Source of the DNA: Caldimicrobium thiodismutans
Lineage (GTDB): Bacteria > Desulfobacterota > Thermodesulfobacteria > Thermodesulfobacteriales > Thermodesulfobacteriaceae
NCBI RefSeq assembly: GCF_001548275.1
Contig: NZ_AP014945.1
Span: 1,050,001-1,082,000 of the forward strand
Length of the DNA stretch: 32,000 nt
Direction: 5' to 3'
The number at the start of each line of letters is the position of its first letter. Positions within the stretch are counted from its first letter, which is position 1. The notes under the pieces were generated by a model. That model searched no databases. It was not told the origin of the DNA and saw nothing but the letters and a program-made list of their open reading frames with translations. This document shows positions 1 through 32,000 of this stretch, one piece after another. A program made the translations under genes and the position numbers.

Positions 1-1540
1 TTTCAGGAAGGTCCTTAGCAATCTCTACAAAATTTATAGCCACATAGGGTTTAAAGTCTTCTGAAAAAATCTTTTCAAGAAAAAAATAAACCCCGCAGGA
101 GGTTGAAAGCAGAGAAAGACCCCCGGATGGAAGAACTTCAATATGAGAGATTCCAAAGGGTTCATAGATGGAAAACCCCAATTCCACATCACTTGCCAGT
201 CTTAAATCTCTGGTGGTTATGTCTTCAGGAAAATCAATACCACATTTTCTTTTGGATAATCCAAATTGATTAATAAAAATAGCTTTAATAGCTTTAGCTT
301 GGGAATTAAATTTCTCAATAAGTTGGTAAACTTCAATTTCATAGCCTACCAGATCTGGCCAACCAATTTTGTGTTCAAAGGGCCAGCCATATTCCTGGAC
401 CATTCGGTCAACAGCCTCAACAGGTCTTCCCTGGGGGACTTGTGAAGCAAGAAGAAAGAAGATCCCTTTTAGGTTTTCCCTTGCAAGCAGGGAATCTAAG
501 AAGAAAAAGAGTTTTATATCCCTCCAGACACCTTTACTTTTAACTAATCGACAGGCATGAGAAAAAATAAGGTCAACCCTATCACATCCCTTTTGACTTA
601 GACATTTGGAAAATTTTTTCCTGCTAAGTTGAACCTCTTCAAAGGATATGTGATCTACAGACAGGCCATTATAAACTACCTTAATCTTTGATGGATCTGC
701 TTCTGGGACAAGAAATTTATATTCCTCAGCAACAAGATCGCCTACTGCAAATATTTTATCAAAGCGGTGAGCCAGTTTCACAAGGGCTGTTCTATACCAG
801 TCCATCTGAGGTCCAAATATCTCTTCAAGACTTCGTTGGTTAGCTTTGGACTTTTCAAGAAGATTATAAAAGGTGATATCATGTCCAGGCAAATTTTCCA
901 CAATTCTACGAACCGGTGCTACCTCATGGGCATAAAATATTCTCTGATGCTTTTCAGGATTAAATTCAGGGTGAAGTTCAAGAGCTAATAGAGAGGGAAT
1001 TCCCATATACTCATGTCCAAAATGGTAAAATTTTGAGGCTTTTGGATATAGTAGTTTTAAAAATTCAAGATAGCAGAAACTGATTCTAAGATACTGCTCA
1101 TAGTCCCAATCTCGTTCATATTTATCTGAGGAAAGCCCAAATTTTTCCCAAAAGAGGTATTTTTGATAAATTACCTCCTCCTTTTTCATCTGGGTTATGT
1201 CAACAAGCAGGACATCAACCTTTGCCTGACGGGAAGGATTTAATTCACTAAGGAGGCGTCTTTTCCCATATACAATATCAATGTTATATTTTTCAAGAAC
1301 AGGTTTGAAAAGTTCACCAAAGTGGCCTGTGTCATAGTGATCTTTACTGGAATAGTAAACAACTCCGTCTTTTCCAAGGCGCGTTGAAGCAGAGCCAATG
1401 TATTCAAAGAGGGGGCCATAAAAGAGGGTCTTTTCAAAAAAGTTTTGATAACTTGGAGCTGTGCAAAGCCCTGCGAGAACTTCTCCAATGCCACCAATTT
1501 TATATAACGCCTCATGCGATATGTGTATAGCCACCTTCAT
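1..1540 (-). CDS. Glycosyltransferase, glycogen-synthase-like (GT-B type); N-terminus complete, C-terminus beyond window edge
   Basis: Hand translation gives an uninterrupted minus-strand frame from ATG (1540-1538) to position 1. It is missing from the ORF track because no stop lies in the window. The N-terminus MKVAIHISHEALYKIGGIGEVLAGL resembles the K-x-GG-x-G-D/E-V motif of glycogen-synthase-type enzymes. Track ORFs 369-560(+), 767-988(+) and 1240-1515(-) are shadow frames of it. Confidence 0.6.
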   Translation of the reverse strand, partial: MKVAIHISHEALYKIGGIGEVLAGLCTAPSYQNFFEKTLFYGPLFEYIGSASTRLGKDGVVYYSSKDHYDTGHFGELFKPVLEKYNIDIVYGKRRLLSELNPSRQAKVDVLLVDITQMKKEEVIYQKYLFWEKFGLSSDKYERDWDYEQYLRISFCYLEFLKLLYPKASKFYHFGHEYMGIPSLLALELHPEFNPEKHQRIFYAHEVAPVRRIVENLPGHDITFYNLLEKSKANQRSLEEIFGPQMDWYRTALVKLAHRFDKIFAVGDLVAEEYKFLVPEADPSKIKVVYNGLSVDHISFEEVQLSRKKFSKCLSQKGCDRVDLIFSHACRLVKSKGVWRDIKLFFFLDSLLARENLKGIFFLLASQVPQGRPVEAVDRMVQEYGWPFEHKIGWPDLVGYEIEVYQLIEKFNSQAKAIKAIFINQFGLSKRKCGIDFPEDITTRDLRLASDVELGFSIYEPFGISHIEVLPSGGLSLLSTSCGVYFFLEKIFSEDFKPYVAINFVEIAKDLPE

Positions 1541-1579
1541 AAGATTTTCCCCTTTGAAATCTTTATTAATTTTTCAAGT

Positions 1580-1607
1580 ATCATAAAAGGATATTTCCTT
1601 ATGTCAA
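1580..1607 (-). promoter_or_regulatory. Putative sigma70-type promoter of the glycosyltransferase gene (TTGACA-N16-TATGAT)
   Basis: Minus strand reads TTGACA (1607-1602), a 16-nt spacer, then TATGAT (1585-1580), about 40 nt upstream of ATG 1540. A second TATATTGACA copy lies 13 nt further upstream. Confidence 0.4.
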
Positions 1608-1775
1608 TATATTTTGTCAATATAAGCCTCTTTCCCTTTCCCCACCTCTAAAAACATAAGTTCCTATCCCTACAAAAAAAAAGAAGGGTTGGAAAAGGAG
1701 GAAAGTTCATTTTCCTACAACAGAAGCAGTAGAAAAAATCCTCTTAAGTTTCAAAAGATATGGACATAAATACTC

Positions 1776-1803
1776 TTGACAAACCTCAAATTCAGGTTAA
1801 TTT
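1776..1803 (+). promoter_or_regulatory. Putative promoter of tRNA-Lys (TTGACA-N16-TAATTT)
   Basis: TTGACA at 1776-1781, 16-nt spacer, TAATTT at 1798-1803, 26 nt before the tRNA 5' end. The same TTGACA-N16-TAATTT layout precedes tRNA-Gln at 19661-19688. Confidence 0.45.
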
Positions 1804-1829
1804 TTAAAATATTTTGATTTAACATAACA

Positions 1830-1902
1830 GGGCCGCTAGCTCAATTGGTAGAGCAATGGACTCTTAATCCATAGGTTGGAGGTTCGAGTCCTCCGCGGCC
1901 CA
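1830..1902 (+). tRNA. tRNA-Lys (anticodon CTT)
   Basis: Acceptor stem GGGCCGC/GCGGCCC, anticodon stem ATGGA/TCCAT with loop CT-CTT-AA, T-arm GGAGG-TTCGAGT-CCTCC, discriminator A. 73 nt, no encoded CCA. Confidence 0.9.
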
Positions 1903-2137
1903 TTTGTTTCTTTGGTTTCAGGGTTAAAAAATCTGAAGGCCTTTTGAGCCTCTTTTGTGCCCCTTGAAAACTAAGCTAATCTTCCCTTTCGTTGCCCATC
2001 AACTGTAATCTCAAGTTTTTTTCTCTTACTTTAAAAATTTACAACCTTGCATGGGTCATACACCTAAGGTCTGCCCCTTAGTAATGACAAAAATTGCCCT
2101 GTTTTTAAAAAAGGATTGTATAAAAAAAGAACTGACA

Positions 2138-2166
2138 TTGATTTTTCAAAAAAGAGACCTTAAAAT
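2138..2166 (+). promoter_or_regulatory. Putative promoter placed for a leaderless transcript (TTGATT-N17-TAAAAT, then 6 nt, then ATG 2173)
   Basis: TTGATT 2138-2143, 17-nt spacer, TAAAAT 2161-2166. There is no Shine-Dalgarno sequence before ATG 2173. Confidence 0.4.
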
Positions 2167-2172
2167 AAAACT

Positions 2173-3723
2173 ATGGAGAAAAAACTTCCCATCGGGATTT
2201 CAAGCTTTGAAAAGATTAGAAGTGAACCCTATTATTATGTGGATAAGACACCTTTTGTGGCAAAACTTGTTGAAGAGGGAACTTACTATTTTCTCTCCCG
2301 CCCAAGGAGATTTGGAAAATCCCTTTTTGTGGACACCCTGAAACAGGCCTTCCTTGGAAGAAAAGAGCTTTTCCAAGAGCTCTATCTTGAAAAGAACTGG
2401 GACTGGAGTGTTAGGTATCCTGTTATTCATATAAGTTTTGGCGCTGGCAATATCTTAAGTGAAGAAGATTTCCTTTTGCGGATAAAAAGAATTCTTAAGA
2501 AAAATCATAAAACCCTTCAATTAGATTGGGAAGATTCCTCTGATTATAGGGCTTCTTTTGAGGATCTTATTGAAAAGGCCTATGAAAAATATAAAACCAA
2601 GGTAGTGATTCTGATTGATGAATATGACAAACCCATTCTTGATCGCATAGAAAACAAAGAACTAAGTTTAACCTTAAGGGAGCATTTAAAGAATCTCTAT
2701 GGGGTTATAAAGGATGCCGATGTTTATTTAAAGTTTGTCTTTATTACAGGGGTTTCAAAATTCTCAAAGGTCTCCCTTTTTTCAGGCCTAAATCAGTTAA
2801 GAGATATTACTTTAAGCAAGGAGTATTCAACTATTTGCGGATATACTCAAAGGGAACTTGAAGAGGTTTTCAGAGAGGAACTGCAAGATAAGGATTTAAA
2901 GCTTATAAAATGCTGGTATAATGGTTATTCCTGGCTTGGGGAGCCTCTCTACAATCCCTTTGATATCCTTCTCTATTTAGAGGAAAAAAAATTCCACCCC
3001 TACTGGTTTGAAACTGGGACTCCAAGTTTTCTTGTAAAACTTTTAATGGAGAAGCGTTTTTATCTTCCTGAGCTTGAAAATCTTGTGGCAACAGACTCAC
3101 TTATTGGGTCCTTTGATATAGATAGGGTTAGGCCTGAGAATCTCCTTTTTCAAGCAGGCTATCTTACCATAAAAAGAATGTTTAGCCTTGCAGATAAGAT
3201 TCTTTATGAGCTTTCCTATCCCAATAAAGAGGTAAAGTTAGCCTTAAATGAGGTGCTTGCTGAGTATTTTACAGGGGATACAGGGGAAGTTCCTTTAAAG
3301 ACAAGGGATTTTCTTTTGGCTCTTGAGGGAAATCAGTTTGAGAAGATGAAGAAGGTTCTTGAGGGGCTTTATGCAGGGATACCCCATGATTGGTTCAGGA
3401 AAAATGAGCTTTCCCGTTATGAGGGGTATTATGCAAGTTGTTTTTATGCCTTTTTATGTGGGTCAGGGCTTGAGGTAATCCCTGAGGATATAACGAATAA
3501 GGGGCAAATAGATTTGACGGTGCTTTATAGGGAAAGAGTTTATCTTTTTGAGTTTAAGGTGGTTGAGGGGGAGGAGGGAGAGGGTAAAGCTTTAGCTCAA
3601 TTGAAAGAAAAAGGGTATCATAAGAAGTATGAGGGGAAGTCTAAGGAGATTTATCTTATCGGGATTGAGTTTTCTTCAAGGGAGAGGAATATCAAGGGCT
3701 TTTTCTGGGAGAAGATAAATTGA
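2173..3723 (+). CDS. AAA-ATPase-like domain protein with C-terminal PD-(D/E)XK nuclease-like domain (Pfam AAA-ATPase_like + PDDEXK_9 architecture, from memory)
   Basis: N-terminus LPIGISSFEKIR...YYYVDKT...FLSRPRRFGKSL is the typical start of this family. The C-terminus GQIDLTVLY...YLFEFKV...AQLKEKGY fits a D...E-x-K nuclease core. Confidence 0.75.
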   Translation: MEKKLPIGISSFEKIRSEPYYYVDKTPFVAKLVEEGTYYFLSRPRRFGKSLFVDTLKQAFLGRKELFQELYLEKNWDWSVRYPVIHISFGAGNILSEEDFLLRIKRILKKNHKTLQLDWEDSSDYRASFEDLIEKAYEKYKTKVVILIDEYDKPILDRIENKELSLTLREHLKNLYGVIKDADVYLKFVFITGVSKFSKVSLFSGLNQLRDITLSKEYSTICGYTQRELEEVFREELQDKDLKLIKCWYNGYSWLGEPLYNPFDILLYLEEKKFHPYWFETGTPSFLVKLLMEKRFYLPELENLVATDSLIGSFDIDRVRPENLLFQAGYLTIKRMFSLADKILYELSYPNKEVKLALNEVLAEYFTGDTGEVPLKTRDFLLALEGNQFEKMKKVLEGLYAGIPHDWFRKNELSRYEGYYASCFYAFLCGSGLEVIPEDITNKGQIDLTVLYRERVYLFEFKVVEGEEGEGKALAQLKEKGYHKKYEGKSKEIYLIGIEFSSRERNIKGFFWEKIN

Positions 3724-4382
3724 TGTGTTACCTTGGTTTATATCCGTTAGATAAAGAAGAAGGATGTGGCTGAAGTAAGGGATGGCTTTTTGTGTATGTG
3801 TGAGGGTGGAGAGAGGAGAGAAAAGGCAAATACATGGGGTTGTCATGGGGGTGGATGCGGGGGTTGTTTGGGCTTAATACTTGATACAGGTTTATAAACA
3901 AATTTTAAAAAATCAGGGTTGACTTTTTGGAGAAATGTGGTAAGAGATGGGAAGATGGGTTGAAAATGAGTAGGTCTTTGACAAGTGAATAGCGTTTTTT
4001 CTTCTTTTGGAGTTTGGGTTTAAGTTAAGAGTTTGGGGCTAAGTTAAAGAGGATTTTTGGGTTGAGAGTAATGGGGAAGGTGTGAGCTTTTTAAAGGTGT
4101 GTATAAATATATTAAGTGAAGAATATGATAATTTTTTAGGGACATGAAGGGTTGATATAGCAAGGGTTTTAGGGGGTAATTTTTGGGGTAGGAAATTGAG
4201 AATCAATTGCAGTTATAGGGTGAAAAAGTGTGGTTATAAGTTATTGATATAATGGGGAAAATTTTGTGTTTCCCTGGTTTTGGAAGTGAGGGATGATGCG
4301 GGTTTTAGGGGGTTGATTTGAAAAATATAGTTTGTGATAAACAATCACAAGGTAGGATTGATGAGCTTTCTGAGGTGTAAGG

Positions 4383-4862
4383 GTTGAAACCTGCCCTACT
4401 TCAAAAGGGATTGCGACCATCCAGCTGTATCAGTGCACCATGTTAAATCCACTCTTTCTAAGGTTGAAACCTGCCCTACTTCAAAAGGGATTGCGACTAA
4501 AGATGGATTATTTGTGCAAACACCTATTATGGTTGAAACCTGCCCTACTTCAAAAGGGATTGCGACTTCTATGGGCATGATTTTGTGAGAGATGAGTCAA
4601 AATAGGGTTGAAACCTGCCCTACTTCAAAAGGGATTGCGACTTTTTGAACGAAAGACCAATAATGCATATGATTATTTTAAAGGTTGAAACCTGCCCTAC
4701 TTCAAAAGGGATTGCGACCAGGCACCACCCAAAAACTCCCCTTCAGCAACTCTCTTTGTTGAAACCTGCCCTACTTCAAAAGGGATTGCGACTCAAATAA
4801 AACCGCTTTAAAAGGATCATTCAACTTGTTGAAACCTGCCCTACTTCAAAAGGGATTGCATC
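4383..4862 (+). CRISPR. CRISPR array with 7 repeats of 35 nt (GTTGAAACCTGCCCTACTTCAAAAGGGATTGCGAC) and 6 spacers of 45, 34, 40, 42, 39 and 35 nt; no cas genes in the window
   Basis: Repeats start at 4383, 4463, 4532, 4607, 4684, 4758 and 4828. The first six are identical; the last ends ...ATTGCATC. The + orientation is inferred from the ATTGCGAC 3' end (an 8-nt crRNA-tag style) and from the degenerate last repeat. Confidence 0.95.
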
Positions 4863-5039
4863 AGGAGAGTAAAGGGATTGCATCAGAAGGGTAAAGGGAT
4901 TGCATCGGAAGGGTAAAGGGATTGCATGAGGGGTGAAAAGGAATTGCATAAGGGGTGTAAAGAGATTGCATGAGAAAAGGTAAAGGGATTGCATGAAAGG
5001 GAGTAAAGGGATTGCATGTGAAGAGTAAAGGATTGCGAC
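4852..5039 (+). repeat. Tandem array of 9 units with a 22-23 nt period, each carrying only the 3' end of the CRISPR repeat (AAAGGGATTGCAT) plus about 9 purine-rich nt
   Basis: GGGATTGCAT-type cores at 4852, 4874, 4896, 4918, 4940, 4962, 4985, 5008 and 5030. The last unit restores ...GATTGCGAC. One further isolated GGATTGCAT sits at 5124-5132. Confidence 0.85.
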
Positions 5040-5267
5040 CTATCGGGGCTCAAAATCTTTTGCCCTTATCAAACCTGTGCTAATTTCTGGCTTAATTCAA
5101 ATAAGACAGCATGGAGTGGTAGAGGATTGCATGGGGGTAATTTGCCAAAAAGTCAGTCTTATTGTGAAAAGCTCGAAATTACTTGCTAAAGGATGCAGAT
5201 TTAAGTCCCAAAAGATAAGAGGGCAAACAAACACGAGTTTTCTATCCTTGAATAAAAACTTGATGTT

Positions 5268-6812
5268 TTATTTTCTTAATAACTTTTTATAAAAAATATA
5301 AGTTTCCTTTGGACCTAAAAACTTACAAATTATAATAAACACAAAGGCTCCTAAGGGTATGGCAAAAATTAGTCTGAGACCGGGAGAGAAAAGAAAACTC
5401 TTACTGAATAAAATAACTCCAGAGAGGGCTATAAGAGAAATAAAAAAGGTTAACAAGCTTCGCAGGAAAAATTCTTTTTCAGGAAAACCAAGGTATCTAA
5501 AACTTAAAAATAAAAGAAAAAGGCATTGGGCAAAAAGCCCCCCAGTGGTTCCAAGGGCTACCCCTTTTATTCCAAATATTTTTATAGTAAAAAGGATTAT
5601 CAAAAGATTTATGAAAACAGCAAGAAAGGACCCTGCTGCAGGAACACCTGTCCGATTTAGAGCATAAAAAAGGGGAACTGTAGCCTTTGAAAGACCATAA
5701 AAGGGAAGGGCTAAAGAAAAAATTTTAAGAATCTCTGAGGTCCACAAGGTATCCTCTGGCTTAAAGGCTCCTCTTTCAAAAAGAATCTTGACAATCTCTT
5801 CGGAGAGTAAGAATAATCCTAAGGCTGAGGGTAAAGAGAGGCTTAAAGATACAATCAGGGCTCTTCCATAGGTTTCCCTTGCAAGAGAAAAATTTCCCTG
5901 GGTAATGTTTCTTGTTAATTCAGGCAATAGGGCTTGAGAAAGGCCAACCCCAAAAAGCCCTAAAGGCACATACATAATTCTAAAGGCATAGCTATACCAT
6001 GAAACTGCCCCCTCCCCACAGGAGGTGGCAAAAAAGGTATTAATAAAGATATTTATCTGAACCGCAGAAAATCCTATGATAACAGGAAAAATTAGTCTGA
6101 GAATTTCATAAAATTCAGGCAGAGTAAAATCAACTTTGAATCTAAAGGTGAATCCTTTTTTCTTAAGCAAAGGATACTGCATAAGGGCCTGAAGGAGGCC
6201 TCCAAGGGTTACTCCGAAAGCCATGGCAAAAATGGGTTCATATCCATAAGAAAGGAGTAAATAATACCCAAAAACCCCGATTAAAATTGAGGAAAGATTA
6301 AAAAAACCTGAGGAAAGGGCAGGAAGAAAAAATATTCCTATGGAGTTTAAAAGCCCTGCAAAGATTGCGGAAAGGCTGATAAAGAGAAGAAAGGGCATCA
6401 TAACACGGGTAAGAGAAACGGTTAAAGCAAACTTTGAGGAATCAGTCTTAAAAGCAGGAGCAATCACAGAGACAATTATTGGTGCAAGAAAAAAACCTAT
6501 AAGAACTATTATTAAGAGGATTAGCAAAAAATTAGAGATAAGGATGGAGGCTTTTTTAAAGGCCCTTTCGAGGCCCTCCTTTTCAGTGGTTGCTGTGAAA
6601 ACCTTTACAAAGGCTCCTGCAAGGGCTCCTTCTGCAAAGAGATCGCGAAGAAGATTGGGGATACGGTATCCCACAACATAGGCGTCCATAGCCTTTCCAG
6701 CCCCAAAGAAGTAAGCAAGCACCTGTTCCCTGAGAAGGCCAAGAATTCGGCTTATGAAAACAGCGACGGTAACTGATGTTGCACCCTTAGTGACCTTTTC
6801 AATTGAAGACAC
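5268..6812 (-). CDS. murJ: Lipid II flippase MurJ (MviN family)
   Basis: 514 aa polytopic membrane protein. The N-terminus ...SRILGLLREQVLAYFFGAGKAMDAYVVGYRIPNLLRDLFAEGALAGAFV matches the MurJ signature region. GTG start 12 nt after the pstB stop. Confidence 0.85.
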   Translation of the reverse strand: MSSIEKVTKGATSVTVAVFISRILGLLREQVLAYFFGAGKAMDAYVVGYRIPNLLRDLFAEGALAGAFVKVFTATTEKEGLERAFKKASILISNFLLILLIIVLIGFFLAPIIVSVIAPAFKTDSSKFALTVSLTRVMMPFLLFISLSAIFAGLLNSIGIFFLPALSSGFFNLSSILIGVFGYYLLLSYGYEPIFAMAFGVTLGGLLQALMQYPLLKKKGFTFRFKVDFTLPEFYEILRLIFPVIIGFSAVQINIFINTFFATSCGEGAVSWYSYAFRIMYVPLGLFGVGLSQALLPELTRNITQGNFSLARETYGRALIVSLSLSLPSALGLFLLSEEIVKILFERGAFKPEDTLWTSEILKIFSLALPFYGLSKATVPLFYALNRTGVPAAGSFLAVFINLLIILFTIKIFGIKGVALGTTGGLFAQCLFLLFLSFRYLGFPEKEFFLRSLLTFFISLIALSGVILFSKSFLFSPGLRLIFAIPLGAFVFIIICKFLGPKETYIFYKKLLRK

Positions 6813-6824
6813 TTGTATCTTCTT

Positions 6825-7583
6825 TTAACCAAATCTTCCGGTTATGTATTCTTCGGTAAGCTTTTTCTCAGGATTCGTAAAAATCTTTTCTGTTGATCCG
6901 ATTTCAATAAGTTCTCCCAAATACATAAAAGCTGTTTGATCTGAAATGCGAGCTGCCTGCTGCATATTATGGGTCACAATTACGATAGTTATCTTGCTCT
7001 TGAGTTGAATAATAAGGTCTTCTATCTTTCCTGTGGAGATAGGGTCAAGGGCAGAGGTTGGTTCATCAAAAAGTAAGACCTCTGGCTCAACTGCAATGGC
7101 CCGGGCTATGCAAAGCCTCTGCTGTTGCCCACCTGATAAGCCAAGAGCACTTTGATTGAGTTTATCCTTTACCTCCTCCCAGAGAGCCGCTTCTTTTAAG
7201 GCCTTTTCCACTCTTTCTTGAAGCTCTTTTTTATTCTTAATCCCCCGGAGTCTTAAACCATAAGCCACATTATCAAAGATGCTCATAGGGAATGGAGTGG
7301 GCTTTTGAAAAACCATCCCAATCCTTGATCTAAGCTCAATAAGATCAATCTCCCGTGCAAGAATATTTTTTCCTTCAAAGATTATTTCTCCTTCATAGCG
7401 ATTGCCTGGATAAAGGTCATGAATCCGGTTTAGACATCGCAAAAGAGTAGTCTTTCCACAGCCTGAGGGCCCGATAAGGGCGGTTACCTTGTTTTTTTGA
7501 ATCTGGAGATTTATGTTTTTTAAGGCGTGAATTTTTCCTGCATAATAAAAATTGAGGTTCCTAATCTCAATTTCAACCTTCAA
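6825..7583 (-). CDS. pstB: Phosphate ABC transporter ATP-binding protein PstB
   Basis: Walker [13 protein letters not shown] signature LSGGQQQR, Walker [12 protein letters not shown]. Lies in a pstSCAB gene order. Confidence 0.92.
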
Positions 7584-8416
7584 GACCTAAACCTCCTCTT
7601 GATAAGGTATCTTCCCAGAACTGCAAGAAACAAAATAAAAAGGGTAATAAGAAAAGAAGCTCCCCAGGCCTGACGATGCCAGTCTTCATAAGGCCCCATT
7701 GCATATTGAAAAATAGTTACAGTAAGAGAAGCCATGGGTTGAAAGAGATTGTAAGATGTAAAGGCATTATTAAAGGAGGTAAAGAGAAGAGGTGCTGCCT
7801 CGCCTGTAACTCTGGCAATAGCAAGAATAACTCCGGTAAAGATCCCCACCCCTGCCCCTCTATAAACTATCTGAAAGATAACCTTATAATAAGGAGCTCC
7901 GAGGGCAAAAGCTGCCTCTCTAAGGGTCCAGGGAATAAGAGAAAGCATGTTCTCTGTAGTTTTTACAATTACAGGAATCATAATAATAGCAAGGGCAAGC
8001 CCTCCTGAAAGGGCATTAAAATGTCCAACGGGCCTAACAAAAAGGGCATATACAAAAGCTCCCACAATAATGGCTGGTACACTTACCATAATATCAGAAA
8101 GAAAACTTATTATCCGGGACACCTTAAGATTCCTTCCATATTCCGCTAAAAAAGTGCCACCAAGTATACCTAAGGGGACACCAATTAGTGTAGCGGTAAG
8201 GGTAATAAAAAAGTGACCAATTATAGCGTGTTTTAATCCTCCTCCAGGAATACCTGGAGGCGCTGGATCATTGAGAATTAAAGAGGGCGTAAGAGCTGTA
8301 AGTCCATGTCTAATAACATCAATAAGAATAAAAAAAAGCCAAAAAAGTCCCCAAATTGCGGTCAAAATACAAAAAAATAGGGCTATATTATTTAAAATTT
8401 TTCTTTTTTTTATCAT
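7580..8416 (-). CDS. pstA: Phosphate ABC transporter permease PstA
   Basis: 278 aa six-TM permease. Its position after pstC and 4-nt overlaps with both neighbours fit PstA. Confidence 0.85.
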
Positions 8417-9348
8417 TTTGTCTTAATTCTTTCTGTAAAATATTTTCCAAGGGCAAGAATAGTAAAGCTCATCAAGAAAAGAAGAAAGGCTAAATAAAAA
8501 AGGGCGGCAAGATGGATATCCTTTTCTGCTTCTGTAAATTCATTTGCAAGTTTAACGGTAACTGTGGCTGTGGCTGAAAAAAGTGAGGTGGGAAACTGAT
8601 TCAGATTCCCAAGGACAAAGGCAACAGCCATGGTCTCTCCAAGGGCTCTTCCGAGGGAAAGACCGATTCCTCCAAGTATTCCAAGTTTGCAATAGGGAAA
8701 AACCACATCCTTTATTACTTCCCATTTTGTTGCCCCGATTCCATAGGCAGATTCCTTAAGAACCGAGGGCACAATCTGAAAGGCATCTCTGGCAACTGAG
8801 GCTGTAAAAGGAATTATCATAATGCTGAGGATAAGACTTGCGGTAAATAGATCTATTCCCAGAGGGGTTCCGGAAAAGAGTTTTCCCAGGAGTGGGAGCT
8901 TGCCAAGGGTTTTTTGAAGAAAGGGCTCCACATATTTTGCCTGGAGAGGGGCAAGGGTAAAAAGCCCCCACATACCATAAATTATGCTTGGAATAGCAGC
9001 CAAAAGCTCTATTGCCATTCCTATAATTTCTTTAAAGGCCTTAGGGGCTACCTCTGTGATAAAAACTGCAATTCCAAGAGCAATGGGAACCGCAACAATT
9101 AAAGCTAAAAAAGATGTAATCAGGGTGCCAAACAAGGGAATGGCTCCCCCAAAAAGCTCTTTAACAGGATCCCAAGAGGAAGATAGAATAAAATTCAGGA
9201 AACCAAATCTTTGCATAGCTGGAAAGGATTCCTTAAAAAGGATTAGAAAAATTCCAAAAAGCAAAAAAATTATCAAAAAAGCGGCAAAAAAGGTAATTAT
9301 AAGAAAAAAAAGATTGAAAAGATGCTCCTTGCTGGGAGATATTTTCAT
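8413..9348 (-). CDS. pstC: Phosphate ABC transporter permease PstC
   Basis: 311 aa permease directly downstream of pstS and abutting it (pstS ends at 9349). Confidence 0.85.
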   Translation of the reverse strand: MKISPSKEHLFNLFFLIITFFAAFLIIFLLFGIFLILFKESFPAMQRFGFLNFILSSSWDPVKELFGGAIPLFGTLITSFLALIVAVPIALGIAVFITEVAPKAFKEIIGMAIELLAAIPSIIYGMWGLFTLAPLQAKYVEPFLQKTLGKLPLLGKLFSGTPLGIDLFTASLILSIMIIPFTASVARDAFQIVPSVLKESAYGIGATKWEVIKDVVFPYCKLGILGGIGLSLGRALGETMAVAFVLGNLNQFPTSLFSATATVTVKLANEFTEAEKDIHLAALFYLAFLLFLMSFTILALGKYFTERIKTK

Positions 9349-10377
9349 TTAATAGAGGCCTTGGCTTTTCCAGTAATTCCTGATTTTTTCTTTAACTTCT
9401 TCAGGTAGAGGCACATAGTGAAGCTGTAAGGCTACATTGTCTCCTTTCTTATAGGCCCAGTCAAAAAATTTAACCACCTCTTTGTTAGTTTCCACTTTTT
9501 CTCTTGCAAGTAAAATATAGGTAGCTCCAGCAATAGGCCAGGCCCTTTCGCCCGGAGCATTGGTCATCCAGGCATAAAAATGTTTTTCAGGGTTGAGCTC
9601 AGCAGAACTTGCAGCCTCTTTAAAGGCCTCCACAGAAGGAGATACCACTTTTCCCTTAGCATTTTTCATATCAGCAACCTGCATCTTGTTTTGCACTGCA
9701 TAAGCATATTCCACATAGCCAAGACTATAAGGGGTTCTTTTGACATAATTTGCCACACCCTCATTTCCTTTGGCTCCAAGCCCTGTCTTAAAGCTAACAG
9801 AGGTGCCATAGCCTACTTCTTTTGCCCAATTCTTACAAACATCACTTAAATAATGGGTAAAAATAGCGGTTGTGCCAGATCCATCTGAACGATAAACCGG
9901 AGTAATAGGCTTATCAGGTAAATTAAAATCTGGATTTAAGGCCTTTAATTTAGCATCTGACCATGATTTGATCTCCCCAAGATAGATCTTGCAAAGGGCC
10001 TCACCATCCAAGACTAATTTCTTCTCCCCTGTCTCTGGTAAATTTACAGCCACAACTACCCCTCCCACCACAGCAGGAAACTGCAAAAGCTTTTTTTCTT
10101 CTACCTCCTCAGGCTTCAAAGCCATATCTGAGGCCCCAAAGTCAACAGTTCTTTCTGCAATCTGGCGAATTCCTCCTCCTGAGCCAATGGACTGATAATT
10201 AACCTTTATTCCCGTTTCTTTATAATATGCACCTGCCCAGGTTGAATAAAGGGGATAGGGAAAGGTGGCCCCGGCTCCATTTAAAGTCTTCCCCGCAGGG
10301 ATTGACTTTTCTTCCTTCCCCTTGCAGGAAACAAGAATACCAAGAAAAATCAAAAACAAAAAAAGAATTCCTTTCAT
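9349..10377 (-). CDS. pstS: Phosphate-binding protein PstS (signal peptide/lipobox-like LVSC)
   Basis: The sequence ...LNGAGATFPYPLYSTWAGAYYKETGIKVNYQSIGSGGGI... matches the PstS phosphate-binding core. N-terminal signal MKGILFLFLIFLGILVSC. Confidence 0.9.
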   Translation of the reverse strand: MKGILFLFLIFLGILVSCKGKEEKSIPAGKTLNGAGATFPYPLYSTWAGAYYKETGIKVNYQSIGSGGGIRQIAERTVDFGASDMALKPEEVEEKKLLQFPAVVGGVVVAVNLPETGEKKLVLDGEALCKIYLGEIKSWSDAKLKALNPDFNLPDKPITPVYRSDGSGTTAIFTHYLSDVCKNWAKEVGYGTSVSFKTGLGAKGNEGVANYVKRTPYSLGYVEYAYAVQNKMQVADMKNAKGKVVSPSVEAFKEAASSAELNPEKHFYAWMTNAPGERAWPIAGATYILLAREKVETNKEVVKFFDWAYKKGDNVALQLHYVPLPEEVKEKIRNYWKSQGLY

Positions 10378-10404
10378 TTTAAGCCCCCTTGTGGTTTTGC
10401 TTAT

Positions 10405-10432
10405 ATTTTAGAAGATTTACCTTTATTGTCAA
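10405..10432 (-). promoter_or_regulatory. Putative pstS promoter (TTGACA-N16-TAAAAT)
   Basis: Minus strand TTGACA (10432-10427), 16-nt spacer, TAAAAT (10410-10405). An AAGGGGG Shine-Dalgarno sequence precedes ATG 10377. Confidence 0.5.
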
Positions 10433-10498
10433 TCTACCTCTCACCCTTTTACCACCCACCCTTTTTCTTGCAAGGATATAAACCTATGGACTGTGAGG

Positions 10499-12496
10499 CT
10501 AATACCAGGCTGAAATAGGATTTTCAAGATATTCCATCGCCTTCCTTAGATCTTCTTTTCTCCCTGTAAGTATAAGGATATCTCCTTTCTGAAGAAGGAT
10601 ATCTGGAGAGGGATTAAGTAAAATTTCTTTATTTCTTTGGATGGCAAGAATGGTTGCCCCGGTTTTGGCTCTTAAATCAAGATTTTTAATGGAAAGTCCA
10701 GTAAGGGGACTCCCCTCCTTTATTAAGTAATTCTCAAAGTTTAGGATTCTCCACCATTCCTCCGTAGGTATATCGACAAGAGATAATGGACCTTCTTTTC
10801 TTAAGGCCTGATAATGTCCCTTGCGAAGCTCATCAGTTAATTCTTTTAACAGATTTTGGGGGATTTTATAAAATTCAAGGACTCGGATAAAAAGCTCAAT
10901 AGAGGCCTCAAATTCCTCAGGCACAACTTCATTGGCACCAAGCATTAAAAGCTCATCAATTTCCGTTACAAACTGGGTGCGAGCAATGATGTAAAGATGG
11001 GGATTTAAAGTCCGGGCTACCTGAATGATTTTCCTTACAGCAATATGATCACTGATGGCAACCACTAAAGCTCTCGCCCTCTCAAGCCCAAATTTTTTTA
11101 ATATTTCAGGATGGGTGGCATCAGCAAAATAAATAGGCTCTCCCTTTTTCTTATAGATGCGTACAGTAGCAGGATTTAGTTCCAAAATAATATAGGGGAT
11201 TTTTAAAAGCTTTAATCCATAAACCACATTTTTGCCACAAATTCCATATCCCACAACTACAGTATGTCCACTTAAGTGCTCCTCCTCTCTTTCCCTTATT
11301 TTTTGAATAAGCCCTAATTTTTGAGGTAATATTCGTCTCAAAAGGAACTCAGAAAAGCGATGTGCACTGGTTACCACAAAAGGTGTAGCCAGAAGGGTAA
11401 GAATAGATATTCCAATAAAGAGCTGATAAAAGGCTTCAGAGGAAAAAAGACCCAATTTTTCCCCCTCAAGGGCAAGCACAAAGGAAAACTCTCCTATCTG
11501 GAAAAGATAAAGTGAAGAAAGTAAAGAAAGTCGCATATTCTTACTTAAGAACATAACTACCCCAAAGATTATCCCTACTTTCAGAAGGACAACCAAACCA
11601 AAGGAAGATAAGCTCAACAAAGGATTATCAAGAAGGACCTTTGGATCTAAAAGCATTCCCACAGAAATAAAAAATAAAGCCATGAAGAGATCTTTAAGAG
11701 GCTTTACCTCTGCCATCACCTGATAGGCATAATCGGATTCTGAAATAATAATACCAGCTAAAAAAGCTCCCAGAGCCATAGAAAGTCCAAGTTTATAACT
11801 GAGTAGAGCTGTTCCCAGCGCAATTAAAAAGAGACTAATCAAAAATATCTCCCTGCTTCTGGTCTTCATCACCATATCCAAAAGAAAGGGAACAAGTCTG
11901 AAACTCACTAAGAAGATCCCGACCAAAATTCCAAAGGACTTCGTTAAAGTTAAAAGTATGAGAGTATAAGAAACTCCCTCACCAGCAAGGAGGGGAAGAA
12001 AAAGCATAACCAGTATTACTGAGAGATCCTGAAAGATCAGGATTCCAAAGATGTATCTTCCGTAAGGAGAATTCAACTCCCCTCTTTCCATTAAAAGTTT
12101 TAATACTACAGCGGTGCTGCTAAAGGCAATGAGAGCACCGTAAAAAAGGGACTGGGGAAGAGGTTTTTTGAGAAATAAAAAAGAAAGTAAAGAGGTAACC
12201 CCTAAGGTAAAAAAGACCTGCAAAAGGCCTCCCCAGAGAACCTCTTTTCTATAAGCCAAAAGCTTTTTAAGGGAAAATTCAACCCCCAAAAGAAACATCA
12301 AAAAAATAACCCCGAGCTCTGCTAAATTTTCAATTAAATGGGGATCCTTTACCAATGAAAATCCAGCTGGACCAACTAAAAGACCACTTAGCAAAAATCC
12401 AACTAAGGGAGGCAGCTTTAATCTTGCAGAGAGATAACTTATAGGTAAGGCCACCAGAAAAGCTAAAAGTAATGTTGAGAGAAATTCCTGAAGCAT
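10499..12496 (-). CDS. CPA2-family monovalent cation:proton antiporter with RCK (TrkA-N/TrkA-C) domains, KefB/KefC-like
   Basis: About 13 TM segments are followed by VVVGYGICGK (Rossmann-type RCK-N) and a C-terminal TrkA-C-like region. The track start is TTG 12529. I prefer ATG 12496 (MLQEFLSTLLLAF...) because TATAAT lies 6 nt upstream. Confidence 0.8.
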   Translation of the reverse strand: MLQEFLSTLLLAFLVALPISYLSARLKLPPLVGFLLSGLLVGPAGFSLVKDPHLIENLAELGVIFLMFLLGVEFSLKKLLAYRKEVLWGGLLQVFFTLGVTSLLSFLFLKKPLPQSLFYGALIAFSSTAVVLKLLMERGELNSPYGRYIFGILIFQDLSVILVMLFLPLLAGEGVSYTLILLTLTKSFGILVGIFLVSFRLVPFLLDMVMKTRSREIFLISLFLIALGTALLSYKLGLSMALGAFLAGIIISESDYAYQVMAEVKPLKDLFMALFFISVGMLLDPKVLLDNPLLSLSSFGLVVLLKVGIIFGVVMFLSKNMRLSLLSSLYLFQIGEFSFVLALEGEKLGLFSSEAFYQLFIGISILTLLATPFVVTSAHRFSEFLLRRILPQKLGLIQKIREREEEHLSGHTVVVGYGICGKNVVYGLKLLKIPYIILELNPATVRIYKKKGEPIYFADATHPEILKKFGLERARALVVAISDHIAVRKIIQVARTLNPHLYIIARTQFVTEIDELLMLGANEVVPEEFEASIELFIRVLEFYKIPQNLLKELTDELRKGHYQALRKEGPLSLVDIPTEEWWRILNFENYLIKEGSPLTGLSIKNLDLRAKTGATILAIQRNKEILLNPSPDILLQKGDILILTGRKEDLRKAMEYLENPISAWY

Positions 12497-12660
12497 AGCT
12501 ATATTATAGTCTAAAAAACCAGGACTCAAAGCCTGAGACCATTTCTATATTGTTAGTGCTAAAACATTGTGCTTTTTTTCTCATTTTCTGAAAAAATTCC
12601 AAATTACCTTTACTTTTTCTTATAGATGCCTTAAGTTTAAACAAAAAGGAGTTGATTATC

Positions 12661-13968
12661 ATGCCTGATACCCTTAAAAATCAAGCTAAAAAGGGAGTAG
12701 TTACTGAGGAGATTAGGCTCTGTGCTGAAGCAGAAGGCCTCTCACCTGAGACCTTAGTTAATCAAATAGCTAAAGGGGAAGTTGTTCTTTGTAAGAACAA
12801 AAAAGCCAAGCTTTCAAAGCCCTGTGCTATTGGTAAAGGCTTAAAAACCAAGGTAAATGTGAATATTGGCACATCCAAAGACCGTCCTTATATTGAAGAG
12901 GAACTTAAAAAACTTGAAATTGCCCTTAGATACGGCACAGATGCAGTTATGGATCTTTCAACAGGTGGCCCTATTGATGAAATAAGAAAGGCTATTCGGG
13001 AGGCCTGTCCTGTTCCCCTTGGAACAGTTCCCATCTATCAAGCTGCCCTTGAGGCTGTTGAAAAACATAAAAAATCCATAGTGGAAATGACGGTTTCCGA
13101 AATCTTTGAGGTTATTCAAAAACAAGCAGAAGATGGCATTGACTTTATGACTGTGCACTGCGGAATTACTAAACATACCTTAGAGAGGCTTAAAAACAAG
13201 GAAAGAATCCTTGGTGTGGTTTCAAGGGGGGGCTCCTTTATAGTGGAATGGATGGTTTACAATAACAGGGAAAATCCTCTTTATGAGTATTTTGATGAGC
13301 TCCTTGATATAGCCTCAGCCTATGATATTACCCTTTCCCTTGGAGATGGAATCAGACCTGGATGTATAGCAGATGCAACCGATGGCCCCCAGATTCAAGA
13401 ATTAATTATTCTTGGAGAATTAACCTTGAGGGCCTGGGAAAGAGGGGTTCAAGTGATGATTGAAGGCCCTGGGCATGTTCCCTTAGATCAGATTACTGCT
13501 AATGTGAAACTTCAAAAAAGGCTCTGCCACAATGCTCCCTTTTATGTGCTCGGGCCTTTACCCACAGATATTGCCCCAGGCTATGATCACATAGTGGGTG
13601 CCATAGGAGGAGCCATTGCTGCAAGTGCCGGGGCTGATTTTCTTTGCTACTTAACTCCTGCTGAGCACTTGAGACTTCCCACCCTTGAAGATGTTAAAGA
13701 AGGCCTTATTGCCTCAAAAATTGCTGCTCATGTGGCAGATCTTGTGAAGGGAGTCAAAGGGGCCTGGGAATGGGATCTTGAAATGGCTAAAGCAAGAGCC
13801 CAACTTGACTGGGAACGCCAGATTGAACTTTCCATTGACCCAGAAAAAGCCCGTAAATATCGCCTTGAAGGTGGTATTTCAAGAAGTAAAGCCTGCTCTA
13901 TGTGCGGAGAATACTGCGCTATAAAAATCTATGAACATGCCTATAAGTTTTTAAAAGGCGCCCATTGA
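12661..13968 (+). CDS. thiC: Phosphomethylpyrimidine synthase ThiC (radical SAM)
   Basis: Conserved ThiC blocks (VNVNIGTS, DAVMDLSTGG, MTVHCG, MIEGPGHVP) and the C-terminal cluster motif CSMCGEYC. Start moved to ATG 12661, 9 nt after AAGGAG (12646-12651). The track start is TTG 12652. Confidence 0.92.
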   Translation: MPDTLKNQAKKGVVTEEIRLCAEAEGLSPETLVNQIAKGEVVLCKNKKAKLSKPCAIGKGLKTKVNVNIGTSKDRPYIEEELKKLEIALRYGTDAVMDLSTGGPIDEIRKAIREACPVPLGTVPIYQAALEAVEKHKKSIVEMTVSEIFEVIQKQAEDGIDFMTVHCGITKHTLERLKNKERILGVVSRGGSFIVEWMVYNNRENPLYEYFDELLDIASAYDITLSLGDGIRPGCIADATDGPQIQELIILGELTLRAWERGVQVMIEGPGHVPLDQITANVKLQKRLCHNAPFYVLGPLPTDIAPGYDHIVGAIGGAIAASAGADFLCYLTPAEHLRLPTLEDVKEGLIASKIAAHVADLVKGVKGAWEWDLEMAKARAQLDWERQIELSIDPEKARKYRLEGGISRSKACSMCGEYCAIKIYEHAYKFLKGAH

Positions 13969-14373
13969 ATGAGCCCTTAACGCAGTTAAGACCTCTTTAA
14001 AAATTTGATAATAAATATCTTTTTTTATTTCTTTGTAATATTTTTTGGCTGTTTCTTCATCATAAATCTGAACCAGAAATTTTCTTATAAGAAGCATTTC
14101 ATAGAGGTTTTCTTCATAATCCTGAGAAATAAGACCTTCCTTTAATAAAGATTCAAAACAACTTCTTGGGGAATAACATTCAATCCCGCGAAGGCACAAA
14201 AATTCCTTTATTGCCTTCCACATGGCTTCAAAGGTGTATTCAAATCTCTTGGTTAAAATCTCAATTTGAAAGTCCTCACTGAAAACTTCCTCAAATAGAG
14301 GATTTCCTAAGATTTCTTCAAATTTTCTAAATGCTCTCTCAAAGCGCTCAAGGCTCCTTCTGAACTTTTCCAT
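13951..14373 (-). CDS. Nucleotidyltransferase substrate-binding protein, HI0074 family (HEPN-superfamily four-helix bundle)
   Basis: N-terminus MEKFRRSLERFERAFRKFEEIL and the block IRKFLVQIYDEETA align by eye to the family motif R-N-x-x-x-H-x-Y-D-E. It sits immediately downstream of the minimal nucleotidyltransferase. Confidence 0.7.
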   Translation of the reverse strand: MEKFRRSLERFERAFRKFEEILGNPLFEEVFSEDFQIEILTKRFEYTFEAMWKAIKEFLCLRGIECYSPRSCFESLLKEGLISQDYEENLYEMLLIRKFLVQIYDEETAKKYYKEIKKDIYYQIFKEVLTALRAHSMGAF

Positions 14374-14681
14374 ATATATCCCTCTGCAATAATTTTTTCT
14401 ATAAATTCGGGATTTTTTATTCTTTTGAGATCAACCACTTCTATGGTTCTCAAAAGAGGAAGCCCCTCAAGGGCTTTCTCAATCTCTGCCAGAATTTTTG
14501 CTGAAAGTTTTTCTGAAGAAAATATGGCTACATCAATATCTGATGTCCTTCCAAATCCTCCCTCTATAAGGGACCCAAAAAAGATAATAAGACTCTTCTC
14601 AGGCAATAACCTCTCTAGGCTCGCCCCAACAAGACCTAAAATTCTCTCTTTCTCCTCTTTTACCCTCTCTTTTTCCTTCAT
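14307..14681 (-). CDS. Minimal nucleotidyltransferase (MNT, HI0073-like)
   Basis: The motif GSLIEGGFGRTSDIDVAIF fits G-S-x(9-10)-D-x-D of the pol-beta-type NTase fold. Confidence 0.8.
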   Translation of the reverse strand: MKEKERVKEEKERILGLVGASLERLLPEKSLIIFFGSLIEGGFGRTSDIDVAIFSSEKLSAKILAEIEKALEGLPLLRTIEVVDLKRIKNPEFIEKIIAEGYIWKSSEGALSALREHLENLKKS

Positions 14682-14705
14682 ACTTTTAATTTTATATCAA
14701 TCTTT

Positions 14706-16304
14706 CTAAGTTTTTAGTTTACTTTTTGCCTTAAATAGCTTTATTGAAGCTCTCATCTTTAGAAATCCCCTTGACTTTAACAGAAATAGAGCAAGAAGAA
14801 AAAGGAAACCAAGAAGTCCCCAGAAAGCAACTGCCCGAAAGGTTTCTTGAAAACCCCAGCTTAAGGCTTGAACATACTGGGCCTTATAAAGAAGGGCGGA
14901 AACCTTTTTCTCTGCAAGTTCACCCGAAAAAAATTTTTCTGCAAAATAAGTCTTTTCTTGCAAAAATTGTTTTACTATTCCATAATTTTGAAGCTCGGTT
15001 ATGCGCAAAAAATTTTCATTGGTGTAGTATTCCAGATGATTGGTTGCCAGAGCTGTTCCAAAGGAGCCTCCAACAAAACGCTGGTAATGCATAAGAACCA
15101 CTCCAAGGCCTGTTAAAGGCCCAAGTTTTCGTAAAGAAATGGCAGTAAGGGGCGCAAAAAAGGTGCCCATTGAAATCCCAAGGGGTATACAGAGAAGAGA
15201 GGACTTCCAGGCTGGTGTGTAATAATTAAGCTGAGGAATAAGATAATAACTGGTAAAGATAAATATAAGGGAACTGAAAAGAAGAATTCTTCCCGGGGCA
15301 AAGCGATCAGAAAGATATCCTGAGATAACACTGAACGTTCCTATAAAACAGGCAAAAACAAGAATGTGAACCCCTGCCTGAAAAGTAGTAAGCCCTTTAA
15401 GGTTTTCATAATAGAGGGGAAGAAGATAAAAAATCTGATACATTCCAAAGCCAAGGGTAAAAAAGTGCATTCCCATGGGAAGGCCAAATTCAGGAATTTT
15501 ATAAATAGAGAGATTAAGAAGGGGTTTTTTTGAAAGGAGTTCACTCAGTAAATAAAGGACAAATCCAATAAGACTTACAAAAAGAAGTATCAGAATTAGA
15601 TCAGATTGAAACCAGCCAAGCTGTTGCCCTTTTGAAAGCATGATAAGAAGGGAGGTTGTAGCAACGGCAATAAAGAGATAACTTAAGTAATTAAAGTGAA
15701 AGATCTTTGATCTTCCAAGTTCTTTGGGGAGGTAAAGAAGGGCTGCTAAGAAATTGAGGATACCCACAGGGATATTCACAAAGAAAACCCAGCGCCAGCT
15801 TAAGTGTTCTGTTATAAATCCGCCAAGGGTTGGGCCAAGGGCAGGGGCAAAGCTTACTCCAAGACCAAAAATCCCCATAGCAAGCCCTCTTCTTTGCGGT
15901 GGATAAGAGGCAATCAAAATAGTCTGAGCAGAGGCTGCAATGAAGGCTTCCCCCAAGCCCTGAACCACCCTGAAAAAAATCATCTGAGGAAGATTTTGGG
16001 CGGTTCCACAAAAAAAACTTGAAATAGTAAAAATACCAAGGCCTGTTATAAAGGTATAGGGATACCCTATGAATCTTGCAAAATTTTCAGTAAAAAGAAG
16101 TCCTGTTGCAGCTGCCATCATATAACTTGTTATAACCCACTGAATGCCATAAAGATCCGTAGATAAAGGCCCCATCATTTTAGGAACAACTATATCCACA
16201 ATGGTGGTATCAAGAATAGCCATAAAAAAACCTACCATCACAATGATAGTAATGAGAATTCTTTCAACCCTGATGATTCTCTGATGAAAGGTTTCAAAAT
16301 CCAT
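14706..16304 (-). CDS. MFS transporter, DHA2 (EmrB/QacA) family, about 14 TM
   Basis: The N-terminal region FMAILDTTIVDIVVPKM...LYGIQWVITSYMMAAA...GRRG-like loop is typical of DHA2. It is paired with an upstream HlyD adaptor. Confidence 0.85.
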   Translation of the reverse strand: MDFETFHQRIIRVERILITIIVMVGFFMAILDTTIVDIVVPKMMGPLSTDLYGIQWVITSYMMAAATGLLFTENFARFIGYPYTFITGLGIFTISSFFCGTAQNLPQMIFFRVVQGLGEAFIAASAQTILIASYPPQRRGLAMGIFGLGVSFAPALGPTLGGFITEHLSWRWVFFVNIPVGILNFLAALLYLPKELGRSKIFHFNYLSYLFIAVATTSLLIMLSKGQQLGWFQSDLILILLFVSLIGFVLYLLSELLSKKPLLNLSIYKIPEFGLPMGMHFFTLGFGMYQIFYLLPLYYENLKGLTTFQAGVHILVFACFIGTFSVISGYLSDRFAPGRILLFSSLIFIFTSYYLIPQLNYYTPAWKSSLLCIPLGISMGTFFAPLTAISLRKLGPLTGLGVVLMHYQRFVGGSFGTALATNHLEYYTNENFLRITELQNYGIVKQFLQEKTYFAEKFFSGELAEKKVSALLYKAQYVQALSWGFQETFRAVAFWGLLGFLFLLALFLLKSRGFLKMRASIKLFKAKSKLKT

Positions 16305-16309
16305 AATTT

Positions 16310-17440
16310 TTAACGGACTCTTTTTATTTCAACCTCGCCACCAAGCCCAACCTTTAGAAGACCTCTATCTCCTTTAGTAATTTTAATTTTAACTGGAATT
16401 CTTTGGGCAAGTTTGGTAAACTCTCCTGCGGAGATATCTCTCGGGACAAGGGCAAAGGTTGCAGCTGAAGCTGGAAGTATTTCTTCAACTTCTCCTTCCC
16501 AGACCTTTCCTGGATAGGCATCAAGCCTTATTCGGGCATAGGCTCCTTTTTTAATTCCCTTAAGCTTTGTCTCTTCAAGAAGAACAAGGATATAAAAGGA
16601 CTCAGGATCAACCACAACATAGATAGGCTCCCCTGGAGCAATTACATCTCCCTCTGAGTGAAATTTCTTGGCTATAACTCCTGTGATGGGACTTTTAAGT
16701 TTGGTGTATTCATAATAAAGAAGGGCTTCTTCTTTTTGTTTTAGAAGGGCTTTTTCCTTATACTTTAATGCCTCTATCTGGGAAGCCAAACTTTTTACAG
16801 TAAAGATTTCATTTTCCAAAAGGGTGCGCGTTTTCTCAAGAGCCTTTATATCTCTTTCAATGGAATTTAATAGTTCCTTTTCAGCCTCAAGCTGATGGTT
16901 TAGCTCTTTTTCTTCTGTTTCTTTGGCCTCAAGACTTTGTTGAGAAATAAGGCCCTCTTTATAAAGGTTTTCAAGCCTAAGTCTATCCTTTCTTACTAAA
17001 TCAAGTCTTGCCTTTATAGCCTCAAGCTTGGCAATTTGAGCCCTTTTCTTGGCCTGGAGAGACTCAAGCTGTTTTTGAATCTGCTCAATTTTAAGAATTA
17101 TTTCCCTTTCAAGTTTTCTCTTTGAATCAAAAAGAGAGGCCCTCTGAGAAGAAACCTCTTTTACTGACTCCTCAAGCTGGGTAACCCTTTTTTCATAATC
17201 AAAGGGTTCAAGCTCTGCAAGGATTTCGCCCTCCTTTATCCAATCTCCCTCTTTTTTGTATAGCTTGATTAATTTTCCATTAATCTTTGGGAAACTAACA
17301 TAGACCAAACGATCTGCCTGAACAAAAACCGCATCTGTTACCGCATAATGATATCTTTTCCAGATAAAATAACCAAAAAGTGAAAGAAAAAAGAGAAGAA
17401 AAAAACCAAGAATGTAAATCCCTATTTTCTTTTTTTGCAT
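16310..17440 (-). CDS. HlyD/EmrA-family periplasmic adaptor
   Basis: One N-terminal TM segment, a long coiled-coil, then barrel-sandwich and lipoyl-like segments (SPITGVIAK..., GMPV-like tail). Confidence 0.85.
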   Translation of the reverse strand: MQKKKIGIYILGFFLLFFLSLFGYFIWKRYHYAVTDAVFVQADRLVYVSFPKINGKLIKLYKKEGDWIKEGEILAELEPFDYEKRVTQLEESVKEVSSQRASLFDSKRKLEREIILKIEQIQKQLESLQAKKRAQIAKLEAIKARLDLVRKDRLRLENLYKEGLISQQSLEAKETEEKELNHQLEAEKELLNSIERDIKALEKTRTLLENEIFTVKSLASQIEALKYKEKALLKQKEEALLYYEYTKLKSPITGVIAKKFHSEGDVIAPGEPIYVVVDPESFYILVLLEETKLKGIKKGAYARIRLDAYPGKVWEGEVEEILPASAATFALVPRDISAGEFTKLAQRIPVKIKITKGDRGLLKVGLGGEVEIKRVR

Positions 17441-17484
17441 AAGCGCCTTCCTTTAAATTTATGTTAGTGCTTACTTAACTTTTA

Positions 17485-17512
17485 AGTCTAAAGATCTAAT
17501 TCTTTTTGTCAA
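17485..17512 (-). promoter_or_regulatory. Putative promoter of the HlyD-MFS operon (TTGACA-N16-TAGACT)
   Basis: Minus strand TTGACA 17512-17507 and TAGACT 17490-17485. Confidence 0.4.
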
Positions 17513-17552
17513 GGTTGTGTATGCGTCCAGGTCTTTTGAGACTTAAATAGTA

Positions 17553-17574
17553 GGGGTTTAAAATTTTAAACCCC
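17553..17574. promoter_or_regulatory. Perfect 22-bp palindrome GGGGTTTAAAATTTTAAACCCC in the divergent control region
   Basis: The sequence equals its own reverse complement and is followed on the + strand by TTGAATTTTTTT. It could be an operator or an insulating terminator. Confidence 0.5.
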
Positions 17575-17810
17575 TTGAATTTTTTTGTGGGTCTGTTGTA
17601 GCACAGACATTCTTGTCTGTGTTTCTTTCATACATTGGAGTGTAATTTACCTCCACAGGCAAGATTGCCTGTGTTACTTTTACAGACTTGTAAAGCCTCT
17701 CTTGTATAGATATCTAATTCCTCTTTTACCACCCTTCCTTTTTTCTTGTAAGGATCTGAACTTATGCAGGGTTGTAAATCTTCAAAGGACTAAGACTTAA
17801 AAATTCCCTC

Positions 17811-17838
17811 TTGACTTTTTCATTTTTATAAGTAATCT
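17811..17838 (+). promoter_or_regulatory. Putative promoter of the selenopeptide/rSAM operon (TTGACT-N16-TAATCT)
   Basis: Same geometry as the two tRNA promoters in this window. It would give a 5' UTR of about 45 nt before ATG 17888. Confidence 0.4.
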
Positions 17839-17887
17839 CAATTAGTAAAGCATTTTTAATTATTATAATTTATAAGGAGGTGGGCTT

Positions 17888-18064
17888 ATGAAGGAAAGTT
17901 TAAGAAAGAGTTTGGAGAGTATTAAGCTTGAAGGACTTTTAAAAGAGATTGCCTTTTCTGAAGCCCCTATGGCAACCCTTTTCCCAAAAGGGACCTCTTC
18001 TTGAGGCTCAAGCTGAGGCGATAAGCCCAAAAGGAGCGGAGTTTCCGCTCTGAAAAATAACTAA
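17888..18064 (+). CDS. Putative selenocysteine-containing RiPP precursor 1 (58 codons, in-frame TGA at 18002-18004 and 18014-18016)
   Basis: Strong Shine-Dalgarno sequence AAGGAGGTG 7 nt before the ATG. Read-through product MKESLRKSLESIKLEGLLKEIAFSEAPMATLFPKGTSS-U-GSS-U-GDKPKRSGVSALKNN ends at TAA 18062-18064. If TGA is a stop, the product is 38 aa (17888-18004). Confidence 0.6.
18034..18050 (+). promoter_or_regulatory. Candidate bacterial SECIS-like hairpin (GAGCGGA-GUU-UCCGCUC)
   Basis: Perfect 7-bp stem with apical loop GUU. The loop starts 24 nt after the second UGA and 36 nt after the first, which falls inside my recollection of the usual bacterial UGA-to-apical-loop distance. Confidence 0.4.
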
Positions 18065-18088
18065 ATCTTTTTTAAGGAGGTGAGGGCG

Positions 18089-18331
18089 ATGAATAAAGAA
18101 AACCTTAAATCAACTCTAAAAGGTGTGAGTATTTCTGCCCTTTTAACCCTGGCCTTGAGTATTGGAACTCCTTCTGTTAGCCTTTCTCAACAGGGTAGCT
18201 CTGGTTGAGGCGGAAGTCCTAAGAAGGGCGGTGGATCTGCCCCTGCAAAGGAACAGCCTGCTAAAAATGCAACTGATAACGAAACTAAAAAGGACACTAA
18301 AAAGCCCAAGGGTAAAAGTGGCTGAGGTTAA
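18089..18331 (+). CDS. Putative selenocysteine-containing RiPP precursor 2 (80 codons, in-frame TGA at 18206-18208 and 18323-18325)
   Basis: Shine-Dalgarno sequence AAGGAGGTG 8 nt before the ATG. Read-through product MNKENLKSTLKGVSISALLTLALSIGTPSVSLSQQGSSG-U-GGSPKKGGGSAPAKEQPAKNATDNETKKDTKKPKGKSG-U-G ends at TAA 18329-18331. If TGA is a stop, the product is 39 aa. Confidence 0.6.
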
Positions 18332-18347
18332 TCTTTAAAAGGCCTCT

Positions 18348-19664
18348 TTGAGGTCTTATCTTAAATTTATGCTCTATTTCCAGCTAAACCCCTCCCTTGA
18401 AATTTCAAGGGAGGGGAATGAATTTATATTGTCTTTTTTCCAAAATGCAACAAAAATTTTTATAAAAGCAGATCCTTGGGATTTACTTGTAATTAAAATT
18501 CTTATAGAAGAACTTGATCCTTTAGAATTATCAAAAAAAGAAAATCTCACATTATCACTTATACTTCAAGCTTTTCACTCAGGCTTTGAAAAGGGTTATC
18601 TCATTAGAGAGGAAAGTAAAATCGTAAGAAAAGAGCCCCCTTTTCAGAGAGCCTTTTTTCCTGACGATACCTTTAGGGTTGCTGAGGTTTTTACTTTACA
18701 GTGGCATCTAACCAATAGATGTGATCTTCATTGCAAACACTGTTATGATCGATCAAGTGTTTCGGAATTATCTTTAGAAGATAATTTCAGAATCCTTGAG
18801 GATTTCTTTAGATTCTGTTCAGATATGAAAGTTCATGGACAGATAAGTTTTTCCGGAGGAAATCCTTTTATGTATCCCCATTTCTTTGAGCTTTACAGGT
18901 CTGCTTCTGAGATGGGATTTAGCCTTGCAATTCTTGGAAACCCTGTCTCAGAAACCCTTCTTGAGAGGCTCTGTAATATAGAAACCCCTGTATATTATCA
19001 GGTAAGTCTTGAGGGCTTAGAAAAGACTAATGATGAGATTCGGGGAAAAGGTCATTTTCAAAGAACTATTAAATTTTTAAAAATACTTAAAGATTTTGAA
19101 GTTCCCTCGGGAGTTATGATGACTGTTCACGAAAAAAATCTTGATGAGCTCATTCCCCTTGCTAAATATCTTGAGGGAAGGGTTGAGGTTTTTTCTTTTA
19201 ATAGGCTTTCTCTTTTCGGTGAAGGTAAAAAACTATCTCCTTCTGAAAGGGAAAAATTTTTTAAAGTTCTTGAAGAATACCTTGAGCTTTCTTTTGAATT
19301 GCCCTATCTTTCCCTTAAAGATAATTTTTTTAATTTTTTTCTTTATAAGAAAGGGTTGCCCTTTTGTGGAGGGTGTACAGGTTTTGGATGTGGGGCAGCT
19401 TTCAATTTTCTCACTCTTTTACCCAATGGAGAGGTCCATGCCTGCAGAAAATTCCCATCTCCCTTGGGAAATATTTTAAATAAATCTCTCAGTGAGATCT
19501 ATCATTCTAAAGAAGCTGAACTTTATAGGCTTGGGCCTGAGGCCTGTAACAATTGTATCCTTTATGGAGTTTGTAGAGGTTGTCTTGCGGTGATTTCAAG
19601 CTTTGGTTTGGATCTTACTAAAGATAAAGATCCTTACTGTCCTGGAAAACTTATCTCCCCTTGA
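18348..19664 (+). CDS. Radical SAM/SPASM-domain peptide maturase (SbtM-like by context)
   Basis: CX3CX2C motif NRCDLHCKHCY. The C-terminal region has 9 Cys (CGGCTGFGC...HAC...ACNNCILYGVCRGC...YCP), typical of SPASM auxiliary clusters. About 100 aa precede the core and could be a peptide-recognition domain. The start is uncertain, either TTG 18348 or ATG 18369. Confidence 0.85.
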   Translation: MRSYLKFMLYFQLNPSLEISREGNEFILSFFQNATKIFIKADPWDLLVIKILIEELDPLELSKKENLTLSLILQAFHSGFEKGYLIREESKIVRKEPPFQRAFFPDDTFRVAEVFTLQWHLTNRCDLHCKHCYDRSSVSELSLEDNFRILEDFFRFCSDMKVHGQISFSGGNPFMYPHFFELYRSASEMGFSLAILGNPVSETLLERLCNIETPVYYQVSLEGLEKTNDEIRGKGHFQRTIKFLKILKDFEVPSGVMMTVHEKNLDELIPLAKYLEGRVEVFSFNRLSLFGEGKKLSPSEREKFFKVLEEYLELSFELPYLSLKDNFFNFFLYKKGLPFCGGCTGFGCGAAFNFLTLLPNGEVHACRKFPSPLGNILNKSLSEIYHSKEAELYRLGPEACNNCILYGVCRGCLAVISSFGLDLTKDKDPYCPGKLISP

Positions 19665-19688
19665 CAATATTTTAAATTCGTTTAATTT
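19661..19688 (+). promoter_or_regulatory. Putative promoter of tRNA-Gln (TTGACA-N16-TAATTT), with its -35 box overlapping the rSAM stop codon
   Basis: TTGACA 19661-19666 contains the TGA stop at 19662-19664. TAATTT at 19683-19688 lies 13 nt before the tRNA. Confidence 0.45.
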
Positions 19689-19701
19689 ATCTGATTAAGC
19701 T

Positions 19702-19773
19702 TGGGGGATCGTCTAATAGGCAGGACAGTGGACTCTGGATCCACGAGTGGAGGTTCGAGTCCTCCTCCCCCAG
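19702..19773 (+). tRNA. tRNA-Gln (anticodon CTG)
   Basis: Acceptor TGGGGGA/TCCCCCA (U1-A72, typical of tRNA-Gln), anticodon stem GTGGA/TCCAC with loop CT-CTG-GA, T-arm GGAGG-TTCGAGT-CCTCC. Confidence 0.9.
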
Positions 19774-19775
19774 CT

Positions 19776-20447
19776 TTAAGTTCTAATCATAGATAATCGG
19801 TGCGCTTCCCTTAAAGGTTCGGGCATTCTAAATTTAACTGCGGTTTTTAAAACCCATTCAACTGCCTCCTCTGGAGTAATAAGATTTCCAGGAGAAACAA
19901 AAAGAGGGCTTACTCCAGTCCTTGTTCTCACTACATAACCTGAAAGTTCTCCTGTAAGATAAACTGGAAGCTTTGACCCTCTTTCTTTTGGAAGTTCTCC
20001 CTCAAATTTAAGAAGAGGTTTTTTAGCACAACCGATAGTTGGAATCTCAAGTTCCACGCCAAGATGAACTGCAAGCCCTGCCTTTCTTGGATGAGCTATC
20101 CCCTGTCCATCAACAAGAATTAGATCCGGTCTATTCTTAAGCCTTTGAAAGACCTTAAGAAGAAGGGGAGCCTCCCTAAAGGATAAGTAACCCGGAATAT
20201 ATGGAAAGGTTATCTTCTCTATACTATCTACAGTTTCAATTATTTTAAACTCAGGATACCTCATCACTACTATGGCTCCTTTTGCCAGCCCATTTTCAAA
20301 ATACCCTACATCACATCCAGCTATTAATCCAGGTTCCCTTTCCAGAGGAAAAAGCTTCACTTTCTTTGAAAGCTTAATTTGAAACTCTTTTAACTCCTCA
20401 ACCATCATAGCTTCAAAACTTTTTTGCCTAAGTTCTTCTTCTTTCAA
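19776..20447 (-). CDS. nfi: Endonuclease V (deoxyinosine 3' endonuclease)
   Basis: Conserved blocks AGCDVGY, LVDGQGIAHPRKAGLAVHLGV and PTIGCAK. TTG start preceded by GGGGGAG. Confidence 0.88.
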   Translation of the reverse strand: MKEEELRQKSFEAMMVEELKEFQIKLSKKVKLFPLEREPGLIAGCDVGYFENGLAKGAIVVMRYPEFKIIETVDSIEKITFPYIPGYLSFREAPLLLKVFQRLKNRPDLILVDGQGIAHPRKAGLAVHLGVELEIPTIGCAKKPLLKFEGELPKERGSKLPVYLTGELSGYVVRTRTGVSPLFVSPGNLITPEEAVEWVLKTAVKFRMPEPLREAHRLSMIRT

Positions 20448-20529
20448 GATTCTCCCCCTGCATGTTCAGACCGGTCTTCCTGTGCAGGAAAGCATCTATA
20501 CATAGGATTATAATACTACATTTGGCTAT

Positions 20530-20565
20530 GTTTAAACCTGCCTTGGTTCAAAAATTGATTGTAAT
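20530..20565 (+). repeat. Degenerate solitary copy of the CRISPR repeat
   Basis: GTTTAAACCTGCCTTGGTTCAAAAATTGATTGTAAT against GTTGAAACCTGCCCTACTTCAAAAGGGATTGCGAC. By eye 20 of the first 24 positions match, and GATTG is retained after a 1-nt indel. Confidence 0.6.
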
Positions 20566-20670
20566 AAAATGTAGGGTTCGAGCTTTTGAACCCCTACAAA
20601 TCATAAAAAGATTAAATAGGGGGTTGAAAGAGGCAGATTTAAATCTCAAAAAATGGATGCATACAAACTT

Positions 20671-20699
20671 TTGACAAATGGCTTTTTATACCTTAGAAT
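20671..20699 (+). promoter_or_regulatory. Near-consensus promoter (TTGACA-N17-TAGAAT) ending 7 nt before ATG 20707
   Basis: TTGACA 20671-20676, TAGAAT 20694-20699, no Shine-Dalgarno sequence before ATG 20707. Confidence 0.55.
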
Positions 20700-20706
20700 A
20701 ATAACT

Positions 20707-23322
20707 ATGCTAAAAAAATTTTTTACATCCCTTTTTCTTTTCTTTTCTTTCATTCCACTTTTAGGGGGATTTTTTATGCCAGAGGATTTGCATGCAGAAA
20801 AAGCCCTTGTTGAAAAAGTGATTGAAAAGAAGCTTCCCTCTGGGCTTACGGTTCTTTATATGCCTTTTAATAGAGAAAAAGTGGTTGCCGTTTACCTTTG
20901 TGTAAAAGTTGGCAGTAAATATGAATGGGATGAGGTTGCAGGGATTACCCATCTTATAGAACACATGATTTTTAAAGGAGGAGAGGGCCAAAAACCAGGA
21001 GAGGTAGCAGGAAAGGTAGAGGAAAAGGGAGGCTATATAAATGCCTTTACCTCTTATGATCAGACCTGTTATTATGTGGTAGGACCTGTTGAGGTTCTGG
21101 AAACAGCTTTTGAGGTGCTTTCTCAGGCAGTTTTTAAACCCTATTTTGATCCCGCAGAGCTTGAAAAGGAAAAGGAAGTGGTTATTGAAGAGATGAAAAT
21201 GCGCCTTGATAATCCCATGATTGTGCTCTATGAAGAGCTGATGAAAGCCTCCTATACCAAATATCCCTATAAAAGACCTATTATTGGTTTTGAAAATTCT
21301 GTTCGCTCAGTAAAAAGGGAAGATCTCTTTTATTTTATTAATCATTTTTATACACCTGAAAATATGGTTCTTATTGTTACAGGTGATATTTCAGAAGAGG
21401 AATTAGATAAACAGCTTGAAAAATATTTTTCAAAACTTCCTAAAAGAACTTTAAAGAAAGTGACCTTTCCTGAGGAACCCTATGTTAATGAGCCAGAACT
21501 TAAGTGGGTGGAAAGAAAAGTAAAGGAATCCTATTTTGCCTTTACCTTTCCAGCTCCCTCTATCCATGAAGATTCAGCACCTCTTATGGATCTTATAGCT
21601 GAAATCCTTGGTGGAGGAGAATCCTCAAGGTTATATTTAAAATTAAAGAGAAAACTAAATCTTGTTAAAACTATTTCAGCCTCTGCTTTTAACCCTGATG
21701 GCCCGGGTTTATTTGAAATCATGGGAACTGCATCTCCAGAAAATTTTCAAAAAATTATTGAAGAAACCTTAAAAGAAATTGAGAGATTCAAAAAGGAAGG
21801 TCCTACTCTTAATGAGCTTGAGAGAGCAAAAACTCAAGTTTTATCTACCTTTATTTATTCTCAGGAGACCGCAGATGGTCTTTCAAGGTCTCTTGCTACC
21901 TTTCAACTCACAAGAGGCAATTATAAAGATCTTCTCTGGTATAAGGACCAAATTAAAAGGGCAACCCCTGAGGACTTAAGAATTTTTGCCCAGCGTTTTT
22001 TGAATACCCATAAACTTGTCACAGTTTTCCTTTCAGAAAAAACCCTTTTTGATAAAGGGGCTTATAAAAAAACCCTTGCCAAAACTTTTAAGGAATCCTC
22101 TCTTAAATCTTTCACCCTTGATAATGGATTAAAGGTTATCCTTTATCCCAGACATGATGTGCCAGCTGTGGGTATTTCTCTTGTTTTTCCAGGGGGGGTT
22201 AGATTTGAAAATCAAGATAATAATGGTCTCTATCAGGCGCTGTCCCTTCTCTGGACCAGGGGAACTAAAAAACACACTGCTGAAGAAATTTCTGAGGCCC
22301 TTGAGGGTCTTGGTGCAAGCATTAAGGGCTTTACAGGAAGAAATACCTTTGGACTTAAAGCCCTGACCCTTTCAAACAAATTACCTGAGGTGCTGGATCT
22401 CTTCCATGAGATTCTTCTTAACCCCTCCTTTAAAGAAGAAGAGATAGAAAAGGCCCGCCCTGAACTTTTATCTCTCCTCTATCAACAGGAAGATCAGCCC
22501 TTTTATCTTGCCCTTAAGGAATTTTTAAAGGACTTTTTTCCTGATCATCCCTATGGACTAAACCAAGCAGGCTCAAAGAACTTTTATCTCACCTTTACCT
22601 CTAAAGACTTGGTTTCTGCTTATTCTAAAATGGTTAATCCTGAAAGAGGCGTTTTAGTTGTAACAGGTGATTTTGAAGTTGAATTTCTAAAGAACAAACT
22701 GACAGAACTTTTAAAGGATTGGAAGCCTAAAAAAACGGATATTCGTGAAGAACCTGAACCACCCTCGCCCAGGGATTCCATAAAGAGGGTCAAAAAAGAT
22801 AGTTTTCAGACCCAGATCCTACTTGGTTTTCAGGTTCCAGGTCTTCTAAGCAAGGATCGTGTTGTCCTGGAAGTTTTAAATAGTGCCATTTCAGGTCAGG
22901 ACGGAAGGCTTTTTAGAATCTTAAGAGATGAGAGATCTCTTGCCTATGCAGTTACTTCCTTTATGCTTCTTTATCCCAAAAAGTCAGCCCTTATCTTTTA
23001 TATAGCCTGTTCTCCTGAAAAGGAAAAAGAAGCTGTTGCTGGCTTTTTTGAAATTCTTGAAAAAATTAAAAAAGAGGGGCTCAGCGCTGATGAATTGGAG
23101 AGGGGGAAAAATAGACTCCTCGGGAGACATAGGCTCTCTCTTCAGAGCAATCTTGCCAAGGCTGAGGATATGGCAGTAAATGAGGTGCTGGGTCTGGGCT
23201 GGAATTACTCTGAAAAATATGAAGCCCTTGTAAAAGGTGTAAACTCAAAAAGTATTAGAAAGGCCATTCAAGAATATTTAGATCAAAACAAGGCCTTTCT
23301 TTTAATCCTTGGTAAGGAGTAA
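20707..23322 (+). CDS. Secreted two-unit M16 (pitrilysin/insulinase) zinc peptidase
   Basis: HxxEH zinc motif GITHLIEHMIFKG in the first half, and a second M16-like half without the motif. Start moved to ATG 20707, which gives the signal-peptide-like N-terminus MLKKFFTSLFLFFSFIPLLGG. The track start 20653 lies upstream of the promoter. Confidence 0.85.
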   Translation: MLKKFFTSLFLFFSFIPLLGGFFMPEDLHAEKALVEKVIEKKLPSGLTVLYMPFNREKVVAVYLCVKVGSKYEWDEVAGITHLIEHMIFKGGEGQKPGEVAGKVEEKGGYINAFTSYDQTCYYVVGPVEVLETAFEVLSQAVFKPYFDPAELEKEKEVVIEEMKMRLDNPMIVLYEELMKASYTKYPYKRPIIGFENSVRSVKREDLFYFINHFYTPENMVLIVTGDISEEELDKQLEKYFSKLPKRTLKKVTFPEEPYVNEPELKWVERKVKESYFAFTFPAPSIHEDSAPLMDLIAEILGGGESSRLYLKLKRKLNLVKTISASAFNPDGPGLFEIMGTASPENFQKIIEETLKEIERFKKEGPTLNELERAKTQVLSTFIYSQETADGLSRSLATFQLTRGNYKDLLWYKDQIKRATPEDLRIFAQRFLNTHKLVTVFLSEKTLFDKGAYKKTLAKTFKESSLKSFTLDNGLKVILYPRHDVPAVGISLVFPGGVRFENQDNNGLYQALSLLWTRGTKKHTAEEISEALEGLGASIKGFTGRNTFGLKALTLSNKLPEVLDLFHEILLNPSFKEEEIEKARPELLSLLYQQEDQPFYLALKEFLKDFFPDHPYGLNQAGSKNFYLTFTSKDLVSAYSKMVNPERGVLVVTGDFEVEFLKNKLTELLKDWKPKKTDIREEPEPPSPRDSIKRVKKDSFQTQILLGFQVPGLLSKDRVVLEVLNSAISGQDGRLFRILRDERSLAYAVTSFMLLYPKKSALIFYIACSPEKEKEAVAGFFEILEKIKKEGLSADELERGKNRLLGRHRLSLQSNLAKAEDMAVNEVLGLGWNYSEKYEALVKGVNSKSIRKAIQEYLDQNKAFLLILGKE

Positions 23323-23327
23323 GACCC

Positions 23328-23795
23328 CTGGAGATTTTAAGTAAATCTTCTAATGAGACTAAAAAATTTGCTCGTATCCTTGCCAAATACCTGAAACCAG
23401 GCGATATTGTGCTTTTTTATGGTGACCTTGGAAGCGGAAAAACTACCTTTATTCAGGGTATCTGTGAAGGCTTAAAGGTTGACCCAGATATTGCCATTAC
23501 CAGTCCTACCTTTTCCATTATTAATCTCTATGAGGGAATTTATCCTATTGCTCATGTTGATCTCTATCGCTTAGAATCCTTTAATATTGAAGAACTTGGA
23601 CTCTGGGAATATCTTAATACCCATATTATGCTTATTGAATGGGCTGAAAAATTAACATTTCTCCCCAAGGAAGATTTTCTTGAGATTAAAATTCAATTTA
23701 TTGATGAAACCACAAGGTCTATTTCTTTAACTGGCTACGGAGAATGGTTTGAGCTCCTAAAAGCCCTGGAAAGGGATGCAAAATTAGATAAATAG
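23328..23795 (+). CDS. tsaE: tRNA t6A37 biosynthesis ATPase TsaE (YjeE)
   Basis: P-loop GDLGSGKTTF. The conserved TsaE N-terminal segment (SKSSNETKKFARILAKYLKPGDIVLFYGDLG) lies upstream of the track GTG start (23409) in an open frame with no ATG/GTG/TTG. CTG 23328 sits 8 nt after AAGGAG (23314-23319). The exact start codon is uncertain. Confidence 0.75.
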   Translation: MEILSKSSNETKKFARILAKYLKPGDIVLFYGDLGSGKTTFIQGICEGLKVDPDIAITSPTFSIINLYEGIYPIAHVDLYRLESFNIEELGLWEYLNTHIMLIEWAEKLTFLPKEDFLEIKIQFIDETTRSISLTGYGEWFELLKALERDAKLDK

Positions 23796-24669
23796 GTATC
23801 CTTTCAAGAAGAGTTCTTAATTTTTCAGTAAAATAAAACTCCTCAAGAAATCTCTGTTTAAAATAGGGATCTTCAAAAAAATTTTTTAAATTTTGTAAAA
23901 CACCTCCCCCGAGATAAATCCCTCCAAAGGGTTGAAGGGTAACTGCAATTTCATAACAAATTCTTCCCAGGATTGAAAAGATCTTTTCTATTACCTTTAG
24001 GGCTAAGGGGTCTCCATTCTTTGCTTTTGTGCTAATTTCTTCAGGGGTAAGCCTTTCTTTGCTATAAAAGAAATACCAATTCGCCAAAGCTCTGCCTGAA
24101 AGGACCTCTTCATAGGTGCCTTTTAATCCATGATGACTTAAATTCTCTAAAAATTCAAACTCTTCTCGGGATTGTGCAGGAAATGGAGTGTGTCCTCCTT
24201 CTGAAGCAAGAATTTTTAATGGGTTTTTACTGAGTAAAAAGGCTATTCCAAGACCTGTGCCCACAGCTAAAAAGGCCTTTGGATAGGGTTTTAAATTTTT
24301 ACCTTTTTTGATCTCCAGTATATCCCCTTTAGAAAGCAGGAAAATACTTCCAGCCAGGGCATAGAGATCATTAACCATGATAATCCTTTGAAAGGGAAAA
24401 ACCTTCTTTAAATCTTTAGCCTTTACTGTCCAGTTAAGATTTGTAATTTTGACTTCTCCTGCCAAAACTGGCCCTGCTAACGCAAGAAAAAGAGAAAGTT
24501 CATCAAGGTGTCCTATCTCTTTTAAAAAAATAGAAAGGATTTCTTGCAAATTTGAAAAATTCTGATTTTTATAGATCTTGAGCTGATTAAATTTATTTTG
24601 AGGTAAAGATAAGAGGGCAAGCCGAGAGCTTGTCCCTCCTATATCCCCGATAATCCAGTATTTACTCAA
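23719..24669 (-). CDS. glk: Glucokinase (Glk family)
   Basis: N-terminus WIIGDIGGTSSRLAL matches the glucokinase ATP-binding start. 316 aa. Confidence 0.75.
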   Translation of the reverse strand: MSKYWIIGDIGGTSSRLALLSLPQNKFNQLKIYKNQNFSNLQEILSIFLKEIGHLDELSLFLALAGPVLAGEVKITNLNWTVKAKDLKKVFPFQRIIMVNDLYALAGSIFLLSKGDILEIKKGKNLKPYPKAFLAVGTGLGIAFLLSKNPLKILASEGGHTPFPAQSREEFEFLENLSHHGLKGTYEEVLSGRALANWYFFYSKERLTPEEISTKAKNGDPLALKVIEKIFSILGRICYEIAVTLQPFGGIYLGGGVLQNLKNFFEDPYFKQRFLEEFYFTEKLRTLLERIPIYLILHPFPGLLGAQTILRSQLKK

Positions 24670-24672
24670 AGT

Positions 24673-25296
24673 TTATTTTTTGGTTGATGTTCCTGTTTTA
24701 CTTGTTTCCTTGGACTTGGGGGCTTCACTTTTTGGAGCTGGGCTTACTCCTTTTCCTTTGGTTTCATCATAATGCCTATTAAAAAGATCAACAATAACAG
24801 GAGAAATATCCACTTTTGGAGAGACATAATAAATACCGGGTTGTCCTCTTTCCATAATTAAATCATATTTTTCCTTTTCTACATAGCTTTTAATAATTCC
24901 TTCCAGTTCTTTAAAAATAGGGTCAAGGAGCTTTTTTTCGTATTCCTGCATTTCAAATTGAGCATCCTCTTGTAAGGTCTTAAGCTCTCTTAATTTTTTC
25001 TGATACTCACTCTGTTTCTTTTCTCTCATATCTGCTGACCAGAGCTGACTTTTTTTCTCAATCTCATCTTTTAGGGCTTCAAGCTCCTTTCCTTTGGCCT
25101 CAAGTTTGGCCTGAAGTTCTTCATACTTCTTTTGAAGTTTTTCCATAACTTCCTGGCCATACTTTGAGGTATTAATAACCCTTTTAATGTCAATCATTCC
25201 GATTTTTACAGTTTCCTGTTGTGCCAAAGCCACTCCATTAAATTGGACTAAACTTAAAATTAAAAATCCAAAGAATAAAGCAAATCCTCTGTTCAT
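24673..25296 (-). CDS. skp: Periplasmic chaperone Skp/OmpH family
   Basis: Signal peptide followed by KIGMIDIKRVINTSKYGQE... and a long charged coiled-coil region typical of OmpH/Skp. Confidence 0.75.
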   Translation of the reverse strand: MNRGFALFFGFLILSLVQFNGVALAQQETVKIGMIDIKRVINTSKYGQEVMEKLQKKYEELQAKLEAKGKELEALKDEIEKKSQLWSADMREKKQSEYQKKLRELKTLQEDAQFEMQEYEKKLLDPIFKELEGIIKSYVEKEKYDLIMERGQPGIYYVSPKVDISPVIVDLFNRHYDETKGKGVSPAPKSEAPKSKETSKTGTSTKK

Positions 25297-25389
25297 TTTA
25301 TTTCTTACCTCCTTTTGTTTATAATATAAGTATATCTCCTTTACTTGATTTAAAAAAAACGATGGACAAAAACTCCATATTACCTGGGC

Positions 25390-25411
25390 TTAAAAGCCCC
25401 AAAAGGGGGCT
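25390..25411 (-). terminator. Possible rho-independent terminator downstream of pal
   Basis: Minus strand reads AGCCCC-CUUUU-GGGGCU followed by UUUAAG. The stem is 6 bp and GC-rich; the U-tract is short. Confidence 0.4.
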
Positions 25412-25480
25412 GTCTCTCTGTCCTTCAACTTCCATTTTTACCTTAACATATTTTCTGATAGTTGACTCCTTATGGGGATA

Positions 25481-26056
25481 TTATTTCAAAACAAAATCAA
25501 CTCTTCTATTTATAGACCAGCAAGACTCATCACTTTCCGTGCATAGGGGTTTTTCTTCACCAAAGCTTATAACATTAATTCTGGATTCATCAACTCCAAG
25601 TTTAACCAAAACCTTTTTAACTTCAAGTGCCCTTTTCATACCAAGAGCCATATTATACTCATTTGTTCCTCTTTCATCGCAATTTCCCTGTAATTCTACC
25701 CTGGCATTTGGATTTTCAAGTAAGTATCTCACATTAGCCCTAACTCTATCCCACATATCTGATCTAATGGAAAAGTCATCGTAATCAAAAAAAATGGCAA
25801 GAAGAGGTGGGGTTGATCTTCCATAAAGTTTCCAGAGCTCTCTATCCATCTTTGATGTAGGAGCTATTTCTCTTTTTTCCTCTCCTAAAATTTTGGATAT
25901 TTCCTCTCCTTTTTTCTCACCCATTGAGGGTTCTTTTTTTACTTCTTTTACTTCAACTTGAGGAGGCGTTGGAGCTTCAACTACAGGAGGAACTTCTTTT
26001 TTTGCACAAGCTGAAATAAAAAAGACAAAGCTGAAAATTAAAAGAAACTTTTTCAT
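25481..26056 (-). CDS. pal: Peptidoglycan-associated lipoprotein Pal (OmpA-C domain)
   Basis: Lipobox FISAC and OmpA-like block VELQGNCDERGTNEYNMALGMKRA. Start set to ATG 26056, 8 nt after AGGAGG. The track GTG at 26065 abuts the Shine-Dalgarno sequence. Confidence 0.88.
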   Translation of the reverse strand: MKKFLLIFSFVFFISACAKKEVPPVVEAPTPPQVEVKEVKKEPSMGEKKGEEISKILGEEKREIAPTSKMDRELWKLYGRSTPPLLAIFFDYDDFSIRSDMWDRVRANVRYLLENPNARVELQGNCDERGTNEYNMALGMKRALEVKKVLVKLGVDESRINVISFGEEKPLCTESDESCWSINRRVDFVLK

Positions 26057-26105
26057 ATTATACACCTCCTTTTGCAGGGACAGACATACAGGTCTGCCCT
26101 ATATA

Positions 26106-26684
26106 TTACGAATATCCCGTTATATCCATCTCAAAAAGAAACTCTCCCAATAAAAACTGGTATTCCCTTTTAATATACTCACAAAGTCTATAAAGTAAAG
26201 TCAACTCCTCAGCAATTGCCTGAGTTAACTTTATATACTCCTCTTCTCTAAATTTTTCTTTAAGTCTCTTGCAGAAGAATTCTCGGCACAAATAGGGCCG
26301 GGCAAAAATTTTACAGCCCTTAGGGCCTACAAAAAAACATCTACCTGAAACCTCTCGCTCTAATGGTATTTCTTTATTTAAAAACATATTTATTAAAAGA
26401 ATGTTAATGGTTACCTCATTTTCAAGCCCTGCTTTGCAACAACCTTTCTTATCAATTACAGAACAAATGTAACATTCCTCAAAACTTTTTATCTTTTCCA
26501 TGATTGAATTAGAATTTAAAACTGCCTGCTCATATTCTTTTAAAAGATTCAAAAAGTCCTCTTGTTTTAGAAAATGGTCCTTCCATGAAGAAAATAGGTC
26601 TTCGGCTATAGTAAATTTTTTATGAAGAAGTTCCTCAGGGGAAGAATAGGTTCTTTGAAAAAGAAATTTTAGTCTTGTAGACAT
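26106..26684 (-). CDS. YkgJ/UPF0153-like cysteine-cluster protein (CxxCxxCC-type putative Fe-S/Zn domain)
   Basis: CYICSVIDKKGCC ... CFFVGPKGCKIFARPYLCREFFC resembles the Pfam CxxCxxCC family layout. This is from memory and not verified. Confidence 0.5.
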   Translation of the reverse strand: MSTRLKFLFQRTYSSPEELLHKKFTIAEDLFSSWKDHFLKQEDFLNLLKEYEQAVLNSNSIMEKIKSFEECYICSVIDKKGCCKAGLENEVTINILLINMFLNKEIPLEREVSGRCFFVGPKGCKIFARPYLCREFFCKRLKEKFREEEYIKLTQAIAEELTLLYRLCEYIKREYQFLLGEFLFEMDITGYS

Positions 26685-26895
26685 AACCTTATATTCTATT
26701 TTATTTTTTTGAATTTAAAAGATAAAAGAAAAATTATATGTAGTCCCTCTGGAATTGAACATTAACATCTGAGAACTTAATATAGCTTCCTTTTAAAATT
26801 TAAAAATTAAAAGAAAAAGCCCTTTAAATCCATGTAGAATTTTATGTTTAAAACTCAGGAATTTTTTAACATAAAATTAAAGGAAAATTTTTCTT

Positions 26896-27654
26896 CTAAA
26901 TTGACATGGATTTAGAAAGGGAGTTTAAAATTTCAATAGAAAAAGCGGTTGATTCAAGAAAAGAGATACCACCAGGCTTTCTTGCAAACCCACCATCATC
27001 ATTATAACAGGCTCTAATAAAATGTTGGGCTTTATGAAATACATTCCTATGTATACTAAGACCTGAAAGTATTTTCAGAGCATAAAAGGTATTTTCAAGG
27101 AAAGAGGTAGTGCCTGGATAAAAGCCAAAACCACCATCGCCATTCTGACTTCTTAAAACAAAATCAAGGTATTTATCTTTAAGCCCGTGATTTATCTCTG
27201 AAAGATAAAAAAGATCTTCAAGGGTTTTAAATTCAAAGGAACTTGCTCTATTTTCTAATGCAGTGGTTATCATCTTCTCATTAATGAATTTTGATAAATA
27301 CCAGAGGGCAAAAATTCTTGCTGGTTTTAGTGCTTCTGAAAGAGACCAGAGGGTTAATTTCTCTTTTATATATTCTTTCAGTTCTGAAGGAAGTTCTACC
27401 TCTAAGACTTGATAAAGTTTTATCCCTTGGTAAAGTTTGAAGGGGTCATGGAGATCATAAAAGTTTAATTGAAATAAAAATCTTTTTATCTTTGGTTTTA
27501 CCTCTTTAAAAAAGGTAGCTGAGAGAAAAAAGCTTGCTAAAGTTCCAAAATAGGTGTCTTCAAGAGTTGAAGGAAGAAGAGGTGTTGCCCCAAATCCCCC
27601 GTTATCTTTTAATCTTAAAAGGAGAAATTCCTTGGTTTTTTCTTGAGAAAACAT
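26896..27654 (-). CDS. Prenyltransferase/squalene-oxidase-repeat (alpha-alpha toroid) protein
   Basis: Repeated motif around (D/N)GGF: DNGGFGATPLLPSTLEDTYFG, GDGGFGFYPGTTSFLENTFYALKIL, DDGGFARKPGGISFLESTAFSIEIL. Confidence 0.65.
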   Translation of the reverse strand: MFSQEKTKEFLLLRLKDNGGFGATPLLPSTLEDTYFGTLASFFLSATFFKEVKPKIKRFLFQLNFYDLHDPFKLYQGIKLYQVLEVELPSELKEYIKEKLTLWSLSEALKPARIFALWYLSKFINEKMITTALENRASSFEFKTLEDLFYLSEINHGLKDKYLDFVLRSQNGDGGFGFYPGTTSFLENTFYALKILSGLSIHRNVFHKAQHFIRACYNDDGGFARKPGGISFLESTAFSIEILNSLSKSMSI

Positions 27655-28395
27655 TTAGTATTTTAGAAATTTTTTAATAAAATATTTATATAGTAGATAA
27701 AATCCCATATTTAGAAGGGCGATACTTAGCCAGAAAAAATCTATCTCCCTTTCGGTAATGAGGTCTCTTATAGTATCCACAAGGGCATAGACAAGAATTA
27801 GGATAAAAAAAGTTGGTATTTCATTCTTAAGGGCCTTTTTAAGGTTAAAGGTTGTGTTAAAGGGGGTCCACTTCTTCCAGAAAGCAGGATAAAAAGCAGG
27901 GGTTACTTTAGCCCAGGCCTCCCAGGTCTCTCCAAAGGTTTCTTTTAAAAAATAATCTTCTGCCTTGACAATAAAATAATAATAACCAAAGAAAAGGATA
28001 ATTCCTAAAATGATTAGCCACCAGATTTCAGTAAAAAGAAGCCATCCAAGAAATATGGGAAAATTTCCCAGAAAGTATATAGGGTGTCTTATTATAGAAT
28101 AAAAACCAGAGGTATTTAAGGTAGATGCTTTTTGAGATCTGGTATTTCTTCCAGAAGTTCCCTTTGGGGTGTATCCAGCAATAATAAATCTTATAATAAG
28201 TCCTGTAAAGGAAATTAGAAAACAAAAAGCTTCAAAAAAGTTCTCAAAGAGGGGACTATTTTTTTCAAAGACTTCAGGGGTTATAAAGGTTTTCCAGGCA
28301 AAAAAGAGAAAAATTAAGGGAAAGAAACTTCTCCACCTGAAGAGAAAATTTCCAATTTTTACTGTTAAACTTATAAAACCTCCAGAGAAGATCAA
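27655..28395 (-). CDS. Membrane methyltransferase of the ICMT/PEMT superfamily (isoprenylcysteine carboxyl methyltransferase-like)
   Basis: Polytopic protein with the family hallmark GFYSIIRHPIYFLGNFPIFLGWLLF (RHPxY). The TTG start overlaps the DUF190 stop (TTGA). Its own stop TAA is followed directly by the ATG of the prenyltransferase-like gene. Confidence 0.65.
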   Translation of the reverse strand: MIFSGGFISLTVKIGNFLFRWRSFFPLIFLFFAWKTFITPEVFEKNSPLFENFFEAFCFLISFTGLIIRFIIAGYTPKGTSGRNTRSQKASTLNTSGFYSIIRHPIYFLGNFPIFLGWLLFTEIWWLIILGIILFFGYYYFIVKAEDYFLKETFGETWEAWAKVTPAFYPAFWKKWTPFNTTFNLKKALKNEIPTFFILILVYALVDTIRDLITEREIDFFWLSIALLNMGFYLLYKYFIKKFLKY

Positions 28396-28724
28396 GGTAA
28401 ATTTTTTATAATAACAATGGGTTGAAGGGTAATAAGGCCATGTTTAACAAGTCCATTTATTTCCGTTAAAAATTTATTTATTTTTTCTTTGGTATCAACA
28501 ATTTCTATCATGATGGGAAGATTGGAAGAAAGATCGGCAAAAGAGATGGCTCTAATTTTCCTTGAAGGCCCATATCCCATAATAGCTCTAAAGACAGTTG
28601 CACCAGAAAGACCAGATTCTTTAGCCATCTCTAAAATTTTTTTATAAAGAGGCATTTTTTCATAACGATCTTCCTCTCTCACATAGATCCTTAAAATATA
28701 ACCTTCTTGATTATATACCTCCAT
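28392..28724 (-). CDS. DUF190 (UPF0166) PII-like protein, commonly partnered with crcB
   Basis: ILRIYVREEDRYEKMPLYKKILEMAKESGLSGATVFRAIMGYG matches the family core as I recall it. Confidence 0.75.
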   Translation of the reverse strand: MEVYNQEGYILRIYVREEDRYEKMPLYKKILEMAKESGLSGATVFRAIMGYGPSRKIRAISFADLSSNLPIMIEIVDTKEKINKFLTEINGLVKHGLITLQPIVIIKNLP

Positions 28725-28739
28725 TTTACCCCCTAAAAT

Positions 28740-29117
28740 CTATTTATAAAATAAAATTCTTCCCATAGCAAGGCCACCAATTCCAGATAAAAGAGAGAGA
28801 AAAAAATTGGAAAAAATATTTAGCAAGGCTAAAAAGGTATATCCTTCTTTGAAAAGAAAGAGGGTATCATAGGTTACTGAAGAGAGAGTGGTAAAGGATC
28901 CAAGAAATCCAACCACGATAAGGTATCTATAAAGGGGGTCTGTTCCTGAGGCAAGAAAATAAGTCATAAGAAAGGTGATTAAAAAGGAACCAAGGAGGTT
29001 AACAAAGAGTGTTCCACAGGGGAAAAAGGCACAAAGGTGTTTAGCAAAAAAGTCAGAAATCAAAAATCTTGCTAAGGCTCCAAATGCCCCTCCTAAGGCC
29101 ACAAAAAGGTAAATCAT
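28740..29117 (-). CDS. crcB: Fluoride ion channel CrcB/FluC
   Basis: 125 aa with 4 TM segments. Motifs GGAFGALARF, FPCGTLFVNLLGSF and GFLGSFTTLSS. Confidence 0.88.
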   Translation of the reverse strand: MIYLFVALGGAFGALARFLISDFFAKHLCAFFPCGTLFVNLLGSFLITFLMTYFLASGTDPLYRYLIVVGFLGSFTTLSSVTYDTLFLFKEGYTFLALLNIFSNFFLSLLSGIGGLAMGRILFYK

Positions 29118-29788
29118 TCTCTCTCCCAGAGAGATAAGAGCTTTTGATAAAGAGTTAAACCCGTATCCCCTTCAGACACCTCAATTTCCAAAATAGGTCC
29201 CCCTTTTGTAGAATAATAATCAAGGAGGGGAAGATTTTGTTCATAAAACCACTTAAGCTTTTTCTGAAGGAGTTCTTCAAGATCATCTTCCCTTTCTTTT
29301 CTATCTCCAGCAGGATCATTTTTCAAACGAAAATAAAGAGTTTCTTTGTCCATCTTAAGATATATCACTTTTTCAATATGAAAAGAATAGGAAAGTTTTT
29401 CAGCCTGATAAAGATTTCTTGGAAGGCCATTAAAAAGAAGGATATCTTCCTTTTCAAAGTTACAGAGCTTTAAAAAATTTTTAAGAAGGTTTTCTGCCAG
29501 ATAGAATTCTTCTGGTTTAAGTAGTCTACCATCTTTTAAAATTTCTATGATTAATTCTTTATCCCTTTCTGGAAGTGGTATTTCATTTTGGGCAACCTTT
29601 CTTAAGTTTTTTCCAAAATCAAAGTGATGCACTTTCTTTCCGAAAAGCCCTCTTTTTTCAAGCTCCCCTCCAAGAGGGGTTTTTCCTGCCCCTGTTGGCC
29701 CGATAAGAAGAAGGGATTTAATCGGGAAGAATGGCATTGATAAAGGCATGTTTATCAAAGGGAAGTAAATCTTCAGCTTTTTCTCCAA
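29114..29788 (-). CDS. P-loop nucleotide kinase, adenylate-kinase-like
   Basis: Walker A IGPTGAGKT, plus FNGLPRNLYQAEKL resembling the adenylate kinase DGFPRT..QA block. The start is uncertain (TTG 29788, ATG 29749 or ATG 29737), and every candidate overlaps the ftsY 3' end. Confidence 0.55.
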   Translation of the reverse strand: MEKKLKIYFPLINMPLSMPFFPIKSLLLIGPTGAGKTPLGGELEKRGLFGKKVHHFDFGKNLRKVAQNEIPLPERDKELIIEILKDGRLLKPEEFYLAENLLKNFLKLCNFEKEDILLFNGLPRNLYQAEKLSYSFHIEKVIYLKMDKETLYFRLKNDPAGDRKEREDDLEELLQKKLKWFYEQNLPLLDYYSTKGGPILEIEVSEGDTGLTLYQKLLSLWERE

Positions 29789-30719
29789 GCCCTATAAAAA
29801 GAATGGGAAGCTTAAATTTATAAGAAACTGCTAAGGCTATTCCACCTTTGGCTGTGCCATCCATCTTAGTAATAATTAGAGCAGAAAGGGGTATAGCTTT
29901 TGAGAAATGTTCTGCCTGTGAGATAGCATTCTGGCCAGTTGTTGCATCAAGCACAAGGATATTGACTCTATTTTCCTTTGGAACAAGCTTATCCATGACC
30001 CTGTTCATTTTTTTTAGCTCTTCCATAAGGTTATATTTTGTGTGAAGTCTTCCAGCGGTATCAACAAGAACAAGGTCTTTATTTTCTTTGATAGCCTTTT
30101 CAAGGCCCTGATAAATAACAGCAGAAGGATCACTTCCTTCTTTCTGATGGGAAACCTCTAAGCCAAGCCTTTCACCCCACATCTTCAATTGATCAATAGC
30201 TGCTGCTCTAAAGGTATCTCCTGCAACAAGAAGAACTTCTTTTCCATCTTCTTTGAAACGCTTAGCTAATTTGGCAATCGTAGTAGTTTTACCCACACCA
30301 TTTACCCCGAGAAAGAAAAGAATCGAGGGTTTTTCGGAGGGTGGAAAGGGCTTTTCATATTCTATTAAAAGTTCAAGCATTTTTTCCTTTAATTGCCTTT
30401 TTAATTCCTTTGTGGTTAAGGGTTCTCCCTTTATTACCTTGTTTTTAAAAGGTTCAAGAAGATGTAGGGTGGTTTCAACACCAAGATCTGCTAAAATGAG
30501 TTTTTCTTCAAGCTCTTCAAGAAGATTTAGATCAACCAGTCTATCAACTTCAAAGACTTCACTTAAGGCAGAAGTAAGCTTTTCCTTGGTTTTAGAGAGC
30601 CCTTCTTTGAAACGCTCAAATAGATTCTTTTTCTTGGGGGCTTCAGTCGTATCTTCTAAAGGTTTATGTTCTTCCTGGGCTTCTTTTTGGGAAACTTTAG
30701 AAAAAAGTTTTTTGAGCAC
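29718..30719 (-). CDS. ftsY: Signal recognition particle receptor FtsY
   Basis: NG domain motifs GVNGVGKTTT, DTAGR and TKMDGTAKGG. Start set to GTG 30719, the first canonical start downstream of tRNA-Ser. The track ATG at 30833 lies inside the tRNA gene. Confidence 0.88.
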   Translation of the reverse strand: MLKKLFSKVSQKEAQEEHKPLEDTTEAPKKKNLFERFKEGLSKTKEKLTSALSEVFEVDRLVDLNLLEELEEKLILADLGVETTLHLLEPFKNKVIKGEPLTTKELKRQLKEKMLELLIEYEKPFPPSEKPSILFFLGVNGVGKTTTIAKLAKRFKEDGKEVLLVAGDTFRAAAIDQLKMWGERLGLEVSHQKEGSDPSAVIYQGLEKAIKENKDLVLVDTAGRLHTKYNLMEELKKMNRVMDKLVPKENRVNILVLDATTGQNAISQAEHFSKAIPLSALIITKMDGTAKGGIALAVSYKFKLPILFIGLGEKAEDLLPFDKHAFINAILPD

Positions 30720-30748
30720 TTGAAAAACCAGCTGATTTAATAGATTTA

Positions 30749-30839
30749 CGGAGGGGGAGGGATTCGAACCCCCGGAGGGAGAGCAAGCTCCCTCAACGGC
30801 TTTCAAGGCCGCCCCCTTCGTCCGCTCGGGCACCCCTCC
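30749..30839 (-). tRNA. tRNA-Ser (anticodon TGA), class II with long variable arm
   Basis: Minus strand GGAGGGG...CCCCTCC-G acceptor, anticodon stem GCGGC/GCCGT with loop CT-TGA-AA, about 22-nt variable arm, T-arm GGGGG-TTCGAAT-CCCTC. 91 nt. Confidence 0.88.
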
Positions 30840-30854
30840 AAACTTTGTCTATAA

Positions 30855-30882
30855 ATTATAAAACATTTTTTAGGATTAACAA
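30855..30882 (-). promoter_or_regulatory. Putative promoter of tRNA-Ser/ftsY operon (TTGTTA-N16-TATAAT)
   Basis: Minus strand TTGTTA 30882-30877 and TATAAT 30860-30855, 15 nt before the tRNA 5' end. Confidence 0.5.
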
Positions 30883-30964
30883 GCAGAGCCCTTGACAAAT
30901 TCTGGCTGTGGGGAGTATTGTTTTTTTATTAAAGAGGATTATCTTAAAAAGGAAAACTTGAAAA

Positions 30965-32000
30965 ATGGATAAATCTGTGAAAAGAAGCTTTTTAATTCTT
31001 CTCCTTTTTTTTGTATTTACCTCAGAGAGGATTTTTGCTGAGGAGCCTAAGAAGGTTCTTATTTTGCCTTTTGAGGTCTATTCTCAGCAAGATTTAAGCT
31101 ACCTTGCAAGAGCTATCCCAGAGATGCTCACAAGCAGGCTTTTTATACCGAATAAAATACAGGTAATTGAGGCAGAAAAGATAGAAGAGGAACTCAAGAA
31201 TAAAAAAATAGATAAAAATACAGCTCAGGACTTAGCCAAAAAACTCTCTGCAGACTATGTTATCTGGGGAAGTGTTACGGTAGCAGGAGAGGTGGTAAGT
31301 ATTGATGCTCAAATTATGGACTTAAGTAACACCAAAAAGCCAGCTCAGTTCTTTCAAGAAATAAAAGGTCTTTCAGATCTAATTCCCCAGCTTACCCGTT
31401 TTGCAAGGAAATCAAAAAATTACATTGAAGGAAAGGAAGAGGACTTTTATAAAGAAGATCTTTCTCTTGCCATGGCAGGGGCTCCTTATTATGCTCCAGG
31501 AAGGGCTCATCCTGAAAGAGGTTATTTTGGATATGCACCCTATCCAGTAAGACCAATTCCTGAAGAGCCCCCTGTTGAGAAGGCCAAACCACGCTTTGGT
31601 GGTATAGGGGATCCTGCTTATGAAGGAGGACTTTTAGGAAATCTGGTTATTGAACTTTCAGGAAATAAGCCAAGAGTTGGTTTTGCTAAATCTGAAGAGG
31701 AAAGGGCCAAGGGAAATCAAACCCAGGCTCCACCTCCCTATCTCTATTACTATCCTCCTCAACCTTATTATAATTATTCACCTCCCCCTTATTACTATTA
31801 TCAGAGGCAGCCTCAGGAGGAAGGGCTTCTTTCCAAGATGAAGAGATGGCTTTGGCCCTTTGGAGAGGATAATACTCGCTTAGTTTATCCTCAACCCCTT
31901 TATCCCCAACCTGTTCCTATAACTCCGCAAGGGGTAACTTCTACGCAACAGCCAGTGCCCTCTCAACCTTCTATCACTCCTCAACCATCCATATCCTCTC
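30965..32000 (+). CDS. Secreted protein with an N-terminal TolB-N/FlgO-like alpha/beta domain and a Pro/Tyr/Gln-rich low-complexity region (partial, continues beyond window)
   Basis: Hand translation from ATG 30965 is open to the window end (345 codons). It is absent from the ORF track because there is no stop. Signal peptide MDKSVKRSFLILLLFFVFTSERIFA, then KKVLILPFEVYS...DYVIWGSVTVAGEVVSIDAQIMDL, then PPPYLYYYPPQPYYNYSPPPYYYYQRQPQ. Confidence 0.6.
   Translation, partial: MDKSVKRSFLILLLFFVFTSERIFAEEPKKVLILPFEVYSQQDLSYLARAIPEMLTSRLFIPNKIQVIEAEKIEEELKNKKIDKNTAQDLAKKLSADYVIWGSVTVAGEVVSIDAQIMDLSNTKKPAQFFQEIKGLSDLIPQLTRFARKSKNYIEGKEEDFYKEDLSLAMAGAPYYAPGRAHPERGYFGYAPYPVRPIPEEPPVEKAKPRFGGIGDPAYEGGLLGNLVIELSGNKPRVGFAKSEEERAKGNQTQAPPPYLYYYPPQPYYNYSPPPYYYYQRQPQEEGLLSKMKRWLWPFGEDNTRLVYPQPLYPQPVPITPQGVTSTQQPVPSQPSITPQPSISS

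What the first reader, a model, noticed from the sequence alone, without database searches (positions are those of the whole stretch)
4849..5135. The array ends in a 22-nt-period tandem of units containing only the 3' end of the CRISPR repeat
After the degenerate seventh repeat come eight further units with a regular 22-23 nt period. Each has AAAGGGATTGCAT, which is the last 13 nt of the repeat with CGAC changed to CAT, plus about 9 purine-rich nt (caggagagt, cagaagggt, cggaagggt and so on). The final unit (5030-5039) restores the authentic GATTGCGAC end. An isolated copy lies at 5124-5132. These units lack the 5' two-thirds of the repeat and leave no room for a spacer, so normal adaptation did not produce them. 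Possible explanations are slippage-driven expansion of the repeat tail, a trailer element that binds a Cas or crRNA-handle-recognising factor, or a sponge for the 8-nt tag. I do not know of a described equivalent.
Basis: seen in the sequence. Interest (0 to 1): 0.6.

Follow-up and report, generated by a model that had tools for sequence, protein, structure and literature searches.

The report
Amplified end-cap of a CRISPR array
The odd 22-base tandem at the end of this leftover CRISPR array is a shrunken, multiplied copy of a spacer-less end piece that related hot-spring bacteria also carry, most likely built up by DNA copying slips; I found no description of this end piece and no proof that it has a function.

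Summary
The tandem is real (4849-5036, period 22, 8.5 copies). It ends an orphan type III-A-type array in a complete Caldimicrobium genome with no cas1, cas2, RAMP or cas10 genes. It is not unique. Five related Caldimicrobium genomes, two metagenome contigs and four genomes of a sister genus carry the same element: a repeat ending GATTGCAT instead of GATTGCGAC, then 8-10 purines (95% purine, against 49% in spacers), usually followed by another full or partial repeat and no spacer. Periods run from 14 to 45 nt. The 22-nt unit equals that unit minus a 19-nt hairpin. The 'isolated copy' belongs to a second cluster behind a 39-nt spacer and a decayed repeat. Decayed copies also lie upstream of several AAA-ATPase genes. 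None of 57 other Desulfobacterota genomes with the same repeat tail shows the change. Best reading: an inherited, lineage-specific end-cap multiplied by repeat misalignment, now a relic. A role in spoiling the extra terminal crRNA is plausible in relatives but untested. One result is unexplained: the cores carry 2 changes against 16 in the linkers (p=4e-5).

The parts
4230..4382 (+). CRISPR leader (proximal part, similar to relatives' leaders), inside a C-poor tract from 3724
   Evidence: similar leaders ahead of related arrays; 5% C on + strand over 3724-4382
4383..4827 (+). six identical 35-nt repeats ending ATTGCGAC and six spacers of 34-45 nt (orphan type III-A-type array)
   Evidence: near-identical repeats lie beside csm, cas6, csx1, cas1 genes in relatives
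4828..4862 (+). repeat 7, full length, with the GATTGCAT end (first cap unit)
   Evidence: 2 mismatches, both in the last 3 nt
4862..5026 (+). seven collapsed units: 13-nt repeat-tail core plus 9-10 nt purine-rich linker, period 22-23
   Evidence: the junction GT/AAAGGG equals the repeat minus a 19-nt TGAA...TTCA hairpin
5027..5039 (+). last collapsed unit with the normal CGAC end
   Evidence: clusters also close with a CGAC unit in G002, G004, G009, G052 and L087
5040..5078 (+). 39-nt spacer-length stretch embedded in the cap (probable old spacer)
   Evidence: the same layout occurs in relatives with unrelated spacers
5079..5113 (+). decayed full-length repeat ending GCATG
   Evidence: ungapped local alignment, shuffle p=0.008
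2088..2129 (+). solitary decayed cap unit upstream of the putative promoter of the AAA-ATPase/PD-(D/E)XK gene
   Evidence: same position in about seven paralogs
20530..20565 (+). solitary decayed repeat upstream of the M16 peptidase gene
   Evidence: 21/32 ungapped identity
5268..6812 (-). murJ, converging on the array's trailer (context only)
   Evidence: no array tail seen downstream of murJ in eight relatives within the flank held, up to 1.5 kb

Best explanation
The tandem is a collapsed and amplified copy of an inherited array end-cap of Thermodesulfobacteriaceae type III-A arrays. SHOWN: in relatives the oldest repeat ends GATTGCAT, followed by 8-10 purines and usually a second repeat without a spacer; these units occur in 1-3 copies, also one spacer in from the end, and as the only remnant next to a leader. 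INFERRED: (1) the cap arose once in an ancestral array; a CGAC to CGAT change followed by loss of the G is one route, since CGAT ends occur in outgroup terminal repeats. (2) Because the linker lies between two repeat cores, misalignment during replication duplicates, moves and deletes it like a spacer, refreshing the repeat body while the 3' end stays old. (3) In this lineage the unit lost a 19-nt hairpin (TGAA...TTCA), leaving the 22-nt unit, which was then amplified. (4) With the type III-A genes gone, the tandem is now a relic. It works like a mutated terminal repeat, not like a new RNA gene.
For: Cap at 12 of 13 Caldimicrobium array ends that came from the array BLAST and are assembled (my tally) and in four genomes of sister genus g6. 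Repeat bodies in the units mostly match each genome's own repeat. Period and retained part vary (14, 16, 18, 20, 22, 35-36, 40, 43-45 nt), so 22 nt is not conserved. Spacer-less 'leader + CAT repeat + linker' relics in G004 and G009 are the expected end state of spacer deletion. The collapse junction equals the repeat minus an inverted-repeat-flanked 19-mer. The complete genomes G018, G021, G024 (G024 has a III-A locus) and 57 outgroup genomes lack the cap, so such arrays exist without it. Host lacks cas1, cas2, RAMP, cas10. Repeat misalignment is the proposed cause of array deletions and duplications (PMC11472070).
Against: Inside the tandem the 13-nt cores carry 2 changes and the 9-nt linkers 16 (binomial p=3.6e-5), and similarity does not fall with distance (Mantel rho -0.15, p=0.78). 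Simple duplication followed by neutral drift does not predict this. The CAT plus purine-run pattern persists between genera whose repeats differ by several bases. My searches required CAT, which inflates its apparent conservation.
Confidence: 0.55

Rival explanations
1. Selected cap that spoils the extraneous crRNA made from the last repeat. In III-A relatives Cas6 would still cut the terminal repeat, but the product has a changed tag (last three bases) and a guide of only 8-10 purines followed by repeat sequence that folds on itself, so it cannot guide targeting. The window's tandem descends from this cap.
For: Predicted RNAs from 25 cap units are more structured than 160 ordinary crRNAs (median MFE at 37 C -7.6 vs -2.7 kcal/mol; paired fraction of the guide at 70 C 0.37 vs 0.12). 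In about half the units the real linker folds more strongly than swapped spacer sequence. For class 1 systems the extraneous crRNA comes from the last repeat, and mutations and guide-sequestering hairpins are described countermeasures in other types (PMC13187072, PMC12080349).
Against: The terminal repeat's own hairpin is not consistently disrupted. A-rich linkers add no structure, and much of the extra structure is simply the next repeat's hairpin. The window's units are unstructured. The units are kin, so the statistics overstate. G018, G021, G024 and the outgroups do without the cap.
Confidence: 0.22
2. Multivalent binding site or decoy: the 13-nt core is bound as DNA or RNA by a Cas protein (Cas1-Cas2, Cas6, Csm4) or a host factor, and the linker is only a purine spacer; 22 bp is about two helical turns.
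For: Core conserved and linker variable inside the tandem. Solitary copies with the same core sit at a fixed position upstream of a putative -35 box of about seven AAA-ATPase paralogs; six strong intergenic hits outside the tandem against 0.4 expected.
Against: The period is not conserved in relatives. No type III or adaptation protein is left in the host. The units lack the hairpin that Cas6 enzymes recognise, and the Csm tag pocket holds the 5' end of a processed crRNA (own knowledge; PMC8964682 for the tag). The solitary copies are explained by duplication together with the gene, since in G002 a cap lies upstream of the same gene family. No convincing copies in viruses, phage genomes or plasmids.
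Confidence: 0.13
3. Insulator against antisense transcription: read from the converging murJ side, the tandem is an unstructured, C-rich, G-poor tract that could load Rho and stop read-through into the array.
For: The minus strand of 4849-5039 is 37% C and 7% G, a skew reached by 0.4% of intergenic windows. Rho is encoded. murJ converges on the trailer. No intrinsic terminator was found between murJ and the array.
Against: In several relatives the gene behind the cap runs in the same direction as the array. Rho loading sites need no exact 13-nt core (own knowledge). The leader has the same strand skew, which suggests a regional bias.
Confidence: 0.08

Closest known systems
Degenerate terminal (trailer-end) repeats of CRISPR arrays, and array change by repeat misalignment (PMC11472070; bioRxiv 10.1101/2022.05.19.492656)
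   Same: The oldest repeat is altered at its 3' end; units are duplicated, moved and deleted between repeat cores; orphan and collapsed arrays result.
   Different: The same alteration plus a purine-only linker recurs across two genera, forms spacer-less multi-unit clusters, and here is collapsed to a 22-nt tail-only tandem. I found no description of this in the papers searched.
Mechanisms against extraneous crRNA in types II-A, II-C, V-A and VI (PMC13187072, PMC12080349)
   Same: Position at the extra repeat; mutated repeat; in many relatives a predicted hairpin over the would-be guide.
   Different: Type III is not mentioned in the main text of either paper (0 occurrences). No consistent block of the repeat hairpin here, and the window's collapsed units form no structure.
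Solitary repeat units and Racr RNA anti-CRISPRs (PMC10651486)
   Same: Repeat-like units without a spacer or cas genes; solitary copies exist in this chromosome.
   Different: Chromosomal and attached to the host's own array; the window's units lack the stem-loop that RacrIF1 needs; no viral or plasmid copies found.
Type III-A (Csm) CRISPR arrays with an 8-nt repeat-derived 5' tag (PMC5256923)
   Same: Repeat with a short C-rich/G-rich stem before an 8-nt tail; spacers of 34-45 nt; near-identical repeats lie next to cas10, csm2-5, cas6, csx1 and cas1 in relatives.
   Different: No cognate cas genes in this genome; the cap units are not repeat-spacer units.

Membership tests
Ordinary CRISPR repeat-spacer units | Full-length repeats separated by unique, foreign-derived spacers of regular length | tested here: not met
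   The tandem has 13-nt tails and 9-10 nt purine linkers; spacers of this array are 34-45 nt.
Type III-A array (upstream 4383-4862) | Repeat family tied to cas10 and csm2-5 | tested here: met
   Met in relatives G002, G011, G024.
Type III-A array (upstream 4383-4862) | Cognate cas genes in the same genome | tested here: not met
   No Cas1, Cas2, RAMP or Cas10 over cut-off; only one Cas6 hit, beside a different repeat family.
Degenerate terminal repeat | Leader-distal position with changes from the array consensus | tested here: met
   Leader upstream of 4383; repeat 7 altered in its last 3 nt; further decay downstream.
Extraneous-crRNA suppression elements | Mutation in the extra repeat | tested here: met
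   GAC replaced by ATN in the tag region.
Extraneous-crRNA suppression elements | Competing hairpin that blocks the repeat hairpin or hides the guide | tested here: inconclusive
   No consistent block of the repeat hairpin; guide more structured in relatives but not in this window.
Extraneous-crRNA suppression elements | Reduced production or activity of the extra crRNA in cells | not testable with these tools
   Needs RNA-seq and interference assays.
Racr / viral solitary repeat units | Encoded on a virus or plasmid behind its own promoter | tested here: not met
   Chromosomal array trailer; no convincing viral, phage or plasmid copy; no promoter-like site in the tandem.
Racr / viral solitary repeat units | Intact Cas6 stem-loop | tested here: not met
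   The C-rich arm is deleted in the 22-nt units.
Described non-coding RNA family (Rfam) | Match to a curated covariance model | tested here: not met
   Only three tRNAs in the window at gathering thresholds.

The most novel reading that the evidence does not exclude
Thermodesulfobacteriaceae type III-A arrays carry a selected, heritable end-cap module (repeat with an altered tag plus a purine-only mini-spacer, often tandem) that neutralises the extra terminal crRNA or binds a Cas or host protein. It would be an undescribed class 1 counterpart of known class 2 mechanisms, and the window holds its most amplified, minimal form, which points to the essential 13 bases.
Probability: 0.3. Interest if true: 0.6.

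Novelty: new variant of a known kind. Interest (0 to 1): 0.36.

Why it matters
If neutral, it is a clear natural record of how array ends decay, duplicate and leave repeat debris across a genome, and a caution that array finders will miscall these ends. If selected, it bears on an open question, how type III systems avoid wasting effector on the guide-less crRNA from the last repeat, and it offers a small swap test in a cultured thermophile or a heterologous Csm system.

Tried and rejected
Coding role: stops within or right after the tandem in all six frames; the base after CAT varies, so no conserved ATG. Stable RNA fold or G-quadruplex: MFE -0.6 kcal/mol at 70 C, about equal to shuffles at 37 C, no quadruplex in the MFE. 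Linker blocks the repeat hairpin: inconsistent. Linker copied from the leader's last bases: some close pairs (12/15 and 13/15), but no lineage-specific match (permutation p=0.51) and no excess over shuffled linkers (p=0.28), so composition explains it. Simple stepwise slippage with drift: no distance decay. Conserved embedded spacer: unrelated between genomes. Self-targeting spacers: no genome match beyond chance. Phage-borne copies: none convincing. Other taxa: the scan of GTDB species genomes gave only Thermodesulfobacteriaceae plus chance hits; the metagenome scan gave two relevant contigs among 57 mostly unrelated tandem repeats. One literature search failed on syntax; the others found no description.

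Full report
Observation. The window holds seven 35-nt repeats at 4383-4862; six are identical and the seventh differs in its last three bases. Tandem Repeats Finder reports 4849-5036, period 22, 8.5 copies. Each unit is the repeat's tail ending GATTGCAT plus 9-10 mostly purine bases; the last unit (5027-5039) ends CGAC. Behind it lie a 39-nt stretch, a decayed full-length repeat ending GCATG at 5079-5113 (shuffle p=0.008) and one more linker and tail copy.

Context. The genome is one contig of 1,814,952 bases. Records of same-genus genomes are titled Caldimicrobium; from memory the size fits C. thiodismutans TF1. It has no Cas1, Cas2, RAMP or Cas10 match over cut-off. One Cas6 hit lies beside a different repeat family 320 kb away. 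In relatives, near-identical repeats lie beside cas10, csm2-5, cas6, csx1 and cas1, so this is an orphan type III-A-type array. The leader is upstream, so the tandem is at the oldest end. murJ converges on it.

Relatives carry the same element. Of 13 Caldimicrobium array ends that came from the array BLAST and are assembled, 12 have it (my tally; the exception is G004:C21). Positions 2-8 of 35 linkers are 95% purine, against 49% for the start of ordinary spacers. The next unit starts at different points of the repeat in different lineages, giving periods of 43-45, 40, 35-36, 20, 18, 16 and 14 nt. The window's layout (cap units, a CGAC unit, one spacer, another cap) recurs in G002, G004, G009 and L087 with unrelated spacers. 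G004 and G009 also hold several loci of leader plus cap with no spacer. These relatives are short-read assemblies, so the internal arrangements need long-read confirmation, although the closed genome here shows the same layout.

Limits of the pattern. The complete genomes G018, G021 and G024 lack the cap. In 401 genomes of the phylum, 57 outside the family have arrays with the same repeat tail, and none shows the CGAC-to-CAT step. The ends that could be inspected are intact or end CGAT. A scan of all GTDB species genomes found the tandem form only in this family. It is therefore lineage-specific and not required for such arrays.

How the 22-nt unit arose (inferred). Removing bases 3-21 of the repeat, a segment flanked by the inverted repeat TGAA/TTCA, joins GT to AAAGGG, which is the junction seen in seven of eight units. 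The simplest path is a long repeat-plus-linker unit like those in G011 and G054, a hairpin-skipping deletion, then amplification. Repeat misalignment is the proposed cause of deletions and duplications in arrays (PMC11472070), and it accounts for refreshed repeat bodies, moved linkers and spacer-less relics.

Dispersed copies. A profile built only from relatives finds six strong intergenic hits outside the tandem, against 0.4 expected. Most lie upstream of a shared putative promoter of AAA-ATPase/PD-(D/E)XK paralogs, including window 2088-2129. Since a cap lies upstream of the same gene family in G002, co-duplication with the gene explains them without a function.

Evidence for a function. Inside the tandem the cores carry 2 changes and the linkers 16 (p=3.6e-5), with no decay of similarity along the array. 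Plain duplication and drift do not predict this, and it remains unexplained: selection on the core, hypermutable purine runs, or linkers gathered from different donors would each fit. Predicted RNAs from cap units in relatives are more structured than normal crRNAs, as an extraneous-crRNA spoiler would be (PMC13187072, PMC12080349). However, the repeat hairpin is not consistently blocked, A-rich linkers add nothing, and the window's own units are unstructured. The minus strand is strongly C-rich and Rho is present, but gene orientation behind the cap varies among relatives. No viral or plasmid copies were found. An origin of the linker from the leader end was tested and not supported.

Verdict. 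The feature is real, shared within one bacterial family, and not described in the papers I searched. The scan's own index showed no look-alike in other genomes. It is best filed as a new variant of the degenerate terminal repeat: an inherited end-cap amplified by misalignment and now a relic (0.55), with a selected crRNA-spoiling role (0.22), a protein-binding role (0.13) and a Rho insulator (0.08) as rivals. Interest 0.36.

Noticed in passing
window 5195-5226 (+), 17521-17552 (-), weaker at about 20630; 60 copies genome-wide: A dispersed intergenic motif of about 30 nt (core TCTCAAAAGATATGGACGCAT). In 36 of 60 copies a TTG, often the start of a -35-like box, begins exactly 8 nt after it. It may be a regulator site or the end of a small mobile element.
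   Followed up: partly
window 2173-3723 and about 14 other loci of G000: Expanded AAA-ATPase_like + PD-(D/E)XK_9 gene family (63-86% identity) with a shared putative promoter, preceded by mosaics of REP-like palindromes.
   Followed up: partly
window 20530-20565: Solitary decayed type III repeat upstream of the M16 peptidase gene, next to a REP-like palindrome.
   Followed up: partly
window 3724-4382: The leader region has only 5% C on the + strand.
   Followed up: partly
L300, L307, L317, L318, L319 (G004, G009): Several loci consist of a full CRISPR leader plus a single CAT-ended repeat and no spacer, two of them directly upstream of a gene that looks like a PD-(D/E)XK (Rpn-like) nuclease (family not checked).
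   Followed up: partly
L022 (G024 array): One array mixes two repeat ends, GCGAA and GCGAC, in alternating blocks, a sign of recombination within the array.
   Followed up: no
G000:C1:731100-733145 (L031): Lone Cas6 hit abutting a split array of a second repeat family, with no cas1 or cas2 in the genome.
   Followed up: no
window 2-1540 (-): An ORF of at least 513 aa with no Pfam match, running off the window.
   Followed up: no
L146 (G054:C106:55-137): The two tandem cap units have different repeat bodies (one with a longer GC-rich stem), which suggests the distal unit keeps an older repeat type.
   Followed up: no

Follow-up and report, generated by a model that had tools for sequence, protein, structure and literature searches.

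The closest described system is SbtA/SbtM of Geobacter lovleyi (TIGR04081/TIGR04082; Lewis et al. 2021, via PMC9204691), one of the few cases in which a ribosomal peptide containing selenocysteine (Sec) is modified further. SbtA peptides carry "at least two SeCys", and the conversion of Cys or Sec to a thio- or selenooxazole within a G-C/U-G motif is known for the G. lovleyi enzyme only (PMC9204691). The locus of Caldimicrobium thiodismutans analysed here is a genuine member of this already described system and not a new one. It has the same enzyme family, leader and G-U-G type motif, as well as multiple Sec per precursor and the order of precursor followed by maturase. It departs from the usual form in the length of its maturase (431 aa against about 525 aa), in a leader whose apparent cleavage site is of the signal peptidase I type where 44/80 family members have a lipobox, in an extra precursor devoid of hydrophobic core, and in its host, a thermophile from the Thermodesulfobacteria, a group not included in the range "Geobacter and Desulfobacteria" given in PMC9204691.

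The window, which is the whole 32-kb stretch of DNA analysed, carries two short genes, ORF-A (17888-18064) and ORF-B (18089-18331), each with two in-frame TGAs, followed on the same strand by a radical SAM/SPASM gene (18369-19664). Two tandem UGA-containing precursors and their maturase had been proposed from the DNA letters by an earlier sequence-only reading, and translation together with comparison to relatives confirms them. Taken as a whole, the region is very probably best explained as a three-gene sbt operon composed of two Sec-peptide precursors and sbtM. Its features are the following:

17806 to 17846, plus strand: conserved upstream block CCCTTGACTTTT...TTTTTATAAGTA..., kept in the window, L001 and L002, the remaining spacer not being kept
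17873 to 17882, plus strand: Shine-Dalgarno sequence TAAGGAGGTG of ORF-A, read from the sequence, with its GGAGG core 7 nt before the ATG
17888 to 18064, plus strand: ORF-A, signal-less SbtA paralogue of 58 codons, from translation, orthologues and hhalign
18033 to 18051, plus strand: SECIS-like hairpin GGAGCGGA-GUU-UCCGCUCU, folding z -2.25, with a compensatory change in L002
18073 to 18082, plus strand: Shine-Dalgarno sequence TAAGGAGGTG of ORF-B, read from the sequence, with its GGAGG core 8 nt before the ATG
18089 to 18331, plus strand: ORF-B, the sbtA precursor gene of 80 codons, from translation, TIGR04081 and orthologues
18226 to 18242, plus strand: SECIS-like hairpin GGGCGG-UGGAU-CUGCCC, 20 nt after the TGA at 18206, part of the covariation count
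18339 to 18357, plus strand: hairpin AAGGCCUC-UUU-GAGGUCUU in the untranslated spacer, 16 nt after the TGA at 18323 and 12 nt before the sbtM ATG
18369 to 19664, plus strand: sbtM, short-form radical SAM/SPASM thio(seleno)oxazole maturase of 431 aa, from TIGR04082, an identical public protein and an AF2 model

The upstream block is likely the promoter region of the operon, a function suggested by its conservation; a simple sigma-70 scan made no call on it. The identical Shine-Dalgarno sequences in front of both ATGs agree with the strong, near-identical ribosome-binding sites announced by the sequence-only reading, and the contexts of the four TGAs are as described there. Of the 26 ordinary genes in the window, 7 stop at TGA, among them thiC, pstA, pstC and the maturase gene, and a reassigned genetic code is therefore excluded, as had been argued. 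None of selA, selB, selC and selD was found within the 32 kb by NCBIfam annotation of all large ORFs, and a scan of the window for further selenoprotein genes, seen as long TGA-interrupted frames, returned spurious frames only.

Translation of ORF-B from ATG 18089 gives MNKENLKSTLKGVSISALLTLALSIGTPSVSLSQQGSSG, a first TGA, GGSPKK...KGKSG, a second TGA and a final G. The Sec codons are at 18206-18208 (GSSGUGG) and 18323-18325 (GKSGUG-stop), and the frame ends at the TAA at 18329-18331, 37 nt upstream of the sbtM ATG. Residues 1-28 match TIGR04081 with 32.1 bits, a margin of 1.6 bits over the cut-off of 30.5. Inspected by eye, codons 1-33 resemble a signal peptide of the Sec pathway with a predicted cleavage between SLS and QQG.

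ORF-A, translated from ATG 17888, reads MKESLRKSLESIKLEGLLKEIAFSEAPMATLFPKGTSS, a TGA, GSS, a second TGA and GDKPKRSGVSALKNN. Its Sec codons are at 18002-18004 and 18014-18016, its carboxyl-terminal part is ...GTSSUGSSUGDKPKRSGVSALKNN, and it is open up to the TAA at 18062-18064; both precursor frames thus reach a TAA as first described. Even with E allowed up to 10, TIGR04081 gives no match to ORF-A or to its four orthologues (in L001, L002, L007 and L008), all of which retain the frame and both TGAs. Profile comparison of ORF-A with SbtA by hhalign reaches 97.8% probability (E 1.2e-12), bearing out the suspected paralogy of the two peptides and supporting the assignment of ORF-A as a truncated SbtA paralogue that lacks the hydrophobic signal core. 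An alternative +1 frame, which L001 shares with the window as an open frame and which is represented by a 54-aa call on a public contig (P0136), was rejected since it has a stop in L002.

ORF-A might instead not be a substrate at all, being either a decaying sbtA duplicate or a short regulatory upstream ORF whose translation or Sec-dependent read-through controls the operon. This would fit its loss of the hydrophobic core and long tail and its failure against TIGR04081, as well as the fast divergence of its N-terminal half (17-20 non-synonymous against 8-9 synonymous codon changes), its occurrence in Caldimicrobium only (8 clusters in a set of 5.8 billion proteins) and the frameshifted version found on P0136. 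Both versions are, however, at odds with the Shine-Dalgarno sequence, which is strong and the same as in front of sbtA, with the retention of the UGAs, the frame and the hairpin (through a compensatory change) in lineages where SbtM is only 59-84% identical, and with the core ...SSUGSSUGDKPKRSGVSA, which is almost invariant in the three closest lineages. We consider such a non-substrate ORF-A very unlikely and privilege its reading as a truncated precursor.

The reading of the in-frame TGAs as Sec is well supported. Site-specific insertion, the simplest explanation put forward at the outset, accounts for frames kept after the TGAs, Sec/Cys replacements and covarying hairpins. Every UGA of the precursors lies within a [G/S]-[G/S]-U-G motif. 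Both genes recur in every Caldimicrobium relative examined, with the same TGA positions and open conserved frames, which is more than chance would give. In the orthologue comparison proposed with the sequence-only reading every TGA was passed with the frame intact, the frame being open past all TGAs in six related genomes (L001, L002, L004, L005, L007 and L008). The frames past the UGAs, up to the TAA, are under coding constraint; substitutions after the first TGA fall at first, second and third codon positions in the numbers 6/3/13, 5/3/21 and 4/3/13, and the pattern upstream is the same. The search for Sec/Cys pairs suggested by the sequence-only reading showed Cys in place of Sec at homologous positions, with QSGCSGUG in Thermosulfurimonas dismutans against QSGUSGUG in T. 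marina and, across loci, TSUSGKTSUSG (L076) against TSCSGKTSCSG (L038).

If all four TGAs were ordinary stops, the locus would encode peptides of 38 and 39 residues and the conservation downstream would reflect RNA structure only. Public gene calls indeed list exactly these truncated products for the two genes. Such a reading is extremely improbable in view of the third-position enrichment downstream, of protein motifs kept across genera, of the alternation of Sec with Cys, and of the other two frames, which are not conserved or have stops. It also conflicts with the NCBI calls for the sister genus Thermosulfurimonas (L004 and L005), which continue past the internal UGAs and end at the last one. 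There is thus a gap in annotation under the Sec reading: both C. thiodismutans peptides are cut at their first UGA, and the calls in sister genera miss the C-terminal Sec-Gly.

A conserved, covarying hairpin comes 16-31 nt after every UGA or, where two UGAs lie close together, after the pair. The hairpin at 18033-18051 lies 19 nt past the second TGA of ORF-A and 31 nt past the first, and presumably serves both; its counterpart in L002 has a compensatory change of a G-C to an A-U pair. Taken singly, the hairpins have modest stability relative to shuffled sequences (z -1.7 to -2.25). Covariation over 11 homologous hairpins is clearer, with 89.8% of cells pairing, 5/8 pairs changed on both sides, and 0/500 shuffles equalling this. 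Across the family, folding downstream of 206 UGA sites has a mean z of -1.66 compared to -0.47 for 40 Cys-codon sites (p 4e-9). A search of 17850-18420 with Rfam, first at its gathering thresholds and again with E relaxed to 10, returned no SECIS family and chance matches only.

For the C-terminal Sec of ORF-B the candidate SECIS is the hairpin at 18339-18357, which may also attenuate read-through into sbtM. A terminal hairpin is present in 6/6 orthologous loci, where it starts 13-16 nt past the terminal TGA and differs in sequence. Bacterial SECIS loops often contain a G. The loop at 18339-18357 has none, and in the window a T-rich stretch, UUAUCUUAAAUUU, comes after the hairpin; both would suit a role as terminator or attenuator reducing the expression of sbtM, in which case the last UGA of ORF-B (18323) would be a real stop, as the calls in L004 and L005 have it. 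However, 6/6 loci keep exactly one Gly codon after this UGA, varied synonymously (GGT, GGC or GGA) and always followed by a stop, and the GKSGUG so formed is a repeat of the internal motif. In other phyla, too, the C-terminus reads U-[S/G/N]-stop. Furthermore, there is no T-run after the hairpin in Thermosulfurimonas, and a terminator scan made no call on the hairpin of the window. A real stop combined with a terminator is therefore a reading of low probability, and we retain a C-terminal Sec served by a putative SECIS.

The identity of the inserted residue could be questioned on other grounds. UGA might be read as Cys, or as a selenium-dependent mixture of Cys and Sec, by a tRNA-Cys that resembles tRNA-Sec and bears a UCA anticodon (selC*), a type reported from Thermodesulfobacteria and related anaerobes. 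Mukai et al. (PMC5389517) described genes for such tRNAs in Thermodesulfobacteria and, in a deltaproteobacterial case, demonstrated suppression of opal codons with Cys. SbtM takes Cys as well as Sec in vitro (PMC9204691), and all-Cys SbtA variants exist (L022, L054, L079 and L083). However, every genome carrying selC* has complete selA/B/C/D (PMC5389517), so that Sec insertion would still be available, and the retention of UGA and hairpin when a UGC or UGU codon would be cheap argues that selenium matters. We judge the reading as Cys unlikely and keep Sec as the residue inserted.

The maturase scores 558.8 bits on TIGR04082 (E 1.2e-167, cut-off 350), over profile positions 103-516 of 516; the runner-up, TIGR04340, gives 177 bits against a cut-off of 400. 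The model search proposed with the sequence-only reading thus selects the peptide-modifying SbtM and, with the TIGR04081 match of ORF-B, agrees with the SbtA/SbtM ("selenobiotic") family named in that reading. A 100% identical C. thiodismutans protein is already named SbtM at NCBI, with Pfam domains PF04055 and PF13186 recorded. Models of sactipeptide, ranthipeptide and streptide enzymes stay below their cut-offs (AlbA 61 against 850, PapB 54 against 340, SkfB 50 against 300, StsB 54 against 625). The start is most likely ATG 18369, from which the public protein is identical over its 431 aa, and not the TTG at 18348 chosen originally.

The enzyme comprises an RRE-like domain (about 18378-18608), a CX3CX2C motif (18720-18743; C118, C122 and C125 of the 431-aa form) and SPASM cysteines (19374-19640). 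The motif and the 9-Cys SPASM-type C-terminus are both as first noticed, and 8 of the 9 Cys are invariant across 74 family members. The N-terminal 100 or so of the 516 positions of the TIGR04082 architecture are missing. By alignment, this short form, found in Caldimicrobium and Thermosulfurimonas, is without the first ~95 residues and an insert of ~26 residues. In the AF2 model (pLDDT 93.4) the N-terminal domain has the order beta-beta-beta-alpha-alpha-alpha; this RRE-like fold in a confident model is consistent with the leader recognition that had been suggested for the ~100-aa N-terminus. Pfam gave nothing significant for the N-terminal region of either SbtM form, short or long, and no PDB sequence was matched when the N-terminus of the long form was searched as a profile. 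The N-terminal 190 residues of long-form SbtM, that is the helical domain and the RRE, have a full-length match to chain A of the TglHI holoenzyme, which going by its fold description is the MNIO partner protein TglI.

A comparative survey of 80 precursors from other loci places these traits in the family. Precursors with 2 or 3 Sec, a signal or lipoprotein leader and occasional pairing are normal, and the most frequent motifs are SGUG (46), SGUS (42) and SSUS (23), among others. Since multiple Sec, export leaders and tandem precursors are usual, and at least two Sec per SbtA were already reported (PMC9204691), the earlier claim that the arrangement is undescribed was overstated. At least 579 candidate stretches were found among the species-representative genomes scanned, a spread far wider than the range quoted in PMC9204691. 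Most of the precursors are predicted to be lipoproteins or secreted peptides, and this reduces the range of hypotheses on function.

sbtA adjoins sbtM in nearly all of the 80 other loci, and no other conserved partner gene was found near sbtM in them. Clustering of all ORFs from 84 loci returned only sbtM itself and antisense artefacts inside it. The survey shows sbtA/sbtM to be a self-contained cassette of two genes. An EmrAB efflux pump was considered as dedicated exporter and rejected, for it adjoins only in L001, L002 and L006 and is absent at the sbt loci L007, L008, L004 and L005. What is peculiar to this locus is the short maturase, the signal-less paralogue, which occurs only in Caldimicrobium, and the truncation of both peptides in public annotation. 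The locus adds little in principle, yet it is a useful specimen: a thermophilic minimal maturase of 431 aa, confidently modelled, with two short, differing substrates next to each other, of which only one has an export signal.

By analogy with the published work on the G. lovleyi homologue, SelB and Sec-tRNA(Sec) would insert Sec at the UGAs and SbtM would bind a conserved N-terminal peptide segment K-x-x-L-K...L-L. The enzyme would then abstract the beta-hydrogen of each Sec (or Cys) and, through two SAM-dependent oxidations, the residue would be cyclised with the preceding carbonyl to a 5-seleno(thio)oxazole. ORF-B would afterwards be exported by the general Sec pathway. Its leader resembles a signal peptide, and in no lineage is there a conserved dedicated transporter or protease beside sbtAM. 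ORF-A appears to keep the recognition segment and the first Sec motif; as its hydrophobic core and long tail are lost, it probably stays in the cytoplasm.

The best Foldseek matches of the maturase model are SkfB (6efn), SuiB (5v1q/s/t) and CteB (5wgg/5why), with 408-474 aligned columns and E 4e-16 to 1e-14; they are also the best PDB sequence matches, at 16-19% identity. They share with SbtM the order of an N-terminal peptide-recognition domain, a radical SAM core and SPASM. Unlike SbtM, these enzymes make thioether or carbon-carbon cross-links, and their own family models are far below cut-off on the window protein. The fold match of rank 11, anSME (4k36), is likewise a radical SAM enzyme of the SPASM type; it abstracts a beta-hydrogen to oxidise a Cys side chain and is a mechanistic analogue of the first SbtM step (PMC9204691). 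It differs in lacking an RRE domain, in acting on sulfatases and in yielding formylglycine instead of an oxazole.

The likeness in function is to bufferins and captophorins (PMC11626156, PMC12668002), copper-binding RiPPs with 5-thiooxazoles, which are produced by MNIO enzymes and their DUF2063 partners. No MNIO (DUF692) or DUF2063 gene is present in the window or conserved beside sbtM in the 80 loci. The two kinds of peptide have in common a 5-thiooxazole-type heterocycle on Cys, motifs of small residues (EGKCG and GSGUG), precursors with a Sec signal peptide or lipoprotein leader without dedicated transporter, and a 305-nm chromophore, which is shared with the SbtM-modified peptide. The likeness is functional only; by this analogy, soft-metal binding in the cell envelope is our best guess for the role of SbtA. 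We put forward, as a tentative and rather doubtful hypothesis, that SbtA peptides are not antibiotics but exported or lipid-anchored seleno-oxazole metallophores, an anaerobe's oxygen-independent counterpart of bufferins and captophorins, for which Caldimicrobium would use a pared-down maturase and a second, non-exported precursor. SbtM and MNIO systems may even share a peptide-recognition module, as the TglI match would suggest. In Caldimicrobium the maturase would be one without the helical domain, and ORF-A would place selenooxazole chemistry in the cytoplasm too. The catalysts remain distinct, an oxygen-independent radical SAM enzyme in SbtM as opposed to an MNIO in bufferins and captophorins, with selenium taking the place of sulfur.

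Direct reading and translation of the segment 17600-19800 bore out the proposal, made from the sequence alone, that two short genes with in-frame TGAs precede the gene of a radical SAM/SPASM maturase (sbtM). They read as follows.

ORF-A, 17888-18064, + strand, translated from ATG: MKESLRKSLESIKLEGLLKEIAFSEAPMATLFPKGTSS-TGA-GSS-TGA-GDKPKRSGVSALKNN-TAA
ORF-B, 18089-18331, + strand, translated from ATG: MNKENLKSTLKGVSISALLTLALSIGTPSVSLSQQGSSG-TGA-GGSPKKGGGSAPAKEQPAKNATDNETKKDTKKPKGKSG-TGA-G-TAA

Both genes carry the same strong Shine-Dalgarno sequence, TAAGGAGGTG, and the ORF downstream of ORF-B displays the CX3CX2C motif and the Cys-rich C-terminus attributed to it. Its start had been placed at 18348; protein search found a 431-aa protein of Caldimicrobium thiodismutans, named SbtM, that is 100% identical to the maturase, which makes ATG 18369 the most likely sbtM start. 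The genetic code is standard, as the sequence-only reading held, because TGA terminates 7 of the 26 ordinary genes of the window, among them the maturase gene as well as thiC, pstA and pstC. A tRNA-Gln(CTG) gene, which is not a tRNA-Sec, lies on the same strand (19702-19774), 37 nt past the sbtM stop.

The assignment to the SbtA/SbtM family, first proposed from the sequence alone, holds in NCBIfam: the maturase scores 558.8 bits with the SbtM model TIGR04082 (cut-off 350) and ORF-B 32.1 bits with the model of the selenocysteine (Sec) precursor SbtA, TIGR04081 (cut-off 30.5). ORF-A has no match to TIGR04081 and its orthologues fail this model too. These matches and the identical public protein show that the family is already known and the enzyme of this genome already named, while its precursors are unnamed; they are on record only as hypothetical proteins of 38 and 39 residues, ending at the first TGA. 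The observation is confirmed and its interpretation as a Sec-containing SbtA/SbtM RiPP system is supported, with only minor local variations.

Decoding of the TGAs was assessed in orthologous loci of three more lineages of Caldimicrobium and two species of Thermosulfurimonas, following the downstream frame and the exchange of TGA with Cys codons that the sequence-only reading had singled out. At every locus each TGA is followed by an open frame that closes with TAA or TAG, and the peptide is conserved in sequence. Substitutions in ORF-B 3' of the first TGA fall mostly at the third codon position (6/3/13, 5/3/21 and 4/3/13), with the same pattern upstream. After the last TGA there is in all cases a single Gly codon (synonymous GGT, GGC or GGA) before a stop. 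Sec and Cys alternate at homologous sites, as in QSGUSGUG of T. marina versus QSGCSGUG of T. dismutans, and TSUSGKTSUSG (locus L076) versus TSCSGKTSCSG (L038). None of selA/B/C/D is found among the genes of the 32-kb window. Some Thermodesulfobacteria, whose genomes encode the complete Sec apparatus as well, carry tRNA-Sec-like tRNA-Cys genes (PMC5389517), and such a tRNA could place Cys at these UGAs.

Public gene calls treat these codons in different ways. Thermosulfurimonas sbtA calls (L004:3680-3961 and L005:3719-3976) pass the internal UGAs and end at the last one, so that the conserved C-terminal Sec-Gly is missed. Among the protein entries P0132/P0136, from contigs related to ORF-A, one call of an ORF-A homologue reads its two UGAs as Trp, which suggests that the gene caller picked an alternative code table, and another is a frameshifted 54-aa version in the +1 frame.

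A hairpin is found at a fixed distance 3' of each TGA or close TGA pair. In an alignment of 11 homologues of the hairpin that follows the first TGA cluster, 89.8% of cells are paired and 5 of 8 pairs change on both sides, a covariation reached by 0 of 500 shuffles. Family-wide, the 45 nt following 206 UGA sites are more strongly folded, measured against shuffles, than those following 40 Cys-codon sites (mean z -1.66 versus -0.47, p 4e-9). The single hairpin of ORF-A (18033-18051), 19 and 31 nt past its two TGAs, apparently serves both; in L005, L007 and L008, too, one hairpin goes with a pair of UGAs spaced by 9-15 nt. The hairpins, conserved and covarying, are candidate SECIS elements; taken singly they have only modest z-scores, and none matches curated SECIS models.

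The paralogy proposed for the two precursors is supported by profile-profile comparison, in which ORF-A aligns with the first 54 residues of Thermodesulfobacteria SbtA (97.8% probability). ORF-A retains the K-x-x-L-K...L-L segment, the first Sec motif and the hairpin-encoding PK(K/R)xGxxA stretch; its hydrophobic core is replaced by charged residues and its tail is gone. Its orthologues in L007 and L008 are intermediate, with an N-terminus still like a degenerate signal. A search of 5.8 billion proteins found only eight clusters of ORF-A type, all Caldimicrobium-like. At its end the ORF-B leader has a putative site of signal-peptidase-I type, SLS|QQG, and no lipobox. The mature part of Thermodesulfobacteria SbtA peptides (ORF-B, within 18245-18300; L004, L005, L007) has conserved N-x-T sequons resembling N-glycosylation sites (KNATDNETKK in ORF-B; ENATKNATENATENATE in T. 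marina).

The combination of two precursors, two Sec each and an export-like leader had been taken as undescribed. Species-representative genomes were scanned for SbtM relatives, giving at least 579 stretches, of which 80 loci were kept and searched with a leader profile against six-frame translations with TGA read through. An SbtA gene adjoins sbtM in nearly all surveyed loci. The 80 precursors contain no Sec (7), one (5), two (22), three (40), four (5) or five (1), within the family motif [G/S/T][G/S/A]-U-[S/G/T/N]; in 44 a lipobox follows the hydrophobic segment, and L031, L057, L065, L072 and L080 have tandem or paired precursors. By these counts, each of the three traits is not unusual in the SbtA family. 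All-Cys SbtA variants lie beside bona fide sbtM in L022, L029, L054, L067, L079 and L083. In the Olavius algarvensis Delta 4 endosymbiont (L073:4287 onward) the lipobox Cys position is a TGA (FTLSAU), where the close relatives L044, L053 and L075 read FTLSGC or FTLSSC; this points either to lipid attachment at a selenocysteine or to an error in sequencing.

The SbtM of the window is a short form: compared with the usual enzyme of ~525 aa, ~95 residues are missing at its N-terminus and an insert of ~26 residues is absent. Its AlphaFold model (pLDDT 93.4) has a beta-beta-beta-alpha-alpha-alpha domain at residues 4-80 with the predicted topology of RiPP recognition elements (RRE), in agreement with the leader-recognition region proposed for its N-terminus. 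Its best matches among solved structures, spanning their full length, are SkfB, SuiB and CteB, maturases that carry an RRE. In long-form SbtM relatives (e.g. P0037), modelled residues 1-190 (pLDDT 92.3) form five helices followed by the RRE. Their sole significant PDB matches are to chain A of the TglHI holoenzyme (8hci, 8hi7; E 1e-4, TM 0.6, 208 columns), the next match having E 0.19. The MNIO TglH has as its partner TglI, a protein with a helical N-terminal domain of novel fold and a C-terminal RRE (PMC10880893), and by this description chain A is probably TglI. If this match holds, a recognition module of MNIO-partner type would be joined to the radical SAM catalyst in long-form SbtM, and the SbtM of the window would have lost the helical half of that module.

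Clustering of all ORFs in 84 loci revealed no conserved partner beside sbtM other than sbtA, indicating a cassette without its own transporter or protease. This is consistent, as judged from sequence, with export through the general Sec pathway or that of lipoproteins. The divergent emrA-emrB pump adjoins the operon only in close relatives; the sbt loci of L007, L008, L004 and L005 lack it, and it was rejected as part of the system. In the emrA/ORF-A spacer there is an insertion of ~250 bp (17527-17777) that L001 and L002 lack in their orthologous spacers. This insertion, possibly a small element with a mobile or regulatory nature, has a 38-nt palindrome (17545-17582), three copies of a 24-nt direct repeat and a related pair of 20-nt palindromes, CACAGACATTCTTGTCTGTG (at 17602) and CACAGGCAAGATTGCCTGTG (at 17654). 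Between thiC and emrB lies a HEPN/MNT-type toxin-antitoxin pair (13951-14681, - strand), an MntA-like nucleotidyltransferase and an HI0074-family protein, both below curated cut-offs.

SbtM of G. lovleyi carries out beta-hydrogen abstraction and two SAM-dependent oxidations to yield a thio- or seleno-oxazole in which the thiol or selenol stays free (PMC9204691), a chemistry that would by analogy operate at this locus. No metal genes accompany the sbt cassette. The locus is a convenient system for asking what SbtA selenopeptides do. Bufferins and captophorins, which bind copper, are defined by the same heterocycle as that formed by G. lovleyi SbtM, made there by oxygen-dependent MNIO enzymes at EGKCG-type motifs of signal-peptide-bearing or lipidated precursors (PMC11626156, PMC12668002, PMC13056109); by this analogy, SbtA may serve anaerobes as a peptide that binds metal in the cell envelope. 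Some all-Cys SbtA variants have GKGSCG repeats, very like the EGKCG repeats of MNIO-made captophorins (PMC12668002).

Follow-up and report, generated by a model that had tools for sequence, protein, structure and literature searches.

Precursor 1, a short gene on the forward strand at positions 17888 to 18064 of the stretch of Caldimicrobium thiodismutans DNA analyzed here (32 kb in length; hereafter, the window), is predicted to encode, for the thio(seleno)oxazole RiPP system of this organism, a second SbtA-type precursor that has diverged from the canonical one. We regard it as highly probable that the gene encodes a real SbtA-like selenopeptide precursor equipped with a SECIS element, and the two in-frame UGA codons of its core are very probably read as selenocysteine (Sec), judging from the families of the neighboring genes, conservation, and covariation. 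The whole explanation, in which a single downstream hairpin would serve both UGAs of this SbtA-type selenopeptide gene, is given a probability of about 45%. The usual account of Sec insertion in bacteria pairs each UGA with an adjacent SECIS of its own at a set distance, and this rule also explains the difficulty of producing multi-Sec proteins in bacterial hosts. Were one hairpin to serve two codons 12 nt apart, the distance rule would describe a window and not a point, SelB would be reloaded within four codons, and short natural double-Sec insertion cassettes would exist. Precursor 1 is currently misannotated as a 38-aa hypothetical protein, and it means that Caldimicrobium has two distinct precursor classes encoded in its thio(seleno)oxazole clusters.

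The gene is preceded by a Shine-Dalgarno sequence read from the DNA, AAGGAGGTG (17874 to 17882, forward strand), which ends 5 nt 5′ of the ATG and has its GGAGG core at 7 nt. Translation of 17888 to 18064 yields MKESLRKSLESIKLEGLLKEIAFSEAPMATLFPKGTSS*GSS*GDKPKRSGVSALKNN*, which comprises a hydrophilic leader of 38 codons, a core of the form SS-U-GSS-U-GDKPKRSGVSALKNN, and a TAA stop codon (18062 to 18064). The first-pass annotation had reported two TGAs 12 nt apart, and these lie on the forward strand at 18002 to 18004 (UGA1) and 18014 to 18016 (UGA2), in an ORF that has no other stop before the TAA; gene-caller annotations contain just the 38-aa product that ends at UGA1. Both putative Sec codons are invariant among relatives and fall in a Gly/Ser-rich stretch, with the SECIS-like hairpin downstream and in frame. 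Of the 24 large ORFs in the window, 7 end at TGA as an ordinary stop; recoding, if any, is therefore local, and genome-wide reassignment of TGA was rejected. A TGAGGC hexamer that had been pointed out as duplicated is indeed present at 18002 to 18007 and 18014 to 18019, but it is not conserved (relatives have TGAGGT/TGAGGG or TGAAGT/TGAGGG) and is given no weight. Two alternative ORFs, at 17949 to 18053 (forward strand) and 17863 to 18030 (reverse strand), were rejected because the extent of neither is conserved: stops break one or the other at the related loci L001 and L002, and both run on stop-free in the L003 clade. The substitution pattern at 17888 to 18064 agrees with frame 1.

The gene order precursor 1-sbtA-sbtM, with precursor 1 first, is found in the window and in all relatives. 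The canonical sbtA (precursor 2; 18089 to 18331, forward strand) scores 32.1 bits against TIGR04081 (cutoff, 30.5 bits) and contains UGAs at 18206 to 18208 and 18323 to 18325. Downstream of the first of these is a SECIS-type hairpin, GGGCGG-UGGAU-CUGCCC (18226 to 18242, forward strand), which is homologous to that of precursor 1; its loop is 23 nt from the UGA, matching the spacing of UGA2 in precursor 1. Another hairpin, AAGGCCUC-UUU-GAGGUCUU, lies 3′ of the sbtA stop (18339 to 18357, forward strand), 21 nt past the UGA at 18323, and is a candidate 3′-located SECIS or attenuator. The radical SAM/SPASM thio(seleno)oxazole maturase gene sbtM (18369 to 19664, forward strand) encodes 431 aa as annotated, in an ORF open from a TTG at 18348. 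Its product is 100% identical to C. thiodismutans SbtM, contains both a Radical_SAM (PF04055) and a SPASM (PF13186) domain, and matches TIGR04082 with 558.8 bits (cutoff, 350 bits), over model positions 103 to 516 only. TIGR04081 and TIGR04082 represent the “selenobiotic” family of Haft. In the literature, the name SbtA is also used for an unrelated bicarbonate transporter. Divergently transcribed from precursor 1 are the genes for an MFS transporter and an HlyD-type membrane-fusion protein (14706 to 17440, reverse strand), which possibly form an exporter and which are also neighbors at four related loci (L001, L003, L164, and L166). A search of the 32-kb window for selA, selB, selC, selD, tRNA-Sec, and other selenoprotein genes found none.

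The kinship of precursor 1 with SbtA emerges from profile-profile comparison. The read-through sequence, with U written as C, was used for the homology search, and hhalign aligned it with SbtA over 51 columns with 93% probability and an E value of 3e-7, against a template alignment that included short B-type precursors from other Caldimicrobium metagenome-assembled genomes. No match to TIGR04081 (cutoff, 30.5 bits) was obtained at an E value of ≤1 with U written as either C or X, and no Pfam or NCBIfam profile matched precursor 1.

A gene with a 38-codon leader, a U-x3-U core, and a hairpin is located 5′ of sbtA-sbtM at loci L001/L084, L002, L003, L164 to L169, and L171. Close relatives were collected by exact-protein look-ups; a metagenome scan with SbtM gave only distant ones (≤53% identity). 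In nine distinct related sequences, the start codon, both TGAs, and the hairpin are present without exception, and the Shine-Dalgarno sequence is found in all four aligned relatives. Leader length (38 codons), both TGAs, open frame, and stop are kept together in eight of the nine, with SbtM identities ranging from 69% to 100%. The remaining one, L170, has a 1-nt deletion just 5′ of UGA1 and is the sole relative whose frame is not open to the TAA; since L170 is represented by one contig of only 1.8 kb and the missing nucleotide falls within a run of CCTTCTTCTT, the deletion may be an assembly error. Variable sites in the leader are distributed over the three codon positions as 25/18/33 of 38, a coding pattern. 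They make up 76/114 sites of the leader (67%) versus 6/36 (17%) in the stretch from UGA2 through the hairpin (Fisher, 2e-7), and for third codon positions alone the counts are 33/38 and 2/12, respectively (P = 1.5e-5). In this near-invariant core, selection on the peptide and selection on the RNA are hard to separate.

The SECIS-type hairpin, GGAGCGGA-GUU-UCCGCUCU (18033 to 18051, forward strand), encodes part of K-R-S-G-V-S-A-L and is indicated by RNA folding, a compensatory change, and covariation. It consists of 8 bp, in which 18033 to 18040 pair with 18044 to 18051, and the outermost pair is G-U in C. thiodismutans. Folded alone, it has a free energy of −11.7 kcal/mol at 37°C and −3.7 kcal/mol at 75°C, the latter being approximately the growth temperature of C. 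thiodismutans. The fold of the local 86 nt is modestly unusual (z-score, −2.2; 5/200 shuffles fold equally well), and the hairpin is lifted above chance because it is conserved and covaries in relatives. A G-C pair has become A-U by a double, compensatory change in the L003 clade. Across 15 homologous hairpins, in alignments centered on the best hairpin and to that extent biased in favor of structure, 89% of the cells are paired and both sides change at six of the eight pairs; 4/500 shuffles reach this level, and slid registers are 34% to 60% paired. A decaying sbtA duplicate, nonfunctional and with a hairpin that is due to chance or left over, would account for the missing TIGR04081 match, for the deletion in L170, and for a z-score of just −2.2. 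We find such decay scarcely credible and largely refuted by conservation, given the features kept in eight or all nine of the relatives, the coding pattern of leader substitutions, the covariation of the hairpin, and the possible assembly error in L170. The first-pass view of the gene as a peptide precursor with UGAs as Sec codons and a SECIS-like hairpin is upheld by the neighboring families, conservation, and covariation.

The hairpin was compared with a consensus model of bacterial SECIS elements (loop, 3 to 9 nt; stem, 4 to 16 bp; spacing, 16 to 37 nt; MFE, ≤−7.5) (PMC13188914). Its upper stem of 8 bp lies within the range, as does its loop, which is either GUU (3 nt) or, with the A-U closing pair open as at 75°C, AGUUU (5 nt). 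The latter fits the loop-G pattern N1-G-[G/U]-N-N2, with A-U as the closing pair, and the MFE at 37°C is below the limit. The structure is kept in orthologs with compensatory changes, a further criterion. The loop begins 36 nt after UGA1 and 24 nt after UGA2, distances given previously and reproduced here; 24 nt is typical, and 36 nt is at the upper edge of the range. In the SbtA family the mode of this distance is 17 to 21 nt, and in the Caldimicrobium clade it is 20 to 27 nt. That 18033 to 18051 forms a SECIS-like element, predicted to bind SelB and direct Sec insertion, is well supported, and for UGA2 it is predicted to be the regular SECIS, with 24 nt to the loop as in sbtA. A lower stem was sought around the hairpin, and none was found; the flanks are A-rich on both sides. 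An Rfam scan of 17000 to 19000 at an E value of ≤10 matched no SECIS family, but to our knowledge the SECIS models of Rfam do not cover short bacterial hairpins of this type, so this result carries little weight. The possibility that 18033 to 18051 is an intrinsic terminator was rejected, as there is no U-tract 3′ of the stem and it was not called by the terminator scan.

For UGA1, too, the most likely element would be this hairpin, at the edge of the accepted window. The claim that one element serves both UGAs proved plausible but contested, and we hold only tentatively, at somewhat less than even odds, that the same hairpin decodes UGA1 and UGA2. Several observations favor it. Past UGA1 there is no hairpin of ≥5 bp other than that at 18033 to 18051. 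For 186 of 246 other UGAs in the SbtA family the best hairpin loop is 16 to 26 nt away, and in five other SbtA lineages tandem UGAs precede one hairpin, the upstream UGA having no hairpin of its own and lying 26 to 41 nt from the loop. The 27-nt segment with the hairpin is absent from orthologs with Cys-Cys. A UGA located only 10 to 14 nt from the loop apparently acts as a stop in 20 SbtA genes, in keeping with a distance window.

Against sharing stand the sister Caldimicrobium lineages L085, L086, and L172 to L174, which have two hairpins for two UGAs: HP1, directly after UGA2, has its loop 20 to 21 nt from UGA1, and HP2 lies 26 to 27 nt from UGA2. At the position of HP1, precursor 1 has a conserved but weak stem-loop, GGC-GAUAA-GCC (18017 to 18027, extendable to 18014 to 18029, forward strand), located between UGA2 and the main hairpin. 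The latter had been described as the sole strong structure, which holds as far as strong structures go but leaves out this 3-bp stem and its counterparts in relatives. In an alternative that we rate as unlikely, though not negligibly so, two elements operate: the small stem-loop, as a remnant or minimal HP1, serves UGA1, and the hairpin at 18033 to 18051 serves UGA2 only. Five sister sequences (L085_A, L085_B, L086_B, L172_A, and L172_B) carry a 5- to 6-bp hairpin right after UGA2 in addition to a second hairpin, and a G/C stem is kept at the equivalent position in the clade of the window (GGC/GGG-GAUAA(G)-(G)CCC) and in L171 (GGG-GAAA-CCC). Synonymous sites of the spacer are frozen, with third codon positions invariant at 4/5 versus 5/38 in the leader (P = 0.005), and the small stem starts 12 nt past UGA1, an Escherichia coli-type spacing (PMC8659212). 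Yet the stem consists of three G-C pairs; its free energy at 37°C is −3.3 kcal/mol, and at 75°C it does not fold. It falls outside the bacterial SECIS model (PMC13188914) in stem length (3 bp, <4), spacing (15 nt, <16), MFE (above −7.5), and loop (GAUAA, without G[G/U]). Its G-run and C-run are the Gly and Pro codons of a peptide motif, U-G-x-x-P. In sbtA, a homologous segment of 12 nt comes after the single UGA, and in the sbtA of L171 it forms a 5-bp stem, so the idea that the small stem is specific to tandem UGAs was dropped; in distant SbtA lineages, tandem UGAs occur without such a stem.

Within the Caldimicrobium clade, the G/C-stem segment after UGA2 (12 or 15 nt) tracks the spacing between UGA1 and UGA2 (12 or 15 nt). 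The short G/C stem could be a foldable spacer that holds the hairpin at a working distance from both codons. It forms part of a broader and rather doubtful generalization, by which one SelB-binding hairpin programming two Sec insertions would be a recurrent property of the SbtA family, in at least six lineages, with recoding at 16 to 37 (41) nt and termination at 10 to 14 nt.

The efficiency of Sec insertion also weighs against sharing. In E. coli, about 40% of ribosomes insert Sec at each UGA, and insertion needs early recruitment of SelB to the SECIS, with late recruitment leaving the codon to RF2 (PMC4513850); inserting Sec again four codons on from one hairpin should therefore be inefficient. 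In another alternative, UGA1 mostly terminates, with a 38-aa leader peptide as the main product and the two-Sec peptide as a minor, selenium-dependent one, and the gene could act mainly as a decoy or as a selenium-responsive upstream ORF for sbtA-sbtM. The 36-nt spacing, at the limit of the consensus window, and the gene-caller annotation of the 38-aa product alone suit such a role, as does the loss of late-recruited SelB to RF2. We judge it quite improbable, given that the frame after UGA1 is open to the stop in all relatives save L170 and that most of the few changes between the two UGAs are synonymous (1/0/3 over the three codon positions). UGA2 and the hairpin are invariant or compensated, which would be pointless if UGA1 were rarely passed. 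Tandem UGAs recur in independent SbtA lineages, and with no U-tract after the hairpin the anatomy of an attenuator is lacking.

Recoding of one or both UGAs to an amino acid other than Sec would leave the hairpin in use if Cys were inserted by a SelC*-type tRNA(ReC) with SelB and the SECIS; near-cognate read-through with Trp or Cys is the other form that it might take. Genomes that encode UXXU hydrogenases show an enrichment of tRNA(ReC) genes (PMC13582414), and SbtM takes both Cys and Sec substrates in vitro (PMC9204691). However, no SelC*-type tRNA was found within the 32-kb window, and for Cys a TGC or TGT would suffice, as L018 and L020 illustrate, but neither codon replaces a TGA in any relative of precursor 1. 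Non-Sec recoding is thus considered very unlikely.

The preferred course of events, with Sec at both codons and one hairpin, is proposed from sequence comparison and would run as follows. The ribosome would translate the 38-residue leader, presumably the recognition sequence for SbtM. The UGAs at 18002 and 18014 would be decoded as Sec by SelB·GTP·Sec-tRNA(Sec) tethered to the hairpin at 18033 to 18051, while the RNA between UGA1 and the hairpin is looped out or partly folded. The ribosome would next melt and translate the hairpin (K-R-S-G-V-S-A) and terminate at the TAA at 18062. Each X-Sec unit could subsequently be turned into a selenooxazole by SbtM.

Precursor 1 resembles the known SbtA/SbtM system in lying directly 5′ of a canonical sbtA and of an SbtM scoring 559 bits, in its leader-core design with approximately 38 leader residues up to the first U, and in having Sec codons in a Gly/Ser-rich core, with a hairpin a few codons downstream that is homologous in sequence to that of sbtA. 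SbtM has been characterized by the Bandarian laboratory (PMC9204691), and its chemistry on Cys/Sec peptides has been published (PMC9204691, PMC11002830). Gly precedes Cys/Sec in the published substrate (PMC9204691), as in the “GGUG” motif, whereas Ser precedes each Sec in precursor 1. The leader of precursor 1 is hydrophilic and not hydrophobic or signal peptide-like, the sequence is missed by TIGR04081, and the core is short, with two Sec residues four positions apart and a single hairpin within the SECIS model. In the SbtM of the clade of the window, roughly 100 residues at the N terminus of the family model are missing.

With the SECIS/SelB system of E. coli fdhF, precursor 1 shares a hairpin inside the ORF, 3′ of the UGA, with G-U in the apical loop, and a stem that would remain clear of the ribosome while the UGA occupies the A site. 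In fdhF, however, the minimal stem begins 11 nt after the UGA and there is one element per codon; in precursor 1 the stem begins 16 nt after UGA2 and 28 nt after UGA1, and it has neither a lower stem nor a bulged U. Eukaryotic selenoprotein P, with many UGAs and two SECIS elements in the 3′ untranslated region, is comparable by analogy only: it, too, has several Sec codons per fewer SECIS elements and would face the same processivity problem, but it uses SBP2/eEFSec machinery and kink-turn SECIS elements far downstream.

Sharing of one SECIS by two codons had been called unusual, an assessment that can be tempered. Among predicted bacterial selenoproteins, UxxU and UxxxxU motifs have been catalogued (PMC13188914), and for UXXU hydrogenases an in silico study of 2026 proposed that one SECIS serves both UGAs (PMC13582414), so the idea of a shared SECIS is itself already known. 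The UXXU group 4 [NiFeSe] hydrogenases and the UxxU/UxxxxU selenoproteins (PMC13582414, PMC13188914) resemble precursor 1 in having two UGAs 9 to 15 nt apart before one predicted SECIS, and the hydrogenases raise the same question of one element for both codons, with the same caveat of Cys insertion by tRNA(ReC). Those proteins are redox enzymes of large size whose metal-binding or redox motifs derive from CxxC, whereas precursor 1 would supply a RiPP core for heterocyclization. Unlike the hydrogenases, the SbtA family holds its own comparators and forms a compact natural test set, with one-hairpin tandems, two-hairpin tandems, Cys versions without a hairpin, and stop-UGAs that lie too close to the hairpin.

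Precursor 1 (17888-18064, +) has the in-frame translation MKESLRKSLESIKLEGLLKEIAFSEAPMATLFPKGTSS*GSS*GDKPKRSGVSALKNN*, with in-frame TGA codons at 18002-18004 (+; UGA1) and 18014-18016 (+; UGA2) and a terminal TAA at 18062-18064 (+). The ATG is preceded by a strong Shine-Dalgarno sequence, AAGGAGGTG (17874-17882, +), and public gene calls contain only a 38-aa hypothetical protein. Precursor 1 is the first gene of a precursor 1-sbtA-sbtM cluster. The small open reading frame (ORF) between precursor 1 and sbtM, sbtA (precursor 2; 18089-18331, +), passes the SbtA precursor model TIGR04081 and reads MNKENLKSTLKGVSISALLTLALSIGTPSVSLSQQGSSG-U-GGSPKK...KGKSG-U-G, where U is a putative selenocysteine (Sec) encoded by UGA. 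The 438-codon sbtM ORF (18348-19664, +) scores 558.8 bits against TIGR04082 ("thio(seleno)oxazole modification radical SAM maturase SbtM"; cut-off, 350), and its product carries Radical_SAM and SPASM domains and is 100% identical to Caldimicrobium thiodismutans SbtM. It covers only positions 103-516 of TIGR04082, about 100 N-terminal family residues being absent; SbtM is approximately 431 aa long in this clade versus approximately 525 aa elsewhere. In vitro, SbtM converts a peptide Gly-Cys or Gly-Sec unit to a thio- or seleno-oxazole, and its natural peptides are thought to hold at least two Sec residues (PMC9204691, PMC11002830). No sel genes or tRNA-Sec were found within the 32-kb window. 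TGA terminates 7 of the 24 large ORFs in the window, so it is not generally reassigned.

Precursor 1 matched neither TIGR04081 nor Pfam models. Profile-profile alignment of its orthologues with SbtA sequences gave 93% probability (E, 3e-7) over 51 columns, which identifies precursor 1, at the level of sequence, as a divergent sbtA paralogue. Its leader is hydrophilic, entirely without a hydrophobic segment, whereas that of SbtA is hydrophobic; the lengths to the first U are 38 and 39 residues, respectively. Across the SbtA family, 46 of 86 leaders (loci L004-L163) have a lipobox-like L-x-[GAS]-C at residues ~25-30 and look like lipoprotein signal peptides. Loci L035 and L051 have TGA at the lipobox Cys position (L-N-A-U and L-S-A-U), and Caldimicrobium sbtA has no Cys there.

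Several further features surround these genes. The second Sec codon of sbtA (UGA 18323) is just two codons ahead of the TAA stop, and the sole hairpin in its range, AAGGCCUC-UUU-GAGGUCUU (18339-18357; loop, without G, 21 nt downstream), lies wholly 3′ of that stop and immediately upstream of sbtM. It is kept in the related loci L001 and L003 with a G-U variant and could act as a 3′-located Sec insertion element (SECIS), as an attenuator separating sbtM from the precursors, or in both roles. Near the 5′ end of sbtM, codons 7-16 form a 12-bp hairpin, CCCCUCCCUUGA-AAUU-UCAAGGGAGGGG (18389-18416; z = -4.1 for the surrounding 111 nt), with an SD-like 3′ arm and compensatory changes in the relatives L085 (CCCCACUCUU/AAGGGUGGGG) and L172 (CCUACUCUU/AAGAGUAGG), read at the protein level as S/E paired with T/V; it may be a translational control element. 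Divergent from the precursor genes are those for an MFS transporter and an HlyD-type membrane-fusion protein (14706-17440, -), also present at this position in L001, L003, L164, and L166. A two-module M16 peptidase (20653-23322, +) lies downstream in the window, in L003, and probably in L002; it is not found in L001. These are a candidate exporter and a candidate leader peptidase, respectively. The overlapping ORFs of a HepT-like/nucleotidyltransferase (MNT-type) toxin-antitoxin pair (13951-14681, -) adjoin the MFS gene and are unrelated to precursor 1.

Relatives were recovered by exact-protein look-ups and a genome scan. Nine distinct related sequences, with SbtM identities of 69 to 100%, carry precursor 1 at the equivalent position (loci L001 [= L084], L002, L003, L164 [= L165], L166 [= L167], L168 [= L169], L170, and L171). 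The ATG, the 38- or 39-codon leader, the U-x3-U spacing, the frame open to TAA, and the hairpin are kept in all but L170; on this 1.8-kb contig, the CCTTCTTCTT run immediately 5′ of UGA1 has lost 1 nt. Gene calling for this relative (L170:403-567; 89% identity) gives a 54-aa protein from the +1 frame, and the deletion reflects either faulty assembly or a true frameshift allele. The TGAGGC duplication pointed out in the first-pass annotation is present in this genome; relatives do not conserve it. Among seven orthologues, substitutions affect 76 of the 114 leader sites in a coding pattern (25/18/33 of 38 by codon position), versus only 6 sites in the 36 nt from UGA2 to the hairpin end (third positions, 2/12 versus 33/38; Fisher p = 1.5e-5, or 2e-7 for all sites).

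Folding of 17990-18075 yields three helices, of which the sole strong one is GGAGCGGA-GUU-UCCGCUCU (18033-18051), at -11.7 kcal/mol at 37°C and -3.7 at 75°C. Its loop starts 36 nt past UGA1 and 24 nt past UGA2; folding and measured spacing thus bear out the earlier claim of one strong local hairpin placed at these distances from both codons. Taken without comparison, the local fold stands out only mildly (z = -2.2; 5 of 200 shuffles equally stable). The published bacterial SECIS model has a loop of 3-9 nt, a stem of 4-16 bp, a G in the first two loop positions, a distance of 16-37 nt from the UGA, and an MFE of -7.5 or lower (PMC13188914); the main hairpin agrees with it on every count, so the description of it as SECIS-like holds. 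Rfam gave no match to it, to which we attach little weight. Codon-for-codon homology (K-R-S/G-G-V/G-S/A-A) links the hairpin to those 3′ of the first sbtA UGA in these genomes, to the precursor hairpins of other Caldimicrobium MAGs (L085, L086, and L172), and to those of L171. Across the 15 homologous elements, cut out centred on the best hairpin and hence biased toward structure, standard pairs fill 89% of cells versus 78% in shuffles (0/500 as high) and 34-60% in slid registers, and 6 of 8 pairs change on both sides (matched by only 4/500 shuffles). In one clade, GGAACGGA/UCCGUUCC replaces GGAGCGGA/UCCGCUCC, a G-C to A-U double change made by two non-synonymous substitutions; the nine precursor 1 sequences represent a handful of clades, and such covariation events rest on few independent changes. 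Comparative analysis thus indicates that the main hairpin is a conserved RNA structure.

The main hairpin is certainly positioned as a SECIS of UGA2 would be. Our main reading, held tentatively at a probability of about 0.4, is that it also serves UGA1, downstream of which it is the only hairpin of 5 bp or more. The survey covered 93 distinct SbtA-like precursors found beside SbtM homologues in 163 loci. With upstream tandem members left out, the best hairpin loop lies 16-26 nt downstream for 186 of 246 UGAs (mode, 17-21). Within tandem pairs, the upstream UGA lacks its own hairpin and is farther from the shared loop, at 26 nt (loci L117 and L133), 35 nt (L015, L043, L115, L128, and L144), 36 nt (precursor 1), or 41 nt (L035 and L051). 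In L018 and L020, orthologues of the L043 group, TGC stands at both tandem positions and the exact 27-nt hairpin segment is missing. In 20 SbtA genes (loci L016, L022, L030, L037, L039, L041, L053, L059, L073, L114, and others), the peptide ends ...KSG-U-(S/G/A/N) and is followed by TGA, beyond which the sequence is no longer peptide-like. There, a hairpin with a G-first loop follows the terminal TGA; the Sec codon is 16-20 nt away from it and that TGA only 10-14 nt, spacings which fit a rule that loop distance determines whether a UGA is recoded or ends translation. In these genes, a single hairpin would then be preceded by two UGAs, 6 nt from each other, with opposite fates. A separate case is L002:961-1233, where the sbtA core is internally duplicated (QGGSG-U-GGTPKKGGG twice, one UGA per copy) with a clear hairpin in the second copy and a weaker, altered one in the first; a UGA and its hairpin therefore seem to duplicate together, as one module. 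The C-terminal end of this SbtA is ...KKIEGC instead of KSG-U-G.

The nearest other lineages pair two UGAs, spaced by 15 nt, with two hairpins (precursors L085_A, L085_B, L086_B, L172_A, and L172_B): the first, of 5-6 bp, immediately follows UGA2 and places its loop 20-21 nt from UGA1, and the second is 26-27 nt from UGA2. One hairpin per tandem UGA in these sister lineages favors a separate minimal element for UGA1, as does a mini-stem (18017-18027) at the equivalent place, GGC/GGG-GAUAA(G)-(G)CCC in the C. thiodismutans clade and GGG-GAAA-CCC in L171, both forms beginning ~12 nt after UGA1, in a spacer whose synonymous sites are nearly frozen (1/5 variable versus 33/38 in the leader; p = 0.005). 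However, this mini-stem, of only three pairs, is open in the structure predicted at 75°C and falls outside the bacterial SECIS model. The codons that make it up encode the Gly and Pro of the peptide motif U-G-x-x-P, which also follows the single UGA of sbtA and is therefore not specific to tandem codons; we consider such an element rather unlikely. In Escherichia coli, ~40% of ribosomes insert Sec at UGA, and success hinges on early SelB recruitment to the SECIS, RF2 winning when recruitment is late (PMC4513850); low efficiency is therefore expected for a second insertion directed by the same hairpin four codons on, barring very fast reloading of SelB. That translation mostly terminates at UGA1 is nevertheless improbable in our judgment; the few changes between UGA1 and UGA2 (1/0/3 by codon position) fit decoding that continues in this frame.

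Beyond the observed gene anatomy, neighbours, conservation, and helix covariation, we infer a mechanism for sharing in which SelB.GTP.Sec-tRNA(Sec) would dock on 18033-18051 ahead of ribosome arrival. When UGA1 occupies the A site, the stem would be 28 nt downstream, and the spacer would have to loop out or fold as the mini-stem to let SelB reach the A site. Four codons on, UGA2 would take its place there, with the stem now 16 nt away on the 3′ side (sbtA, 17 nt), and Sec would arrive with a second ternary complex, after which the ribosome would melt and translate the hairpin. SbtM would then recognize the SbtA-like leader and convert each Ser-Sec unit to a selenooxazole, and export by the divergently encoded MFS/HlyD pair is a speculative last step.

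The SbtA/SbtM system and its SECIS are already known, and closely spaced Sec pairs (UxxU and UxxxxU) occur among predicted bacterial selenoproteins (PMC13188914). A 2026 in silico study of UXXU hydrogenases explicitly raised one downstream SECIS decoding both UGAs and suggested that tRNA(ReC) might put in Cys instead (PMC13582414); we found no experimental test of a shared SECIS or of tRNA(ReC) Cys insertion. Relative to these systems, what is new here is a second precursor class, missed by TIGR04081 and misannotated as a 38-mer, and the family-wide occurrence of tandem UGAs ahead of one hairpin, together with natural controls.

Follow-up and report, generated by a model that had tools for sequence, protein, structure and literature searches.

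The SbtA/SbtM family of thio(seleno)oxazole RiPPs (NCBIfam TIGR04081/TIGR04082; Haft & Basu 2011; Lewis et al. 2021, Biochemistry 60:3347) formerly went by the name 'selenobiotic'. A review describes the family as confined to Geobacter and Desulfobacteria; in the present analysis it was found across many phyla. Its maturase, SbtM, turns Gly-Cys/Sec (Sec, selenocysteine) into a 5-thio(seleno)oxazole (PMC9204691; PMC11002830; PMC13638132), a conversion reported by the Bandarian lab in 2021, and this chemistry is proposed to open with the same thioaldehyde step as that of the anaerobic sulfatase-maturing enzymes, anSME (PMC9204691, PMC13638132). SbtM belongs with anSME among the radical SAM enzymes of the SPASM type that act in the cytoplasm, anSME oxidising the β-carbon of a Cys in a substrate that bears a Sec-pathway signal and is exported later; the anSME product, however, is a formylglycine in a folded sulfatase, and the enzyme considered here scores as SbtM and not as anSME. 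Bufferins and oxazolins offer a second point of reference, being copper-binding 5-thiooxazole RiPPs with Sec-pathway or lipoprotein signals (PMC11626156, PMC13056109). SbtA would share with them such signals in place of classical leaders, the lack of a dedicated exporter and the 5-thio-oxazole, and the oxazolin repeats (EGKCG) resemble the repeated SGUGG of SbtA. Conversely, bufferins and oxazolins are modified by MNIO (DUF692) proteins, O2-dependent enzymes with several iron ions that work with DUF2063 as a partner, and not by an anaerobic radical SAM/SPASM enzyme; the residue converted is Cys, not Sec. The two groups show no sequence homology, nor is any expected; SbtA may work like these peptides without being one of them.

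The locus described here lies in a 32,000-nt stretch of DNA (the window) from Caldimicrobium thiodismutans (Thermodesulfobacteriaceae) and consists of an sbtA-sbtM operon with two precursor genes; the parts of this operon named below are on the + strand. It resembles other SbtA/SbtM systems in its leader, which passes the SbtA model, in the adjoining SbtM, in the Gly-Sec-Gly repeats set within a low-complexity linker, in the putative SECIS hairpin past each UGA and in its minimal cluster of precursor and maturase. Unlike them, it belongs to a Thermodesulfobacteriaceae branch, has an SbtM of only 431 aa, an n-region three residues longer, no lipobox Cys, only two Sec sites and a UUU loop in the terminal SECIS-like element, and carries an upstream precursor with another kind of leader.

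The sbtA gene and its two UGA codons

The sbtA gene (precursor 2; 18089..18331) comprises 80 codons, and a strong Shine-Dalgarno sequence, GGAGG (18076..18080), is read from the sequence 8 nt 5' of its ATG at 18089. Its translation is MNKENLKSTLKGVSISALLTLALSIGTPSVSLSQQGSSG-U-GGSPKKGGGSAPAKEQPAKNATDNETKKDTKKPKGKSG-U-G-stop (18089-18331), with a first in-frame UGA (UGA1, 18206..18208, Sec40) in the motif S-S-G-U-G-G and a second (UGA2, 18323..18325, Sec79) at the penultimate residue, in K-S-G-U-G-stop, ahead of a TAA at 18329-18331. The reading frame with two in-frame TGAs and a Gly-Sec-Gly end that the first-pass annotation had drawn is thus present at this place, and it is kept in relatives. 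An overlapping ORF of 58 aa in another frame (18162-18338) was rejected: it has neither a Shine-Dalgarno sequence nor family support and is broken upstream in the closest relative.

Against the NCBIfam model TIGR04081, a profile of 27 positions covering the leader region only, the sbtA product scores 32.1 bits, residues 1-28 falling on profile positions 1-27 of 27; the cutoff of 30.5 is cleared by a small margin only. The 39-aa short form of the same protein scores 33.9 bits, and the orthologue in the closest relative (locus L001) reaches 24 bits, under the 30.5 cutoff. Pfam searches gave no match for either precursor of the operon. A Pfam family, PF27804 ('GSU1558_StbA-like'), is listed for one orthologue. 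Judged by its sequence, sbtA is an SbtA-family precursor, already described and curated, and not a new kind of gene. The earlier proposal of a selenopeptide precursor is supported by the match to TIGR04081, by the adjoining SbtM maturase and by the conservation of both TGAs and of the frame in relatives; what it had overlooked is that the family was already known and curated (TIGR04081/TIGR04082).

Across 52 family peptides the motif [GS][UC][GS] occurs one to six times per peptide; 51 of the 52 have at least two such sites, the last of them near the C-terminus and in some cases with Cys there. Sec and Cys swap at homologous motif sites across this set, which includes Cys-only homologues (L011, L014, L070, L071) and mixed Cys/Sec ones (L018, L023, L034, L057, L066). 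Cys is thus found aligned with UGA positions in homologues, as is generally asked of a selenoprotein gene.

Conservation beyond each UGA points in the same direction. UGA1 is kept as TGA in six orthologous loci (L001, L082, L083, L081, L084, L087). In L001, whose SbtM is 82% identical, both TGAs, the frame and the G-TAA end are kept and a one-codon indel is in frame, and past the leader 14 of the codon differences between the two sbtA genes are synonymous and 7 non-synonymous. The ending GKSG-U-(G/A)-stop is common to seven orthologous loci (six further ones besides L001); the codon 3' of UGA2 encodes Gly, with a synonymous GGT/GGC change between loci, and TAA follows straight after this Gly codon in all loci of the Caldimicrobium clade. 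Since TGAs, frame, indel phase, synonymous excess and terminal motif are all kept in orthologues, the sbtA ORF is more than a chance reading frame, and both UGAs are very likely read as Sec. None of selA, selB, selD or tRNA-Sec lies in the 32,000-nt window.

A gene ending at UGA1, with the remainder non-coding, is what some public records show: the 39-aa product is a 'hypothetical protein' in the NCBI and JGI collections, and the Logan gene calls for L082/L083 and the NCBI gene calls for L085/L086 also end at the first TGA. Nevertheless, the signs of coding just listed (frame, in-frame indel, synonymous excess and terminal motif) are kept past that codon, more than 50 homologues have the same full architecture as the window sbtA, and curators treat the family as precursors of selenoprotein type, which makes so short a gene exceedingly improbable. 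Orthologues ending at the first TGA and lacking the downstream basic region had been named beforehand as what would speak against the first-pass interpretation; the orthologues do not stop there, and the basic region is kept.

Putative SECIS hairpins and the probable terminal Sec

Both hairpins proposed in the first-pass annotation exist where it had placed them, and across the family their counterparts are positioned like SECIS elements. The first (GGGCGG-UGGAU-CUGCCC, 18226..18242) begins 17 nt 3' of UGA1, within codons for K-K-G-G-G-x-A. It had been called weak, and proves better than that, with a stem of 6 bp including one G-U pair below a UGGAU loop. Over six orthologues, pairing holds in 97% of cells, compared with 42-56% once the partner is slid, and there is one compensatory change, from G-C to U-A. 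In a shuffle test of covariation, 166 of 500 shuffles reached the observed value; the lack of significance is explained by most columns being invariant.

The second element (AAGGCCUC-UUU-GAGGUCUU, 18339..18357) lies in the sbtA-sbtM spacer, 13 nt 3' of UGA2, and its 60-nt segment has a z-score of -2.5. The spacing of 22 nt earlier given for both hairpins does not apply to the stems, which start 17 and 13 nt from the end of their TGA, and corresponds roughly to the distance to the loops. In orthologues, hairpins with other stems (CCCCG-GUG-CGGGG, AGGCCU-GGU-AGGCCU, GGGCCU-GGUC-AGGCCC) are found 11-13 nt past the terminal UGA, a U-A to U-G change being seen in the L083 copy; in all, a terminal hairpin with unrelated stems occurs in four lineages. 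Support for the hairpins consists of the slid-partner control and of these unrelated stems at the terminal site.

Over the 52 family peptides, 126 of 139 UGA sites have a hairpin with 5 bp or more on their 3' side, mostly 10-15 nt away, compared with 30 of 56 Cys-codon sites, and an early-loop G[G/U] is present in 106 of the 126 UGA-site hairpins as against 10 of the 30 at Cys sites. The z-scores of the two kinds of site differ with p = 8e-10 (Mann-Whitney), a statistic that ignores relatedness. Taking as typical of bacterial SECIS elements a stem-loop that starts about 11 nt past the UGA (here 10-17) and whose apical loop lies 16-37 nt from that codon and contains a G or GU, site 1 fits (17 nt, UGGAU), and site 2 has the right geometry (13 nt) with a UUU loop devoid of G. 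This loop, which lacks the G/GU typical of the family, occurs among the 126 hairpins only in the window and in L001. At the gathering threshold an Rfam search returned tRNAs only, with chance-level matches around the hairpins.

The UUU loop is one of the points that would suit a different reading of the 3' end, in which TGA 18323 is a true stop, the peptide holds one Sec and ends in ...KGKSG, and the hairpin at 18339-18357 is an mRNA-stabilising or attenuating stem. A stem-loop often sits past the precursor gene in RiPP operons, and in the NCBI annotation of the T. dismutans orthologue the second TGA is taken as the stop. Against this reading, K-S-G-U-G repeats the internal core motif; a Gly codon (GGT/GGC) and then TAA follow the UGA, within an ending shared by seven loci; orthologues have canonical GGU, GGUC and GUG loops 11-12 nt past UGA2; and a last motif near the C-terminus, sometimes with Cys, is the rule in the family peptides described above. 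Moreover, in a scan of positions 17300-19900 for intrinsic terminators (a GC-rich stem with a T-run directly 3'), neither 18339-18357 nor a hairpin at 18389-18416 was flagged. We therefore regard termination at UGA2 as quite improbable, and keep to Sec at both sites.

A terminal Sec had also been likened to the Gly-Cys-Sec-Gly redox tail of mammalian thioredoxin reductase; on such a reading it would act as an unmodified selenol. The likeness is one of position alone: in both, Sec is penultimate and followed by Gly, so that the SECIS element must lie past the stop codon. SbtA, however, a peptide of 80 residues, has no Cys beside its Sec and no flavoenzyme or other oxidoreductase body, its SECIS-type element is bacterial, and S-G-U-G is a core motif repeated internally, with a Gly-Sec maturase, SbtM, encoded next door and the motif as its substrate. 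The analogy does not survive this comparison, and a redox tail appears very improbable.

The maturase gene and the neighbourhood of the operon

The gene sbtM (18369..19664), encoding a radical SAM/SPASM thio(seleno)oxazole maturase of 431 aa, lies on the same strand as sbtA and begins 37 nt past its stop. The protein scores 558.8 bits against TIGR04082 (cutoff 350), has Radical_SAM and SPASM domains in Pfam and is 100% identical to the NCBI entry 'SbtM [Caldimicrobium thiodismutans]', also 431 aa. It is short: compared with longer SbtMs, some ~80-100 residues are missing at its N-terminus, as is an insert of ~25 residues; because those N-terminal residues belong to the family model, its substrate recognition may differ.

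Its possible start had been placed at TTG 18348, inside the second hairpin, with the suggestion that Sec decoding is coupled to maturase translation. A stop codon occupies this position in L001, and the NCBI SbtM begins at ATG 18369; on these grounds the ATG is probably the start and the TTG is not, and the hairpin, rather than overlapping the start, ends 11 nt before it. The specific coupling likewise finds no support: the two stop positions lie a mere 6 nt from each other, and nothing therefore ties sbtM initiation to Sec decoding rather than to termination. Translational coupling of a general kind between sbtA and sbtM is possible, because the sole Shine-Dalgarno-like sequence upstream of sbtM, GAGG, sits in the 3' arm of the second hairpin. 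Within sbtM codons 8-16 there is in addition a perfect 12-bp GC-rich hairpin (18389..18416; z = -4.7 / -5.5), whose strength is matched by no 75-nt window further inside the gene and which is kept in L001 and L083.

Upstream of sbtA, a 58-codon ORF (precursor 1, 17888..18064) carries the tandem motif S-S-U-G-S-S-U-G, followed on its 3' side by a hairpin, GGAGCGGA-GUU-UCCGCUCU (18033-18051). It has no match to TIGR04081, and neither an SbtA leader nor a hydrophobic segment. This ORF is kept in L001, L082 and L083, its hairpin with one compensatory change from G-C to A-U.

Across 80 loci sbtM is the sole conserved neighbour, and neither a protease nor a transporter is conserved beside it. The flanking genes for an EmrA/EmrB-like pump, endonuclease V, an M16 peptidase fusion and ThiC were considered as cluster members and set aside, as none stands beside sbtM outside the Caldimicrobium clade. 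MNIO (DUF692) and DUF2063 are absent from the NCBIfam matches of window ORFs 120 aa or more in length.

The leader, possible export and the predicted product

The leader (codons 1-33, 18089..18187), which contains the part matched by TIGR04081, looks like a Sec-type (signal peptidase I) signal. Such signals have a positive n-region, a hydrophobic h-region of 10-20 residues and small residues at -3/-1. By rule-based analysis the n-region, MNKENLKSTLK, has a net charge of +2; a stretch of 22 residues without charged residues, His, Gln or Asn follows (best 12-residue Kyte-Doolittle mean 2.09); and the c-region, TPSVSLS|QQ, offers the cleavage motif S-L-S|QQ with Pro at -6. The signal-peptide-like N-terminal third with an S-L-S site, as first noticed, thus has its n, h and c parts in place, judged by these rules and not by a predictor, and export of the SbtA product appears plausible. 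Orthologues have T-L-S|QQ, A-L-S|QS and V-L-A|QS, and a secreted ORF of the same genome (24673-25296) has ...ALA|QQ.

Many relatives have a different motif at the end of this region. A lipobox Cys stands at position 29-30 in about 30 of 52 relatives (~60%), the others having A-x-A-like sites, and the strict PROSITE-type pattern, [LVI][ASTVI][GAS]-Cys closing the h-region, is found in 24 of the 52. The window SbtA contains no Cys anywhere, which leaves no place for a lipoprotein (signal peptidase II) signal.

The leader might instead serve only for recognition by SbtM, or stay uncleaved as a membrane anchor, its likeness to a signal being incidental and Sec-pathway export not taking place. The TIGR04081 model is exactly this 27-residue leader, as expected of a recognition leader, and the leader (M-D-x-K-x-L-K-K-x-L-A-G...) is more conserved than is usual for signal peptides. 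Neither option would readily explain a lipobox Cys that closes the hydrophobic stretch, always in the same place, in ~60% of relatives, with A-x-A-type sites in the rest, nor do they go well with the lack of any dedicated protease or exporter conserved near sbtM; moreover, the Sec-pathway signal of bufferins is functional and yet dispensable for modification (PMC11626156). We consider a leader without an export role rather unlikely. Recognition and export roles of the SbtA N-terminus can coexist.

If the leader does direct export, the conservation of sbtA with sbtM and no other gene would be accounted for, because general export and cleavage machinery would serve. The literature searched (Lewis et al. 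2021 and Haft & Basu 2011 lie outside it) does not put forward such export, and a literature search on selenooxazole or Sec-containing radical SAM RiPPs with signal peptides gave nothing relevant.

For sbtA of this two-precursor operon we arrive at a five-step model, to which we assign a probability of roughly 0.7. Ribosomes starting at ATG 18089 would insert Sec at UGA 18206 and UGA 18323, directed by the hairpins at 18226-18242 and 18339-18357. Cytoplasmic SbtM would then oxidise each Gly-Sec to a 5-seleno-oxazole, as its family membership suggests; the oxazole-forming chemistry itself has been shown in vitro for another SbtM. The 33-residue N-terminus would act as a Sec-pathway signal that signal peptidase I removes just behind S-L-S, to judge from the rules and from the pattern in the family. 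The predicted periplasmic product would have 47 residues, rich in Lys (net about +6), with one selenooxazole near each end, and by analogy with bufferins and oxazolins its most likely ligands would be soft metal ions, copper for example. Gly-rich stretches in the linker would be set at least in part by the coding need of the SECIS hairpins and not by peptide function alone.

A broader reading has three parts: that the 'leader' of the SbtA family is a true Sec-pathway signal, of the signal peptidase I type here and with a lipobox in most relatives, so that the selenooxazole products would be periplasmic or lipid-anchored metal binders; that the penultimate Sec of SbtA is real and missed by present annotation; and that the Caldimicrobium clade has, alongside a shortened SbtM, another precursor that lacks a signal-like region. 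Taken jointly, we see the chances of these three as evenly balanced. Should this be true, SbtA products would be a radical SAM-made, selenium-using counterpart, in anaerobes, of the bufferins, the oxazolins and the 'DAG-RiPPs'.

The terminal Sec would amount to half of the product's reactive groups, hidden in databases by short gene calls. On a larger scale, the family-wide pattern of signals and lipoboxes, taken with the lack of any conserved exporter or protease, leads to the hypothesis of a periplasmic or membrane-anchored selenooxazole metallophore, which would link SbtA to the bufferin, oxazolin and RiPP-lipoprotein systems. C. thiodismutans, a thermophile available in culture whose compact operon holds two precursors and a minimal SbtM, would be a convenient system in which to test it.

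The sbtA precursor and its family

The sbtA open reading frame (80 codons, 18089-18331, forward strand) has a strong Shine-Dalgarno sequence, GGAGG, ahead of it and translates as MNKENLKSTLKGVSISALLTLALSIGTPSVSLSQQGSSG-U-GGSPKKGGGSAPAKEQPAKNATDNETKKDTKKPKGKSG-U-G-stop, with in-frame TGAs at 18206 and 18323 and a TAA at 18329. Residues 1-28 score above the cutoff of the NCBIfam model TIGR04081 ('SbtA family thio(seleno)oxazole RiPP natural product precursor'; 32.1 bits versus a cutoff of 30.5), and the radical SAM/SPASM protein encoded next scores above that of TIGR04082 ('thio(seleno)oxazole modification radical SAM maturase SbtM'; 558.8 bits versus a cutoff of 350). A protein search returned a 431-aa entry 100% identical to the window maturase, named SbtM of Caldimicrobium thiodismutans by NCBI, and more than 3,000 relatives, many under the older name 'selenobiotic family peptide radical SAM maturase'. 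The SbtM reaction takes four hydrogens off a Gly-Cys or Gly-Sec unit to give a 5-thio- or 5-seleno-oxazole, and the natural precursors are believed to contain two or more Sec residues in motifs of the G-U-G type (PMC9204691, the Bandarian perspective; later papers PMC11002830 and PMC13638132). Given these matches, the NCBI identity and the published chemistry, sbtA belongs to a RiPP family that is already known and curated. The first-pass annotation of this gene was correct as an observation, and its interpretation is partly supported. The likeness that it drew to the C-terminal Gly-Cys-Sec-Gly of mammalian thioredoxin reductase fails, as the sbtA peptide lacks both the vicinal Cys and the enzyme body and has the motif internally too, as a substrate of the maturase.

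The 80 loci fetched via SbtM, from which we obtained 52 SbtA-like peptides (window peptide included), place SbtM relatives in MAGs that bear the labels Desulfobacterota, Nitrospirota, Omnitrophota, Brocadiaceae, Chloroflexota and Gammaproteobacteria, a spread far broader than the 'Geobacter and Desulfobacteria' of the 2022 perspective.

Probable selenocysteine codons and their hairpins

The closest locus (L001, from a MAG of the Thermodesulfobacteriaceae, with 82% identity in SbtM) retains the four TGAs found in sbtA and precursor 1, together with both reading frames, with a one-codon in-frame indel relative to the window; past the leader, 14 codon differences are synonymous and 7 non-synonymous, and the last TGA is followed by Gly (GGT to GGC) and TAA. 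The terminal U-G, whose conservation had been proposed as a check, recurs as GKSG-U-(G/A)-stop in all of L082 and L083 (Caldimicrobium clade) and L081, L084 and L087 (Thermosulfurimonas clade). The 52 peptides carry 1-6 [GS][UC][GS] sites each, and homologous sites have Sec in some peptides and Cys in others, a classical selenoprotein signature.

A hairpin of at least 5 bp lies 3' of the UGA in 126 of 139 sites, its stem mostly starting 10-15 nt past the UGA, and 106 of these hairpins have G[G/U] early in the loop (AGGUA, GGU, AGGUG and others), versus 30 of 56 Cys codons followed by such a hairpin, 10 of them with the early-loop motif. Hairpin z-scores differ between UGA and Cys sites with p = 8e-10, the sites being phylogenetically non-independent. 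The hairpin after the first UGA (18226-18242), described earlier as a weaker stem, does exist, its true stem being 6 bp (GGGCGG/CUGCCC, loop UGGAU). Over six orthologues its partners pair in 97% of cells, a share that falls to 42-56% once the partners are slid, and one substitution is compensatory; a shuffle control on the same six gave no significant covariation, because most columns are invariant. The second hairpin was recovered as proposed (18339-18357, 8 bp, AAGGCCUC-UUU-GAGGUCUU). Hairpins with unrelated stems stand 11-13 nt downstream of the terminal UGA in four lineages: GGCCUC/GAGGUC in that of the window, and CCCCG/CGGGG, AGGCCU/AGGCCU and GGGCCU/AGGCCC in the others, where the loop is GUG, GGU or GGUC, the UUU of the window being atypical. 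Comparison of sequences across loci shows that sbtA belongs to the SbtA family and supports read-through at the two UGAs and hairpins of the SECIS type; UGA 18206 and UGA 18323 are very probably both Sec codons, the terminal one somewhat less certainly.

The Gly-rich linker motifs appear to be partly an RNA constraint; KKGGGxA (window) and GAGST (other members) translate the SECIS stems GGCGGUGGANCNGCC and GGUGCAGGUAGCACC. Sequon-like N-A-T / N-E-T repeats are kept in the linker of Thermodesulfobacteriaceae SbtAs (18263-18283 in the window, L084:2219 onwards and L085:2352 onwards; KNATDNET in the window, ENATKNATENATENATE in T. marina). Database records give the two precursors as 39-aa and 38-aa truncations ('hypothetical protein'). 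In the Thermosulfurimonas dismutans SbtA (L081:2680-2955, NCBI, 91 aa) the first TGA is read through and the second taken as the end; the terminal Sec-Gly was probably missed there, because G-TAA and a canonical GGUC-loop hairpin, 12 nt on, follow the second TGA.

Leader and predicted export

The SbtA family leader reads M-D/E-x-K-x-L-K-K-x-L-A-G, then about 18 hydrophobic or small residues, and the 27 positions of TIGR04081 cover precisely this region. A Cys within L-x-G/A-C occupies position 29-30 in about 30 of the 52 peptides (strict PROSITE-type lipobox in 24), and most Cys-less peptides bear sites resembling A-x-A, such as AHA|G, TAA|S and VLA|Q, immediately before the first core motif. 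The window leader is of the minority type without Cys; by rule, its n-region has a net charge of +2, followed by 22 residues free of charged residues, His, Gln or Asn, a Pro at -6 and S-L-S|QQ, matched in orthologues by T-L-S|QQ, A-L-S|QS and V-L-A|QS. Besides sbtM, no neighbour of sbtA is conserved in the 80 loci, so there is no dedicated protease or exporter, as expected if general Sec machinery and signal peptidases serve. Export by the Sec pathway is a well-supported prediction from rules and the family pattern. Precedents for signal-peptide or lipoprotein RiPPs are bufferins, with functional Sec signal peptides and copper-binding 5-thiooxazoles, and lipoprotein forms among oxazolins and chryseobasin-like peptides; the mining behind them covered MNIO-associated peptides only, leaving out radical SAM ones (PMC11626156, PMC13056109).

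The SbtA homologue of the Olavius algarvensis Delta 4 symbiont (L043:3287 onwards) has a TGA in place of the lipobox Cys of its relatives (F-T-L-S-A-U-A-T-G-K), which could be Sec at a lipidation site, a pseudogene or an assembly error.

Maturase start, precursor 1 and neighbourhood

The earlier proposal of a TTG start for sbtM at 18348 is contradicted by a stop codon in L001 between there and the conserved ATG; the 431-aa NCBI protein fits ATG 18369 (18369-19664, forward strand), and an N-terminal alignment has it opening directly at the conserved N-P-S/T-L motif. The second hairpin thus ends 11 nt upstream of the start codon. Its 3' arm holds the sole SD-like GAGG, 15 nt 5' of the ATG, and in several orthologues, too, the 3' arm is G-rich and sits 5-17 nt ahead of the sbtM start. 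Ordinary sbtA-sbtM translational coupling by unwinding of this hairpin is possible, and nothing points to the suggested Sec-specific switch, because the two stopping points, UGA 18323 and TAA 18329, are just 6 nt apart. Neither this hairpin nor the one at 18389-18416 resembles an intrinsic terminator by scan.

SbtM of the window clade has 431 aa versus about 520-550 aa elsewhere; the window protein is without a ~25-residue insert of the longer SbtMs and without the N-terminal ~80-100 residues of the TIGR04082 profile, a region that has no Pfam annotation and may be the leader-binding part of the long forms. Exactly at the place of the insert lies a GC-rich inverted repeat of 12 bp with no mismatch (CCCCUCCCUUGA/UCAAGGGAGGGG; 18389-18416, forward strand, codons 8-16), common to L001 and L083, more stable than any internal 75-nt sbtM window (z about -5) and not terminator-like by scan; it possibly acts in translation attenuation or mRNA processing.

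Just 5' of sbtA, precursor 1 (17888-18064, forward strand) encodes MKESLRKSLESIKLEGLLKEIAFSEAPMATLFPKGTSS-U-GSS-U-GDKPKRSGVSALKNN, with no SbtA leader match in a profile search and no hydrophobic segment. Its two UGAs are 12 nt apart and share a single strong hairpin downstream (18033-18051, loop GUU), in which L083 has A-U for G-C, a compensatory change. Confined to the Caldimicrobium clade (window, L001, L082, L083), precursor 1 may be a second, non-exported substrate class of the same SbtM. All four loci also carry a divergent EmrA/EmrB-like pump (MFS plus HlyD-type adaptor; 14706-17440, reverse strand) upstream of the operon, and Thermosulfurimonas-clade loci have neither pump nor signal-less precursor; the pump could export the precursor 1 product, or reflect mere synteny of close relatives. 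The rest of the window is housekeeping (pstSCAB, murJ, thiC, a CPA2 antiporter, an MntA/HepT-like pair, nfi, an M16 peptidase fusion, tsaE, glk, pal, crcB, ftsY), with no selenium-metabolism genes or tRNA-Sec. Overlapping small ORFs at 13951-14681 (reverse strand) match an HI0074-family nucleotidyltransferase substrate-binding subunit and an MntA-type adenylyltransferase antitoxin, both below curated cutoffs, which suggests a type VII toxin-antitoxin pair.

Going by family membership, SbtM would make a selenooxazole at each Gly-Sec. On rules and the family pattern, Sec-dependent export with cleavage after Ser33 would release a 47-residue peptide with 10 Lys, a net charge of about +6 and one heterocycle near either end; by analogy, this product might bind soft metals in the periplasm. 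Chief among the points of interest are this export hypothesis, the terminal Sec that annotation omits, and a short SbtM specific to the clade, together with the second precursor.
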